DNA of 64,000 bases from Candidatus Oxydemutator sp. (lineage in GTDB: Bacteria > Pseudomonadota > Gammaproteobacteria > Poriferisulfidales > Oxydemutatoraceae). Position numbers and translations under genes: made by a program. The stretch is taken from positions 2,112,001-2,176,000 of the forward strand of contig OZ241883.1 of assembly GCA_965203445.1 (NCBI GenBank), read 5' to 3'. Positions 1-64,000 of this stretch are shown here, piece after piece; position 1 is the first letter of the stretch; each line of letters starts with the position of its first letter. Below the pieces are notes generated by a model. It did no database searches, was not told the origin of the DNA, and saw only the letters and a program-made list of their open reading frames with translations.

Positions 1-54
1 GCCGCCTGCGACGTCGCGCGCGGAACCCCGCTGTCGTGGAAGTTGCTCGTCTGA
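1..54 (+). CDS. 3' end of probable NeuB/PseI-family nonulosonate synthase (SAF domain), partial
   Basis: Frame 1 reads AACDVARGTPLSWKLLV*, resembling the 'DIxxGTPLSWDL' C-terminus of PseI/NeuB SAF domains; only 17 codons visible. Confidence 0.5.
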   Translation, partial: AACDVARGTPLSWKLLV

Positions 55-57
55 ACG

Positions 58-470
58 CTACCGAGAGACGGCCGCGGGCAACACGCTGATGTGCTCGGCG
101 CGCGCGGCGTTCGCCAAGGCGCGATCCAGCGTGGCCAGCGGCAGCGAGCGGCGCGTCGCCAGTTCCAGATAAACGGCGTTATACACGCTCAAGTCGTGGC
201 GCATCGCAAGAGACGCGGTCTTTTCCATTATCGCGTGCGAAAAAACCGCGTCGAACTCGACCGGCAAGACGGCCACGTAGGCCATGCAGCCGTTCGTGCA
301 TGCTACCTATATCCATTACCCGAAGTGCCGGCGTCTGGGACGTGGCGGATGCACACGCGGCGCGCGGCGACGACGCTTTTTCCACAGGCCATCCTCTATC
401 ATCCAATGCCACAACGTCTCGCTGCCAAAGCCTTGTGCGACATAGTCCACTTCTCCTGATTCATGGCACC
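58..470 (-). pseudogene. Degenerate VapC/PIN-domain toxin
   Basis: ORF 58-285 has LAMRHDLSVYNAVYLELATRRSLPLATLDRALANAA (PIN C-half, YDA changed to YNA); a weakly similar N-terminal part (LWHW..EDGL..KRR) lies in another frame; no antitoxin seen. Confidence 0.55.
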
Positions 471-507
471 TCCCGCAAGGGCTGTCGCAATGCCGCATTG
501 TGTCCAA

Positions 508-2079
508 TCAGGACGTTTGTGCTTCGGAGAATAGAACATTACTGCTTTGGGCTAACAGTTCTCCCCATCCGCCGCCGCCGGGGGTTTCTATTTGCAGACG
601 GTCGCCTGGGGTTGCAAAAAACGAGGTTTTGCCTGGCAATTCCCTGCCGTTGAGCGCGTTGCGACCGGCGACGCCGGGCTTGCCGCCCAGGCCCCACGGG
701 GCGTGGCGGCGGCGGTCGGTCAGCAGCGTGACCTGGGCCGGCGCCAGAAATTCGTATTCGCGCACCACGCCGCAGCCGCCCTGACGACGCCCGGCACCGC
801 CCGACCCACGGCGGATCGCGTAGCGGCGCACGCGCAGCGGATAGGCCATCTCTAACAATTCGGCGGGCGTGTTCAGCGTGTTGGTCATATGGCTGTGGGC
901 CGCGCTCTGGCCGTCGTAATCGCGGCCGGCGCCGAGACCGCCGCCAAGCGTCTCGTAATACGACCAGCCGGCGGCGGCGTCTCCGAACGCGACGCTGTTC
1001 ATCGTGCCCTGGCCGGCGGCCGGACAACGCTTTGGCAGCGCACGCGCGAGCGCGCCGAGCACGCAATCCACGACGCGCATGCTTGTCTCGGTGTTGCCGG
1101 CGGCGACGCCGCGGCCGGGCGCGGCGTTCAGCAGCGAGCCTTCGGGCACTTTCAGCGTGATCGCCTGGAACACTCCCTCGCAGGTCGGCGCATAATCCGG
1201 CAGCAGGCAGCGGAACACGTAATACACCGCCGATGCGGTCACCGCGACCGGGCAGTTGATATTGCCGCGCACCTGCGGCGAAGTCCCGGCGAAGTCCACT
1301 TCGATATGCGGCGCGCACACGCGCACACGCACGTGTATCGCAATATCGGTCGCGCCGAAACCGTCGTCGTCCATGACGTCGCCGAAGGCATACTCGCCGT
1401 CCGGTATCTCGGCAAAAAACGCGCGCGCCAGGCGCGAACCGTAGGCATTCAATTCGTCGCGCGCCTCAAGCCAGGCGTCGCTTCCGATGCGCTCGACCAA
1501 TTCCCCGAGACGTACAAGACCGGCACGGTTGGCACCGATCTGCGCCATGTAGTCGCCGTATTCGGCATCCGGATCGCACGAGGCGGAAACGAACGAAGCC
1601 AGCATCTCCTCGTCCGCCTCGCCCGCGTGCATGATCAGACGCGGCGGGATCAACAGCCCTTCTTCTTCGAGCGCCGACGACAACGGCATGCTCCCCGGCG
1701 CCTTCGCGCCGATGTCGGCGTGGTGGGCGCGGTTGGCGACGAAGCCGAGCAGTTCGCGCTCGCGGAAAAACGGCGCCACTAACGTCACGTCGGGCAGATG
1801 GGTGCCACCGCAGGCGGGATCGTTGAACACGACCATATCACCAACGCGCCAGCGAAAGCCTCCGACCACGTCGCGCAGCGCGTAGGCCATGCTGCCGAGA
1901 TGCACCGGCACGTCGGCGGCCTGCGCCAGCAGGCGCCCGCCGGCATCGAACACCGCGCAGGAGTAGTCGCGACGGTCGCGTATGTTCATCGAAAACGCGG
2001 TGCGCCGCAGGTGCGCCCCCATTTCCTCGCATACGGCCGCGGCGCGGCTTGCGAACAGGCCCAAAGCTATAGGCTCCAT
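508..2079 (-). CDS. Hydantoinase B / 5-oxoprolinase subunit family protein
   Basis: Motifs EEMG..LRRTAFS.NIRDRRDYSCA, HLGSM, GGTHLPD, HHADIG, YYETLGGG, TPGGGGWG. Confidence 0.92.
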   Translation of the reverse strand: MEPIALGLFASRAAAVCEEMGAHLRRTAFSMNIRDRRDYSCAVFDAGGRLLAQAADVPVHLGSMAYALRDVVGGFRWRVGDMVVFNDPACGGTHLPDVTLVAPFFRERELLGFVANRAHHADIGAKAPGSMPLSSALEEEGLLIPPRLIMHAGEADEEMLASFVSASCDPDAEYGDYMAQIGANRAGLVRLGELVERIGSDAWLEARDELNAYGSRLARAFFAEIPDGEYAFGDVMDDDGFGATDIAIHVRVRVCAPHIEVDFAGTSPQVRGNINCPVAVTASAVYYVFRCLLPDYAPTCEGVFQAITLKVPEGSLLNAAPGRGVAAGNTETSMRVVDCVLGALARALPKRCPAAGQGTMNSVAFGDAAAGWSYYETLGGGLGAGRDYDGQSAAHSHMTNTLNTPAELLEMAYPLRVRRYAIRRGSGGAGRRQGGCGVVREYEFLAPAQVTLLTDRRRHAPWGLGGKPGVAGRNALNGRELPGKTSFFATPGDRLQIETPGGGGWGELLAQSSNVLFSEAQTS

Positions 2080-2185
2080 CGCCCTGCCGCTTTCAAAAAA
2101 GCCCCATCTGTAATAGGATGATCAACGGGATAACCAACGCTTTGACGCGCCGACCGCGAGTCGAACAACCACGGAGGAAAACAGC

Positions 2186-2263
2186 ATGAATCCATTGAAC
2201 TCGGTAACCGGCACCATCGTGAGCGGTTTTATTGTAGCAATAATCATCAGCTACATTCTTTGA
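2186..2263 (+). CDS. 25-aa single-TM small protein MNPLNSVTGTIVSGFIVAIIISYIL (below ORF-track cutoff)
   Basis: Strong SD GGAGGA 7 nt before ATG 2186; hydrophobic helix; stop followed by a second SD (AGGAGG) for the next gene. Confidence 0.7.
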   Translation: MNPLNSVTGTIVSGFIVAIIISYIL

Positions 2264-2278
2264 GCAGGAGGAATTGAC

Positions 2279-2821
2279 ATGGACATAATAATGGGATCAA
2301 TCATCGTATGGCTGCACGTGTTCGTCGGCATTATCTGGATAGGGTTGCTTTACTATTTCAACTTCGTGCAGGTGCCGGCGGTCGCCGAAGCCGCCGGCGA
2401 CAAGGACGGGCCCGGCCCGGCCGCCATCAACCGCTACGTGGCGCCGCGCGCGCTGGCGTGGTTCCGCTACGCGGCGCTGCTGACGTGGCTGACCGGCGCC
2501 GCCGCGCTCGAGATCGTATTGGGTCCCGGCAGCTTCACCGACGCCTTCGCCAGCATCTTCAGCCCCGGCGCCTATCCGTCGGAGATCGTGATCATCGGCA
2601 CCGGCGCGTGGCTCGGCACGATCATGCTGTTCAACGTGTGGGGGCTGATCTGGCCGAACCAGAAGAAAATTCTTGGGCTGGGCGGCGTCGAGGCGAGCGA
2701 CGAGGAGAAAGCCAAAGCCAAGAAAATCGCGCTGATGGCGTCGCGCACCAACACGCTGCTATCCATCCCGATGCTGATGTGCATGGTCGGCGGCGGCATG
2801 GGGCACGGCCTGCCGTTCTGA
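2279..2821 (+). CDS. Urate hydroxylase PuuD / Urate_ox_N (DUF989) membrane protein, without cytochrome c domain
   Basis: WLHVFVGIIWIGLLYYFNFVQ, APRALAWFRYAA, IMLFNVWGLIWPNQKK, ASRTNTLLSIPML motifs. Confidence 0.8.
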   Translation: MDIIMGSIIVWLHVFVGIIWIGLLYYFNFVQVPAVAEAAGDKDGPGPAAINRYVAPRALAWFRYAALLTWLTGAAALEIVLGPGSFTDAFASIFSPGAYPSEIVIIGTGAWLGTIMLFNVWGLIWPNQKKILGLGGVEASDEEKAKAKKIALMASRTNTLLSIPMLMCMVGGGMGHGLPF

Positions 2822-2886
2822 GCGGCGCACTGGTGTAAGCGTCCGCTCGCGCGGGCAAAGCCCTCGCAAGCGGACGCCGGCGAGGG

Positions 2887-3141
2887 CTACCGCCCCGGTT
2901 TGCGCGCGGGCTTGTCGCCCACGCGCGGCAACACTATGTTCAGCACTTCGTCGGTGTTGAACAGCAGCTTGACCACGACGCCGTCGGGAATCTCCAGTCC
3001 TTCCTCGCGCAGCACCCGCGTCGGATCGGCGTCGAGCCGTGCCCTGAAATCGGAATCGCCGTAATAGCGGGCTACGATGCCCGCGAAAATTTCCCGGCTC
3101 TGGTCGAAATCCTCGTCGGTGGCTTCGTCGGCAGGCCTCAT
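2887..3141 (-). CDS. Nitrile-hydratase-like leader peptide (NHLP) family protein, 84 aa, no evident core peptide
   Basis: IVARYYGDSDFRARLDADPTRVLREEGLEIPDGVVVKLLFNTDEVLNIVLP matches the NHLP leader pattern (D..FR..L..DP..VL.E.G..P...V...NT......VLP). Confidence 0.7.
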   Translation of the reverse strand: MRPADEATDEDFDQSREIFAGIVARYYGDSDFRARLDADPTRVLREEGLEIPDGVVVKLLFNTDEVLNIVLPRVGDKPARKPGR

Positions 3142-3162
3142 CAGACTCTTCGGTGCAGTGCC

Positions 3163-3256
3163 GTGCCGTCCATGGCTTCGGCGCGCCCACGGCAGCAGCA
3201 GTTGCAGCTGTGCCAGCACGTGGGTGCAGTGCCGTCCATGGCTTCGGCGCACCCAC
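3163..3256. repeat. Two 28-bp direct repeats GTGCCGTCCATGGCTTCGGCGCRCCCAC, 66 bp apart
   Basis: Copies at 3163-3190 and 3229-3256, one mismatch. Confidence 0.85.
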
Positions 3257-3288
3257 TATAAACGTGAAACCACGGCGAATCAAGCGCG

Positions 3289-3994
3289 TGTATGAGGCCA
3301 CCACATTCTGGACAAATGAGGTAGTTGTTTTTGGATGGCTTGGCACGGGGTGATATTCCCCAGGCTCCGGTGCGGGCGCTCGCCGTTGTAGCGTTCCAGA
3401 TACCTGAACAACGCATCGTTGAAAGCATACAGATCATCAAATAATCTGTCTTCCCGGTAGTCCACGAACTCCTCCTGCACGGTTCTGTTGAAGCGCTCGC
3501 ATAATGCGTTCATCTTCGGACAACGCGGGTAAGTGTAACAGTGTTCTATACCCGCACGCTTCAGGTATTCGTCGAACTCTCCCTGATACTCGCTGCCGTT
3601 GTCCGTCAGCACTTTCTCGATGCGCCCCGGAAACACTTCGCACACCAGGCGCATGAAACACGCCGCGTCGCGACTGCTGGCGCGGCGACTGGCCAACGCC
3701 AACGCAAAGCGACTGCTGTGATCCGTCGCCGTGAAGATATGGCGGCGACTGTTTCTCACGAAGCGCACTATCGTATCAACCGCCACGCAATGGCCTGCAT
3801 GCCCGGCATGGAAGTCTTTGCCCAAGCGCTGGCGCGGTCGGCGCTTGAACTCCTTGCGCCGACCGCGACTGTCCAGGCGAACCGCCACCTTGCGCATCTT
3901 GTCCGGGGCATCCGCTATCAGGCGGCCTATCGTGCGCTCCCCGGGACATCTCACCCCGCGCTTGGCGCACCACGCAACCAGCAGCACGTGAACC
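3289..3994 (-). mobile_element. 5'-truncated IS481-like element with rve/DDE transposase (ORF 3280-3987)
   Basis: DDE core VAVDT..., LTDNGSEY, P.MNALCERFNRTVQEEF, YNGERPHRSLG; TGT terminus at 3289; N-terminal HTH missing. Confidence 0.8.
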
Positions 3995-4135
3995 TGTACG
4001 GGGCCACCACATTCTGGACAAATGGGGTAGTTGTTTTTGGATGGCTAGTCACGGGGTGACGTTCCCCAAACCCCAGCGTTCCATATACGTGAATAACGCA
4101 TCGTTGAAACCGCACAAATCATCGAAACGTCTGAT
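3995..4135 (-). mobile_element. Second, decayed right-end fragment of the same IS481-like element
   Basis: TGTACGGGGCCACCACATTCTGGACAAATGGGGTAGTTGTTTTTGGATGGCT near-identical to 3289-3340; encodes FDDL..FNDALF.Y.ER/GNVTP*LAIQKQLPHLSRMWWP with an internal deletion and a stop. Confidence 0.75.
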
Positions 4136-4225
4136 AGTTACCGCAGGAATATTCGTGTCGGCCATAATTTCTCCCGTCTGTAATATTGTATAGGGGTTAC
4201 TCTCCGGCAGGAGCTTTGCTCCCGA

Positions 4226-10454
<6,229 letters not shown>

Positions 10455-10550
10455 CGTCCGCGCCGCGTCGGGATAGTCGTTAGAATGGCCGTTGGAATGG
10501 CCGCAAGAATTGCCTTACAATCAGCCATTGCGGCAATCAAAGGTGTGACT

Positions 10551-10967
10551 GTGCCCGGCCACGTGAATAAAAATCTGGAGACTTTCCGAAATCCGGAACC
10601 CGGAAGGGATTATACCATCCATTTCGAGGTGCCGGAGTTCACCTGCCTGTGTCCGCTCACCGGCCAGCCCGACTTCGCGCAGCTGTTCATCGCCTACGTA
10701 CCCGACCGCCTGTGCGTCGAGTTGAAAAGCCTCAAGAATTACATCTGGAGCTATAGAAACAAGGGCGCTTTCCACGAAGCCGTCAGCAACGAAATTCTCG
10801 ACGACTTGTGTGCGTTGCTGAAGCCGCGCTTCATGCGCCTGACCGCCGAGTTCAACGTGCGCGGCGGCATCGCCGCCAGCGTCGTCGTCGAACACCGCAT
10901 GGAGGGTTGGGACGAGGACGAGTTAGTCGAGGAAATAGGCAGCTGGGAGCGAAAATACCAACATTAG
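10551..10967 (+). CDS. queF: NADPH-dependent 7-cyano-7-deazaguanine reductase (type I)
   Basis: [25 protein letters not shown] motif, VRGGI. Confidence 0.95.
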
Positions 10968-10999
10968 GTGCTCGCGTCTCTCCCTTTTCCTTCGCCGGA

Positions 11000-12388
11000 T
11001 CATCGAAAGTGGTCGTAGCCGAGCGAGCGCGGCAGGGCCAGTTCCGCATCCTGCCAGGTGCAGCGCAAAGCGGTGTCCCCGGTGACGCGGCCGATACGGG
11101 CGACGCCGCATTCGCCGAGCGCGTTTTCGAGATCGGACAGATGCGCGTCGTCCATCGTGAACAGCAGCTCGTAGTCCTCGCCGTAGGTCAGCACCGACAA
11201 CCAGTCGGCGGCATCGGGGCAGCAACGCCGAAACCACCGCGAGACCGGCACGCCGTCGAGCGCCACTTCGGCGCCGACGCCGGAGGCCGCGAGCAGCCGC
11301 GACAGGTCTTTCAGCAGGCCGTCCGACACGTCAATCGCGGCGCTCGCGTATTGCGCGACGTGCCTGCCTTGCGCAACGCGCGCCGGCGGGCGCCGCCGTC
11401 TTTCGCGGCAGGCGTCGACGGCGCCGGCGCCGCAGCGATTGAGGCGTTCGGCGCGACGCGCGGCCAGACCGGCGTCGCCGACCACGCCGGTCAGATAGAC
11501 TCCGTCGCCGGCGCGCGCGCCGGCGCGGGACATATATCCGTCGCCGGCGACTCCGATCAACTGCACCGCGACCGACAGCGGCCCGCGCGCGGTATCGCCG
11601 CCGACCAGCGCGACCCGGTGGCGCGCGGCCAAGCCGAAAAACCCCTCGCCAAACCGCATAACCCACTCTTCGTCGGCGCGCGGCAACGTCAACACCAACA
11701 ACGCCCAACGCGGCTCGGCGCCCATCGCGGCCAGGTCGCTCAGGTTGACCGCGAGCGCCTTGTGACCGACGTCTCCGGCGTCGGCGTCGGCGTCGAAATG
11801 GGTGCCGGCGACCAGTGCGTCGGTCGTGACCACGAGCCGCCCGGCGGGCCGCTCCAACACCGCGGCGTCGTCGCCGATACCGACGACGACGCCGCACGCG
11901 CCGGCCCGCCCAAGCGCGCGCACCCAGTATTTTCTGATCAGCGCGTCCTCGTCCAATCCGTCGCCGCGGCAGCGTTTTGCAAGACGGTCGAGAACGCCGT
12001 TGACAAAGCGGTAGCCCCGTTCGGCGCCGTACTTCTTCGCCAGACGCACGGCCTCGGTGATGACGACGGCGGCGTCCACGTCGTCGCGGCGCAGAACCTC
12101 GTAGCCGGCGTTGCGCAGGATCGCGCGCTCTATCGGATCCACGTCCTCGAGCGCCATATCCATGCACTGTTCGAGGTCGCCGTCCGCGCTTTTGGCGACG
12201 GCGGCGTGCAGCAATTCCTTAAAGTATCCGGCGTCGGCCTTGGCGTAGTCGTCGTCGCGCGCGAATTGGCCCTCGATATCGGCGACGTCCTGGCCGGTCA
12301 TCTGCCACTGATAGACCGCCTGGATCGCAAGCCGTCGCGCACGGCTGCGGGCGTAAAACGGGACGCGCCCGGGCGCGGACTTGCTCAT
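11000..12388 (-). CDS. nusB-thiL: In-frame fusion of NusB antitermination factor (N-terminal) and thiamine-monophosphate kinase ThiL (from about 11956)
   Basis: RSRARRLAIQAVYQW...FVNGVLD (NusB), then with no stop LDEDALIRKY..GIGDDAA, VNLSDLAAMGA, GGDT, DVSDGL, GEDYELLFT (ThiL). Confidence 0.9.
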   Translation of the reverse strand: MSKSAPGRVPFYARSRARRLAIQAVYQWQMTGQDVADIEGQFARDDDYAKADAGYFKELLHAAVAKSADGDLEQCMDMALEDVDPIERAILRNAGYEVLRRDDVDAAVVITEAVRLAKKYGAERGYRFVNGVLDRLAKRCRGDGLDEDALIRKYWVRALGRAGACGVVVGIGDDAAVLERPAGRLVVTTDALVAGTHFDADADAGDVGHKALAVNLSDLAAMGAEPRWALLVLTLPRADEEWVMRFGEGFFGLAARHRVALVGGDTARGPLSVAVQLIGVAGDGYMSRAGARAGDGVYLTGVVGDAGLAARRAERLNRCGAGAVDACRERRRRPPARVAQGRHVAQYASAAIDVSDGLLKDLSRLLAASGVGAEVALDGVPVSRWFRRCCPDAADWLSVLTYGEDYELLFTMDDAHLSDLENALGECGVARIGRVTGDTALRCTWQDAELALPRSLGYDHFR

Positions 12389-12933
12389 TTGTCCCAGGTG
12401 ACGTCAAGCCACTGCCCGGGCGCGGGACGAGACGGCTGTGACTGTGCATACATACGTATCTCATCAAGCCCGCGCACCAGATTGGCCATCGTCAGCGCGG
12501 CCGACGCGGCCTCGTAGCCGCGGTTTCTGGCGTCGTCCCGGCAGCGCGCCAGCGCCACGGCCTTGTTGTCCACGGCGAGCACGCCGAAGCCTATCGGAAC
12601 GCCGGTGCGCGACGTCAAGCGCGCGATACCACGGCTGCATTCGCCGACGACGTGATCAAAATGCGGCGTCCGTCCGCGTATGACGCAACCGACGGCGACC
12701 AGCGCGTCGCATAGTTTCGGTTCTTGCGCGACAAGGCAGCGCGCGGCCAGCGGAATCTCGAACGCGCCGGGCACGCGCACGACGTCGACGCGGCGCACGT
12801 CGTGCTCGCGCAACGCGCGCAGCGCGCCCTCGATCAGACGCTCGACCACGTCGTCGTTGTAGCGCGAGGCGACGACGCCGAAACGCAGACCGCGCCCGTT
12901 TGTCTTGCCCTCGATGCGACGCGCTTTAAGCAC
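12385..12933 (-). CDS. ribH: 6,7-dimethyl-8-ribityllumazine synthase
   Basis: SRYN, VPGAFEIP, GCVIRGRTPHFD, PIGFGVL. Confidence 0.95.
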   Translation of the reverse strand: MLKARRIEGKTNGRGLRFGVVASRYNDDVVERLIEGALRALREHDVRRVDVVRVPGAFEIPLAARCLVAQEPKLCDALVAVGCVIRGRTPHFDHVVGECSRGIARLTSRTGVPIGFGVLAVDNKAVALARCRDDARNRGYEAASAALTMANLVRGLDEIRMYAQSQPSRPAPGQWLDVTWDK

Positions 12934-14029
12934 CGACGTAGTCCTCGATGGACAAACCGAAACCGCCCAAGGCGTGGAAGCGCTGCGGCGAGCTCATCAG
13001 GCGCATTTTGCCGACGCCCAAGTCGCTCAATATCTGTCCGCCGACGCCGAGCGTCCAGCGTTCGCCGGGCACGTTGGGATCGGCGCGCGGCGTCCCGCCA
13101 CCGCCGACGGCGGCGAGCCACGCGCGCAACTCGCGTTCGTTCTCGGGGCGGCGCAAAACGACGGCGACGCCGCGGCCCTCGCGCGAGATCCGTTGCAGCG
13201 CGTCGCCCAGGCTCCAGCCGCTTCCGGTATCCACGCCGAGCGCGTCGCGCAACACGTTTTCGACGTGCACCCGCACCAGCACCGGCTGCGACCGGCGTAT
13301 CTCGCCCTTGACCAGGGCCAGGTGCACGACGCCGTGCACCAGATCCTCGTAGGCGTGGAGCATGAAATCGCCGTAGCGCGTCACAACCGGCGCGACCGTG
13401 CCCGCGGTCACGGTGCGCTCGCGCGCGACGCGGTAGCGAATCAGATCCTCGACCGTGCCGATCTTCAGGCCATGGCGCTTTGCGAAGACCTCGAGGTCGG
13501 CAAGGCGCGCCATCGAGCCGTCCTCGTTCAGAATCTCGACGATGACCGCGGCCGGCTCGGACACGCCGGCGAGCCGCGCCAGGTCGCATCCGGCCTCGGT
13601 GTGCCCGGCGCGCGTCAGCACGCCGCCCGGCTGCGCCATCAGCGGGAACACGTGCCCCGGCTGCACGATGCCCTCGGGGCCGACGGCGGGGTCGGCGGCG
13701 GTGCGTATCGTGTGCGCGCGGTCGTGCGCCGAGATGCCGGTGCTGACGCCTTCGGCGGCCTCTATCGAAACCGTGAAATTGGTCGCCAGACGGTCGTCGG
13801 TGCCGCGCACCATCAGCGGCAGCCGCAGGCGCTCACAGCGCTCGCGCGTAAGCGTCAGGCACAGCAGCCCGCGCCCGTGGGTGACCATGAAATTGACGTC
13901 GCGCGGCGTCGCCAGACTCGCCGCCATGACCAGATCGCCCTCGTTCTCGCGGCCCTCGTCGTCGACGATGACGACCATGCGCCCGGCGCGGACGTCGGCT
14001 AGCAGTTGTTCGACGGTTGCGCGCGGCAT
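12926..14029 (-). CDS. ribB: DHBP synthase fused to degenerate GTP cyclohydrolase II domain (RibBA/RibBX)
   Basis: DDEGRENEGD, TNFTVSIEA, GISAHDR, RAGHTE; C-domain VRVH lacks the Zn-binding Cys residues. Confidence 0.92.
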   Translation of the reverse strand: MPRATVEQLLADVRAGRMVVIVDDEGRENEGDLVMAASLATPRDVNFMVTHGRGLLCLTLTRERCERLRLPLMVRGTDDRLATNFTVSIEAAEGVSTGISAHDRAHTIRTAADPAVGPEGIVQPGHVFPLMAQPGGVLTRAGHTEAGCDLARLAGVSEPAAVIVEILNEDGSMARLADLEVFAKRHGLKIGTVEDLIRYRVARERTVTAGTVAPVVTRYGDFMLHAYEDLVHGVVHLALVKGEIRRSQPVLVRVHVENVLRDALGVDTGSGWSLGDALQRISREGRGVAVVLRRPENERELRAWLAAVGGGGTPRADPNVPGERWTLGVGGQILSDLGVGKMRLMSSPQRFHALGGFGLSIEDYVGA

Positions 14030-14038
14030 GCGGGCGGA

Positions 14039-15334
14039 TCACGGGCGGCGCGACGACAGAAACCTCTCGAAAACGCCGCTTCCGGCGAAGCCGGCGTCGG
14101 CGCCCAGTTCCTCCTCGATGCGCATCAACTGGTTGTACTTGGCGACGCGGTCGGTGCGGCACAGCGAACCGGTCTTGATCTGGCCGACGCCGGCGGCGAC
14201 CGCAAGATCGGCTATGGTAACGTCCTCGGTCTCGCCCGAGCGGTGCGACATCACGCAGTTGTAGCCGGCCTCGCGCGCCAGCTCCACCGCCGCCAGCGTC
14301 TCGGTCAGCGTGCCGATCTGATTCGGCTTGATCAGCACCGAGTTGGCCACGCCCTTCTCTATGCCCTTCCTGATGATCTCGACGTTGGTCACGAACAAAT
14401 CGTCGCCGACGAGCTGCACCTTGTCGTCGAGTTTTGCGGTCAGCGCCCGCCAGCCGTCCCAGTCGTCCTCGGCCATGCCGTCCTCGATGGACAATATCGG
14501 ATATTTTTCGACCCACTGCGAGAGGCAATCGAGAAAAGCGGCGGTGTCGTAATGGCGCTGATCCGACGGCAATTTGTAGAAGCCGCCCTCGAACAATTCG
14601 GAAGCGGCGACGTCGAGCGCCAGAAAAATATCGCGCCCCGCGCGGTAGCCGCCGGCCTCGACGGCTTCGAGAATGATCTCGATCGCGGCCTCGTTCGAGG
14701 CCAAGTTCGGGGCGACGCCGCCCTCGTCGCCGACGGTGGTGCTGAAACCGCGTTCGGCGAGCACGCGGTTCAACGAATAAAAAATCTCGGCGCCGACGCG
14801 TATCGTCTCGCGCACGTTGGCGCCGCCTATCGGCACGATCATGAATTCCTGGACGTCGACGTTGTTGCTCGCGTGCGAACCGCCGTTTAAGATGTTGATC
14901 ATCGGCATCGGCAGCAGCGGCGCGCGTCCGTCGGCGAGATAGCGATACAACGCGACGCCCTCGACCATGGCCGCGGCGCGCGCCGCCGCCAGCGACACCG
15001 CCAGCGTCGCGTTCGCGCCGAGGCGGCTTTTGTCGGCGCTACCGTCGAGCTCGATCATCGCGCGATCGACGCCGCGTTGTTCGCGCACGTCCATGCCGAG
15101 CAGCGCGTCGCGGATTTCGGTGCGCACGTTGGCGACCGCGCCGCATACGCCGCGGCCGTGAAATCGCGCGTCGTCCCGGTCGCGCAATTCGACCGCCTCG
15201 AGCGAGCCGGTGGATGCGCCGGACGGCACCGACGCGCGCCCGACGACGCCGGCCACGGCGACCTCGGCCTCGACCGTGGGGTTGCCGCGCGAGTCCAGAA
15301 TCTCGCGCGCGCGAACGTCGGTGATCCTGCCCAT
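14039..15334 (-). CDS. eno: Enolase
   Basis: [34 protein letters not shown]. Confidence 0.98.
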
Positions 15335-15354
15335 CAGCGCGGCGGCGCGCCGTT

Positions 15355-17885
<2,531 letters not shown>

Positions 17886-18671
17886 TCAGTCATGGAATTG
17901 ACCGAGTCTGGGCAGCACATAGGCGTGGTATGCAAACCAGTCGCGGAAATGCCAGAATTGCCTCTCCCAAAAGACGCGCGTGCCGGAGCGGCGACCAAAC
18001 CCCTGGTGACCCTCCCCATGCACCATGCTCGTCGTTTCACCGGAGTGTCCCGCCAGCGATTCCGAGACAACGTAACTGGCAAGATCCAAACGCCAGAAAT
18101 AAGCCCACGAAACGTCCAACGGCGCACGCACCGGCTGAGCGTGGTCGAGAAACTTCCTCATACCGGTACGGTTCATCATATAAGCCACGGTCCCGTACAA
18201 CATGCCGCGCAGGCGAATAATCCGCCGCCCGTCGCGCAGACGGTGCGCGACGCGCCCCACCGGACCGCGCGGAATACAGCCCGGAACAACGCGCCGGTGC
18301 GGCGGACAATACAAACGCACCAGTTCGAACGAGGCCGGCAACGCGGCCAGCTCATCCAACGCCGCCCGCAAACCGGGCAACGGGTGGGAGTCGTCCTCGA
18401 ACACCAGCACGCGCTCCAGCCCCTCCTCGTAGGCGCGACGCAACAGGCGGTAATGCGACAAGTAGCAGCCTAGTTGCGTCGCCCACACGAACACGTGCGG
18501 GCACGCCCTCCCGTTTCGGCAGGCAACCGACTCACCGGCCTCAAACACGATTTTCTCGGTGCCGTCCACCGCCTCGAACACTTCCAGGCGCACGCCGGCG
18601 GCGGCGTACGCGGCGATGGTTTTGTGGCGGCGCTCGGGATAGCGCGCCAGACTGATGATAAATGCCCGCAA
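17886..18671 (-). CDS. Glycosyltransferase family 25 (LPS/LOS biosynthesis), copy 1
   Basis: ISL..ERR, F.AVDG, GCYLSH, LVFEDD, T.AY, P.D motifs. Confidence 0.88.
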   Translation of the reverse strand: MRAFIISLARYPERRHKTIAAYAAAGVRLEVFEAVDGTEKIVFEAGESVACRNGRACPHVFVWATQLGCYLSHYRLLRRAYEEGLERVLVFEDDSHPLPGLRAALDELAALPASFELVRLYCPPHRRVVPGCIPRGPVGRVAHRLRDGRRIIRLRGMLYGTVAYMMNRTGMRKFLDHAQPVRAPLDVSWAYFWRLDLASYVVSESLAGHSGETTSMVHGEGHQGFGRRSGTRVFWERQFWHFRDWFAYHAYVLPRLGQFHD

Positions 18672-18786
18672 GAACGTTCCCCGCTACGGTATCCGGCGTG
18701 ATTATATACGCAACCATGGCAACCGCCGGTCATCGCGCGCGGCCGGCCGTATTTCCGACAATGAATCACCGGACGCAGGCGGGCGC

Positions 18787-19635
18787 TCAATCATAAAACT
18801 CGCCGCGCCGCCTGAAAATATACACGTGATACGCGAACCAGTCGCGCAGGTGCCACCAAGTGGCGCGCCAAAGCGCCGCCACCTGCCTGGCCTTGCGATG
18901 GAGAAACGGCGCCTTGGCACGGCCGCGTCTCGAATACACCATGGTCGTCGTTTCACCCGAGGGTACCGCCAGCGATTCCGAGACGACGTAACTGGCAAGA
19001 TCCAAACGCCAGAAATAAGCCCACAAAACGTCCAACGGCGCGCAGATCGGCTGGGCGCGGTCGAGAAACTTCCTCATACCGGTGCGGCTCATCGTATAAG
19101 CCACGGTCTCGTACAACCTGCCGCGCAAGCGAATAATCCGTCGCCCGTCGCGCAAATGGTGCGCGACGCGCCCTACCGGACCGAGCGGAATACAACCCGG
19201 AACGGCGCGCCGCTGCGGCGGACAATACAGACGCACCAGTTCAAACGAGGCCGGCAACGCCGCCAGTTCATCCAACGCCGCCTGCAAACCGGGCAACGGA
19301 CGGGCGTCGTCCTCGAACACCAGCACGCGCTCCAGACCCTCCTCGTAGGCGCGGCGCAACAGGCGGTAATGCGACAGGTAGCAGCCAGCCTGCGCCGGCC
19401 CGACAAAAACGCACGGGCGGCTTCCGCTATGCACAAAATCAACCGACTCGCCGTCCTCAAACGCGATCTTCCCGGTGCCGTCCACCGCCTCGACCACCTC
19501 GAGACGTATGCCGACGGCGGCGAACGCGGCGACGGTTTTGCGACGGCGCTCGGGACAACGCGCCAGACTGACGACAAATGCCCGCAGGTCTTCTCTCCTC
19601 TCCTCGACGTCGGTTCGCTCGGGGCCGCTAATCAC
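18787..19635 (-). CDS. Glycosyltransferase family 25, copy 2 (tandem paralogue; start uncertain)
   Basis: Same motifs, long stretches identical to copy 1. Confidence 0.88.
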   Translation of the reverse strand: MISGPERTDVEERREDLRAFVVSLARCPERRRKTVAAFAAVGIRLEVVEAVDGTGKIAFEDGESVDFVHSGSRPCVFVGPAQAGCYLSHYRLLRRAYEEGLERVLVFEDDARPLPGLQAALDELAALPASFELVRLYCPPQRRAVPGCIPLGPVGRVAHHLRDGRRIIRLRGRLYETVAYTMSRTGMRKFLDRAQPICAPLDVLWAYFWRLDLASYVVSESLAVPSGETTTMVYSRRGRAKAPFLHRKARQVAALWRATWWHLRDWFAYHVYIFRRRGEFYD

Positions 19636-20936
19636 AAGCCGTCACTCCCCATACCAGGCGCAGCCTGCCGGCGGCGTGCACCAGCGGCACGTGGCCGCGC
19701 TGCCACGGCGGCACGCCGTGCGCCTGGAAAATTTTCCCCAGATCCTGGTGGAAGCAGCGCCCGCGGCCGCGACGCCGGCAGCGTTCGCCGCCGCGGCGGA
19801 AACACACGCGCAAATCGCCGGCGTCGGCAAGCGCCGGCGCCTGGCGCAGCAGCTCGCGCCAGCGCAACGTGCGCTGCAACTTCGGCAATTCCAGATCGCT
19901 GCCCGGGGGCCACGCCGTCTCCGCCGGCAACGCGTCCGATGCGACCGCGCGCGCACGCGCGTAGAGCTTGCCTCGATAACAGCCGATCTCCAAACCGGGC
20001 CACAAGATGACGCTGCCGCTGCGCGCTTGCGAGGCGATCAACGCGGCGCGCAAATACTCCAGGCGGCGCTCGCTGGGAGGGCGCAGGCCGTGCGTTTGCA
20101 ACCAGCGCCGCAGCACCAGTCTCTGCCGCGCCTCGGACAGCGCGGCGCACGCCCCCGTGAGCAACGCGCTCTCGCCCGGCAACGTGCAACGTGCAAGCAG
20201 GCGTTCGGCCTCGGCGTCCGACAACGCGCGCGCCTCGGCTTGATGGCGCGCGCCGCGCGCGACCGTCGTCTCCCACTTCGGCCAGCGCGCCCGCAGCAAC
20301 GGCGCGACGCGGCGGCGAAGGTAATTGCGATCGTAGCGAACGTCGTCGTTGCTCGGGTCCTCGATCCAACGCAAGGCGTGACGCAGCGCGTAGCCGCGGA
20401 TCTCGGCGCGCGTGCACGACAGCATCGGGCGCGCCAGCCAGCCGCCGCCGAAAGGCGCACATTCCGGCATCGCCGCCAAGCCCGCGGGCCCGGCACCGCG
20501 CAGCATCTGAAGCAATACGGTCTCGGCCTGGTCGTCGCGGTGGTGCGCGGTCAAAAGCAGCGTGCCGGAATCAACGTGGCGCCGCAACGCGGCGTAGCGC
20601 GCGCGCCGCGCCGCGTCCTCGGGGCTTGCGCCGCGCGTCGGCGCGGCCGCGCGCACCGCGATCGCGCCGACGCCCATGCTACGCGCCCGTTCGAGACAAT
20701 GCCGCTGCCACGCGTCGGCCTCGTCGCAAAGCCCGTGGTGAACGTGCACCGCGAGCAGTCGCGGCGCCGCGCGCGCGCCGGCGGGCGGATAGAGACGCCA
20801 CAGCAAATGCAGCAACACGCTCGAATCGCAGCCGCCGCTGTACGCGAGCACGACGCGCGCCGGATGCAGGCGCGCGTGCAGACCGGAAACGTTTGCGCAG
20901 ACGCGGCGTCGTAAGTCGCACGCGGACGAATCGGCG

Positions 20937-20959
<23 letters not shown>
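19628..20959 (-). CDS. tilS: tRNA(Ile)-lysidine synthetase
   Basis: [10 protein letters not shown]-loop, [26 protein letters not shown]; follows accA. Confidence 0.93.
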
Positions 20960-21896
<937 letters not shown>

Positions 21897-21923
21897 CAAA
21901 GATAGGGAATTATATACCTAAAT

Positions 21924-23204
21924 CTACAGAGTAACCTGTAGATTAGAAGTATCCATTTGACGTTTCACAGGCAGTGCCGTGTCGGATGTATCTTTCGATA
22001 AATCCTTCATGGTCTTACCATTGCCTCCGCGTCCAGTAGCCCCATTCCCGGAGGCCTTCAAACTCAGTACAGATTCTCCCAGCTTCTTGATATTCAAGGC
22101 AGCGTTCCAATCCGCATTATCCCGATGACCGCAATCCGTACATACAAATACCGATTGCGATACTCTGTTCCTCTTGTCTATGCAACCGCACACATTGCAA
22201 GCTTGGCTAGTGTGCTTCGCACATACATAATTTACTTGGGTCTTGTATCCTATACATTGCTCTAACTTATGCCATCTTGTATTCAGTATCCCTCTATTCA
22301 ATCCTGACTTGGCCTTTACACTCTTGCCGGGGGCGGCAGCCGTGCCTTTGGCACTCCTGGTCATACCCTTGGTGTTTAAATCTTCCATATATATTACAGA
22401 ATAATTCCTTGCGATTTCTGCACTTACATGATGGCACCAATTAGTATGCCTCTGTTTTATCTTCCTGCATACCCTCGCATGGGAATGCCGGGCAAGCTCA
22501 TAACGCTTAGAGGGTCTCTTCCTGTATTTCCTACTTCCGCAATCCCTTCTTGCCATTGTCTTTTGATAGTGGCGCTTTTGCGCCTCTAATCGAGTAGTAT
22601 CGGGAACCCGATACACAATACCGTCGGAACATGTTATCTGACCTACATTCCTGTCTATACCTACCGCATTGTATTCACGTTCCACTTCCTTTTGTTCCAC
22701 TGCATAAACCACATATGCATACCAGTTCCCGCATTCCCTTTTGACCGTGCCCGATACGGGCTTTGCATCCGGATACGGATTATGACCTAGCACTAGAAAC
22801 TCACCCGTCTTCTCTATATACAGATGACGACCCCTTATCCGAAACAAACCCGATACCAGGGGAAAACTCTCAGGATGTACATACCTCGCATGAAACCTAG
22901 GCAGCCCGCCCTCTTTCTTGTAAAACTTCTTGTACGCCGTCTCTATAGGCTTCAAAGATAATTTTACTATATTAGCTGAGTATTCCTGCAACCAGGGTTC
23001 GCAGTGGCGACGTAGCAAAGTGAATTGCTTGCCAAGTGTGTAGTACCACGGCTTGCACCTTCCATACGCCTTATATTCATCCCTCAACTTACCCACAAAA
23101 TGGTTCCACACAAACCGACAAGCACCTGCCAATCCCGCTAACTTGCGGGCTTTGGCTTGCGTGCCGGGATGCACTCTATAACGGATTGTTCGATGTACCT
23201 TCAT
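21924..23204 (-). CDS. tnpB: RNA-guided endonuclease TnpB (IS605 OrfB family)
   Basis: HTH_OrfB N-terminus (YRVHP..GACRFVWN), RuvC-I GIDRN, RuvC-II MEDL, Zn ribbon CNVC/CTDC, RuvC-III NADWNAALNI; stop codon lies inside the TIR. Confidence 0.95.
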   Translation of the reverse strand: MKVHRTIRYRVHPGTQAKARKLAGLAGACRFVWNHFVGKLRDEYKAYGRCKPWYYTLGKQFTLLRRHCEPWLQEYSANIVKLSLKPIETAYKKFYKKEGGLPRFHARYVHPESFPLVSGLFRIRGRHLYIEKTGEFLVLGHNPYPDAKPVSGTVKRECGNWYAYVVYAVEQKEVEREYNAVGIDRNVGQITCSDGIVYRVPDTTRLEAQKRHYQKTMARRDCGSRKYRKRPSKRYELARHSHARVCRKIKQRHTNWCHHVSAEIARNYSVIYMEDLNTKGMTRSAKGTAAAPGKSVKAKSGLNRGILNTRWHKLEQCIGYKTQVNYVCAKHTSQACNVCGCIDKRNRVSQSVFVCTDCGHRDNADWNAALNIKKLGESVLSLKASGNGATGRGGNGKTMKDLSKDTSDTALPVKRQMDTSNLQVTL

Positions 23205-23212
23205 CACCAACC

Positions 23213-23240
23213 ATCATATCATATTCTTGTTCAAAATCAA
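23213..23240 (-). promoter_or_regulatory. Putative sigma70 promoter of tnpB inside the element
   Basis: TTGATT, 16-nt spacer, TATGAT with extended TG; 8 nt before ATG 23204. Confidence 0.55.
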
Positions 23241-23317
23241 GTACTTCATCACTATTCTGTAGATTTAGGTATATAATTCCCCAAAGATACTCGTCGGACG
23301 GAAACGCCAGCCGAATG

Positions 23318-23326
23318 ATTTTAGCA
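23318..23326 (-). promoter_or_regulatory. Extended -10 (TGcTAAAAT), probable original accA promoter
   Basis: Lies 28 nt outside the right target duplication and faces the element and accA. Confidence 0.45.
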
Positions 23327-23408
23327 CGAGGCGCCGTGTCTTCCCGGACGAGTGACGCCGAACGCGCCGGGCGCGGTAAGCGTCAATGCGTATATAATCG
23401 CCTTTTCC

Positions 23409-24566
23409 ATGCCGCCACGCCTGCCGACGCCCGACCATGCCCTCGACCACGCGATGACCGGCCGGCCACCCGCGTCCGCGGCCCGTCGTCTCGACGAACG
23501 CTACCGCCGTCATCTGGCGAAACACCGCCATCAATCCGACCCGGAGCAGCTCAAAGTTGTGAACCATCTGCAGCGACTGCTGGACGAGCTTGCCGCCACC
23601 GACGGCGGCGTCTGGCGACGATGGCGCGCGCGCGTCGCCGGACGCCGCGCGACCCCGCCCAGGGGGCTCTATCTGTGGGGCGGCGTCGGCGGCGGCAAGA
23701 CTTTCCTGATGGATCTGTTTTTCGACGCATTGCCCGAGGCGCGCAAGCAGCGCACCCACTTCTACCGCTTCATGCGCCAGGTACACGCGCTGCTGCGGGG
23801 CGAACACGGACGCGATCCGCTGGAGGCCGTGGCGGCGCGCCTCGCGCGGCGCGCGCGGGTGTTGTGCATAGACGAGTTCTTCGTGTCCGACATCACCGAC
23901 GCGATGATCCTGCACCATCTGCTGCGCGCGTTGTTTGCCAGGGGCATGGTGCTGGTGACGACGTCGAACCTCGCGCCACGCGAACTCTACAGGGACGGGC
24001 TACAGCGCGAGCGCTTTGTGCCCGCCATCGAGGCGCTCGAAAGACACACCCGCGTCGTGCGCCTCGAGGCACGCGCCGACTACCGCCTGCGCACGCTTAA
24101 GGCCGGCCAGGTTTATCACCACCCGTGCGGCGACGCCGCCGAAAGCGCGCTTGGGCGCGCCTACGCGGCGATCGCCGCCGACGGCCACGACGGCCGCGGT
24201 CGTATCGAGATCAACGGCCGCGACCTGGCCGTCGTCCGCCGCTCGCACGGCGTCGTCTGGTTTGCGTTCGGCGCCGTCTGCGAAGGCCCGCGCGCACCCG
24301 CCGACTACATCGCAATCGCACACCTGTACCACAGCGTGCTGATTTCCGGCGTGCCGTCGTTCGTCCGGCGCGACGACGCGGCGCGGCGCTTCATCCAGCT
24401 GGTGGACGAACTGTATGACCGCAACGTCAAACTGATCGTATCGGCGGCGGCGGCGCCCGACGAGCTGTATCGCGCCGGGCGTCTCGCCCGCGAGTTCGAG
24501 CGCACCGCGAGCCGCCTGATCGAAATGCAGAGCCGGCGCTATCTGGCGCGGGCGCACCGCGGCTGA
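23409..24566 (+). CDS. zapE: AFG1/ZapE family ATPase
   Basis: GLYLWGGVGGGKTFLMDLF, HFYRFM, DEFFVSDITDAMIL, TSN, DYR, RTASRLIEMQ. Confidence 0.93.
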   Translation: MPPRLPTPDHALDHAMTGRPPASAARRLDERYRRHLAKHRHQSDPEQLKVVNHLQRLLDELAATDGGVWRRWRARVAGRRATPPRGLYLWGGVGGGKTFLMDLFFDALPEARKQRTHFYRFMRQVHALLRGEHGRDPLEAVAARLARRARVLCIDEFFVSDITDAMILHHLLRALFARGMVLVTTSNLAPRELYRDGLQRERFVPAIEALERHTRVVRLEARADYRLRTLKAGQVYHHPCGDAAESALGRAYAAIAADGHDGRGRIEINGRDLAVVRRSHGVVWFAFGAVCEGPRAPADYIAIAHLYHSVLISGVPSFVRRDDAARRFIQLVDELYDRNVKLIVSAAAAPDELYRAGRLAREFERTASRLIEMQSRRYLARAHRG

Positions 24567-24574
24567 GCGCGGCC

Positions 24575-25459
24575 ATGGACGCGCTATTTGAATCCGCCGT
24601 CGAGTCGCTGCCGTTGCACCGCAGGGGCAAGGTGCGCGACGTCTATGCACTGGACGAACGCCACGTGCTGATCATAGCCACCGACCGCCTGTCGGCGTTC
24701 GACGTCGTGCTTCCGGACGCGATTCCGGGCAAGGGGCGCGTGCTCACCGCGCTCAGCAACTTCTGGTTCGAGCGCACGCGGGGCCTGGTCGCGAACCACG
24801 CCACCGACCTCGATCCGCGCCAAGCCGCGCCCGAGCTGCGCGCGAACGAGGGACTGTGCTCGCGCAGCACGATTGCGCGCAAGGCGCATCCGCTGCCCAT
24901 CGAGGCCGTCGTACGCGGCTATCTGCTGGGTTCCGGTTGGCGCGATTATCGCAAGACCGGGCGCGTCGGCGGCGTCGTGCTGCCCGCCGGCCTGCCGCCG
25001 GCGGCGCGCCTGCCGCAACCGCTGTTCACACCGTCGACCAAGGCGCCCGCGGGCAGCCACGACGTCAATATCTCGTTCGGCGAGGCCGCGGCCATGGTCG
25101 GGCGCGACGTCGCCCGGCGCGTGCGCGACGCGGCGCTCGCGGTGTACCGCGACTGCGCCGCCTACGCGCTCACGCGCGGCATCATCATCGCCGATACCAA
25201 ACTCGAGTTCGGCTTCGACGACGACGGGCGCCTGTTGATGATAGACGAGGCGCTGACGCCGGACTCGTCGCGCTTCTGGGAAAAAAGCCGCTATCGCGCG
25301 GGAGAAAACCCGCCCAACTTCGACAAGCAATTCGTGCGCGATTACCTGGAACGCACGGGCTGGGACAAAACCGCGCCGGCGCCGCGCCTGCCCGCCGAGA
25401 TCATCCGCAAAACCGCGCACAGGTATCAGTGCGCGCGCGACTTGCTCATCGGGACGTGA
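24575..25459 (+). CDS. purC: SAICAR synthase
   Basis: GKVRDVY, DRLSAFD, ADTKLEFG, DEALTPDSSRFW, DKQFVRD. Confidence 0.96.
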   Translation: MDALFESAVESLPLHRRGKVRDVYALDERHVLIIATDRLSAFDVVLPDAIPGKGRVLTALSNFWFERTRGLVANHATDLDPRQAAPELRANEGLCSRSTIARKAHPLPIEAVVRGYLLGSGWRDYRKTGRVGGVVLPAGLPPAARLPQPLFTPSTKAPAGSHDVNISFGEAAAMVGRDVARRVRDAALAVYRDCAAYALTRGIIIADTKLEFGFDDDGRLLMIDEALTPDSSRFWEKSRYRAGENPPNFDKQFVRDYLERTGWDKTAPAPRLPAEIIRKTAHRYQCARDLLIGT

Positions 25460-26166
25460 CGGCGCGAGGCGGCCCGGGCGTCTTCGTCACCGGCACCGAC
25501 ACCGGCGTCGGCAAGACCGCGGTAGCCTGCGCCCTGATACGCGCGCTCGAGGCCGGTGGCGTGCGCGTCGCGCCGCGCAAGCCGGTCGAGAGCGGCTGCC
25601 CGACGCGCGCCGGCGCACCGGCGCCGATGGACGCCGCGCGGCTGGCGCGCGCGTGCGCACACGCGCCGCCCATGGAAATCGTCTGCCGCCACCGCTTCGG
25701 CGACGCCGTGTCGCCGGCGCGCGCGGCGCGGCTGGCGGGCGCCGGGTTGCGCATCGGCGACCTGGTCGCGGCCTGCGCGTGCGACGACGGCGACGTCGCC
25801 GTCGTCGAGGGTGCCGGCGGTCTGCTGTCGCCGATTGCGAGCGACGGCGCCAACGCCGATCTGGCGGTCGCGCTCGGCTTTCCGGTGGTCGTCGTCATCG
25901 CCGACAGATTGGGCTGCATCAACCACGCGCTGCTGACACTGGAGGCGCTGGCGGCGAGGAAACTCGCGGTCGCGGCGCTGGTGCTCAACCGCGACACCGC
26001 GGCGGTGCGCGACGACGCCCTAGACAACGAGAGCGAACTCGCGGCGCTGACGCGCGCGCCGATCGTCGAGATCGCGGGCGACTGGAACCGCGGCACGGAT
26101 GCCGCGCGTGACGACGCCGGCGTCATCCGCTTGGCGGAACGGGTCAGACGAACGCTTCGGGTGTGA
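25456..26166 (+). CDS. bioD: Dethiobiotin synthase
   Basis: FVTGTDTGVGKT, KPVESG, VEGAGG, LGCINHALLT. Confidence 0.93.
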   Translation: MTARGGPGVFVTGTDTGVGKTAVACALIRALEAGGVRVAPRKPVESGCPTRAGAPAPMDAARLARACAHAPPMEIVCRHRFGDAVSPARAARLAGAGLRIGDLVAACACDDGDVAVVEGAGGLLSPIASDGANADLAVALGFPVVVVIADRLGCINHALLTLEALAARKLAVAALVLNRDTAAVRDDALDNESELAALTRAPIVEIAGDWNRGTDAARDDAGVIRLAERVRRTLRV

Positions 26167-26175
26167 CGCGGGCCG

Positions 26176-26928
26176 TCAGCCTTGGTCGTGCGATTCGCAC
26201 AGGCGCGCGGCGCCCTCCGGCATGTTGTCGGGGCACTGGCCGCAGCGCTCGTTGCCCGGCACCGAAAATTCCATCTTCTTCGGGTACGGAAAATCGAACC
26301 CGTCCATCATGCGTATGAACTGCTCGCGGGTGACGCCGGTGCGCAAACGCGGATTGCGCCGTTTTTCCTGGCCGACCGTGGTCAGCGCGCGCCCATCGTA
26401 GTCGTGCGCCGGATACACCAGCGTGTCATCCGGCAGCGTGTAGAACTTGGCATGGACGGTGTCGTAGAGCACGCCCGAATCCCCCTGTTGGAAATCGGTG
26501 CGTCCGCAGGCCTCGATCAACAGCGCGTCGCCGGAAAACAGCATCTTCTGGGTACCGTTGTCGATCAGGTAGGCGTGGTGGGCGTCGGTGTGTCCCGGCG
26601 TGTGCAGCGGATGCAACTCGATGCCGCCGACGCGAAAAACCTCGCCTTCGGCGAGCCCGAGGTCGCGGCACGGCAGTTCGTCCATCGCCGGGCCGGCGAT
26701 TTTGCAGTCGGTCAGCGAGCGCAGTTTGAAGCCGCCGCTCACGTGGTCGGCGTGTATATGCGTCTCTATCGTATGCGTAAGCCTGAGGCCCAGCTCCTGC
26801 AACACGTCGAGGTCGCGGTCGAAAGTCTCGATGACCGGGTCGATCAGCGCCGTTTGCCCGGTGTCGGGGCAACCCAACAGGTACGTGTAGGTGCTGGACG
26901 AAGGTTCGAATAGTTGTCTGAATATCAC
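26176..26928 (-). CDS. MBL-fold persulfide dioxygenase (ETHE1-like)
   Basis: FRQLFE..SSTYTYL, THIHADH, TPGHT, CGRTDFQ, PAHDY, EKRRNPRL. Confidence 0.88.
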   Translation of the reverse strand: MIFRQLFEPSSSTYTYLLGCPDTGQTALIDPVIETFDRDLDVLQELGLRLTHTIETHIHADHVSGGFKLRSLTDCKIAGPAMDELPCRDLGLAEGEVFRVGGIELHPLHTPGHTDAHHAYLIDNGTQKMLFSGDALLIEACGRTDFQQGDSGVLYDTVHAKFYTLPDDTLVYPAHDYDGRALTTVGQEKRRNPRLRTGVTREQFIRMMDGFDFPYPKKMEFSVPGNERCGQCPDNMPEGAARLCESHDQG

Positions 26929-26983
26929 GTCGGTTCACGCGCGCCGACCCTCGGCGCGGTCAGGCGGTATAATTATAGCAAGC

Positions 26984-27220
26984 ATGGAGACGACGCAAAT
27001 CAAGGAGCTCATCGAGAGCGGGCTGCCCGGCGCGCGCGTGGCGGTCAGCGGCGGCGACGGCAAGTACGAGACCACCGTCGTCAGCGAGCGCTTCAGCGAC
27101 ATGCCGGCGGTCAAGCGACACCAGGCCGTCTATGCGACGGTCGCCGAGCACATCGCAAGCGGCGCGCTGCATGCGCTGACGATACGCACTTATACGCCGG
27201 ACGAGGCGCCTTCGGAATAA
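26984..27220 (+). CDS. BolA/IbaG family protein
   Basis: VVSERF...VKRHQ.VY, LHALTIRT.TP. Confidence 0.9.
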   Translation: METTQIKELIESGLPGARVAVSGGDGKYETTVVSERFSDMPAVKRHQAVYATVAEHIASGALHALTIRTYTPDEAPSE

Positions 27221-27302
27221 GGCGCGGGCGGCACGATGGCCCCGCATGACCCGGCTGCTCCGACCATCCCGGCCCAGGGAGCGGTCGGCCCGCGCGGGCC
27301 GG

Positions 27303-27929
27303 CTAGGGGTTCGCCAGGGGTCGCGTCGCGCGACCGATCTCGATGGTGCCCAAACCCTGCTGTTTCGAGAAATAAACCGCGAACGCTTCGATGTCGCGCT
27401 CGTCTAGCAAGCCGACCATACCGAGCATGAGCGCGTTGTTGCGCCGCCCTTCGCGGTAGTCCAACAACGCCTGGCGAAGATAATCGCGGTACTGGCCGGC
27501 GAGTCGCGGGTTCTGCGGCAACGGGCTGTTGCCGTCCACGCCGTGACAGCCGACGCACACCTGCATCTTCTGTTCCTGCTCTTGCGACAGCGAGGCCGGG
27601 GCCGGGGCCGGTGGCGGCGCCGGTAGCGCGGCAAAAAATGCGGCGATATCGGCGCTGTCCGACGCATCCAACGTATGCACCTGCGCGCGCATCGTCGGAT
27701 GCGCGCGCTCGCCCGAGCGGTAGGCTTCCAACGCGACGACGATGTATTCGGCGTACTGGCCGGCGAGTTTCGGCACGCGGTAGCTGGGATATACGTTGGT
27801 GTAGCCGGCAATGCCGTGACAGCCCAGACAGGCGCTCGCCTTGTGCCTGCCAGCGTCGGCGTCGGCCGCGGCCGCGGTCGCGCCGGCCGCGGCCCAGACC
27901 AGCACAACGACGAACAAGCGCAGCGTCAT
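27303..27929 (-). CDS. Di-heme cytochrome c4-like protein
   Basis: Signal peptide, CLGCH and CVGCH, P.LAGQ motifs, Met ligands. Confidence 0.9.
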   Translation of the reverse strand: MTLRLFVVVLVWAAAGATAAAADADAGRHKASACLGCHGIAGYTNVYPSYRVPKLAGQYAEYIVVALEAYRSGERAHPTMRAQVHTLDASDSADIAAFFAALPAPPPAPAPASLSQEQEQKMQVCVGCHGVDGNSPLPQNPRLAGQYRDYLRQALLDYREGRRNNALMLGMVGLLDERDIEAFAVYFSKQQGLGTIEIGRATRPLANP

Positions 27930-27942
27930 CGGCCGTTCGCGG

Positions 27943-28215
27943 TCATTGCATGGGACGATGCGGCGCTCGCTCACTCCTGGGTCTGGCCTGATTGACCTTT
28001 ATTTTGCGGCCGCGCAAATCGCTGTCGTTCAAGGCTTTGATCGCGGCGTCCGCCTCGGCATTGTCGGGCATCTCGACAAAACCGAAGCCCTTGGATCGCC
28101 CCGTTTGTCTGTCGGTGATCACGACCACCTCCGTGACCTCGCCGAACCCGGAAAAGGTCTCCCTCAGGTCGTCCTCGGTAATGCTGTACGGAAAGTTTCC
28201 GACGTAAAGTTTCAT
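27943..28215 (-). CDS. RRM-domain RNA-binding protein
   Basis: RNP2 LYVGNF and RNP1 KGFGFVEM. Confidence 0.92.
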   Translation of the reverse strand: MKLYVGNFPYSITEDDLRETFSGFGEVTEVVVITDRQTGRSKGFGFVEMPDNAEADAAIKALNDSDLRGRKIKVNQARPRSERAPHRPMQ

Positions 28216-28420
28216 GCTCCTCAACCTTCATGTGCCAGTTATAAACCCAACGACAAGCCAGGCACACAAACGGCTCGATAGGGATCTTCGCCGCCGACCA
28301 GAACGGTGGCGACGCATGAACGATTATTGTACAAAAAACCGCGCTTCGATGTCCAGCGCGCCGTCAACGCTTGCGTAAGTGCCCCGCTTCGCGCAGAATA
28401 CGGCCTTGTCGCAGGCGAAA

Positions 28421-29392
28421 ATGACGCAACCGCTCAAAATTGCGATTACCGGCGCCGCCGGGAACATCGGCTACGCGCTGATTTTCCGCGTCGCGTCCGG
28501 GCAGATGACCGGCGGGCGCCCGGTAATCCTGCACCTGATCGAGATCGAACCGATGCGCAAGGCGCTGGACGCCGTGGCCATGGAGCTGGACGATTGCGCG
28601 TTCCCGGCGCTCGCCGACCTGGTGCTGACGACCGACGTCAACCGAGGCTTCCGCGACGTGGATTTGGCGCTGCTGGTCGGTTCGAGGCCGCGCGGCAAAG
28701 GCATGGAACGCAAAGACCTGCTGCGCGTCAACGGCGAGATCTTCCGCGTGCAGGGCCGCGCTCTCGATGACAACGCGGCGCGCCGCGTGAAAGTGCTCGT
28801 CGTCGGCAATCCGGCGAACACCAACGCGCTAATAGCGGCGGCCAACGCGCCCGGCCTCGACGCGCGGCAATTCACGTGCATGACGCGGCTCGATCACAAC
28901 CGCGGCGTCGCAATGCTCGCGCACAAGCTGGGCTGCGCCCCCGCCGACGTCAAAAAAATGATTATCTGGGGCAATCACTCCTCGACGCAATTCCCCGATC
29001 CGCTGCACTGCGAAGCCGGCGGCCGCGCGGCGGCGCCCGACGCGCAATGGATCGAACAAACGTTCGTGCCCGCGGTGCAGCAGCGCGGTGCGCGCGTGAT
29101 CGAGGCGCGCGGCGCGTCGTCGGCGGCGTCGGCGGCGTCGGCGGTGATAGACCACGTGCACGACTGGATGCACGGCACGCCGCCGGGCGACTGGACCAGC
29201 ATGGGCGTCCCCGCCGACGGTTCCTACGGCGTCGCCCCGGGCGTGATGTTCTCGTACCCGGTGACGACCGAAAACGGCGACTGGCGCATCGTGCCGGAGC
29301 TTGCGCTGAACGACTTCGAGCGCGGCATGATCGCGCTGACCGAACGCGAGCTGCGCGAGGAACGCGCCGCGGTCGGCGATTTGCTCGGCTGA
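28421..29392 (+). CDS. mdh: Malate dehydrogenase (MDH type 2)
   Basis: TGAAGNIGY, MELDDCAFP, VVGNPANTN, RLDHNR, WGNHS. Confidence 0.96.
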   Translation: MTQPLKIAITGAAGNIGYALIFRVASGQMTGGRPVILHLIEIEPMRKALDAVAMELDDCAFPALADLVLTTDVNRGFRDVDLALLVGSRPRGKGMERKDLLRVNGEIFRVQGRALDDNAARRVKVLVVGNPANTNALIAAANAPGLDARQFTCMTRLDHNRGVAMLAHKLGCAPADVKKMIIWGNHSSTQFPDPLHCEAGGRAAAPDAQWIEQTFVPAVQQRGARVIEARGASSAASAASAVIDHVHDWMHGTPPGDWTSMGVPADGSYGVAPGVMFSYPVTTENGDWRIVPELALNDFERGMIALTERELREERAAVGDLLG

Positions 29393-29499
29393 GCGACGGC
29401 GCCTACCCGCGCCGGGGCGGCGTCCCGCGCAAGCGTCCTTAGAGCGACGCCGCCACGCGGTCATGAAATCGTCCGCGAAAGGGACGGCGAGGACGCCGC

Positions 29500-29949
29500 T
29501 CAGGCGATGCCGGCGCGTGAAAAATACGACAGCACGTTGCTCAAAAAATAATTGAAGCGCCATTTTGCGCCCAACCATTCACCTCGCCGGCGGCACTTGG
29601 CCTCGGCCATCGCCGCATCCGGCTGCAACGCTTCGGCCTGGCGGGTATCGTGGTAGATGCGAATCCGCAAGTGCAGGATCGGCGTCGGTGACGCGCGACC
29701 GTGGTCGCTGCAAAAGCTGCACACCAGGTTTATGGTCGTCGTATAGCGCGTGCGTCGTTGCACGCCCAGCGCCAGCAGATAGCCGTCCCTGGCGGTCACG
29801 CGACCGCTGCCCGGCTGCATGTCGAATTCCTCGCATAAGCGGTCGAGCAGGCGAAAGTTACGCCCGTAGAGCCGCATCAAACCGTCGAAATCGGCGCCCG
29901 CCCCGGCGATGCGCGCACGCCGAGCGGATACCAGCGCCGTCGCGTTCAC
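29500..29949 (-). CDS. DUF1249 (YqiB-like) protein
   Basis: LM.LY..N..LL, RYTT, RIYHD..AE, KW..N.FL pattern; start approximate. Confidence 0.7.
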   Translation of the reverse strand: MNATALVSARRARIAGAGADFDGLMRLYGRNFRLLDRLCEEFDMQPGSGRVTARDGYLLALGVQRRTRYTTTINLVCSFCSDHGRASPTPILHLRIRIYHDTRQAEALQPDAAMAEAKCRRRGEWLGAKWRFNYFLSNVLSYFSRAGIA

Positions 29950-30389
29950 GCTGCGCCCCGTCCGCACGTCCGCACCCAGCCGGCGTTCTGGTAACCGCAA
30001 GCGCACATGCAGAGGTATTGAAAATCCCGTGGCCCCACTCTGTCTCCGACAATGCAAAGCCGACGATCCTGGCCGTCGGCGAAGCGAATGCATATTTGCA
30101 GATAATAGCAAAAAACGTGCTCGACCCGAAACACCGCGACCCGCGACGCGACCCGGCGCACCCGGCACGCGACGACGCCGCGTCCCGGTTCGACTCCGAG
30201 CGCCGACACGCGCGCACGGCGCGCTACGCGGCGCCTGTACCAAGTGGCGTGCGCGAATAACGCGACACCGATGCAAATCGCGGCCGTAACCGGCATCTGC
30301 AACAGAGGCGTGACACCGAACGCCAGGCAATAGACGGCAACCAGCGCCGCGGCGGCGACGCGCGACGGCGCCAGTTCAATCCAACGCAC
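29946..30389 (-). CDS. YgfX/CptA-like inner membrane protein
   Basis: PSR followed by two TM helices, DR..P..F..L near the C-terminus; directly after sdhE as in ygfY-ygfX. Confidence 0.55.
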   Translation of the reverse strand: MRWIELAPSRVAAAALVAVYCLAFGVTPLLQMPVTAAICIGVALFAHATWYRRRVARRARVSALGVEPGRGVVACRVRRVASRVAVFRVEHVFCYYLQICIRFADGQDRRLCIVGDRVGPRDFQYLCMCACGYQNAGWVRTCGRGAA

Positions 30390-30633
30390 GGCGACCGGCG
30401 ATACGCCGGGCGACGCGGTCGAGCGCTGCGTCGTCGCCGTGCTCGCGAGCGCCGAGCAAGCGGCGGAGCTCCGGATCCGGAAGTTCCAATAATTTTTCAA
30501 ACGCCGCGCGTTCATCGGGTTGCGCCTGGTCGTAATCACGTTCGAGATAACGCGACAGCAGCAGGTCGAGTTCGCGCGTGCCTCTACGGCACAGCCAGTG
30601 TAGCCGTTTTCGGTCGGCGCCGGCGGCGGTCAC
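30376..30633 (-). CDS. sdhE: Succinate dehydrogenase assembly factor SdhE
   Basis: RL.W.CRRG.RELD.LL, F..LL..PDP.L. Confidence 0.9.
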   Translation of the reverse strand: MTAAGADRKRLHWLCRRGTRELDLLLSRYLERDYDQAQPDERAAFEKLLELPDPELRRLLGAREHGDDAALDRVARRIAGRRALD

Positions 30634-30735
30634 GTCAATCTCGCGCGCCAGCGTACGGCGCCGACGCGGGCGATGAACCAGCCGTGCCGACGAACGCGCA
30701 CGGCGCGCCGACGAAGGAACCGAACGCGGGCACCG

Positions 30736-31512
30736 TCACAAGCGGCGTGCAATCAGCAGTTTCTTGATCTCGGCGATGGCCCTGGCCGGATTCAGCCCCT
30801 TGGGACAGGCATCGGCGCAATTCATGATCGTATGGCAGCGATAGAGCCTGAAGGAATCCTCCAGCTCATCCAGGCGCTCGCCGGCGAACTCGTCGCGGCT
30901 GTCGGCGATCCAGCGGTACGCCTGGAGCAGAATCGCCGGTCCCAGGTAGCGCTCGCCGTTCCACCAGTAACTCGGGCAGCTGGTCGAGCAGCACGCGCAC
31001 AGTATGCACTCCTCCAGGCCGTCCAGTTTCTCGCGGTCCTCGAGCGACTGCAGGCGCTCGCGGTCGGGCGCCGGCGTCTGCGTGCGCATCCACGGCCGGA
31101 TCGACGCGTACTGCGCGTAGAAGTGCGTAAGATCCGGCACCAGGTCCTTGAGCACCGGCATGTGCGGCAGCGGGAACACCTTGACGTCTCCGCGCACGTC
31201 GCCGATCTCCTTAGTGCACGCCAGCGTGTTGCGCCCGGCGACGTTCATCGAGCACGACCCGCAGATGCCCTCGCGGCACGAGCGTCGGAAGGTCAGCGTC
31301 GGATCCATCTCGTTCTTGATCTTGATCAGCGCGTCGAGCACCATCGGCCCGCAATCGTCAAGGGCGACGTCGTAGGCGTCGGTGCGCGGATTCTCGCCGC
31401 CGTCGGCGTCGTAGCGATAGACGATGAAGCGCTTGACGCGCCCGGCGCCCGACGCCGGGTAATAGCGGCCTTTCTTGACTATCGAATTGGCCGGGAGTCT
31501 GAATTGCGCCAT
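30736..31512 (-). CDS. sdhB: Succinate dehydrogenase Fe-S subunit
   Basis: [29 protein letters not shown]. Confidence 0.97.
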
Positions 31513-31527
31513 CGCGTTCTCCGGGCC

Positions 31528-33324
31528 TTAATACACCCGCGCCTGCGGCGGGACGACCTCGACGTCGTCGGTCAACGTGCGCAGATGCACCGGGCGGTAC
31601 GCGATGTCCACGGCGCCGGACGCCTCGTCGAAGCGCAGCAGCGTGTGTTTCATCCAGCTCTCGTCGTCGCGTTCGGGATAATCGTCGCGCGCGTGCGCGC
31701 CGCGGGTTTCGAGACGGTTCAGCGCGCCCGCCACCGTGCACACCGCCTGCGGCAGCAGGTTCGCAAGTTCGAGCGTCTCGACCAGGTCGGTGTTCCAGAT
31801 CAGCGAGCGATCCGAGACGCGCACGCGCGCGAAGCGCGCGTACACGTCGCGCACCTGGGCCAGGCCGTCTTCGAGACGCTCGCCGGTGCGAAACACCGCG
31901 GCGTACGCCTGCATAATTTTCTGCATCTCGAGGCGCAGCGCCGCCGTCGGCTGGTCGCCGTCGGCGTGGCGCAGGCCGTCAAAGCGTTCGAGCGTGCGCG
32001 CGACGGCGCGCGACGGCACTGGCTGCGGCTTGCCGTGCCTGAGCCGCAGCAGTTCGGCGGCGCGCCTGGCGGCGGCGCGCCCGAACACGATCAGATCGAG
32101 CAGCGAATTGGAGCCCAGGCGGTTGGCGCCGTGCACCGACACGCACGCGGCCTCGCCGATCGCCATCAAGCCGGGAACGACGTCGTCGGGGTTGCCGTTC
32201 GTGAGTTTGACGACTTCGCCCTGGTAGTCGGTCGGAATCCCGCCCATGTTGTAATGCACCGTCGGCAGCACCGGGATCGGTTCCCTGGTGACGTCGACGC
32301 CGGCGAAAATCCGCGCCGACTCGGCGATGCCGGGCAGACGCTTGTCTATGACCTCGGCCCCCAGGTGCTCCAGGTGCAGGTGGATGTGGTCGTGCCGCGC
32401 GCCGATGCCGCGCCCCTCGTTGATCTCTATCGTCATCGAGCGGCTGACGACGTCGCGCGACGCCAGGTCCTTGGCGTTCGGCGCGTAGCGTTCCATGAAG
32501 CGCTCGCCGGCGGCGTTGGTCAGGTAACCGCCCTCGCCGCGCGCGCCCTCGGTGATCAGACAGCCGGCGCCGTAGATGCCGGTCGGATGAAACTGCACGA
32601 ACTCCAGATCTTGCAGCGGCAGGCCGGCGCGCAGCACCATGCCGTTGCCGTCGCCGGTGCAGGTGTGGGCCGAGGTGCACGAGAAATACGCGCGCCCGTA
32701 ACCGCCGGTCGCGAGCAGCACGATATGCGCGCGGAACAGGTGCAGCTTGCCGCTCGCCAGGTCCCACGCGGTGACGCCGACACACGCGCCGTCGTCGTTC
32801 ATCACCAGGTCGAGGCCGAAATATTCGATGAAAAAATCGGCGTCGTGCTTCAGCGACTGTTGATAGAGCGTGTGCAGGATGGCGTGGCCGGTGCGGTCGG
32901 CGGCGGCGCAGGTGCGCTGCGCGATACCCTTGCCTTTGTGCGTCGTCATGCCGCCGAACGGGCGCTGGTAAATGCGCCCGTCTTTGGTGCGCGAGAACGG
33001 CACGCCGTAGTGTTCGAGCTCGATGATGGACGCCGCCGCCTCCTTGCACATGTACTCTATCGCGTCCTGGTCGCCCAGCCAGTCCGAGCCTTTCACCGTG
33101 TCGTACATGTGCCAGCGCCAGTCGTCCTCGCCCATGTTGCCGAGCGCCGCGCTGATCCCGCCCTGCGCCGCCACCGTGTGGCTGCGCGTCGGAAAGACTT
33201 TGGTGATACAGGCCGTCTTCAGGCCCTCCTGCGCCATGCCGAAAGTCGCGCGCAAGCCGGCGCCGCCGGCGCCGACGACGACGACGTCATAGACGTGCTC
33301 CTCGAGATCGTACGCCTTGGCCAT
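31528..33324 (-). CDS. sdhA: Succinate dehydrogenase flavoprotein
   Basis: [38 protein letters not shown]. Confidence 0.98.
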
Positions 33325-33336
33325 GCTGCGGCGCGG

Positions 33337-33714
33337 CTATCCGAAAGCAATGCCGACGAGCGCGGCGAGCGCGGCGACGGCGAGCAGTAGCACGACGAAA
33401 TCCACCAGCACGATGGCCGCGACCTTGAGCCATCCGGCGTGGACGTAATCCTCGACGATCACGCGCAGGCCCAGTTCCATGTGCCACAAGACGACGAGCG
33501 CCAGGGTCATCGCCAAAACCGCGACCAGCGGATTCTGCAACCACGCAACCAGGGCGGCGTGGCCGAGGTCGGGCAACATCGCGACGGAAAAGGCGCCCCA
33601 CGGCACCAGCGGCACCAGAAACGCCGACGTCAGGCGCTGCCTCCACCAATGACCGGCGCCGTCCTTGGCCGAACCCAGGCCGCGCGCCCGCGACAGCGGC
33701 GTGCGCAGACTCAC
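33337..33714 (-). CDS. sdhD: Succinate dehydrogenase membrane anchor
   Basis: GLGSAKDG..HWW.QR.T, H..LGL.VI.EDYVH. Confidence 0.92.
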   Translation of the reverse strand: MSLRTPLSRARGLGSAKDGAGHWWRQRLTSAFLVPLVPWGAFSVAMLPDLGHAALVAWLQNPLVAVLAMTLALVVLWHMELGLRVIVEDYVHAGWLKVAAIVLVDFVVLLLAVAALAALVGIAFG

Positions 33715-34112
33715 GCCGCCGTCCCCCGCGCCCACAACGCGCCCCCCCAGGTCAACGCGGTCAGCGCCAGCGTCGCGGCAAGCACCCACAACGAGGTGCG
33801 ATAGGCGGTGACCACGCCGAAACCCAGGCCGGCGTCCCAGAACAGGTGACGGACGCCGTTGCACAGATGGAAATACAAGGCTGCGGTCCACAGAACCAGC
33901 AAAGTCTGCCCCCACCACGCGGACAACAGACCGCGCACGTGCTCGTAGAGCGCAGCGTCGGTGGCGGCGGCCACCAGGATACCGGTCAGCGGCACCGCGC
34001 CGAGCGCCAGGACGACGCCGGTGAGACGGTGCGCGATGGACAGCAGCGCCGTCAACGGCAAGCGGTACACCTGCAAGTGCGGCGACAGCGGTGGCGGATC
34101 GAGTCGGGACAT
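33711..34112 (-). CDS. sdhC: Succinate dehydrogenase cytochrome b556
   Basis: PLSPHLQVYR, SIAHRLTG, H.CNGVRHLFWD. Confidence 0.93.
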   Translation of the reverse strand: MSRLDPPPLSPHLQVYRLPLTALLSIAHRLTGVVLALGAVPLTGILVAAATDAALYEHVRGLLSAWWGQTLLVLWTAALYFHLCNGVRHLFWDAGLGFGVVTAYRTSLWVLAATLALTALTWGGALWARGTAA

Positions 34113-34359
34113 AGAAAGATATTGTACGGGACGCCGGGGTTGCGCCCGCGGCAAATGCAGCCTGAGGCCTTGGCACGCCGTCGGTTACCGCCCCTCACCG
34201 CAAGCCATTCTACCCAGCCACGGTGCGATAGACAACCGCGTGTATCGGACCACCACGTTCTCGACAAACGGGGAAACCGCCGCGCGACCGCCTCGCGTGC
34301 GGCCCCGCTCCGACCGAAGCAGGGAAAGACTCATCTGCGGTATAGTACGGAAGTGGCCG

Positions 34360-34436
34360 GCCCCGGTGGCACAACTGGATAGCGCGTCCCCCTCCTAAGG
34401 GGAAGGTTGCAGGTTCGAACCCTGCCCGGGGCGCCA
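34360..34436 (+). tRNA. tRNA-Arg (anticodon CCT)
   Basis: Acceptor GCCCCGG/CCGGGGC, anticodon arm TCCCC-CTCCTAA-GGGGA, GGTTCGAAC T-loop, encoded CCA. Confidence 0.92.
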
Positions 34437-34437
34437 C

Positions 34438-35280
34438 TCACGCGGCTTGCAGCGACCGTTTTTGCGCCCGCCGCCGCAGCAGTTCGGCCGCGCCTATCAG
34501 CAACACCGAGAACAAAATCAGCAGCGTGGCCACGGCCAGAATGGTCGGGCTGATTTGTTCGTTCAAGCCGGCCCACATCTGGCGCGGAATCGTGCGCTGC
34601 TCGAAACCGGCGAGAAGCAGCACGACGACGACCTCGTCGAATGACGTCGCGAACGCGAACAAGCCGCCGGCGAAGATGCCCGGCGCGATCTGCGGCGCGG
34701 TCACGCGGAAAAAAGCGCGCAGCGGCGGCGCGCCCAGGCTCACCGCCGCGCGCGGCAGCGCCGGGTCGAGGCGCGCCAGGGCCGCGCTCACCGTGATTAC
34801 GACGAACGGCGAACCGAGCACCGTGTGCGCCAGCACCAGGCCGGTCAGCGTCTGGCCCAGGCGCACCGACGAGTAGAAGAAGAACATGCCGACCGCGGAA
34901 ATGATGATCGGCACGACGATCGGCGAGATCAGGATGCTCATGATCAAGGTCTTGCCGGGAAAGCGCGGCCGGTCGAGACCGACCGCGGCCGCGGTGCCGA
35001 GCGTCACCGACAGCAGCGTCGCAAAAAAACCGACGATTATGCTGTTTTTCATCGCCAGCAGCCACTGCGGGTTGTCGGCGATGTCGCGATACCAGCGCAG
35101 CGAAAACGCCTCCGGCTGTAACGTCAACATTTCGCGCGTGAACGTGAAATACGGTTCGGCGTTGAACGACAACGGCACGATCACGATCAGCGGCAGCGTC
35201 AGAAACGCGAACACCAGGCCGCAGATCGCGCGAAACAGACAACGACCGGCGCGCGGGCCGGTGCGCGCGGCGGCGATCAC
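34438..35280 (-). CDS. Polyamine-type ABC permease (PotC-like)
   Basis: SLRWY, six TM helices, FATSFDEVV, TIPRQM; SPTILAVAT. Confidence 0.88.
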   Translation of the reverse strand: MIAAARTGPRAGRCLFRAICGLVFAFLTLPLIVIVPLSFNAEPYFTFTREMLTLQPEAFSLRWYRDIADNPQWLLAMKNSIIVGFFATLLSVTLGTAAAVGLDRPRFPGKTLIMSILISPIVVPIIISAVGMFFFYSSVRLGQTLTGLVLAHTVLGSPFVVITVSAALARLDPALPRAAVSLGAPPLRAFFRVTAPQIAPGIFAGGLFAFATSFDEVVVVLLLAGFEQRTIPRQMWAGLNEQISPTILAVATLLILFSVLLIGAAELLRRRAQKRSLQAA

Positions 35281-36608
35281 GCCATCCTCATCTTGTCTAT
35301 GCCGACCAGCTTGTGGTAGCACCAGTAGATCAGCAGCACCATCGCCAGCAGGATCGCACCCAGCGCCGACGCCAAACCCCAGTTCAGCGAAGTCTGGACG
35401 TGGTAGGTGATGAAATTGCTGATCAACTGGCCGCTCTGGCCGCCGACCAGCGCCGGCGTCACGAAATAACCGACCGCCAACATGAACACCAGCAGGCAAC
35501 CGGCGCCGATGCCGGGCAAGGCCTGCGGTAGATAGACGCGCGCGAACGAGGTCAACGGCGTCGCCCCCAGCGATACCGCGACCCGCGTCAGCGAGCGCGG
35601 AATCCTTCGCATCACGCTGTACAGCGGCAGCACCATGAACGGCAGCAGCACGTAGGTCATCGCAACGACGGTGCCGATCTGGTTGAATACCAGCTGCGGG
35701 CGCGCGTCGTCGGCGACGACGCCCAACCACACCAGGACGTCGTTGATCACGCCGTTCGACTGCAACAGTACGATCCAGCTCGTGGTCCTGACCAGCAACG
35801 AAGTCCAGAACGGCAACAACACCATGATCATCAGCCAGTTGCTCAGACGCGCCGGCAAACCCGCCATCAGGTACGAGATCGGAAAACCCAGCAACAGGCA
35901 CAACGCCGTGACCGCGGCGCTGATCCACAACGTGCGCAGGAAAATTTTGACGTAGATGCGCTTATCCTCGGGCTGGCGCGCGACGTCGCCGGCGGCGTCG
36001 TAGCGCAGGTCGAGCGCCGCCAGATAATTGGCCGCGGTATATTTGCCGGAGGCGGCCTTCATCGCCGCCCACGTCTCGTTGTCCGCCCAGCGCCGGTCGA
36101 GCGTCGCCAGCCACGCGGTGCACGGCGCGCGCACGGCGCGCTCAAGACGCCGTGCGGTTCTGCTAAGCAGGCTGCGCATACCGCTCAACTTGTGGTTGAG
36201 ATGATTGGCGACGCGTCCGGCGGTGCGCTCGGCGCGCGCCGTGCGCAGCTCCGCAACGAAGGCCGCGCACAGGTCCTCGCCGGGCAGCCCGGCACCATCC
36301 CAAAGCGCGAGCGCCGCCGCGGTGCGCGGCATGTAGGTTCGCAGCGTCGAGTCATCCACGCTGCGGAACAGAACGTCGCCGATCGGCAGAACGTAGGTGA
36401 TGACCAGGAAAAGCAGCAGCGGCGCGACCAGCAGCATGGCACGCACGCGGTGGACGCCGGCGGCGACGCCGCGCACAAGGTGTTGGCGACGATCGGCGGT
36501 GCTCCGTTCGGGTTCGGTCAGCCCGACGGCGTGCGCCGCCGCGTACGCGGCCTCGAATTCGACCGCGCGTCGCAGGTCGGCTTGCGGCGGCTTAGTCGCT
36601 TTGTCCAC
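35277..36608 (-). CDS. Polyamine-type ABC permease (PotB-like, long form)
   Basis: LLPFWTSLLVRT, LPFMVLPLYS, TPALVGG. Confidence 0.88.
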   Translation of the reverse strand: MDKATKPPQADLRRAVEFEAAYAAAHAVGLTEPERSTADRRQHLVRGVAAGVHRVRAMLLVAPLLLFLVITYVLPIGDVLFRSVDDSTLRTYMPRTAAALALWDGAGLPGEDLCAAFVAELRTARAERTAGRVANHLNHKLSGMRSLLSRTARRLERAVRAPCTAWLATLDRRWADNETWAAMKAASGKYTAANYLAALDLRYDAAGDVARQPEDKRIYVKIFLRTLWISAAVTALCLLLGFPISYLMAGLPARLSNWLMIMVLLPFWTSLLVRTTSWIVLLQSNGVINDVLVWLGVVADDARPQLVFNQIGTVVAMTYVLLPFMVLPLYSVMRRIPRSLTRVAVSLGATPLTSFARVYLPQALPGIGAGCLLVFMLAVGYFVTPALVGGQSGQLISNFITYHVQTSLNWGLASALGAILLAMVLLIYWCYHKLVGIDKMRMA

Positions 36609-36638
36609 GGCGGCGCGGCGCGATCCGCGCGCGGCGCG

Positions 36639-37814
36639 CTAACGCGCGAGCCACGTGGCGAGGCGCTCGGTCATCTCATCCTCATAGTCGGCCCACCACT
36701 CGTAGTCGCTTTCGAGCACGTTCTTGAAATGCTCCGGCGTGGTCGGCATGTGCGGTTTCATGTCCGCGCCGGTCTCGGCGTGGGTCGAAAGCCTCTTCAT
36801 CGAGGAGTGGCGCGCCGGACCATAAGAGATATAGCGCGCCTGGTCGGCCAGGCGCTTGGAGTCGCTTGCGAATTTGACGTAGGCGAGCGCCTGCTCGTAG
36901 CGCGGCGTGCCTTTGACGATGGCGTACAGGTTCTTGTACCAGACCTGCTTGTCCCAAACGATGACGAAGGGCTTTTGCTCCTTGTTCCACGCGTTGAAGA
37001 TGCGCCCGTTGTACGCGGTCACCATCGCCGCCTCGCCGTTGGCCAGCATCTGCACCGGCTGCGAACCGGCTTCCCACCAGATGGTATGCTCCTTGATGGT
37101 GTCGAGCTTGGCAAACGCCCGTCGCAGACCGGCGTCGGTGGACAGGGTGGAATAGACCTCGTCCACCGGCACGCCGTCGGCCATCAACGCGAATTCGAGC
37201 GTAGACCGCGGCGATTTTCTCAGCGCGCGCTTGCCGGGAAATTTCTTCAGATCGAAGAAGTCCTCCAGGCGCGAAGGCTTTTGATCGCGAAAACGGCTTT
37301 CGTCGTATGCAAAAATCGTGGACCAGACGATCAACGGCACGCCGCATTCGGAATATTGCATCTCCGCCAGGAAGTCCTCCTCGGCCGGGGTGCCGTCGGG
37401 CGCCGGCGGAAACGTCCCCAGGTCCACCGGCTCGAGCAGCCCCTCTTCGCAACCGCGCGTGACGCTCGCCAGCGACATGTCCACGACGTCCCAGGTAACG
37501 TTGCCCGACTGTACCTGCACCTGCACCTCGGCAAGTCCGCCGTTGTAGTCCTCGGCATTGACGCGCACGCCGGTCTCGGCCGTGTAAGGCTCGTGATAGG
37601 CCTTGATCTGGCTATACGAGTAGGCGCCGCCGAACGACACCACCGTCAGCGCGTCTTTCGCGGCCATCGCCGTCGGCGCCGCCAGCGCCGTCGCCAACGA
37701 GAATGGGATTGCGAGAGGGACGGCCGCGAGTCGGCGCCGCAACGCACGACGTGCCGTGCACGCGGCAATCCTCGCCGCGCCAACCAATCCTGATCGCGGG
37801 TCTGATTCCCACAT
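36639..37814 (-). CDS. ABC transporter periplasmic binding protein (PotD/F-like); start uncertain
   Basis: Signal peptide, LTVVSFGG.Y, WDVVD, FPGKRAL, YNGR. Confidence 0.88.
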   Translation of the reverse strand: MWESDPRSGLVGAARIAACTARRALRRRLAAVPLAIPFSLATALAAPTAMAAKDALTVVSFGGAYSYSQIKAYHEPYTAETGVRVNAEDYNGGLAEVQVQVQSGNVTWDVVDMSLASVTRGCEEGLLEPVDLGTFPPAPDGTPAEEDFLAEMQYSECGVPLIVWSTIFAYDESRFRDQKPSRLEDFFDLKKFPGKRALRKSPRSTLEFALMADGVPVDEVYSTLSTDAGLRRAFAKLDTIKEHTIWWEAGSQPVQMLANGEAAMVTAYNGRIFNAWNKEQKPFVIVWDKQVWYKNLYAIVKGTPRYEQALAYVKFASDSKRLADQARYISYGPARHSSMKRLSTHAETGADMKPHMPTTPEHFKNVLESDYEWWADYEDEMTERLATWLAR

Positions 37815-37998
37815 TTCACCGGTCTCCATCGTCAGGGCGCTTCCAGGACGTGCATTGCCGCGGCATTGTAGCAGCCGCCGTCGCAACTTATCAACGCCTT
37901 GTATGGGCCGCCGCATACCGGCCAAATGGAGGAACCGCGGCGCGACCGCCTCGCATGGGGTGACGTACGCCGATCGGACGCCGCTTTTTGTATCCCGT

Positions 37999-39086
37999 TC
38001 ACGCGCCGAAGACGCGGCAATCCTTCAGCTGCCAGCCCACCTCGACGGTCTGTCCGACTTGTACGTTCCATTTGTCCGCGCCATTGGGATATTTGGCGAA
38101 CAATTGCTCCATCCCGCCGAGAGTGACGACGGCGCGCACGCTGTCGCCGAGATACGACAACTCGCTGACGCACCCCTGCACGACGTTGACGCAATCGTCG
38201 CCAGGATGAAACGACACCCGCTCCGGACGCACCGCCAACGACACGCGCCCGGCGTCGGCGGCGAGGTCTATCGGCAGCCCCCGCAGGCGATTGCCGCCGT
38301 CGGTCTCGACTACGCAGCTGTCCCCGTGAAGGTGCAAAAGTTTCCCGGAAAGCAGATTGTTGTCGCCGATGAAAGCGGCGGTGAACGCGTTGGCCGGATG
38401 CTCGTAAATCGAGTCCGGCGAGGCTATCTGCTGAATCCTGCCGTCGTTGAACACCGCGACCCGGTTCGACAGCGCCAACGCCTCGCCCTGGTCGTGGGTA
38501 ACGTAGATCACGGTCAAGCCAAGCTTCTCGTGCAGGTTTTTGATCTCGTATTGCATGTGCTCGCGCAACTGTCTGTCGAGCGCCCCCAGCGGTTCGTCCA
38601 TCAGCACCAGCGTCGGCCGGAAGATCAACGCGCGCGCGAGCGCCACGCGCTGCTGCTGGCCGCCGGAAAGCCCGGCCGGATAGCGCCCGCCTAGCGCCGA
38701 CAAGTGCACCATGTCGAGCGCCTCGGCAACGCGTTTTTTTATCTCGGCCTTGTTCATGCCGCGCACTTGCAGCGGGAACGCCAGATTGGCGGCCACCGTC
38801 ATGTGCGGAAACAAGGCGTAGTTCTGAACACCAAGCCGATGCCGCGCTTATGCGGCGGAATATGGTTGACGCGCACGCCGCGAATCAGGATCTCGCCGTG
38901 CGTGACCTCCTCGAAACCGGCGAGCATCATCAGGCAGGTGGTCTTACCGGAACCCGACGGCCCCAGCAACGTCAGGAACTCGCCCTCGTACACCTCGAGG
39001 TCGAGGTCATCCACTACCCACGACTGTTTGTCGTAGCTCTTGGAAACTCCGCGAAAATGGACGCAGACTTCGGACACGTCAGGCAC
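37999..39086 (-). pseudogene. PotA-like ABC ATPase split by a 1-nt frameshift near 38826
   Basis: Walker A GPSGSGKT in ORF 38799-39086; LSGGQQQR and DEPLGALD in ORF 37999-38814; VFQNYALFPH restored by adding one base at GTG TTC AGA AC. Confidence 0.85.
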
Positions 39087-39282
39087 GCACGAAAGCGGCG
39101 CCGGAGCGGCGCCTGCGGCAGGCGCCCGACGACGTTGCCGTCGCGCTCGTACGCTTCGACGCCGCGCGCATCCGCGTTCAGTTGCCCACCGCCGCGCACG
39201 TGTTGCGCAAGCGGCGTTCGAGCGTCGTCACGCGCCCGTGCGGTTCGTGCCCCGGCATCGGCAGATCCTCGTCAAAAATTCA

Positions 39283-39690
39283 TCAGGCCAACAGACTGCA
39301 CGTCACCTTCCTGGTATGGGCCGAGGTGCGGTGCTCCCATAGATAAATGCCCTGCCACGTGCCGAGATCCAGCCTGCCGCCGCGCACCGGCACGTTCAAC
39401 TCGGTCTGCGTCAACACCGAGCGAACGTGCGCCGGCATGTCATCCGGCCCTTCGGCGACGTGCGCAAAGCGCGGATCGCCGTCCGCCACCAGCGCCCCCA
39501 GGAAGCGCTCCAGATCCTCGTGCACCGCCGGATCCGCGTTCTCGGTGATCACCAGCGAGGCGCTGGTGTGGTGGATGAACAAGTGGCACAAGCCTTCCGT
39601 GGCGCGCGGCAACAACGCCTGTATCTTGTCGGTCAGGTCGTAAAACCCCCTGCCCCGGGTGCGGCAGGATATGGCTTTCGAGAACAACAT
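39283..39690 (-). CDS. yjbQ: YjbQ/UPF0047 family protein
   Basis: HTSASL...ENADP.V..D, EGPDDMPAH, LGTWQGIYL.EH. Confidence 0.92.
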   Translation of the reverse strand: MLFSKAISCRTRGRGFYDLTDKIQALLPRATEGLCHLFIHHTSASLVITENADPAVHEDLERFLGALVADGDPRFAHVAEGPDDMPAHVRSVLTQTELNVPVRGGRLDLGTWQGIYLWEHRTSAHTRKVTCSLLA

Positions 39691-39733
39691 CGGCCGGGCG
39701 GCTTGAAAACTTCATTATAATGGCAAAAGCACG

Positions 39734-40975
39734 ATGACCGAAATTCCGATCCACGCGGCACAAAGCGGCGCGGCGCAAAGGCGCCGCTGCGTGGCCGTGC
39801 GCGTCGGCCGCGCGGGAATCGGCGGCGACCATCCGATCCGGGTGCAGTCCATGACCAACACCGACACCTCGAACGTCGCCGAGACCGCCGCCCAAATCGA
39901 GGAACTGGCCGCGGCCGGCTCGGAGCTGGTGCGCGTCACGGTCAACGACGAAGCGGCGGCGCGCGCGGTGCCCGCGATCGTCGAGCGCCTTGCGGCCAAG
40001 GGGATTAAGACACCCGTCGTCGGCGACTTCCACTTCAACGGCCACAAGCTGCTCACGCGCCACCCGGAGTGTGGCGAGCACCTGGACAAGCTGCGCGTCA
40101 ATCCCGGCAACGTCGGCCGCGGGACGCGCCGCGACCCCCAGTTCGCGCGGATCATCGAGTGCGCCTGTCGTTTCGACAAACCGGTGCGCATCGGCGTCAA
40201 CTGGGGCAGCCTGGACCAGGAGCTGCTGAAACAAAAACTAGACGACAACGCGGCGCTGACGCAACCGCTGACGCTCGCCGCGGTCACCCGCGACGCGCTG
40301 ATAGAGTCGGCGCTCGCGAGCGCGCGTCGCGCCGAGGAACTGGGCTTGGCGCACGACCGCATCGTGCTGTCGTGCAAGCTCAGCGACGTGCGCGAGTTGA
40401 TCACCGTCTATCGGCGGCTCGCCGGGCTGTGCGACTATCCGCTGCATCTGGGGCTGACCGAGGCCGGTATGGGCAGAAAAGGCGTCGTCGCCTCGAGCGC
40501 GGCGCTGGCGGTGCTCCTGCAACAAGGCATCGGCGACACGATTCGCGTGTCGCTGACGCCGGCGCCGGGCGAAAGCCGCACCGAGGAGGTCATGATCGCG
40601 CGCGAAATTCTGCAAAGCCTGGGGCTGCGCTCGTTCGCGCCGACGATCACCGCCTGCCCCGGCTGCGGGCGCACGACCAACGATTATTTCCGAAAACTCG
40701 CCGGCGACGTGCAGGACTACCTCGAGCGCAGAATGCCGGAATGGAAAGACAAACACCGCGGCGTCGAGAACATGAAGGTGGCGGTGATGGGCTGCGTCGT
40801 CAACGGCCCCGGCGAGAGCAAGCAGGCCAACGTAGGCATCAGCCTGCCCGGCACCGGCGAACACCCGAAGGCGCCGGTCTATATAGACGGAAGACGCAGC
40901 GTCACGCTGTCGGGCGAAAACCTGGCCCAAGACTTCCTGCGGCTGATAGAGGAATACGTCGCCGCCAACTACTGA
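39734..40975 (+). CDS. ispG: HMBPP synthase (GcpE)
   Basis: [45 protein letters not shown]. Confidence 0.97.
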
Positions 40976-41001
40976 CGCCCGACCCGGGCGGGCGCTCCCC
41001 A

Positions 41002-41763
41002 TTACGATGTCGACGCGCCGCCGGGCGCCGGCGACAAGCCACCGTACCAATACTGAAGCAGGCCGACGCCGACGGTCACCGCGGTCTCGACGCGCAGCGT
41101 GCGCGGCCCCAGTGCGACCGCTTGAAAGCCGGCCTCTTGCACCAGGCGGATTTCCTCGTCGCGCAATCCCCCTTCCGAGCCGACCAGCAAATGTGCACGC
41201 TGCGGCGCCGGCGACGTCGCGGACGGCGGCGCCAGACCGGTGGCGGCGCCGGGGTGCAGCACAAAGGCCGGTTCGACGGCGCCGACGGGCGCCAATGCCG
41301 ACAGGGCGATCGGTGCGGCCAGCGTCGGCAATACCGCCCTGCCGCTTTGCTCGCACGCGGCGACGATCACGCCGCGCCAATGCGCGTGGCGTGACGCCGC
41401 GCGCATCGGCGCGGCGCGCGCGGTAACCAGCGGTTGGATGCTTGCGACCCCAAGCTCGGTGGCTTTTTGGATCGCAAAGCCCATGTGCTCGGCCTTGCAC
41501 AAGGCGAGATAGAGACAAATGGACGATGCCGGTTCGGGCGGCGCTTCGATCTCGCGCTCGCACAGCACCGCGGGCGCGCGGCGCGGCGCCGCTTGCAGAC
41601 GGCATAGAAACTCGCGACCCTCGTGGTTGAAAAAACGAACCCGGTCGCCGGCGCGCATCCGCAGCACGCGAAACAAATGGTGGCGGGCGCCTTCGGTGAG
41701 CGCAAACTCGGCGCCGGCGCAAAGGCGCCGTTCGATATAGACGCGCGGCACTTTTGCGGCCAT
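41002..41763 (-). CDS. rsmE: 16S rRNA m3U1498 methyltransferase
   Basis: HL.RVLR, QKATELG, ACEQSGR, G.EGG, LGPR.LRVETA. Confidence 0.93.
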   Translation of the reverse strand: MAAKVPRVYIERRLCAGAEFALTEGARHHLFRVLRMRAGDRVRFFNHEGREFLCRLQAAPRRAPAVLCEREIEAPPEPASSICLYLALCKAEHMGFAIQKATELGVASIQPLVTARAAPMRAASRHAHWRGVIVAACEQSGRAVLPTLAAPIALSALAPVGAVEPAFVLHPGAATGLAPPSATSPAPQRAHLLVGSEGGLRDEEIRLVQEAGFQAVALGPRTLRVETAVTVGVGLLQYWYGGLSPAPGGASTS

Positions 41764-41789
41764 GCCCGTGGGCGCCGGGCGGACGGCGC

Positions 41790-43109
<1,320 letters not shown>

Positions 43110-43140
43110 GTCGTCTCCATCGTTGCGGGTATGAAAAACC

Positions 43141-44307
43141 TCAAAGCGCGTCACGCAGGTTCTCTGCCTCGTCGCAGTTCTCCCACGTGAAATCCTCATC
43201 GCGCCTGCCAAAATGCCCGAAGGCCGCGGTGCGCCGGTAAATCGGGCGCAGCAGCTCCAGCGAGTCTATGATGGCCGACGGACGCAAATCGAAGCGTCCG
43301 TTGATCAACTCGGCGATGCGCTCGCGCTCTATGGCCTCGCTGCCGAAGGTCTCGACGCCGACCGACGTCGGCTCGGCGACGCCGATGGCATAGGAGATCT
43401 GCACCTCGCAACGCCTCGCCAGGCCGGCCGCGACCACGTTCTTGGCGACGTGGCGCGCGGCGTAGGCCGCCGAGCGGTCGACCTTCGACGGATCCTTGCC
43501 GGAAAAAGCGCCGCCGCCGTGGCGCGCCATGCCGCCGTAGGTGTCGACAATGATCTTGCGCCCAGTCAGGCCGCAATCGCCGACCGGCCCGCCGGTGACG
43601 AAGGCCTTGGTGGGGTTGATAAGATAACGGGTCGCGCGCAACCGCCAGCGGGCCGGCAGCACCGGGGCGATGATCGTCTCGCGCACCGCCTCCTCGATTT
43701 CCTTCTGGGGAACGCCCTCGTCGTGCTGCGTCGAAAAAACCACCGTGTCTATACCGACGGGACGCCCATCCTCGTAGCGAAACGTCAACTGACTTTTCGC
43801 GTCCGGGCACAACCATGCGACGTGTCCGCTCTTGCGCACCTCCGAGTGGCGTTTGACCAGGCGATGCGCGTATTCTATCGGCGCCGGCATCAAGGCGTCG
43901 GTCTCGTCGGTGGCGTAGCCGAACATCAAACCCTGATCGCCGGCCCCCTGCTCCTCGGCGGACGCCGCGTCCACGGCTTGCGCGATGTCCGACGACTGCT
44001 CGCCCAAGAGCAACGTCACCTCGCAGCTATTCCCGTCGAAACCGAACCGCGGGTCGTCGTAGCCGACGTCGTTGACGACTTCGCGCACGATCGCTTCGTA
44101 ATCAACGTCGGCCGCGGTGCGCGTCTCGCCGGCTACGATCACGCGGTTGTCCTTGACCATGGTCTCGCACGCCACGCGCACGGCGCGGCGCGCTTCCTCG
44201 CTCGGTGCCGCGGCCAGGATCGCGTCCAGGATCGCGTCGGAGATCTGGTCGCAGATCTTGTCCGGGTGGCCCTCGGACACCGACTCTGAGGTAAAAAGTG
44301 TTTCCAT
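43141..44307 (-). CDS. metK: S-adenosylmethionine synthetase
   Basis: [38 protein letters not shown]. Confidence 0.97.
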
Positions 44308-44387
44308 GACGGGGGAGTTTGTCCTATTATACCTTGAAAGCGTACGCCGACCAGCGTATGCTTGCGGGCAAAGAACGATCATTAGCG

Positions 44388-44942
44388 ATGAGCGCGACCA
44401 CCACTCCCGTGTGCGACTTCGGGCGCACCGCCGTGCATTTCGAACTGCCCGGCACCGACGGAAAAATGCACGACTTGCGCGGCTGCGCGGGCGACAACGG
44501 CGTGCTGGTCATGTTCATCTGCAACCATTGCCCCTTCATCAAGGCGATCCAACACAAGCTGGTGCGCGACGCCACGGCGCTGCTCGAGCACGGCATCGGT
44601 TCGGTCGCGATCATGTCGAACGACCCGGCGGAATACGCCGAGGATTCCTTCGACAACATGAAAAAAGTCGCGCGGCGGTTTCAATATCCGTTTCCGTACC
44701 TGTTCGACGAAAGCCAGCAGACGGCGAAGGATTACGGCGCCGTGTGCACGCCCGATTTCTTCGGCTACAACAAAAACTACGAGCTTCAGTTTCGCGGGCG
44801 CCTCGACGACAGCGGCCCGACCAGAACCGGCGACGACTCGCCGCGCGAGTTGTACGAGGCGATGAAGCAGGTCGCAGAGACCGGGCGCGGCCCGAAAAAC
44901 CAGACGCCGAGCATCGGCTGTTCGATCAAGTGGCGGCGCTGA
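44388..44942 (+). CDS. Thioredoxin-fold / peroxiredoxin-like (AhpC/TSA) protein
   Basis: [29 protein letters not shown]. Confidence 0.9.
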
Positions 44943-45023
44943 CGGCGCTGTGACCGGCACACCGGCCGCTCCCTCGCCGCCGCCGCGGCCGTCCCAACGT
45001 CGCCGTTCCCGGAAAAAGGCATT

Positions 45024-45398
45024 TTATTCGACCAGTCTCAGCCGCGGTCTGCTCGATCTCGACGGCGCCGCGTCCGCGCTTGGCGTCGGGTCGTCGTCGG
45101 TAAACGCCACGCCCTGCATGTTCTCGCGCGCGTATATCGCAAGCACCGCCGCAAACGGCACCAGCACCGGCGCCGCGCGCCCGCCGAAACGCGCGCGGAA
45201 GGAGACGGCCGTATCGTCCATCACGAAGTCGCGCACCGCGTCCGCCGATATATTGAGCGTGACGCGCCCGTCCTCATCGTGGCCGGGTGGCACCTGCACG
45301 CCGGCGTGGCGAGCGTCGAAAACGACGTGCGGCGTGCAGCCGTTGTCCACGATCCATTGATGGATCGCACGAAACAGATAAGGCCGGCGCGAGGTCAA
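45024..45398 (-). CDS. sspB: ClpXP adaptor SspB
   Basis: RPYL.RA..WIVDN..TP, LNIS..AV, ARFGG, IYAREN, C-terminal P.LRLV. Confidence 0.93.
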   Translation of the reverse strand: MTSRRPYLFRAIHQWIVDNGCTPHVVFDARHAGVQVPPGHDEDGRVTLNISADAVRDFVMDDTAVSFRARFGGRAAPVLVPFAAVLAIYARENMQGVAFTDDDPTPSADAAPSRSSRPRLRLVE

Positions 45399-45430
45399 AA
45401 CCAGGTCGGAGAGGCGCGAGACGGCGCCCG

Positions 45431-46099
45431 CTAGCGCTCTTCCAGCTCAGCCTCGGCGTCGGTCAGGCTCAAGCGAAACGCCGGGCGCTCGAACACGCGC
45501 TTGGCGTACCTCCAAACCGGTTTCAGGCGCGGCTGCGACATCGGGATGTCAAGCTTCGGAAGCCGCCACAGGATCGAGGCGACGCTGCAATCGAGCAGGC
45601 TAAATTCGTCGTTCAGAAAATAGCGGTTCGAGCGGAAAATGGACGCCTGCGAGACCAGCGCCTCCTCGAGCAACTTCTTCGCCCTGTCGGCGATCTTGCG
45701 GTTCGCGGACTGCGCCTTCTTCAGTTGCGGATACCAGTCGCTCTCGAGATGGTACATGCCGAGGCGTATGCGCGCGCGGTGCATCGGGTCTATCGGCATC
45801 AACGGCGGATGCGGAAAGCGTTCTTCCAGATAGTCCAGGATGGTGCGCGATTCGTAGATCACGACGTCGCGGTCGACCAGCGTCGGCACCGAGTTGTACG
45901 GGTTGATCTCGGACAGGTCTTCGGGCGTGCTCGAACCGTCCACCGGCACCGTCTTGAAATCGATCTCCTTTTCGGCCAGCGTGATGCGCACGCGATGGCA
46001 CAGCGGACACAAGGATCCGGAGAACAGCGTCATCACCAGCTGCCGGTCCGGCGGCAGCGAGGACTTCAAATCGCCTTCGGTATCGGCGTCAGTGGACAT
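45431..46099 (-). CDS. sspA: Stringent starvation protein A
   Basis: HRVRI.LAEK, NPYNSVPTLVDR, ERFPHPPLMP, LWRL. Confidence 0.93.
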   Translation of the reverse strand: MSTDADTEGDLKSSLPPDRQLVMTLFSGSLCPLCHRVRITLAEKEIDFKTVPVDGSSTPEDLSEINPYNSVPTLVDRDVVIYESRTILDYLEERFPHPPLMPIDPMHRARIRLGMYHLESDWYPQLKKAQSANRKIADRAKKLLEEALVSQASIFRSNRYFLNDEFSLLDCSVASILWRLPKLDIPMSQPRLKPVWRYAKRVFERPAFRLSLTDAEAELEER

Positions 46100-46835
46100 C
46101 TTTCCAGTATTCTCGTTTCAGCAAGTACGTGACCGCCAGCAAAACCAGCAGAAACAGGATAACCCAAATCCCGTAACGCTCGCGTTTCAGCGCCGCCGGT
46201 TCGGCCAGATAGACCAGAAAAGTCACCAGGTCGCGGACGACGCGGTCGTATTCCTCGGCGGACAGCAGCCCCGGCCGAACCAGCTCGAGTCTTTCTATCG
46301 CCCATTTGTCGTCGGTGCCGTGGTTCTCTTTGTACACCGGCCGCTGCCAGCCCTGCAACTCCCACAGCACGTGCGGCATCGCCACGTGCTGAAACACGGC
46401 GTTGTTCACGCCCATTGGGCGCTCGGGATCGAGATAGAAGGACTTCAGATAAGTATAAATCCAATCGGCGCCGCGCGCACGCGCCGCCAGCGTCAGGTCG
46501 GGCGGCGGCGCGCCGAACCATTCGATGGCCTTTGCGTGCGGCATGGCCACGGTCATCAGATCGCCGATCTTGCCGTCGGTCAAAATCAGGTTGTCCTTGA
46601 CCATGTCTTCGGACAGGCCCAGGTCCTCGCCGACCCAGCGGTAGCGCGCGTAGCGCGAACTGTGGCAACTCAGACAGTAATTGACGAAATACTTGGCGCC
46701 TCTTTGCAGCGACGCACGGTTATGGATGCTGACCTCGACCGACTCCAGCGGGTAGCCGGTGTCCGCGGCCACGGCCACCTGCGCGACGCCGACCAGGCCG
46801 ATCAACGCGACCGACGGCGGCAGCCGCGGCCTCAC
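46089..46835 (-). CDS. petC: Cytochrome c1
   Basis: SLQRGA, CLSCH, PPDL, MPHVL, C-terminal TM then YWKDVH. Confidence 0.93.
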   Translation of the reverse strand: MRPRLPPSVALIGLVGVAQVAVAADTGYPLESVEVSIHNRASLQRGAKYFVNYCLSCHSSRYARYRWVGEDLGLSEDMVKDNLILTDGKIGDLMTVAMPHAKAIEWFGAPPPDLTLAARARGADWIYTYLKSFYLDPERPMGVNNAVFQHVAMPHVLWELQGWQRPVYKENHGTDDKWAIERLELVRPGLLSAEEYDRVVRDLVTFLVYLAEPAALKRERYGIWVILFLLVLLAVTYLLKREYWKDVH

Positions 46836-48232
46836 GTCCGCACCCTCGCGGGTTCCGGCTTGTCGCTGCCAAGGCGCCCGACCATCGGCAGCAACAAATG
46901 AAACGCGAGATAGGCGGCCGGGATCAGCCAGCCGCGCGCGACCAGCGGCCAGATTCCGTCGTAGCCGCGCACGTAGTCGTACAGCGTGACGACGCCCAGC
47001 AGCGCCACCAGCCAGCCCAGGTAAAAAGCCGCTGAGCGTCTCTTGCTGTACACCCACAACGTAAAGAAAAACAAAAAATACAACTCGCTGAAACGCACCG
47101 CCATCTCGGTGCGAAACGGATTGACGGTGAGCGTGCCGAGATAGCCCAGATACACAAAAGCAACGACGAACACCAGCACGTTGACTTTGTAGAGCACACT
47201 GCGGTAGCGCACCGACTTTACCGGGTTGCGGTCTATCCACGGCAGGAAAAAGAGGATCAGGATGGAGGCCGTCATCGCCAGCACCCCGTACCACGGATCC
47301 GGGATGGCGCGCAGCACCGTGTAAAACGGCGTGAAGTACCACAGCGGCGAGATGTGCTCCGGCGTCAGCAACGGATTGGCTTCGACGAAGTTGTTGTGCT
47401 CGAGAAAATAGCCGCCCATCTCGGGCGCGTAAAACACGACCAGCGTGAACAGCAGCAGGAAGACCACGGCGCCGACGAGGTCCTTGAGCGTATAGTAGGG
47501 GTGGAACGGAATGCCGTCGCGCGGCTTGCCGTCGGCGCCCTTGTTTTTTTTGATCTCGACGCCGTCGGGGTTGTTCGAGCCGACCTCGTGCAAGGCCACG
47601 ACGTGCATGAATACCAAGCCGACCAGCAACAGCGGCAGCGCGATGACGTGGAACGCGAAGAAGCGGTTCAAGGTGGCGTCGGAGACGACGTAATCGCCGC
47701 GTATCCATACCGCCAGGTCGGGACCGATGTACGGAATCGCGCCGAACAGGTTGATGATCACCTGGGCGCCCCAGTACGACATCTGCCCCCACGGCAGCAG
47801 ATAGCCCATGAAGGCCTCGGCCATCAGCGTCAGGTAGAGCAGCATGCCGATGATCCACAGCAATTCGCGCGGCTTCTTGAAGGAGCCGTAGATGAGACCG
47901 CGAAACATGTGCAGGTAGATGATGACGAAAAAGGCCGAGGCGCCGGTCGAGTGCATGTAACGGATCAACCACCCCCACTCGACGTCGCGCATGATGTACT
48001 CGACCGACGCGAAAGCAAGCGCGGCGTCGGGCTTGTAGTGCATCGTCAGAAAGATGCCGGTCACGATCTGCATCGCCAGCACCAGCAGCGCGAGCGAACC
48101 GAAGAAATACCACAGGTTGAAGTTCTTCGGCGCGTAATAACCCGCGAGATGGTCGTTCCACAATCTGGACAGCGGAAAGCGCTCGTCTATCCAGGCGAGC
48201 AGGCCGCCGTTCTTTTGCGCCGCCCGTTGCAT
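46832..48232 (-). CDS. petB: Cytochrome b
   Basis: RYMHSTGAS, HMFRG, WGQMSYWG, FHV..H; Qo motif PLWY. Confidence 0.96.
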   Translation of the reverse strand: MQRAAQKNGGLLAWIDERFPLSRLWNDHLAGYYAPKNFNLWYFFGSLALLVLAMQIVTGIFLTMHYKPDAALAFASVEYIMRDVEWGWLIRYMHSTGASAFFVIIYLHMFRGLIYGSFKKPRELLWIIGMLLYLTLMAEAFMGYLLPWGQMSYWGAQVIINLFGAIPYIGPDLAVWIRGDYVVSDATLNRFFAFHVIALPLLLVGLVFMHVVALHEVGSNNPDGVEIKKNKGADGKPRDGIPFHPYYTLKDLVGAVVFLLLFTLVVFYAPEMGGYFLEHNNFVEANPLLTPEHISPLWYFTPFYTVLRAIPDPWYGVLAMTASILILFFLPWIDRNPVKSVRYRSVLYKVNVLVFVVAFVYLGYLGTLTVNPFRTEMAVRFSELYFLFFFTLWVYSKRRSAAFYLGWLVALLGVVTLYDYVRGYDGIWPLVARGWLIPAAYLAFHLLLPMVGRLGSDKPEPARVRT

Positions 48233-48831
48233 CAGGCGCTGTGCTCCCCGGACTCGCCGACGATGATCTTGTCGTCGGCGACAAAACGGTACGGGGGCAC
48301 TTCGAGATTCTTCGGCGCCGGCACGCTACGATAGACGCGCCCGGCCAGGTCGAAGCGCGAACCATGGCAGGCGCAGAAAAACCCACCCGGCCAGTGGTCG
48401 CCCAGGTCTTGCGGCGCGACCTCGGGACGAAACGCGGGCGAGCACCCGAGGTGGGTGCATATGCCGACCAGCACCAGGTACTCGGGCTTGATCGAGCGGT
48501 GCGGGTTCTTGGTGTATTGCGGTTGTTCGGACTGATCCGAGGCCGGATCGCGCAGACGCGACGCGGACTCGGCGAGCGACGCCAGCATCTGCGGCGTGCG
48601 ACGCACGATCCACACCGGCTTGCCGCGCCATTCCTCGCGGATCATGCCGCCCAGCTGGATCTTCGACAGATCCACCTCGACTGGAGCGCCCGCCGCCTGC
48701 GCGCGCGCGCTCGGACTCATCGCCTTGATGAACGGCCACGCCGCCACCGCGCCGCCGATACCGCCGACCAGACCGGCTAAAATTCTGAGAAAGCGCCGCC
48801 GCGTGGTATCCGTTTTGTTCCCGTCCGACAT
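48232..48831 (-). CDS. petA: Rieske Fe-S protein
   Basis: Tat RRRFL, CTHLGC, CACHGS. Confidence 0.96.
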   Translation of the reverse strand: MSDGNKTDTTRRRFLRILAGLVGGIGGAVAAWPFIKAMSPSARAQAAGAPVEVDLSKIQLGGMIREEWRGKPVWIVRRTPQMLASLAESASRLRDPASDQSEQPQYTKNPHRSIKPEYLVLVGICTHLGCSPAFRPEVAPQDLGDHWPGGFFCACHGSRFDLAGRVYRSVPAPKNLEVPPYRFVADDKIIVGESGEHSA

Positions 48832-48930
48832 GGAATGAAGAGTGGTCCCGTTCGCGGCGGGCGAAACGACTCGCCGACCATGGACGGTTCGTTTATTGTA
48901 TGGCTATTGGCGCGTTGATTCAAGATCTCC

Positions 48931-49023
48931 CGCCACCCTGTCCCAGGGGGAGAGGGTTACATTTTGCCTTTTCCCCCTTTTCCCTCACCCGGCCTTCGGC
49001 CATTCTTTCCCTTCGGGAGAGAG
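48931..49023. repeat. Degenerate BoxC-like palindromic intergenic repeats
   Basis: CCACCCTGTCCCAGGGGGAGAGGG and CCCTCACCCGGCCTTCGGCC...TCCCTTCGGGAGAGAG resemble the proteobacterial CCCTCACCC..CCCTCTCCC..GGGAGAGGG repeat. Confidence 0.45.
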
Positions 49024-49053
49024 CGCGGCGGGGATGCAGACAGCGCGCGCCGG

Positions 49054-51474
49054 TCAAAAGCGCCAACGGACGCCGGCTATTACCGAGATCGGGGCGCCGG
49101 GGGCGTAGTAGAGTGCTCTTTCGTCGTCGAGTTCCAGCACCGAGGGGTCGCCGGCCGCGTTCTCCCTGCCGAGTTCCGGTTCCTCGCCGATCAGGCCGAA
49201 GTTCTCATAATCTCTATCGAACAGGTTTTCGATAAGCACGAACGCGGCGAAGTTGCCGACGCGGTAATTCGCGCGCGCGTTGAACACTGCGTAACCGCCG
49301 ACTTCGCCCAGTTGGTTCGATTCATCGCCGCGCAAATGACTGCCGGAAACCGCGATCATATCGAGGCCGACCGACAGACGCTCGGTGAACGCGTAGTCGG
49401 CCGCTGCCTTGAACAGGTGCGCCGGAATGCCCGGAACGTCGTCGCCCTTCTCGACCTCGGCGACGGTCACCTCGTCGGCGGCGTCGCACCCGGGCCTGCG
49501 GCTCGGGCACACCTCGCGCACTACGGCGCCGAGCGCTTCATAATCCTCGCTGACCAGGGCCTCGAAGTCGTCCTCGAAAGTCGCCTCGAGGTAAGTGTAA
49601 TTGAGGCTCCAGTCGAGCTTGCCGTGCGTACCCGAAAGCGACGCCTCGAGACCTCTGCGCCGGGTCTCGTCGACGTTGCGAAACGCGCCGTGCGCGCGCC
49701 CCGTCGTCTGCCAGATGATGTCGTCGCGGTTGTCGGTGTGGAAACCACCGAGCGACCACAACCAGCCGTTGGCGGCGGTGCCGCGCGCGCCGAACTCGAA
49801 CGTTTCCGAGATCACCTCGTCCAGCGGCGGGTCGGCCAGAAACGCATTGGGCAGGCGGCATTCGACCTCGTCGCCGGGGTTGTTGGCGGCCCTGGCGGCG
49901 AGTATCTCCTCGCTGCACGCGAGCTCTATCGGCGTCGGCAGGCGGCTCGACTCGCTGTAGCTTCCGTAGAAGTCCACGTCGGGACGCCAGCGCCAGACGG
50001 CACCCGCGCTCCAGTTGAAGTTGTCGAAATCGTGGCTGCCGTTCAATTCCTCCTGCTCGCCGCTGCGGTCGCGCAGACGCACCTTGCTGTCGTGGTAGAA
50101 ACCGGCCAGAGTAAGCGTCCAGTCGTCGCCGACGGCGATGCTGTCGCCGAGGTACAGGTAGGAGCGCGCAACGCGCGTATTGACGTCGCTCCGGTCCTCG
50201 TCCTCATCGCTGTACTCGCCGGTGACCGAGCGCGGCCCGCGCGTCGAGCGCGTGTCCGGGTCAAGCCTTGCGTATTGCACGCGCGAATCGAAGGTGGAGC
50301 GACCCTCGTAGTAGCCCAGGCCCGCGTTGAGATCGTGCGCAAGACCGAACCAGTCCAGCGGGAAGTCTATCTCGAGGACACCGCCGTGGGCGCGTTGGCT
50401 GCGTTCGCTGACGTTGTTGATCGCATCGCACGCGATGTCATTGCATTCATCCTCGCCCGGCGGCTCCAGCAGTTCCTCCTCGGCGCCGTCGCCGTTGAAC
50501 GCGTCGGTGCCGTTGTCACGGTAATAGAGGTTGGCCGACAGGCGCGTCTCTTCTCCCAGGTCGTAGTCGCCCCTGAGGGCCCACGTGTACATGTCGTTTT
50601 CGGTAATATCGGGCGCGGTGAAAATGGCTTCGCGGTCGTTATCGAGCAGTCCGATTGGCGACAATCCGTTGCCGGTAAGGTCGGATCTGCCGCGGTGGTA
50701 GTTAAGCCCGAGCGACGCTCGCTGCGAGCGCCAGTCAAGACTCGTATACAGATTTTCCGCCCACGAGTTTGAAAGGTCGCGCCAGCCCCCCTCGTAGAAG
50801 CGTTGCGCGTTGACGTACCAGGCGAACTCGCCGTTGTTGCCGCCGCTCTCGAAATTGCCGATGAAGCGCTCGTACGAACCGCCCTCGACCTCGACCGAAT
50901 GTCCCGGATGGGTAAATCCGTTCTTCATCTCGAGCACGATCGCGCCGCCCAAGGCGTTCAACCCGTAGAGCGGGTTGGAACCGCTCAGCAGGTTCATGCC
51001 GGCGATTGCGTTCATCGGCACCAGGTCCCAGTTCACGGTATCGCCCAGGGGTTCGTTCAGGCGCACGCCGTTTTGGTACACCGCCAGGCCCATCGGCAAC
51101 CCGAGCAGCGGCGACGCGGCGAAGCCGCGGTAATAAAGATCCACCTGTAGCGGATTTCCTTGCGCCGAGTTCACGTGGACGCCGCCGAAGTAACGATTGA
51201 GGTGGCCCGAGACGTCGGGGCTTATGCCGCGCGCGAGTTCTTCGTCGCCGGCGCTCTGGATACGCCCCGGAAAATCGCGCGCGTCGAGGTCGTCCTGGCG
51301 CACCGGCGTCGTGCCTATGACGATGATTCTCTCGGCCTCGTCGGCCGACACGAAAACCGACGCCGACGCAAAAACCATCAGGAATACGGCGGAAAAAGCC
51401 CTGTCGACGAACTCGTGGCCGAGAACATTGTTCATGTCGTCTCCATTGTTCATCACGTCGTCTCCATTGTCCAC
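49054..51474 (-). CDS. TonB-dependent outer-membrane receptor (resembles LutH/LanA-type methylotroph receptors)
   Basis: TonB box-like IIVIG, plug YRGF.ASPLLG.P.GL.VYQNGVR.NEP.GDTVNWDL.P, R.PT.IEL.C, C.LPNAF.ADPPL, NLFD, terminal F. Confidence 0.85.
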   Translation of the reverse strand: MDNGDDVMNNGDDMNNVLGHEFVDRAFSAVFLMVFASASVFVSADEAERIIVIGTTPVRQDDLDARDFPGRIQSAGDEELARGISPDVSGHLNRYFGGVHVNSAQGNPLQVDLYYRGFAASPLLGLPMGLAVYQNGVRLNEPLGDTVNWDLVPMNAIAGMNLLSGSNPLYGLNALGGAIVLEMKNGFTHPGHSVEVEGGSYERFIGNFESGGNNGEFAWYVNAQRFYEGGWRDLSNSWAENLYTSLDWRSQRASLGLNYHRGRSDLTGNGLSPIGLLDNDREAIFTAPDITENDMYTWALRGDYDLGEETRLSANLYYRDNGTDAFNGDGAEEELLEPPGEDECNDIACDAINNVSERSQRAHGGVLEIDFPLDWFGLAHDLNAGLGYYEGRSTFDSRVQYARLDPDTRSTRGPRSVTGEYSDEDEDRSDVNTRVARSYLYLGDSIAVGDDWTLTLAGFYHDSKVRLRDRSGEQEELNGSHDFDNFNWSAGAVWRWRPDVDFYGSYSESSRLPTPIELACSEEILAARAANNPGDEVECRLPNAFLADPPLDEVISETFEFGARGTAANGWLWSLGGFHTDNRDDIIWQTTGRAHGAFRNVDETRRRGLEASLSGTHGKLDWSLNYTYLEATFEDDFEALVSEDYEALGAVVREVCPSRRPGCDAADEVTVAEVEKGDDVPGIPAHLFKAAADYAFTERLSVGLDMIAVSGSHLRGDESNQLGEVGGYAVFNARANYRVGNFAAFVLIENLFDRDYENFGLIGEEPELGRENAAGDPSVLELDDERALYYAPGAPISVIAGVRWRF

Positions 51475-51615
51475 GTTGTCTCCTTACTGAATCAGGATTA
51501 ACGGAAACAATGAAAAGTACTCGTTTATGCCCCGCCCAAGGGGGCTACGACGGTACCCATAGGTAAGGCCTTGCATTATACTACCCGTTATACCGAAGTC
51601 TATATCGGAGGAAAA

Positions 51616-52131
51616 ATGAGAACGACAGCTATTGCAAAATCAGTTTTTGGAGGCGCTCTGTGCGGCGCGATTTTGTGCGCCGGCGCCTCCGTGGCCGTGG
51701 CCGGCGGCAAGCTCAGCGTCGACAAGCAGGTTACCGTCAACGCATCGCCGGAAACGACGTGGAAGATGGTCGGGCACTACAACCACGTGGACGTATGGCA
51801 CCCGGCCGTGGTCATGAGCAGCGTAACCGGCGACGCCCGGGAGCCGGGGGCGGTGCGCGTATTGACGCTCGCGGACGGCGCCAAGTTCACCGAAGTTCTG
51901 CTGCGCCACAGCGACCGCGATCTGAGTTACACCTACGAGATCACCGACTCGCCGCTGCCGATTGCGGACTACGAGGCCACGCTGTCGGTAAGGGCGGCGC
52001 CGGGCGGCAAGGCGATGATCACGTGGGCTTCGACTTTCGATCCAAAAGGCGTCTCCGACGAGCAGGCCATCGAGGCGGTTTCGGGAGTGTACGAGGCCGG
52101 CCTTGCGCACGTCGCGCGGCATTTTCAGTGA
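51616..52131 (+). CDS. Periplasmic SRPBCC-family protein, MxaD-like
   Basis: SD GGAGG, signal peptide, W...G......WHPAV, R.LTL.DG...E.L, Y.Y.I..SPLP...Y, VY.AGL. Confidence 0.75.
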   Translation: MRTTAIAKSVFGGALCGAILCAGASVAVAGGKLSVDKQVTVNASPETTWKMVGHYNHVDVWHPAVVMSSVTGDAREPGAVRVLTLADGAKFTEVLLRHSDRDLSYTYEITDSPLPIADYEATLSVRAAPGGKAMITWASTFDPKGVSDEQAIEAVSGVYEAGLAHVARHFQ

Positions 52132-52183
52132 GTCCTTAGAGTGAATCCTTAGGGCGCGGTCTCTGGCGGAGGCGCGCGCCACA

Positions 52184-52218
52184 AACGACAAAGCCGCCGC
52201 CGGCCCCGACGGCGGCCT
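52184..52218 (-). terminator. Probable intrinsic terminator downstream of 23S
   Basis: Minus-strand GC-rich hairpin GCCGCCG...CGGCGGC followed by TTTGTCGTTT. Confidence 0.45.
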
Positions 52219-52307
52219 ACACCCGATGGGCAACGCGCGACACCCGGCGATCGGCACAAGCAAAGGTAGTATCCAAAACGCCGCCACAAAAGTGCTTGAG
52301 CGTTATA

Positions 52308-55194
<2,887 letters not shown>

Positions 55195-55260
55195 ATATAA
55201 CCTCAAGCAGTCTCGCCCGAGGTTACATGCGTATCAGATACAATTTACTTGGCTTACTCG

Positions 55261-55275
55261 ATTGTCAAAAAACAC
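55261..55275 (-). promoter_or_regulatory. boxA-like antitermination site before 23S
   Basis: Minus strand GTGTTTTTTGACAAT resembles boxA TGCTCTTTAACAAT, in the usual spacer position. Confidence 0.45.
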
Positions 55276-55335
55276 GTCGTCCAAAGACGAAGCTCAATGC
55301 GACTTTGGCAAGCGGCATTGAGATTCGCCGGTCGC

Positions 55336-55411
55336 TGGTGGAGCCGAGGAGGATCGAACTCCCGACCTCCTGCTTGCAAAGCAGGCGCTCTCCCGGCTGA
55401 GCTACGGCCCC
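55336..55411 (-). tRNA. tRNA-Ala (TGC)
   Basis: GGGGCCGTAGCTCAG...TTTGCAA...GTTCGATC...TCCACCA, 76 nt. Confidence 0.97.
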
Positions 55412-55438
55412 GTGCCGCGCGTTGCGGCGTCCTTCACC

Positions 55439-55515
<77 letters not shown>

Positions 55516-55662
55516 TCGTAGGCCCCGTCCGTCGTTCCTCGCAACGGCGCAACACACCGGCACAACGACTCTCCCCTACCTCGGATTGCGCGCGCCCCGA
55601 TTCAGATGAGGGAGCCGCCTGCGAAATAAAAAACAACCGTGCCACCAGGACACAACTCGAGG

Positions 55663-55691
55663 ATTATAATATGCCGCTGCATCCCTTGCAA
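55663..55691 (-). promoter_or_regulatory. Near-consensus sigma70 promoter for tRNA-Ile/tRNA-Ala/23S
   Basis: TTGCAA (55691-55686), 17 nt, TATAAT (55668-55663). Confidence 0.8.
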
Positions 55692-55724
55692 CCACTTGTA
55701 TGGGGCCACCACTCCTCCGAAAAA

Positions 55725-56678
55725 GTGCTTATCGAAATACCAGGGCTTGCCGTCGGCATCGGAATGCTGATGTGGTCCGCCGACCGCATGATGCAAGGGG
55801 CGGTCGTTGTCGCGCGGCGTCTCGGCGTATCGGCGGTCGGCGTCGGCCTCGTCATCGGCTTCGGCACGTCGGCGCCGGAAATGTTGGTGTCGGCGTTGGC
55901 GGCGGCGCGTGGCACGCCGCACGTCGCAATCGGCAACGCAATCGGCTCGAATATAGCGAACATCGGCCTGGTGCTGGGCGCGGTTTCGCTGGTCGGCGCA
56001 ATCGCCGCCAACCCTCGGGTGATAACGCTCAAGTTCACGACGCTGCTGGCGGCCACCGCCGTGCTCGGGTTGGTGATGGCCGATCTTGATCTCGGGCTTG
56101 CCGACGGCGCGATCCTGATGACGACGCTCGTCCTGATCCTCTACCTGCTGATCAAGGCGTTGCCGGCGGAGAACGACGGCGACGCCGCCGACGTGCGCGA
56201 TGCGGGCGGCGCGCGCGCGTGGTTCGAGTTCGGCGGCGGCTTCGCGCTGCTGTTGATCGCGGCGCAGTTGATCGTGGTCTGCGCCACCGGCCTTGCGCGG
56301 CACTTCGGCGTCAGCGACCTGCTGATCGGCCTGACCGTGGTCGCGGTCGGCACCAGCCTGCCCGAATTGGCCGCGGCGCTCGCCAGCACCTGGAAGCGGC
56401 ATCACGACATCACCGTCGGCAATATCTTAGGTTCCAATCTGTTCAACAGTCTGGGCGTGGTCGGCATCACCGCTTTGCTAAGTCCGACGGCGTTGTCGGT
56501 CGCGGTGCTGCACCGCGACTTTTTCGCCAATGTTACACTGACGTTCGCGCTGCTGGCGCTGCTGTGGTTCGCACCCCGGCGCCTGGAGTTGGGCCGGCTC
56601 AAGGGCCTGGTGCTGCTCGGCGCTTTCATCGGCTACCAGTGGCTGCTCTACCGCCAGGAGGTCGCCGCCGTTCCATGA
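55725..56678 (+). CDS. yrbG: Calcium/sodium antiporter (YrbG family)
   Basis: Two alpha repeats GTSAPE..GSNIAN and GTSLPE..GSNLFN; precedes kdsD. Confidence 0.9.
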   Translation: MLIEIPGLAVGIGMLMWSADRMMQGAVVVARRLGVSAVGVGLVIGFGTSAPEMLVSALAAARGTPHVAIGNAIGSNIANIGLVLGAVSLVGAIAANPRVITLKFTTLLAATAVLGLVMADLDLGLADGAILMTTLVLILYLLIKALPAENDGDAADVRDAGGARAWFEFGGGFALLLIAAQLIVVCATGLARHFGVSDLLIGLTVVAVGTSLPELAAALASTWKRHHDITVGNILGSNLFNSLGVVGITALLSPTALSVAVLHRDFFANVTLTFALLALLWFAPRRLELGRLKGLVLLGAFIGYQWLLYRQEVAAVP

Positions 56679-57646
56679 AGGAGTTTGAGGATCTCAGAAA
56701 ACTCGCGATCGCGGTGCTCGACACCGAGGCGCGCGCGATCAGCGATCTGCGCGGGCGCATAGACGAGAACTTCCACCGCGCGTGCCGCCTGCTCGGCGAG
56801 TGCGCGGGACGCATCATCGTGACCGGTATCGGCAAATCCGGCCACGTCGCAAACAAGATCACCTCGACGCTGGCGAGCACCGGCAGCGCGGCTTTCTACG
56901 TCCACCCGGCCGAGGCCGGGCACGGCGACCTCGGCATGATCGGCGGCGACGACGTGATATTGGCGCTGTCGCATTCGGGCGAGACCGGCGAGATCAACGC
57001 GCTGCTGCCGGCGCTGAAAAAGCTGCGCACGCCGTTGATCGCGGTGACCGGAAACTGCGACTCGACGCTGGGACGGGCCGCGGACGTGTGCCTGAACACC
57101 GCGGTCCGGGAAGAAGCCTGCCCGCTGGGACTGGCGCCGACCGCGAGCACCGCGGCCGCGCTGGCGATGGGCGACGCGCTCGCGGTCGCGCTGATGAGCG
57201 GCAGAGGCTTCACGGCCGAGGATTTCGCCCGCTCGCACCCGGGCGGGCGCCTGGGCCGGCGCCTGCTGCTGCGCGTCGGCGACCTGATGCGCACCGGCGA
57301 CGCGCTGCCGAAGGTCGCGCCCGGCACGCCGCTGACCGACGCGCTCTACGAGATGTCGCGCAAGGGGCTGGGCATGACGCTGGTGGTGGACGATGCCGGC
57401 TGGGTGCGCGGCCTGTTCACCGACGGCGATCTGAGACGCGCGCTCGACAACGGCACCGACGTCGCAAGCGCCGTCATAGACGACGTGATGACGCGCGAGT
57501 TCCACTCCATCGGCGCCGACGAACTCGCGGTCGAGGCGCTGAACCTGATGGAGACGAAACTGATCAATTCGATGCCGGTCTTCGACGAACGCCGCGCGCT
57601 GATCGGCGCGCTCAACGTACACGATCTGCTACGCGCCGGCTTGTGA
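56675..57646 (+). CDS. kdsD: Arabinose-5-phosphate isomerase (KpsF/GutQ; SIS plus CBS)
   Basis: [41 protein letters not shown]. Confidence 0.94.
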
Positions 57647-57680
57647 CACCCGGGCGCCCTCCCGCTTACGGCGAATCCGC

Positions 57681-58262
57681 CTAAGCGGCGTCGTAGGCGG
57701 CGTCGAACGCGATGCCGACGCCGCCGTGACCGCAATAGCCGCCGGGATTCTTCGCCAGATATTGCTGATGATAATCCTCGGCGTAAAAAAACTTGGACGC
57801 CGGGCGGATCTCGGTCGTGATGCGCCCGTAGCCGGCAATGGTCAGCGCATCCTGGTACAGCGCAAGCGACCGCCGCGCAGGCTCGGACTGGCCCTCGTCC
57901 TCACAGAAAATCGCCGACCGGTACTGGCTGCCGACGTCGTTGCCCTGGCGCATCCCCTGCGTCGGGTCGTGCGCCTGCCAGAAGAGCCTGAGCAACTCCC
58001 AATAGGCCGCGGCCTCGCCCCGATACACGACGAGCACTGCCTCGGCGTGGCCGGTGGCGCCGCCGCAAACTTGCTCGTAGGTCGGATTCTGGACGTCGCC
58101 GCCGGTGTAGCCGACGGCGGTGACGTGCACGCGGGAGGACTCCCAGAAGAGGCGCTCCGCGCCCCAGAAGCAGCCCAGTGCGAACACCGCGCGCCGCGTG
58201 TCGCCCGGAAACGGCGGGTACAGCGAATTGCGGTTGACGTGGTGCGGCGCGGTCGCGGCCAT
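57681..58262 (-). CDS. msrA: Peptide methionine sulfoxide reductase A
   Basis: [34 protein letters not shown]. Confidence 0.96.
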
Positions 58263-58331
58263 GCGGGAGATTATACCCGCGCACCGCGGGCGCGGGTTCG
58301 TCCGCCGATTTCATCGGTATAATTGCGCGTC

Positions 58332-59378
58332 ATGCAAAAACTACAATTCTCATTCTCCAGGCAGTCGGTGCTCACCGGGCTTTCGCTGGCGTTGTTTCCG
58401 GCGGCTTTCGGCAGCCTCGCGTACGCAATCGGCAATCCGGTCGGCTACGGACTGGGCGCCGGCGTCGTCGCCGCGGTGCTCCCGCTGGCCGCGCTGGCGC
58501 TGCAAAACCGCCTGGCCACGTACCGCGCCCTCGAATGGGCGACGCTGCTGTCGCTGATCCTGATCAGCGCCGTCGTCTCGTACCAGATTTTCATCCCGCT
58601 GCTGAACCAGCGGACGATGCTGCTGGAACGCTCGCTGCCGCTGCTTGCGGTGACGGTCGCGCTCTACGTGTTCTACATACTGGTCAACCGCCTGTGCGCC
58701 GACGAACACACGCGAAGCATCAACGGCAAACTGGAGGCGACGTTGTCGGGGCCGCCGCTGCTGTTGACGCTGGCGGCCGCGGTGGTGCTCGCCACCGGTA
58801 TCCTGGTCGCGGTGCACAACCTCGAGGCGGTGCGCCCCGATCTCCGGTTCTTCACCCAGAAATTTCTCGACCGCGGCCCGATCCCGCCGCTGACGATCCT
58901 GCTGTTCAGCTGGGGTTTGATCATCCTGGCCGGCAAGACCTGGACGCTGTGGCGCGAACAAAGGCTGCTGGCGCGGCCCGAGCGCTCGCTGCTGATGCGC
59001 GCCTACCATCAGGCGACGCACCAGAACGAAACCGCCGCCGAGATCTATCTCGAACTGATCTGGAAGAAATCGGCGGACTTCTACATCCTGCCGCGCTATC
59101 TGAACTGGGCGATACCGATCCTGGGTTTCATCGGCACCGTGTTCGGCATCTCGCTCGCCGCCGACGGCATCCAGCAGATCATCAGCAACCAGCACGGCCT
59201 CGCGCAGTTGTCGAGCGAACTCGGCGCCGCGATCTCGCCGCTCGGCATCGCCTTCGACACGACCCTGATCGCGCTGTCGCTCAGCATCGTGCTGACGCTG
59301 CTGCAAACGATGCTGCAACGCTGGGAGAACAACCTGCTGTCGCTCTACGAGAACCGCATCCTGAACCTGGCCGACTAA
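58332..59378 (+). CDS. MotA/TolQ/ExbB proton-channel family protein with extra N-terminal TM helices
   Basis: AIPILGFIGTVFGI and LGIAFDTTLIAL helices are MotA_ExbB signatures; about six preceding hydrophobic segments. Confidence 0.8.
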   Translation: MQKLQFSFSRQSVLTGLSLALFPAAFGSLAYAIGNPVGYGLGAGVVAAVLPLAALALQNRLATYRALEWATLLSLILISAVVSYQIFIPLLNQRTMLLERSLPLLAVTVALYVFYILVNRLCADEHTRSINGKLEATLSGPPLLLTLAAAVVLATGILVAVHNLEAVRPDLRFFTQKFLDRGPIPPLTILLFSWGLIILAGKTWTLWREQRLLARPERSLLMRAYHQATHQNETAAEIYLELIWKKSADFYILPRYLNWAIPILGFIGTVFGISLAADGIQQIISNQHGLAQLSSELGAAISPLGIAFDTTLIALSLSIVLTLLQTMLQRWENNLLSLYENRILNLAD

Positions 59379-59409
59379 ACGCCCGCGACCACACGACACA
59401 GGCGGCCAC

Positions 59410-59952
59410 ATGATCAGGAAGCGAAGCGGCGGGCGCAACCACGACAACCTGCGCGACCAGGAGCGTAACAACGCCCCCTCGGTCGAGATCTTCGGCGGCG
59501 TGTTCGCGCTGCTGCTGGTGCTGTTTCTGCTGATCAACACGTTCTCGCAGGCGTCGCTGCAAGAGCGTCTGTCGGACTTGAACGAAGGCGGCGCCTACAA
59601 GGTGGACTGGGGGCCGCAGGGTTCGGGCTACGTCGTCATCGCCTTCCCCGGCGAACTGCGCATCGTCGAGACCTCGGAGAACGTGCGCCGCGAGGACGTA
59701 TGCGACAAGGACGGCGCGTTCGTGCGCTACGCGCGCAAACTCTACCAGAAGCCCGGCAAGCAGATCGTGTTCACGATACTGGAAAACAGCGTCGCGACAA
59801 TGGCCGCGGCGCGCAACTGCATGATGCGCATCATGCCCGGAAAACACCTGACCATCGGCTGGATCATCGCCGACCGCGAGCTGCTGAAATCGGTGTCGCT
59901 CGACGACCTGCCGCCGTACGTCGAGGAAGTCATCCGCGAGCGCGCGCCATGA
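59410..59952 (+). CDS. Single-TM ExbD/TolR-like hypothetical protein
   Basis: Basic N-terminus, EIFGGVFALLLVLFLLI TM, small soluble domain; follows the ExbB-like gene. Confidence 0.5.
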   Translation: MIRKRSGGRNHDNLRDQERNNAPSVEIFGGVFALLLVLFLLINTFSQASLQERLSDLNEGGAYKVDWGPQGSGYVVIAFPGELRIVETSENVRREDVCDKDGAFVRYARKLYQKPGKQIVFTILENSVATMAAARNCMMRIMPGKHLTIGWIIADRELLKSVSLDDLPPYVEEVIRERAP

Positions 59953-61688
59953 GCGCGAGCGCGCGCGCCAACCTGTTCCCGAGTTTCGCCGGCATCGCGC
60001 TCGCCGACATCCTGGCCAACAGCGTCGCCATCATCATCATCCTGATCGTGATCACGATCGCGACCAAGCACGCCGAGGAGCAGGAGCGCCTGGCCGAGGT
60101 CGAGGACGTCTCGGTGCTGCTGAGCCGCGATCTGGCGACTTCGGTGGTCATGAACGGCCTGCCGACGTCGGCGCCGGCGCGCCTGCACGACTACGAGAAC
60201 TCGCCGCTCGACCGCATTCTCGACCCCGCGGTGATGCCGATCATCGAACTGCACACCGGCTTTGTGCGCGACTACTACAGCAAGCAGGCGTTCACGCGCG
60301 AGGAGATGCTTACCCAAGACAACGCCTTCGACCATTTCCTGGCGCAGATGACGCCGCAACAAAGACTGCGTATACGCGTAGACATCTACAACGTGGACAT
60401 GTTTTACGTGACGATGTCCATACTGCGCGACCACAACGGGCGGCTGCCCGGGCACTGGCACTTCCTCGGCTACGACGGCGCGCCTCCGGCGCTCGACCCG
60501 GAGCGTATCGCAAAAGGCGAAGCGCAAGTCGAGAAAGCCGAACCACAGGAGCACGCAGAACCCGGCGAGGCGCAACCGAGCGCCGCGCGCGCACGCGGCG
60601 CCAAGGCCTGGGAGGCGTTTCCGCAAGACACCGATCTGTCCGGCGAAAACGACGCCGAGGCCTATCCTTTCGACGACCTCGCGTGGGATTCCGAGACCCG
60701 CGGCCAGGAGTATTCCGACCTGCCCGGCGGCGACGAAAGCGAACAAAGCGAGCTGTCGCGGCGCAGCGACGAGATGTTCGGCGCGCTGTCGCAGTTGATA
60801 GGCCAGGCGCTGGGCGGCGGTGACCAGACCGGAAACGCGCCCGAGTTTATCCGCTTCCGCACGCCGACACCGTCGCGCGACAAGTCGGCCGAGGCGAAAA
60901 ACCGCGAGGTCATCCAGACCATGCAAGGCAACGGCAACGCCAGGATAGATTACGTCAAGCTGCTGGCGGCGCTGTTCGGCTTCATGCAAAAGGCCCAGGC
61001 CGACGCCGACAACGGCCTGCACTCGGCGCTTGCGGATTTCGACTTCGAGCGCGACGTGCTCGAACCGGCGGCGCTGAAGCCGCCGCCGCGCGACCCCGAA
61101 CAGGTGGCGTTTTTTACGCGCCTGGCGGCGCAGTTACAGCGCGTCTCGCAAGGCGGCCCGCTGGCGGTGTCGCAGACCGTGACCCCGGCGCTTGCCGACA
61201 ACCGGCTGCAACTGGCGCGCAACCAGCCGCTGGCGCGCGCGACGCTGGACGGCGACGAACACCAGGAAAAACTCGACTTCCTGCCCGGCGAGGCCGAGGT
61301 CACCAGCCGCCTTGGGCTGTACCCGGCGATCTACAAGGGCCTGCAAGCGCCGCTTGCGAAAGACGCCATAGTGCTGATGCCGACCGTGCAGAGCGATCCG
61401 CAAACCTGGCGCTGGCGCGTCGCCACCGTCGTCAACCCGGCAAGGGACGATTACCTGATCGCGTTTCTGTGGTCGGCCATGGCCGACGACGGCAGCCTGC
61501 TGCTTGCGACCGAAACCAACGGCATACGCATAAACCGCGCATCGTGGATGACCTACCGTCCGCCGGTGCGCCAGCGCAAGGAACGCGAGACGTTCATGGC
61601 CTACGCCGTCGCCGCGCTGCTACTGCTGCTGGGGCTGCTGCACCGGTTCGGGCGGCTGCCGCGCGGCGTGGCGGCGGCGCGGCGATGA
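59949..61688 (+). CDS. Large hypothetical membrane-anchored protein (Asp-containing N-terminal TM, acidic linker, C-terminal TM)
   Basis: LADILANSVAIIIILIVITI; ATGA overlaps with both neighbours; host-like codon usage. Confidence 0.7.
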   Translation: MSASARANLFPSFAGIALADILANSVAIIIILIVITIATKHAEEQERLAEVEDVSVLLSRDLATSVVMNGLPTSAPARLHDYENSPLDRILDPAVMPIIELHTGFVRDYYSKQAFTREEMLTQDNAFDHFLAQMTPQQRLRIRVDIYNVDMFYVTMSILRDHNGRLPGHWHFLGYDGAPPALDPERIAKGEAQVEKAEPQEHAEPGEAQPSAARARGAKAWEAFPQDTDLSGENDAEAYPFDDLAWDSETRGQEYSDLPGGDESEQSELSRRSDEMFGALSQLIGQALGGGDQTGNAPEFIRFRTPTPSRDKSAEAKNREVIQTMQGNGNARIDYVKLLAALFGFMQKAQADADNGLHSALADFDFERDVLEPAALKPPPRDPEQVAFFTRLAAQLQRVSQGGPLAVSQTVTPALADNRLQLARNQPLARATLDGDEHQEKLDFLPGEAEVTSRLGLYPAIYKGLQAPLAKDAIVLMPTVQSDPQTWRWRVATVVNPARDDYLIAFLWSAMADDGSLLLATETNGIRINRASWMTYRPPVRQRKERETFMAYAVAALLLLLGLLHRFGRLPRGVAAARR

Positions 61689-63289
61689 AGACCGCCGCGG
61701 CCAGGAAGGTTCGCTTTGCGCTGATCAACGTCGCGCTGGCGCTGTTCGTGCTGGCGGTCGCCGTCGCAAGCTACTACAAACTGCGCGTTACGTTCCACGA
61801 CTTCGACACCGTCGCGGTCGGCGACGGCGCGGCGGCGGACGAGGACTCGCGCGGGCGGCGCCTCGACCGCATACTGATGGATGAACTGCGCGCCTTCGGC
61901 TACATACACTCGTTCGACCACGTGCTCGGCCAGAAACCCTTCGTCCATCACCTGAACACGATCTGGGCCGACCGCTGCGAAGTGCGCCAGGAAGACTTCT
62001 ACAAGTTCGCAAAATGGTTCCGGCTGCACCAGCCGCAGGGCATCGCGGCACCCGACCAGCCGAACGGCTGGATCTACGACAGCAGCAGCCGCGAGCACAA
62101 GGTCAGCGGGCGCCTGAAGGCGCCGGCCAACGGTGTCGGCTACTACGACGCCTATGCCTACTGCCGCGCCGCCGGCGGGCGCCTGCCGACGCGCCGCGAA
62201 TGGATGGCCATGGCGGGCGGCACCGAAGGGCGCCTCTACCCGTGGGGCGACGACTTCCGCGCGGACGGCTGGCCGTATCTCGACGCGCGCCTGAACGCGG
62301 CCCAACGCTGCGGCGTGCACCCCGACCTCGACACGCCCCGACAACTGCACGACATGGGCGCCAACGTCTCCGAATGGGCCGAGGGAGACGACGGCGAACC
62401 GCGCCCGAGCATCCACGGCGGCAACGCCTTCAACCGCCCGTACTCGATCTACAGCCTGAACGCGCTCTACCGCCACGCGCCGCCGTCCTATCGCTCGCCC
62501 TACGTCGGCTTTCGCTGCGTCTATGACGAAGCGCCGCGGCAACCGGCGTGGTCGCAACGGGCGCCGCTTGCGGCGCGCATCAGCCCCGGCGCCCACCCGC
62601 TGGGCCTGCCCCGGGACGCGAGAGTGCCGGGGCTGCTGTCCGGCCTGTCGCGCGAACAGCTTGAAGTCATCGAGGGATTGTTGGGCCGCGACCGGCGGCG
62701 CGGCACCTTCCGCATTCTGCGCCACGAAGTGACGCGCGCGCAATACCGTCGCTTCCTGGACGACCCGATTGCGCGCTTCGGCTTTTACGCGAACGAAAAC
62801 GAACCGAAGGATCACGACTACCGCCCGACGGACTGGTCGCCCGCCCAGGACGACGGCCGGCTGCCGGCGACCGGCCTCGACTGGTGGTCGGCCTATGCGT
62901 TTGCGCGCTGGAGCGGCGGGCGCCTGCCGAGCGCCGACGAATGGAACGCCGCGGCCTCGTGGAACGGGCGCTACGTCTATCCGTGGGGCAACCACTACGA
63001 GAAAGAGCGCGCCGTGGCGGCCGAGGATCTGCTGACCACACCGCTGCCTGCGCTTGAGAACAGAGGCGACGTCACACCACACGGCGCCATCCTGCACCTG
63101 GGCGGCAATGTCTCCGAATGGACGCGCAGCATCGGCGTCCACGGCAACGGCTACGCGGTCGTAGTCAAAGGCGGCAGTTACTCGCTGCCCGGCAAGGAGA
63201 CCGCGCGCATAGACTTCGAGAACCGCGCCCCCGCCTCATACCGCTCCCCGCGCATCGGCTTTCGGGTCGTATTTGACGGGGAGTCATGA
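61685..63289 (+). CDS. Membrane-anchored protein with two tandem FGE-sulfatase (SUMF1/GldK-like) domains
   Basis: Twice: YC/FA...GGRLP..EW...YPWG, DM/HL-GxNVSEW, GGx, YRSP..GFR. Confidence 0.85.
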   Translation: MKTAAARKVRFALINVALALFVLAVAVASYYKLRVTFHDFDTVAVGDGAAADEDSRGRRLDRILMDELRAFGYIHSFDHVLGQKPFVHHLNTIWADRCEVRQEDFYKFAKWFRLHQPQGIAAPDQPNGWIYDSSSREHKVSGRLKAPANGVGYYDAYAYCRAAGGRLPTRREWMAMAGGTEGRLYPWGDDFRADGWPYLDARLNAAQRCGVHPDLDTPRQLHDMGANVSEWAEGDDGEPRPSIHGGNAFNRPYSIYSLNALYRHAPPSYRSPYVGFRCVYDEAPRQPAWSQRAPLAARISPGAHPLGLPRDARVPGLLSGLSREQLEVIEGLLGRDRRRGTFRILRHEVTRAQYRRFLDDPIARFGFYANENEPKDHDYRPTDWSPAQDDGRLPATGLDWWSAYAFARWSGGRLPSADEWNAAASWNGRYVYPWGNHYEKERAVAAEDLLTTPLPALENRGDVTPHGAILHLGGNVSEWTRSIGVHGNGYAVVVKGGSYSLPGKETARIDFENRAPASYRSPRIGFRVVFDGES

Positions 63290-63326
63290 GCGGGTCGGCG
63301 TGGCTGAAGAGCGGCGTCGGCTACCT

Positions 63327-64000
63327 CTATTCTTCAATCAACCGCAACTGACGACCAAAGTCCACTCCCGCGACCTCGCAGGCGGTGCGGATGTGACCTT
63401 CAATTTGACGAATACTGAGATTAGCACCCAACCACCAGCCATTTTTTAAATCTAGTTCTCTTCCCGGATATAAATCTTCTCGGTTCCGCGACATTAACGG
63501 TCGAGTTCGTCCTACCGTTCGGGGAGCAAAGCGCTTCATGAAACTGGCATCACGCTCCTGAAATACATTCAGGATTTCGATCAGAGTCGAGATGCCTTTA
63601 GCGGTTGGATATTTTTTGCCATCAAGTTCAAAACCAATAATTCTCCGTTTCGTCTTTACAGGAGCAGGTACAGGAGGATGTGTCACAGCATCTGGTGCAT
63701 GCTGGCGATTATCGGAGGAAAGATTTAGCAAAAATTCCTCCACGCGATCCAACTCCGGCTTCGTTCCGCAATCATTTTCTATTGCTTCTACAAGCAGATC
63801 GCGAAGTAGTTCATCCGGTGTCGCCAAGAGTGCTTGCCAAACTCGTGGGATGGCGTCCCGCGCCTGTTCTCTCGCTTTTGTGCTCTCATGCAGATTTTCA
63901 GCATCACACCGAGCTTGTTGAGAAAAAACAGCCGTTTTCTTGAGGTATTTATTGAAGAATTCTGCATATCTCGGAATATGCTCCTCGCTTCGCAAGTCCA
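63327..64000 (-). CDS. Partial lower-GC hypothetical protein, possibly a restriction-related protein with a SeqA-C-like C-terminus
   Basis: ORF runs to the window edge; helical region, Pro-rich linker, then GRTR....EDLYP..GWWLGANLS..I..AC; family call tentative. Confidence 0.45.
   Translation of the reverse strand, partial: DLRSEEHIPRYAEFFNKYLKKTAVFSQQARCDAENLHESTKAREQARDAIPRVWQALLATPDELLRDLLVEAIENDCGTKPELDRVEEFLLNLSSDNRQHAPDAVTHPPVPAPVKTKRRIIGFELDGKKYPTAKGISTLIEILNVFQERDASFMKRFAPRTVGRTRPLMSRNREDLYPGRELDLKNGWWLGANLSIRQIEGHIRTACEVAGVDFGRQLRLIEE

Follow-up and report, generated by a model that had tools for sequence, protein, structure and literature searches.

The tnpB locus described here raises the question of how the gene of an RNA-guided nuclease came to lie alone between the inverted repeats of a transposon, and what the nuclease would do for that transposon. 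TnpB, from which Cas12 descends, is a compact nuclease for genome editing. To our knowledge, IS605-type elements, whose excision is scarless, are the only ones in which it has been shown to restore a transposon at the old site. The locus lies in a 64,000-nucleotide stretch of a Candidatus Oxydemutator sp. genome, analysed as a whole and called here the window, to which all positions without another label refer (Table 1).

An intact TnpB between inverted repeats

The element occupies positions 21905-23281 (1377 bp) and is low in GC (0.44-0.49 versus 0.67-0.75 in the flanks). Its inverted repeat arms, at 21905-21933 and 23253-23281, are 29 nt long with 97% complementarity and their outer 26 nt are perfect, while an exact 8-bp duplication, CAAAGATA, abuts both element ends. 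The unit was thus recovered as the initial annotation had described it, with its length, perfect repeats, exact duplication and single tnpB gene. A third copy of CAAAGATA, inside the element at 22953, is due to chance. Contigs from two public runs of one sample span both junctions with zero differences, these runs being possibly the source of the window itself and hence no independent support.

According to the list of open reading frames, tnpB is the sole large ORF of the element and no transposase is encoded; the ORF takes 1287 of the 1377 bp, and there is therefore no space for one. The distance from the ORF stop to the element end is 19 nt, and that from the left end to the ATG is 77 nt. 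Promoter-like sites, one of them upstream of tnpB, number 2 in the region against 2.9 expected from shuffled sequence, i.e. there is no excess.

Table 1 Features of the tnpB element and its insertion site (window positions; strand as + or -, a dot where none applies).
Feature	Position	Strand	Remarks
accA (acetyl-CoA carboxylase carboxyltransferase alpha), host gene directly downstream	20937..21896	-	ORF
Predicted omegaRNA guide region	21885..21904	-	predicted to consist of the right-hand duplication copy plus 12 nt of flank
Target-site duplication CAAAGATA, tnpB 3' side	21897..21904	.	exact, 8/8
Terminal inverted repeat, tnpB 3' end (right end in tnpB orientation)	21905..21930	.	perfect, 26 nt
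Predicted omegaRNA scaffold, at least 152 nt	21905..22056	-	conservation and covariation; overlaps the 3' end of the tnpB ORF
tnpB ORF	21924..23210	-	428 aa from TTG; probable start, with the conserved MKVHRT, is the ATG at 23204; stop inside the inverted repeat
Promoter-like site TTGATT-16-TATGAT upstream of tnpB	23213..23240	-	promoter scan; position alone speaks for it
Terminal inverted repeat, tnpB 5' end (left end)	23256..23281	.	perfect, 26 nt
Target-site duplication CAAAGATA, tnpB 5' side	23282..23289	.	exact, 8/8
TAM-like position, trinucleotide directly 5' of the duplication (tnpB orientation)	23290..23292	-	GAG on the minus strand; predicted from the family logo

The encoded protein matched the TnpB profiles PF07282 (45.5 bits, cut-off 26.3), PF12323 (32.4 bits, cut-off 21) and PF01385 (31.8 bits, cut-off 30.5), as well as the guided_TnpB profile NF040570 (185.2 bits, cut-off 100). 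With the IS200_TnpB profile NF038281 it scored 140 bits, under the cut-off of 425 bits. It aligns over residues 12-378 with ISDra2 TnpB of the IS200/IS605 group (8bf8, E 1.6e-19), and this alignment located the RuvC triad at D186, E276 and D367 and the zinc-finger cysteines at C338, C341, C357 and C360, confirming the earlier description of an intact TnpB with all three RuvC acidic residues and a Zn ribbon. Of 49 family proteins, 48-49 retain the D-E-D triad and these cysteines. Nine of ten tnpB pairs gave dN/dS values of 0.06-0.24, the tenth pair being near-identical. At the level of these codon and protein comparisons, tnpB is shown to be under purifying selection with its catalytic residues kept.

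The host gene downstream of the element was named from its translation and we take it to be accA. The tnpB stop lies 27 nt before the accA ATG, so that this copy sits in the spacer before a start codon. In the homologous region of all three same-genus genomes the site is empty, which provides the empty allele that had been expected among relatives. That the insertion is recent, as the initial annotation had it, is only partly assured, for a contig from a relative (about 91% identical) has inverted-repeat sequence attached at this accA position.

Thirteen copies and one candidate transposase

The genome is 100% complete, in a single contig of 2.38 Mb, and holds 13 near-full tnpB copies of 54-80% amino-acid identity, with zero internal stops. 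Terminal ends of the GGGAATTATATA type flank all 13. Among the 12 other copies, seven duplications are exact, two match at 7/8 and three are poorer, most being different 8-mers; these 3 of 12 copies without a good duplication count against the explanation that we favour below. Since the same architecture recurs in 12 further copies, chance is ruled out as its cause. Together with the relatives described below, 46 distinct sites were collected, each with a duplication matching in at least 7 of 8 bases, so that further tnpB copies with the same ends and other duplications, whose search had been suggested, do exist.

Only one IS1595 transposase was found in the genome (a single PF12762 match, 151 bits). 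This protein of 314 aa scored 205.9 bits with NF033547 (cut-off 75), and it is encoded by an element of 2616 bp (G000:C1:1978350-1980965) with the duplication ATCAGAAA, whose inverted repeat equals that of the tnpB element at 24 of 26 bases; the autonomous IS1595 copy sharing these ends that had been postulated is thus present. The same element also carries a 436-aa methyltransferase with an HNH domain. The Y1_Tnp profile PF01797, which in a control search was positive in 6 of 14 reference genomes, and the IS607 transposase profile NF033518 each had 0 matches in this complete genome. These results are in line with the earlier statement that the element holds no Y1, serine or DDE transposase, none being found in it. 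TnpB-less miniature elements with the same ends also occur in the genome, e.g. a 163-bp copy at G000:C1:113341-113503. The inner repeats vary between tnpB subfamilies although the genome has one transposase, and some copies may therefore be immobile or may have been moved by transposases that are now absent.

The element has the ends common to transposase-bearing IS1595 copies and an 8-bp duplication, which places it among IS1595-type elements. As it encodes no transposase, it is a non-autonomous IS1595 derivative and not an insertion sequence in the strict sense. The 26-bp perfect inverted repeat and the 8-bp duplication set it outside the definition of IS200/IS605 elements, including IS1341-type solo tnpB, and the presence of inverted repeats and a duplication sets it equally outside that of IS607.

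A family of relatives in sponge symbionts

Relatives down to about 36% identity keep these ends and occur in sponge-symbiont genomes of several phyla. With element ends placed by anchored searches, both end cores were found at 50 of 80 relative loci, and duplications matching in at least 7 of 8 bases at 28 of 80. The right-end tip motif was present in 106 of 108 near-full loci, a loose motif with an estimated 0.15 or so chance hits per locus, for which reason the hits in five loci below 35% identity are not taken as evidence. The inverted ends therefore hold across a deep clade, as would be expected of the TIR-associated TnpB clade that had been suggested.

IS1595 transposases were found in 5 of 5 tested relative genomes, several with the same tips and 8-bp duplications. 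Over this and related genomes, 23 transposase-bearing elements have the same tip and 8-bp duplications. Among 21 genomes, PF12762 matched in 7 of 7 related genomes with this TnpB versus 6 of 14 without it. All 33 IS1595 loci lack tnpB, and in 124 tnpB loci a transposase was found at one place only, as a separate neighbouring gene. No element of the studied family carries both tnpB and the IS1595 transposase. The earlier proposal of a DDE lineage that carries TnpB and is mobilised in trans gains support from the shared ends and from the lone resident IS1595 transposase, which make this the probable mode of movement.

A predicted guide-RNA scaffold through the right inverted repeat

A scaffold module at the 3' end of tnpB is conserved in 49 of 56 elements (anchor search). 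In its helices, 96.5% of cells are paired versus 28-61% in slid controls, and the covariation score, 0.107 in shuffles, is 0.241 here, a value reached by 0 of 500 shuffles. In 42 of 47 distinct family members, a terminal hairpin has the inner right repeat as its 3' arm. The element ends in the six bases AUUCCC, the repeat tip, and these form a covarying pseudoknot with the P1 loop GGGAAU. The middle stems, seen by eye, are badly aligned and were left out of the helix count. The single-sequence fold of the focal scaffold has a z-score of -3.28 and departs in its 5' part from the covariation-supported structure, and RNAalifold on a MAFFT alignment recovered two helices only. Against Rfam, the element matched no family at E values up to 1.

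As defined by the covariation, the predicted guide-RNA scaffold passes through the right inverted repeat, with a covarying pseudoknot to the repeat tip, a feature that is new here. The right inverted repeat is accordingly assigned two predicted roles, belonging to the omegaRNA scaffold and also being a site for the transposase.

These data bear on whether an IS200/IS605- or IS607-type solo tnpB (IS1341-like) could have landed by chance in an IS1595-derived miniature element, the ends being then unrelated to tnpB. In favour of this, solo tnpB elements of the IS605 type are common, and miniature elements that have these ends but no tnpB are present in the genome. Against it, the nesting would need to be repeated in 13 copies, down to 54% identity, and in relatives to about 36%. 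Moreover, the scaffold covaries with the repeat tip and the inner repeat is the arm of the terminal hairpin, the margins of 19 nt and 77 nt leave no room for separate IS605 ends, and the genome has zero Y1 or IS607 transposase matches. Chance nesting is already contradicted by these observations and we hold it to be extremely improbable. Nested IS605-type ends are excluded because the guide-RNA scaffold pairs with the inverted-repeat tip itself. The cases named at the outset as speaking against a DDE lineage, i.e. homologous copies without inverted repeats and duplication, nested IS605-type ends, or no DDE element sharing these ends, were not seen.

In our view the element is very probably a non-autonomous, ISNwi1-like member of the IS1595 family, the sole cargo of which is a putatively working OMEGA module composed of TnpB and its omegaRNA.

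A one-sided G at the insertion sites and the possible role of TnpB

We then considered the bases beside the duplication in tnpB orientation. At position -1, a G is found in 32 of 46 tnpB-cassette sites and a C in 0 of 46, whereas the mirror position has a G in 4 of 46 (p 1.7e-9); these counts pool TnpBs of 36-100% identity, related insertion sites are not fully independent, and the signal is weak beyond position -1. In the transposase-bearing IS1595 copies with the same tips, G occupies this position in 3 of 23 sites forward and 6 of 23 reverse (p about 1e-5). The one-sided G 5' of the duplication, which is new here and is limited to tnpB cassettes and to the tnpB orientation, looks like a TAM in these alignments. 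The guide region was placed on the duplication and the adjacent flank because the scaffold extends as far as the final base of the element, and because the duplication has the TAM-like signal directly on its 5' side. In the focal copy this region coincides with the first accA codons.

Two other origins of the G were rejected. A Shine-Dalgarno remnant is not its general cause, as ORF starts (of at least 100 codons, 7 of the 46 sites being impossible to place) were seen on the tnpB (plus) side at 9 of 39 sites, against 6 of 39 for the opposite (minus) side, and G at -1 persists in 22 of 30 sites without an ORF start. Nor is the G an extra base of the inverted repeat, since the duplication separates it from the element, at a distance of 9 nt.

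We tentatively propose, as a reading that is quite possible, that an IS1595 lineage has merged its right end with a guide RNA and that TnpB either provides TAM-dependent homing or retention or biases the insertion site and orientation. Under the explanation favoured above, the resident transposase would move the cassettes in trans into AT-rich 8-mers. The omegaRNA would continue past the element, with the duplication and the adjacent flank as its guide, and TnpB would depend on a purine-ending TAM (mostly G, never C) adjoining the duplication on its 5' side. Such a TAM, followed by a single 8-mer and the right flank, makes up the empty site, which would be cuttable, and the occupied site would be spared because the repeat tip ...TTCCC precedes the right-hand copy of the duplication. 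Cutting of an emptied or unoccupied allele would lead to repair from the occupied copy, by which the cassette would be kept or copied. In the reading with homing or retention, only insertions beside a purine-ending TAM would persist or be copied. Retention and copying by cutting have reportedly been demonstrated for IS605 TnpB. A 2026 review (PMC13565253) notes that DDE cut-and-paste already breaks the donor site, so that homing by TnpB would bring a less evident advantage than it does in IS605.

The G could also arise at insertion if TnpB helps to choose the insertion site or orientation, e.g. if TAM-bound TnpB biases the DDE transposase. The motif is indeed tied to the tnpB orientation and missing in transposase-only copies, and a symmetric DDE synaptic complex explains an orientation-tied motif poorly. 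Nevertheless, each guide derives from the copy's own flank after insertion and so cannot have directed that insertion, and the nuclease residues are intact here, while the TnpB relatives used in RNA-guided transposition are nuclease-dead. Survivorship after homing or retention is a simpler account of the same data, and a role in site choice seems to us very unlikely.

TnpB might, on the other hand, be plain IS1595 cargo that gives no help to the spread of the element and works, for example, in the interest of the host or attacks other DNA. Methyltransferases are known as cargo of related 'transporter' IS1595 elements, and that of the resident autonomous copy is likewise an unrelated passenger. 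Against this stand the scaffold, which is built into the transposon end, so that each copy would take its guide from its own flank, as happens where TnpB serves the transposon, and the one-sided G 5' of the duplication, which is confined to tnpB cassettes and the tnpB orientation. We regard the plain-cargo reading as improbable.

Comparison with known systems

IS1595-family elements with passenger genes, named 'transporter IS' and including the ISNwi1 type, are said to have been described by Siguier, Gagnevin and Chandler in 2009. The present family resembles them in its GGGAATTAT... ends, 8-bp duplication and AT-rich targets, in the NF033547 transposase of the partner element and in the occurrence of cargo-carrying and transposase-less derivatives; GGGAATTAT presumably fits the ISNwi1-group end consensus ggnnatTAT. 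It differs from them in that the cargo is an RNA-guided nuclease, with its predicted RNA fused to the transposon end, and in that the transposase is never in the same element.

With the solo tnpB of IS200/IS605 elements (IS1341 group) the family shares a 3' RNA scaffold reaching the element boundary, a pseudoknot with the last scaffold bases and a guide from the flank, the last being predicted here. IS200/IS605 elements have neither inverted ends nor a duplication, as stated in the accessible part of the 2026 review (PMC13565253), whereas the focal element has both, and its partner is a DDE and not a Y1 transposase.

TnpB in DDE transposons was described by Altae-Tran et al. (2023, PNAS, PMC10691335), the accessible text of which distinguishes branches DDE-1 to DDE-6 and solo copies. 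The focal TnpB agrees with their DDE-TnpB elements in lying between DDE inverted terminal repeats and in having its 3' end no more than 250 bp from the transposon end. As with their solo TnpBs, the ends are shared with transposase-bearing copies, implying mobilisation in trans (accessible part of PMC10691335). A difference is that tnpB and the IS1595 transposase never share one element in the studied family. The accessible main text of PMC10691335 names IS630 (DDE-6) only, IS1595 appearing just in a list of profile accessions in its SI, and the accessible part of the review (PMC13565253) credits that work with ISL2, IS630 and IS1031 and does not name IS1595. One of the branches DDE-1 to DDE-6 may be IS1595-linked. 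The design is less novel than the initial annotation implied: DDE-associated and solo TnpBs with inverted ends were published in 2023, and IS1595 is not named in the accessible main text of that paper (PMC10691335). A literature search at the level of listings and abstracts found no paper linking IS1595 with TnpB.

Fanzor1 in eukaryotic TIR transposons (Yoon et al. 2023, NAR, PMC10711439) offers a further parallel, since in the accessible part of that paper a TnpB-family nuclease is the sole gene of non-autonomous TIR/TSD elements and the inverted repeat lies within the guide-RNA scaffold. Fanzor1 differs, according to the same part, in being eukaryotic, in having the duplication predicted in the scaffold and in that no pseudoknot was seen there (PMC10711439). 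The present family is prokaryotic, its pseudoknot to the repeat tip is supported, and most likely the 8-bp duplication begins the guide.

Significance of the family

The association of TnpB with DDE transposons is described as rare in the accessible part of the review (PMC13565253), because DDE excision already leaves a break. The present family, with dozens of independent insertions, suits the question of what TnpB does in cut-and-paste DDE transposons. It is also useful for its single candidate transposase in a complete genome, for an RNA that is interlocked with the transposon end, and for a TAM-like site signature that also excludes the element's own end. The family is a clear case of how nuclease, guide RNA and DDE transposon fit together, the general design being known since 2023. 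Homing or site bias, if true, would for the first time provide evidence of RNA-guided homing that operates with a prokaryotic DDE transposon and shapes its sites.

The family shows one mobile-element design spreading among unrelated bacteria that have a sponge host in common, and homing or site bias, if true, might explain its spread across phyla in sponge microbiomes.

Anatomy and surroundings of the TnpB cassette

The focal element shows a GC content of 0.44-0.49, compared with 0.67-0.75 in the surrounding region, and is bounded by inverted repeats of 29 nt (97% complementarity), the outer 26 nt of which are perfect. The 8-bp duplication CAAAGATA adjoins it at each end. Its ORF was above the cut-offs for all three TnpB Pfam domains and scored 185 bits against NF040570 (guided_TnpB). 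The alignment with ISDra2 TnpB, which covers residues 12-378, placed D186, E276 and D367 together with a four-cysteine zinc finger. The terminal repeats, target duplication, lone tnpB, AT-rich unit and catalytic residues described in the initial annotation were all confirmed, down to the details.

On one side the element is bordered by the start of a gene taken, from its translation, to be accA, and on the other by a divergent ATPase-like gene. The stop codon of tnpB falls within the inverted repeat, 27 nt upstream of the accA ATG; therefore, accA is probably co-transcribed with tnpB and may be translated by re-initiation. The cassette sits immediately upstream of the accA start codon (window 21885-21926) and cuts accA off from its earlier upstream region. 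The first codons of accA are the predicted guide of this cassette.

Both junctions are crossed without differences by contigs from two runs of one sample. The empty allele looked for in relatives was found in three of three same-genus genomes (accA 84-85% identical), in which the element is absent and the accA start directly abuts a short intergenic region. In sequencing run X5, a contig of 4186 nt from a relative (37 differences over 397 nt of accA, ~91% identical) joins 21896 to sequence that matches the inverted repeat; therefore, a similar element may occupy the same place in a relative closer than the three empty-site genomes. The insertion had been called recent, a term that is only relative here.

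Coordinates of the cassette and of elements with related ends (G000:C1, single contig of the window's own genome)
Feature	Coordinates	Strand	Remarks
TnpB cassette	window 21905-23281		1377 bp
tnpB ORF	window 21924..23210	minus	single ORF in the cassette
Resident IS1595 element	G000:C1:1978350-1980965		2616 bp
Deletion derivative	G000:C1:247602-248387		786 bp; both ends and RNA module retained; no matching duplication
Miniature element	G000:C1:113341-113503		163 bp; same ends
Solo end	G000:C1:1821047-1821072
Solo end	G000:C1:2003495-2003520

Cassette copies and transposase in the same genome

The genome consists of one contig of 2.38 Mb with a completeness score of 100%. By protein search it contains 13 near-full tnpB copies, with 54-80% identity to the focal copy and no internal stops, all with inverted repeats on both sides. 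Across the copies, the repeats are conserved in their outer 12-13 nt, GGGAATTATATA(C); the inner repeat is subfamily-specific, and the two ends of each copy nonetheless match each other. Further copies with shared ends and other 8-bp duplications, a check proposed in the initial annotation, are thus present: 7 of the 12 others carry exact 8-bp duplications, all different, while 2 match at 7/8 and 3 are poor. The dN/dS between copies is 0.06-0.24 in 9/10 pairs, the remaining pair being near-identical. These cassettes are lineages of one element family with TnpB under selection, and not a single recent capture. The deletion derivative, the miniature element and the solo ends are decayed relatives of the cassette.

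Profiles of the Y1 (IS200/IS605) and serine (IS607) transposases gave no match in the whole genome. The DDE_Tnp_IS1595 profile gave a single match, at 151 bits; the same profile matched in 1 of 14 reference genomes. This transposase belongs to an element whose repeats equal the focal repeat at 24/26 bases and which has its own 8-bp duplication, ATCAGAAA; its 314-aa protein scored 205.9 bits on the transposase model NF033547. The autonomous IS1595 element with shared ends that had been sought is therefore resident in the same genome, and we infer that its transposase, acting in trans, is the only plausible mover of the 13 cassettes. The element (locus L031, 63..2349) also carries a passenger of 436 aa, adenine-methyltransferase-like, whose best NCBIfam matches are below cut-offs and whose C-terminal HNH domain is similar to that of IscB and Cas9 (E 1e-10).

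Relatives and separation of nuclease and transposase

A scan with a single genome for each prokaryote species gave 130 relatives, and the best 80 were kept. Those whose names tell a source are sponge-associated; represented are gammaproteobacterial groups, Rhodothermales, Thermodesulfobacteriota, Caldilineaceae, Anaerolineales, Dadabacteria and Spirochaetia. Under a strict test (12-nt core, at most 3 mismatches, required at both ends), both ends were found in 50 of these 80 loci, and a duplication at no fewer than 7/8 bases in 28. Once extra copies from five of the relatives' genomes had been included, an anchored search recovered repeat pairs at 88 near-full loci; the distinct insertion sites numbered 46. 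With a looser test, the right-end tip (tnpB 3' side) was present in 106/108 near-full loci, the other two being a truncated contig and an archaeal match at 28% identity. One Thermodesulfobacteriota genome (G003; e.g. loci L161, L165, L169, L172) has longer TnpB-like genes (468-494 aa), which share 32-34% identity with the focal TnpB.

IS1595 transposases are present in 5/5 relatives' genomes tested, and of the 53 IS1595 loci examined, 23 proved to be clean elements that share the tip and have an 8-bp duplication. In a set of 33 IS1595 loci, tnpB was absent throughout. No element carries both genes and, among 124 tnpB loci, a transposase occurs at one place only, as a separate neighbour. There, in a Poriferihabitans genome (L111 3181-4087, identical in position to L173), a tnpB cassette is followed ~450 nt downstream by an IS1595 transposase gene with a frameshift; it is the sole case of adjacent genes, which are not inside one pair of ends. 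In 21 genomes related to that of the window, the transposase is found in 7/7 with the focal-type TnpB versus 6/14 without this type, a descriptive comparison only, as kin genomes are not independent.

A putative omegaRNA scaffold reaching into the repeat

A conserved module in the last 100-150 nt of the elements was found by anchor in 49/56. An alignment of 47 distinct sequences served to test three helices, namely the P1 hairpin, a long-range stem (GGACG/CGUCA) and a pseudoknot in which the P1 loop, GGGAAU, pairs with the final six bases of the element, AUUCCC. In these helices 96.5% of cells are paired, versus 28-61% with partners slid by 1-3 columns, and the covariation score is 0.241 versus 0.107 in shuffles (0/500 as high). 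Double changes number 15 and 19 at two pairs of the long-range stem, and 7 and 1 in the pseudoknot, one pair of which has 11 unpaired cells. Among the double changes of the pseudoknot are a GGGAGU loop paired to an ACUCCC tip and a GGGAC loop paired to a GUCCC tip. The inner repeat, between conserved core and tip, serves as the 3' arm of a hairpin in 42/47 sequences (mean z-score −2.4). In the own-genome copies, the right inner repeat pairs with a matching hairpin arm, and the left inner repeat stays matched to the right one in a genome with a single transposase.

The pseudoknot with the last six bases, together with the inner-repeat hairpin, therefore supports a predicted scaffold that extends to the last base of the element, the right repeat having two roles. 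This agrees with the known arrangement of TnpB, in which the guide starts at the element boundary. Rfam holds no family matching this RNA. Fanzor1 guide-RNA scaffolds include inverted repeats (Yoon et al. 2023, PMC10711439).

A one-sided TAM-like signal

When the 46 reconstructed empty sites are oriented by tnpB, position −1, immediately 5' of the duplication, has G at 32 sites, A at 12, T at 2 and C at none. The complementary base occurs at the mirror position in 4/46 (p 1.7e-9), and the background G frequency is 0.24. Position −3 leans to A (24/46) and −2 to T or G (34/46). Of 23 transposase-bearing elements that share these tips, 3 have G at −1 in one orientation and 6 in the other (p ~1e-5), and C does occur there. 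Gene starts were rejected as the cause of the −1 signal, which they leave unexplained. AAAATG lies inside the 8-bp duplications at 5/46 sites (L011, L066, L078, L087 and L156); the entire 8-mer, AAAATGTT, is identical at L011 and L078, which belong to different genomes.

The AT-rich duplication is approximately symmetric and common to tnpB cassettes and autonomous copies, and looks like the transposase's own preference. We read the one-sided −1 signal, from sequence comparison, as the putative TAM: it occupies exactly the position required of one if the guide begins with the duplication. C, the base excluded at −1, is also the base with which the element ends; therefore, an occupied site would be spared.

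Considering this arrangement, cassettes would be inserted into AT-rich 8-mers by the IS1595 transposase and would yield TnpB and its RNA, of which the duplication and flank would be the guide. An allele without the cassette, by precise loss or never occupied, would show TAM and target and be cut, and the occupied copy would serve as repair template, so that the cassette is restored or copied. TAM-less insertions, without such protection, would be lost more often, giving the −1 skew. Alternatively, the skew could arise from insertion itself being biased by TnpB.

Position within known TnpB systems

The concept of a TnpB cassette in a DDE transposon is already known. In the part available, Altae-Tran et al. 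2023 (PMC10691335) describe six branches of DDE-associated TnpBs that have inverted terminal repeats, as well as solo TnpBs whose ends are nearly identical, which points to mobilisation in trans; IS630 is named there as DDE partner, and IS1595 appears solely within the SI list of profile accessions. For that paper, a 2026 review (PMC13565253) lists ISL2, IS630 and IS1031. At the abstract level, the literature search gave no publication linking IS1595 with TnpB.

The focal element is a genuine and clearly delimited non-autonomous TnpB cassette of IS1595 type, a member of a deep family. As far as found, no publication describes the partnership with IS1595, the strict division of nuclease and transposase between elements, the interlock of RNA and repeat or the TAM-like signature.
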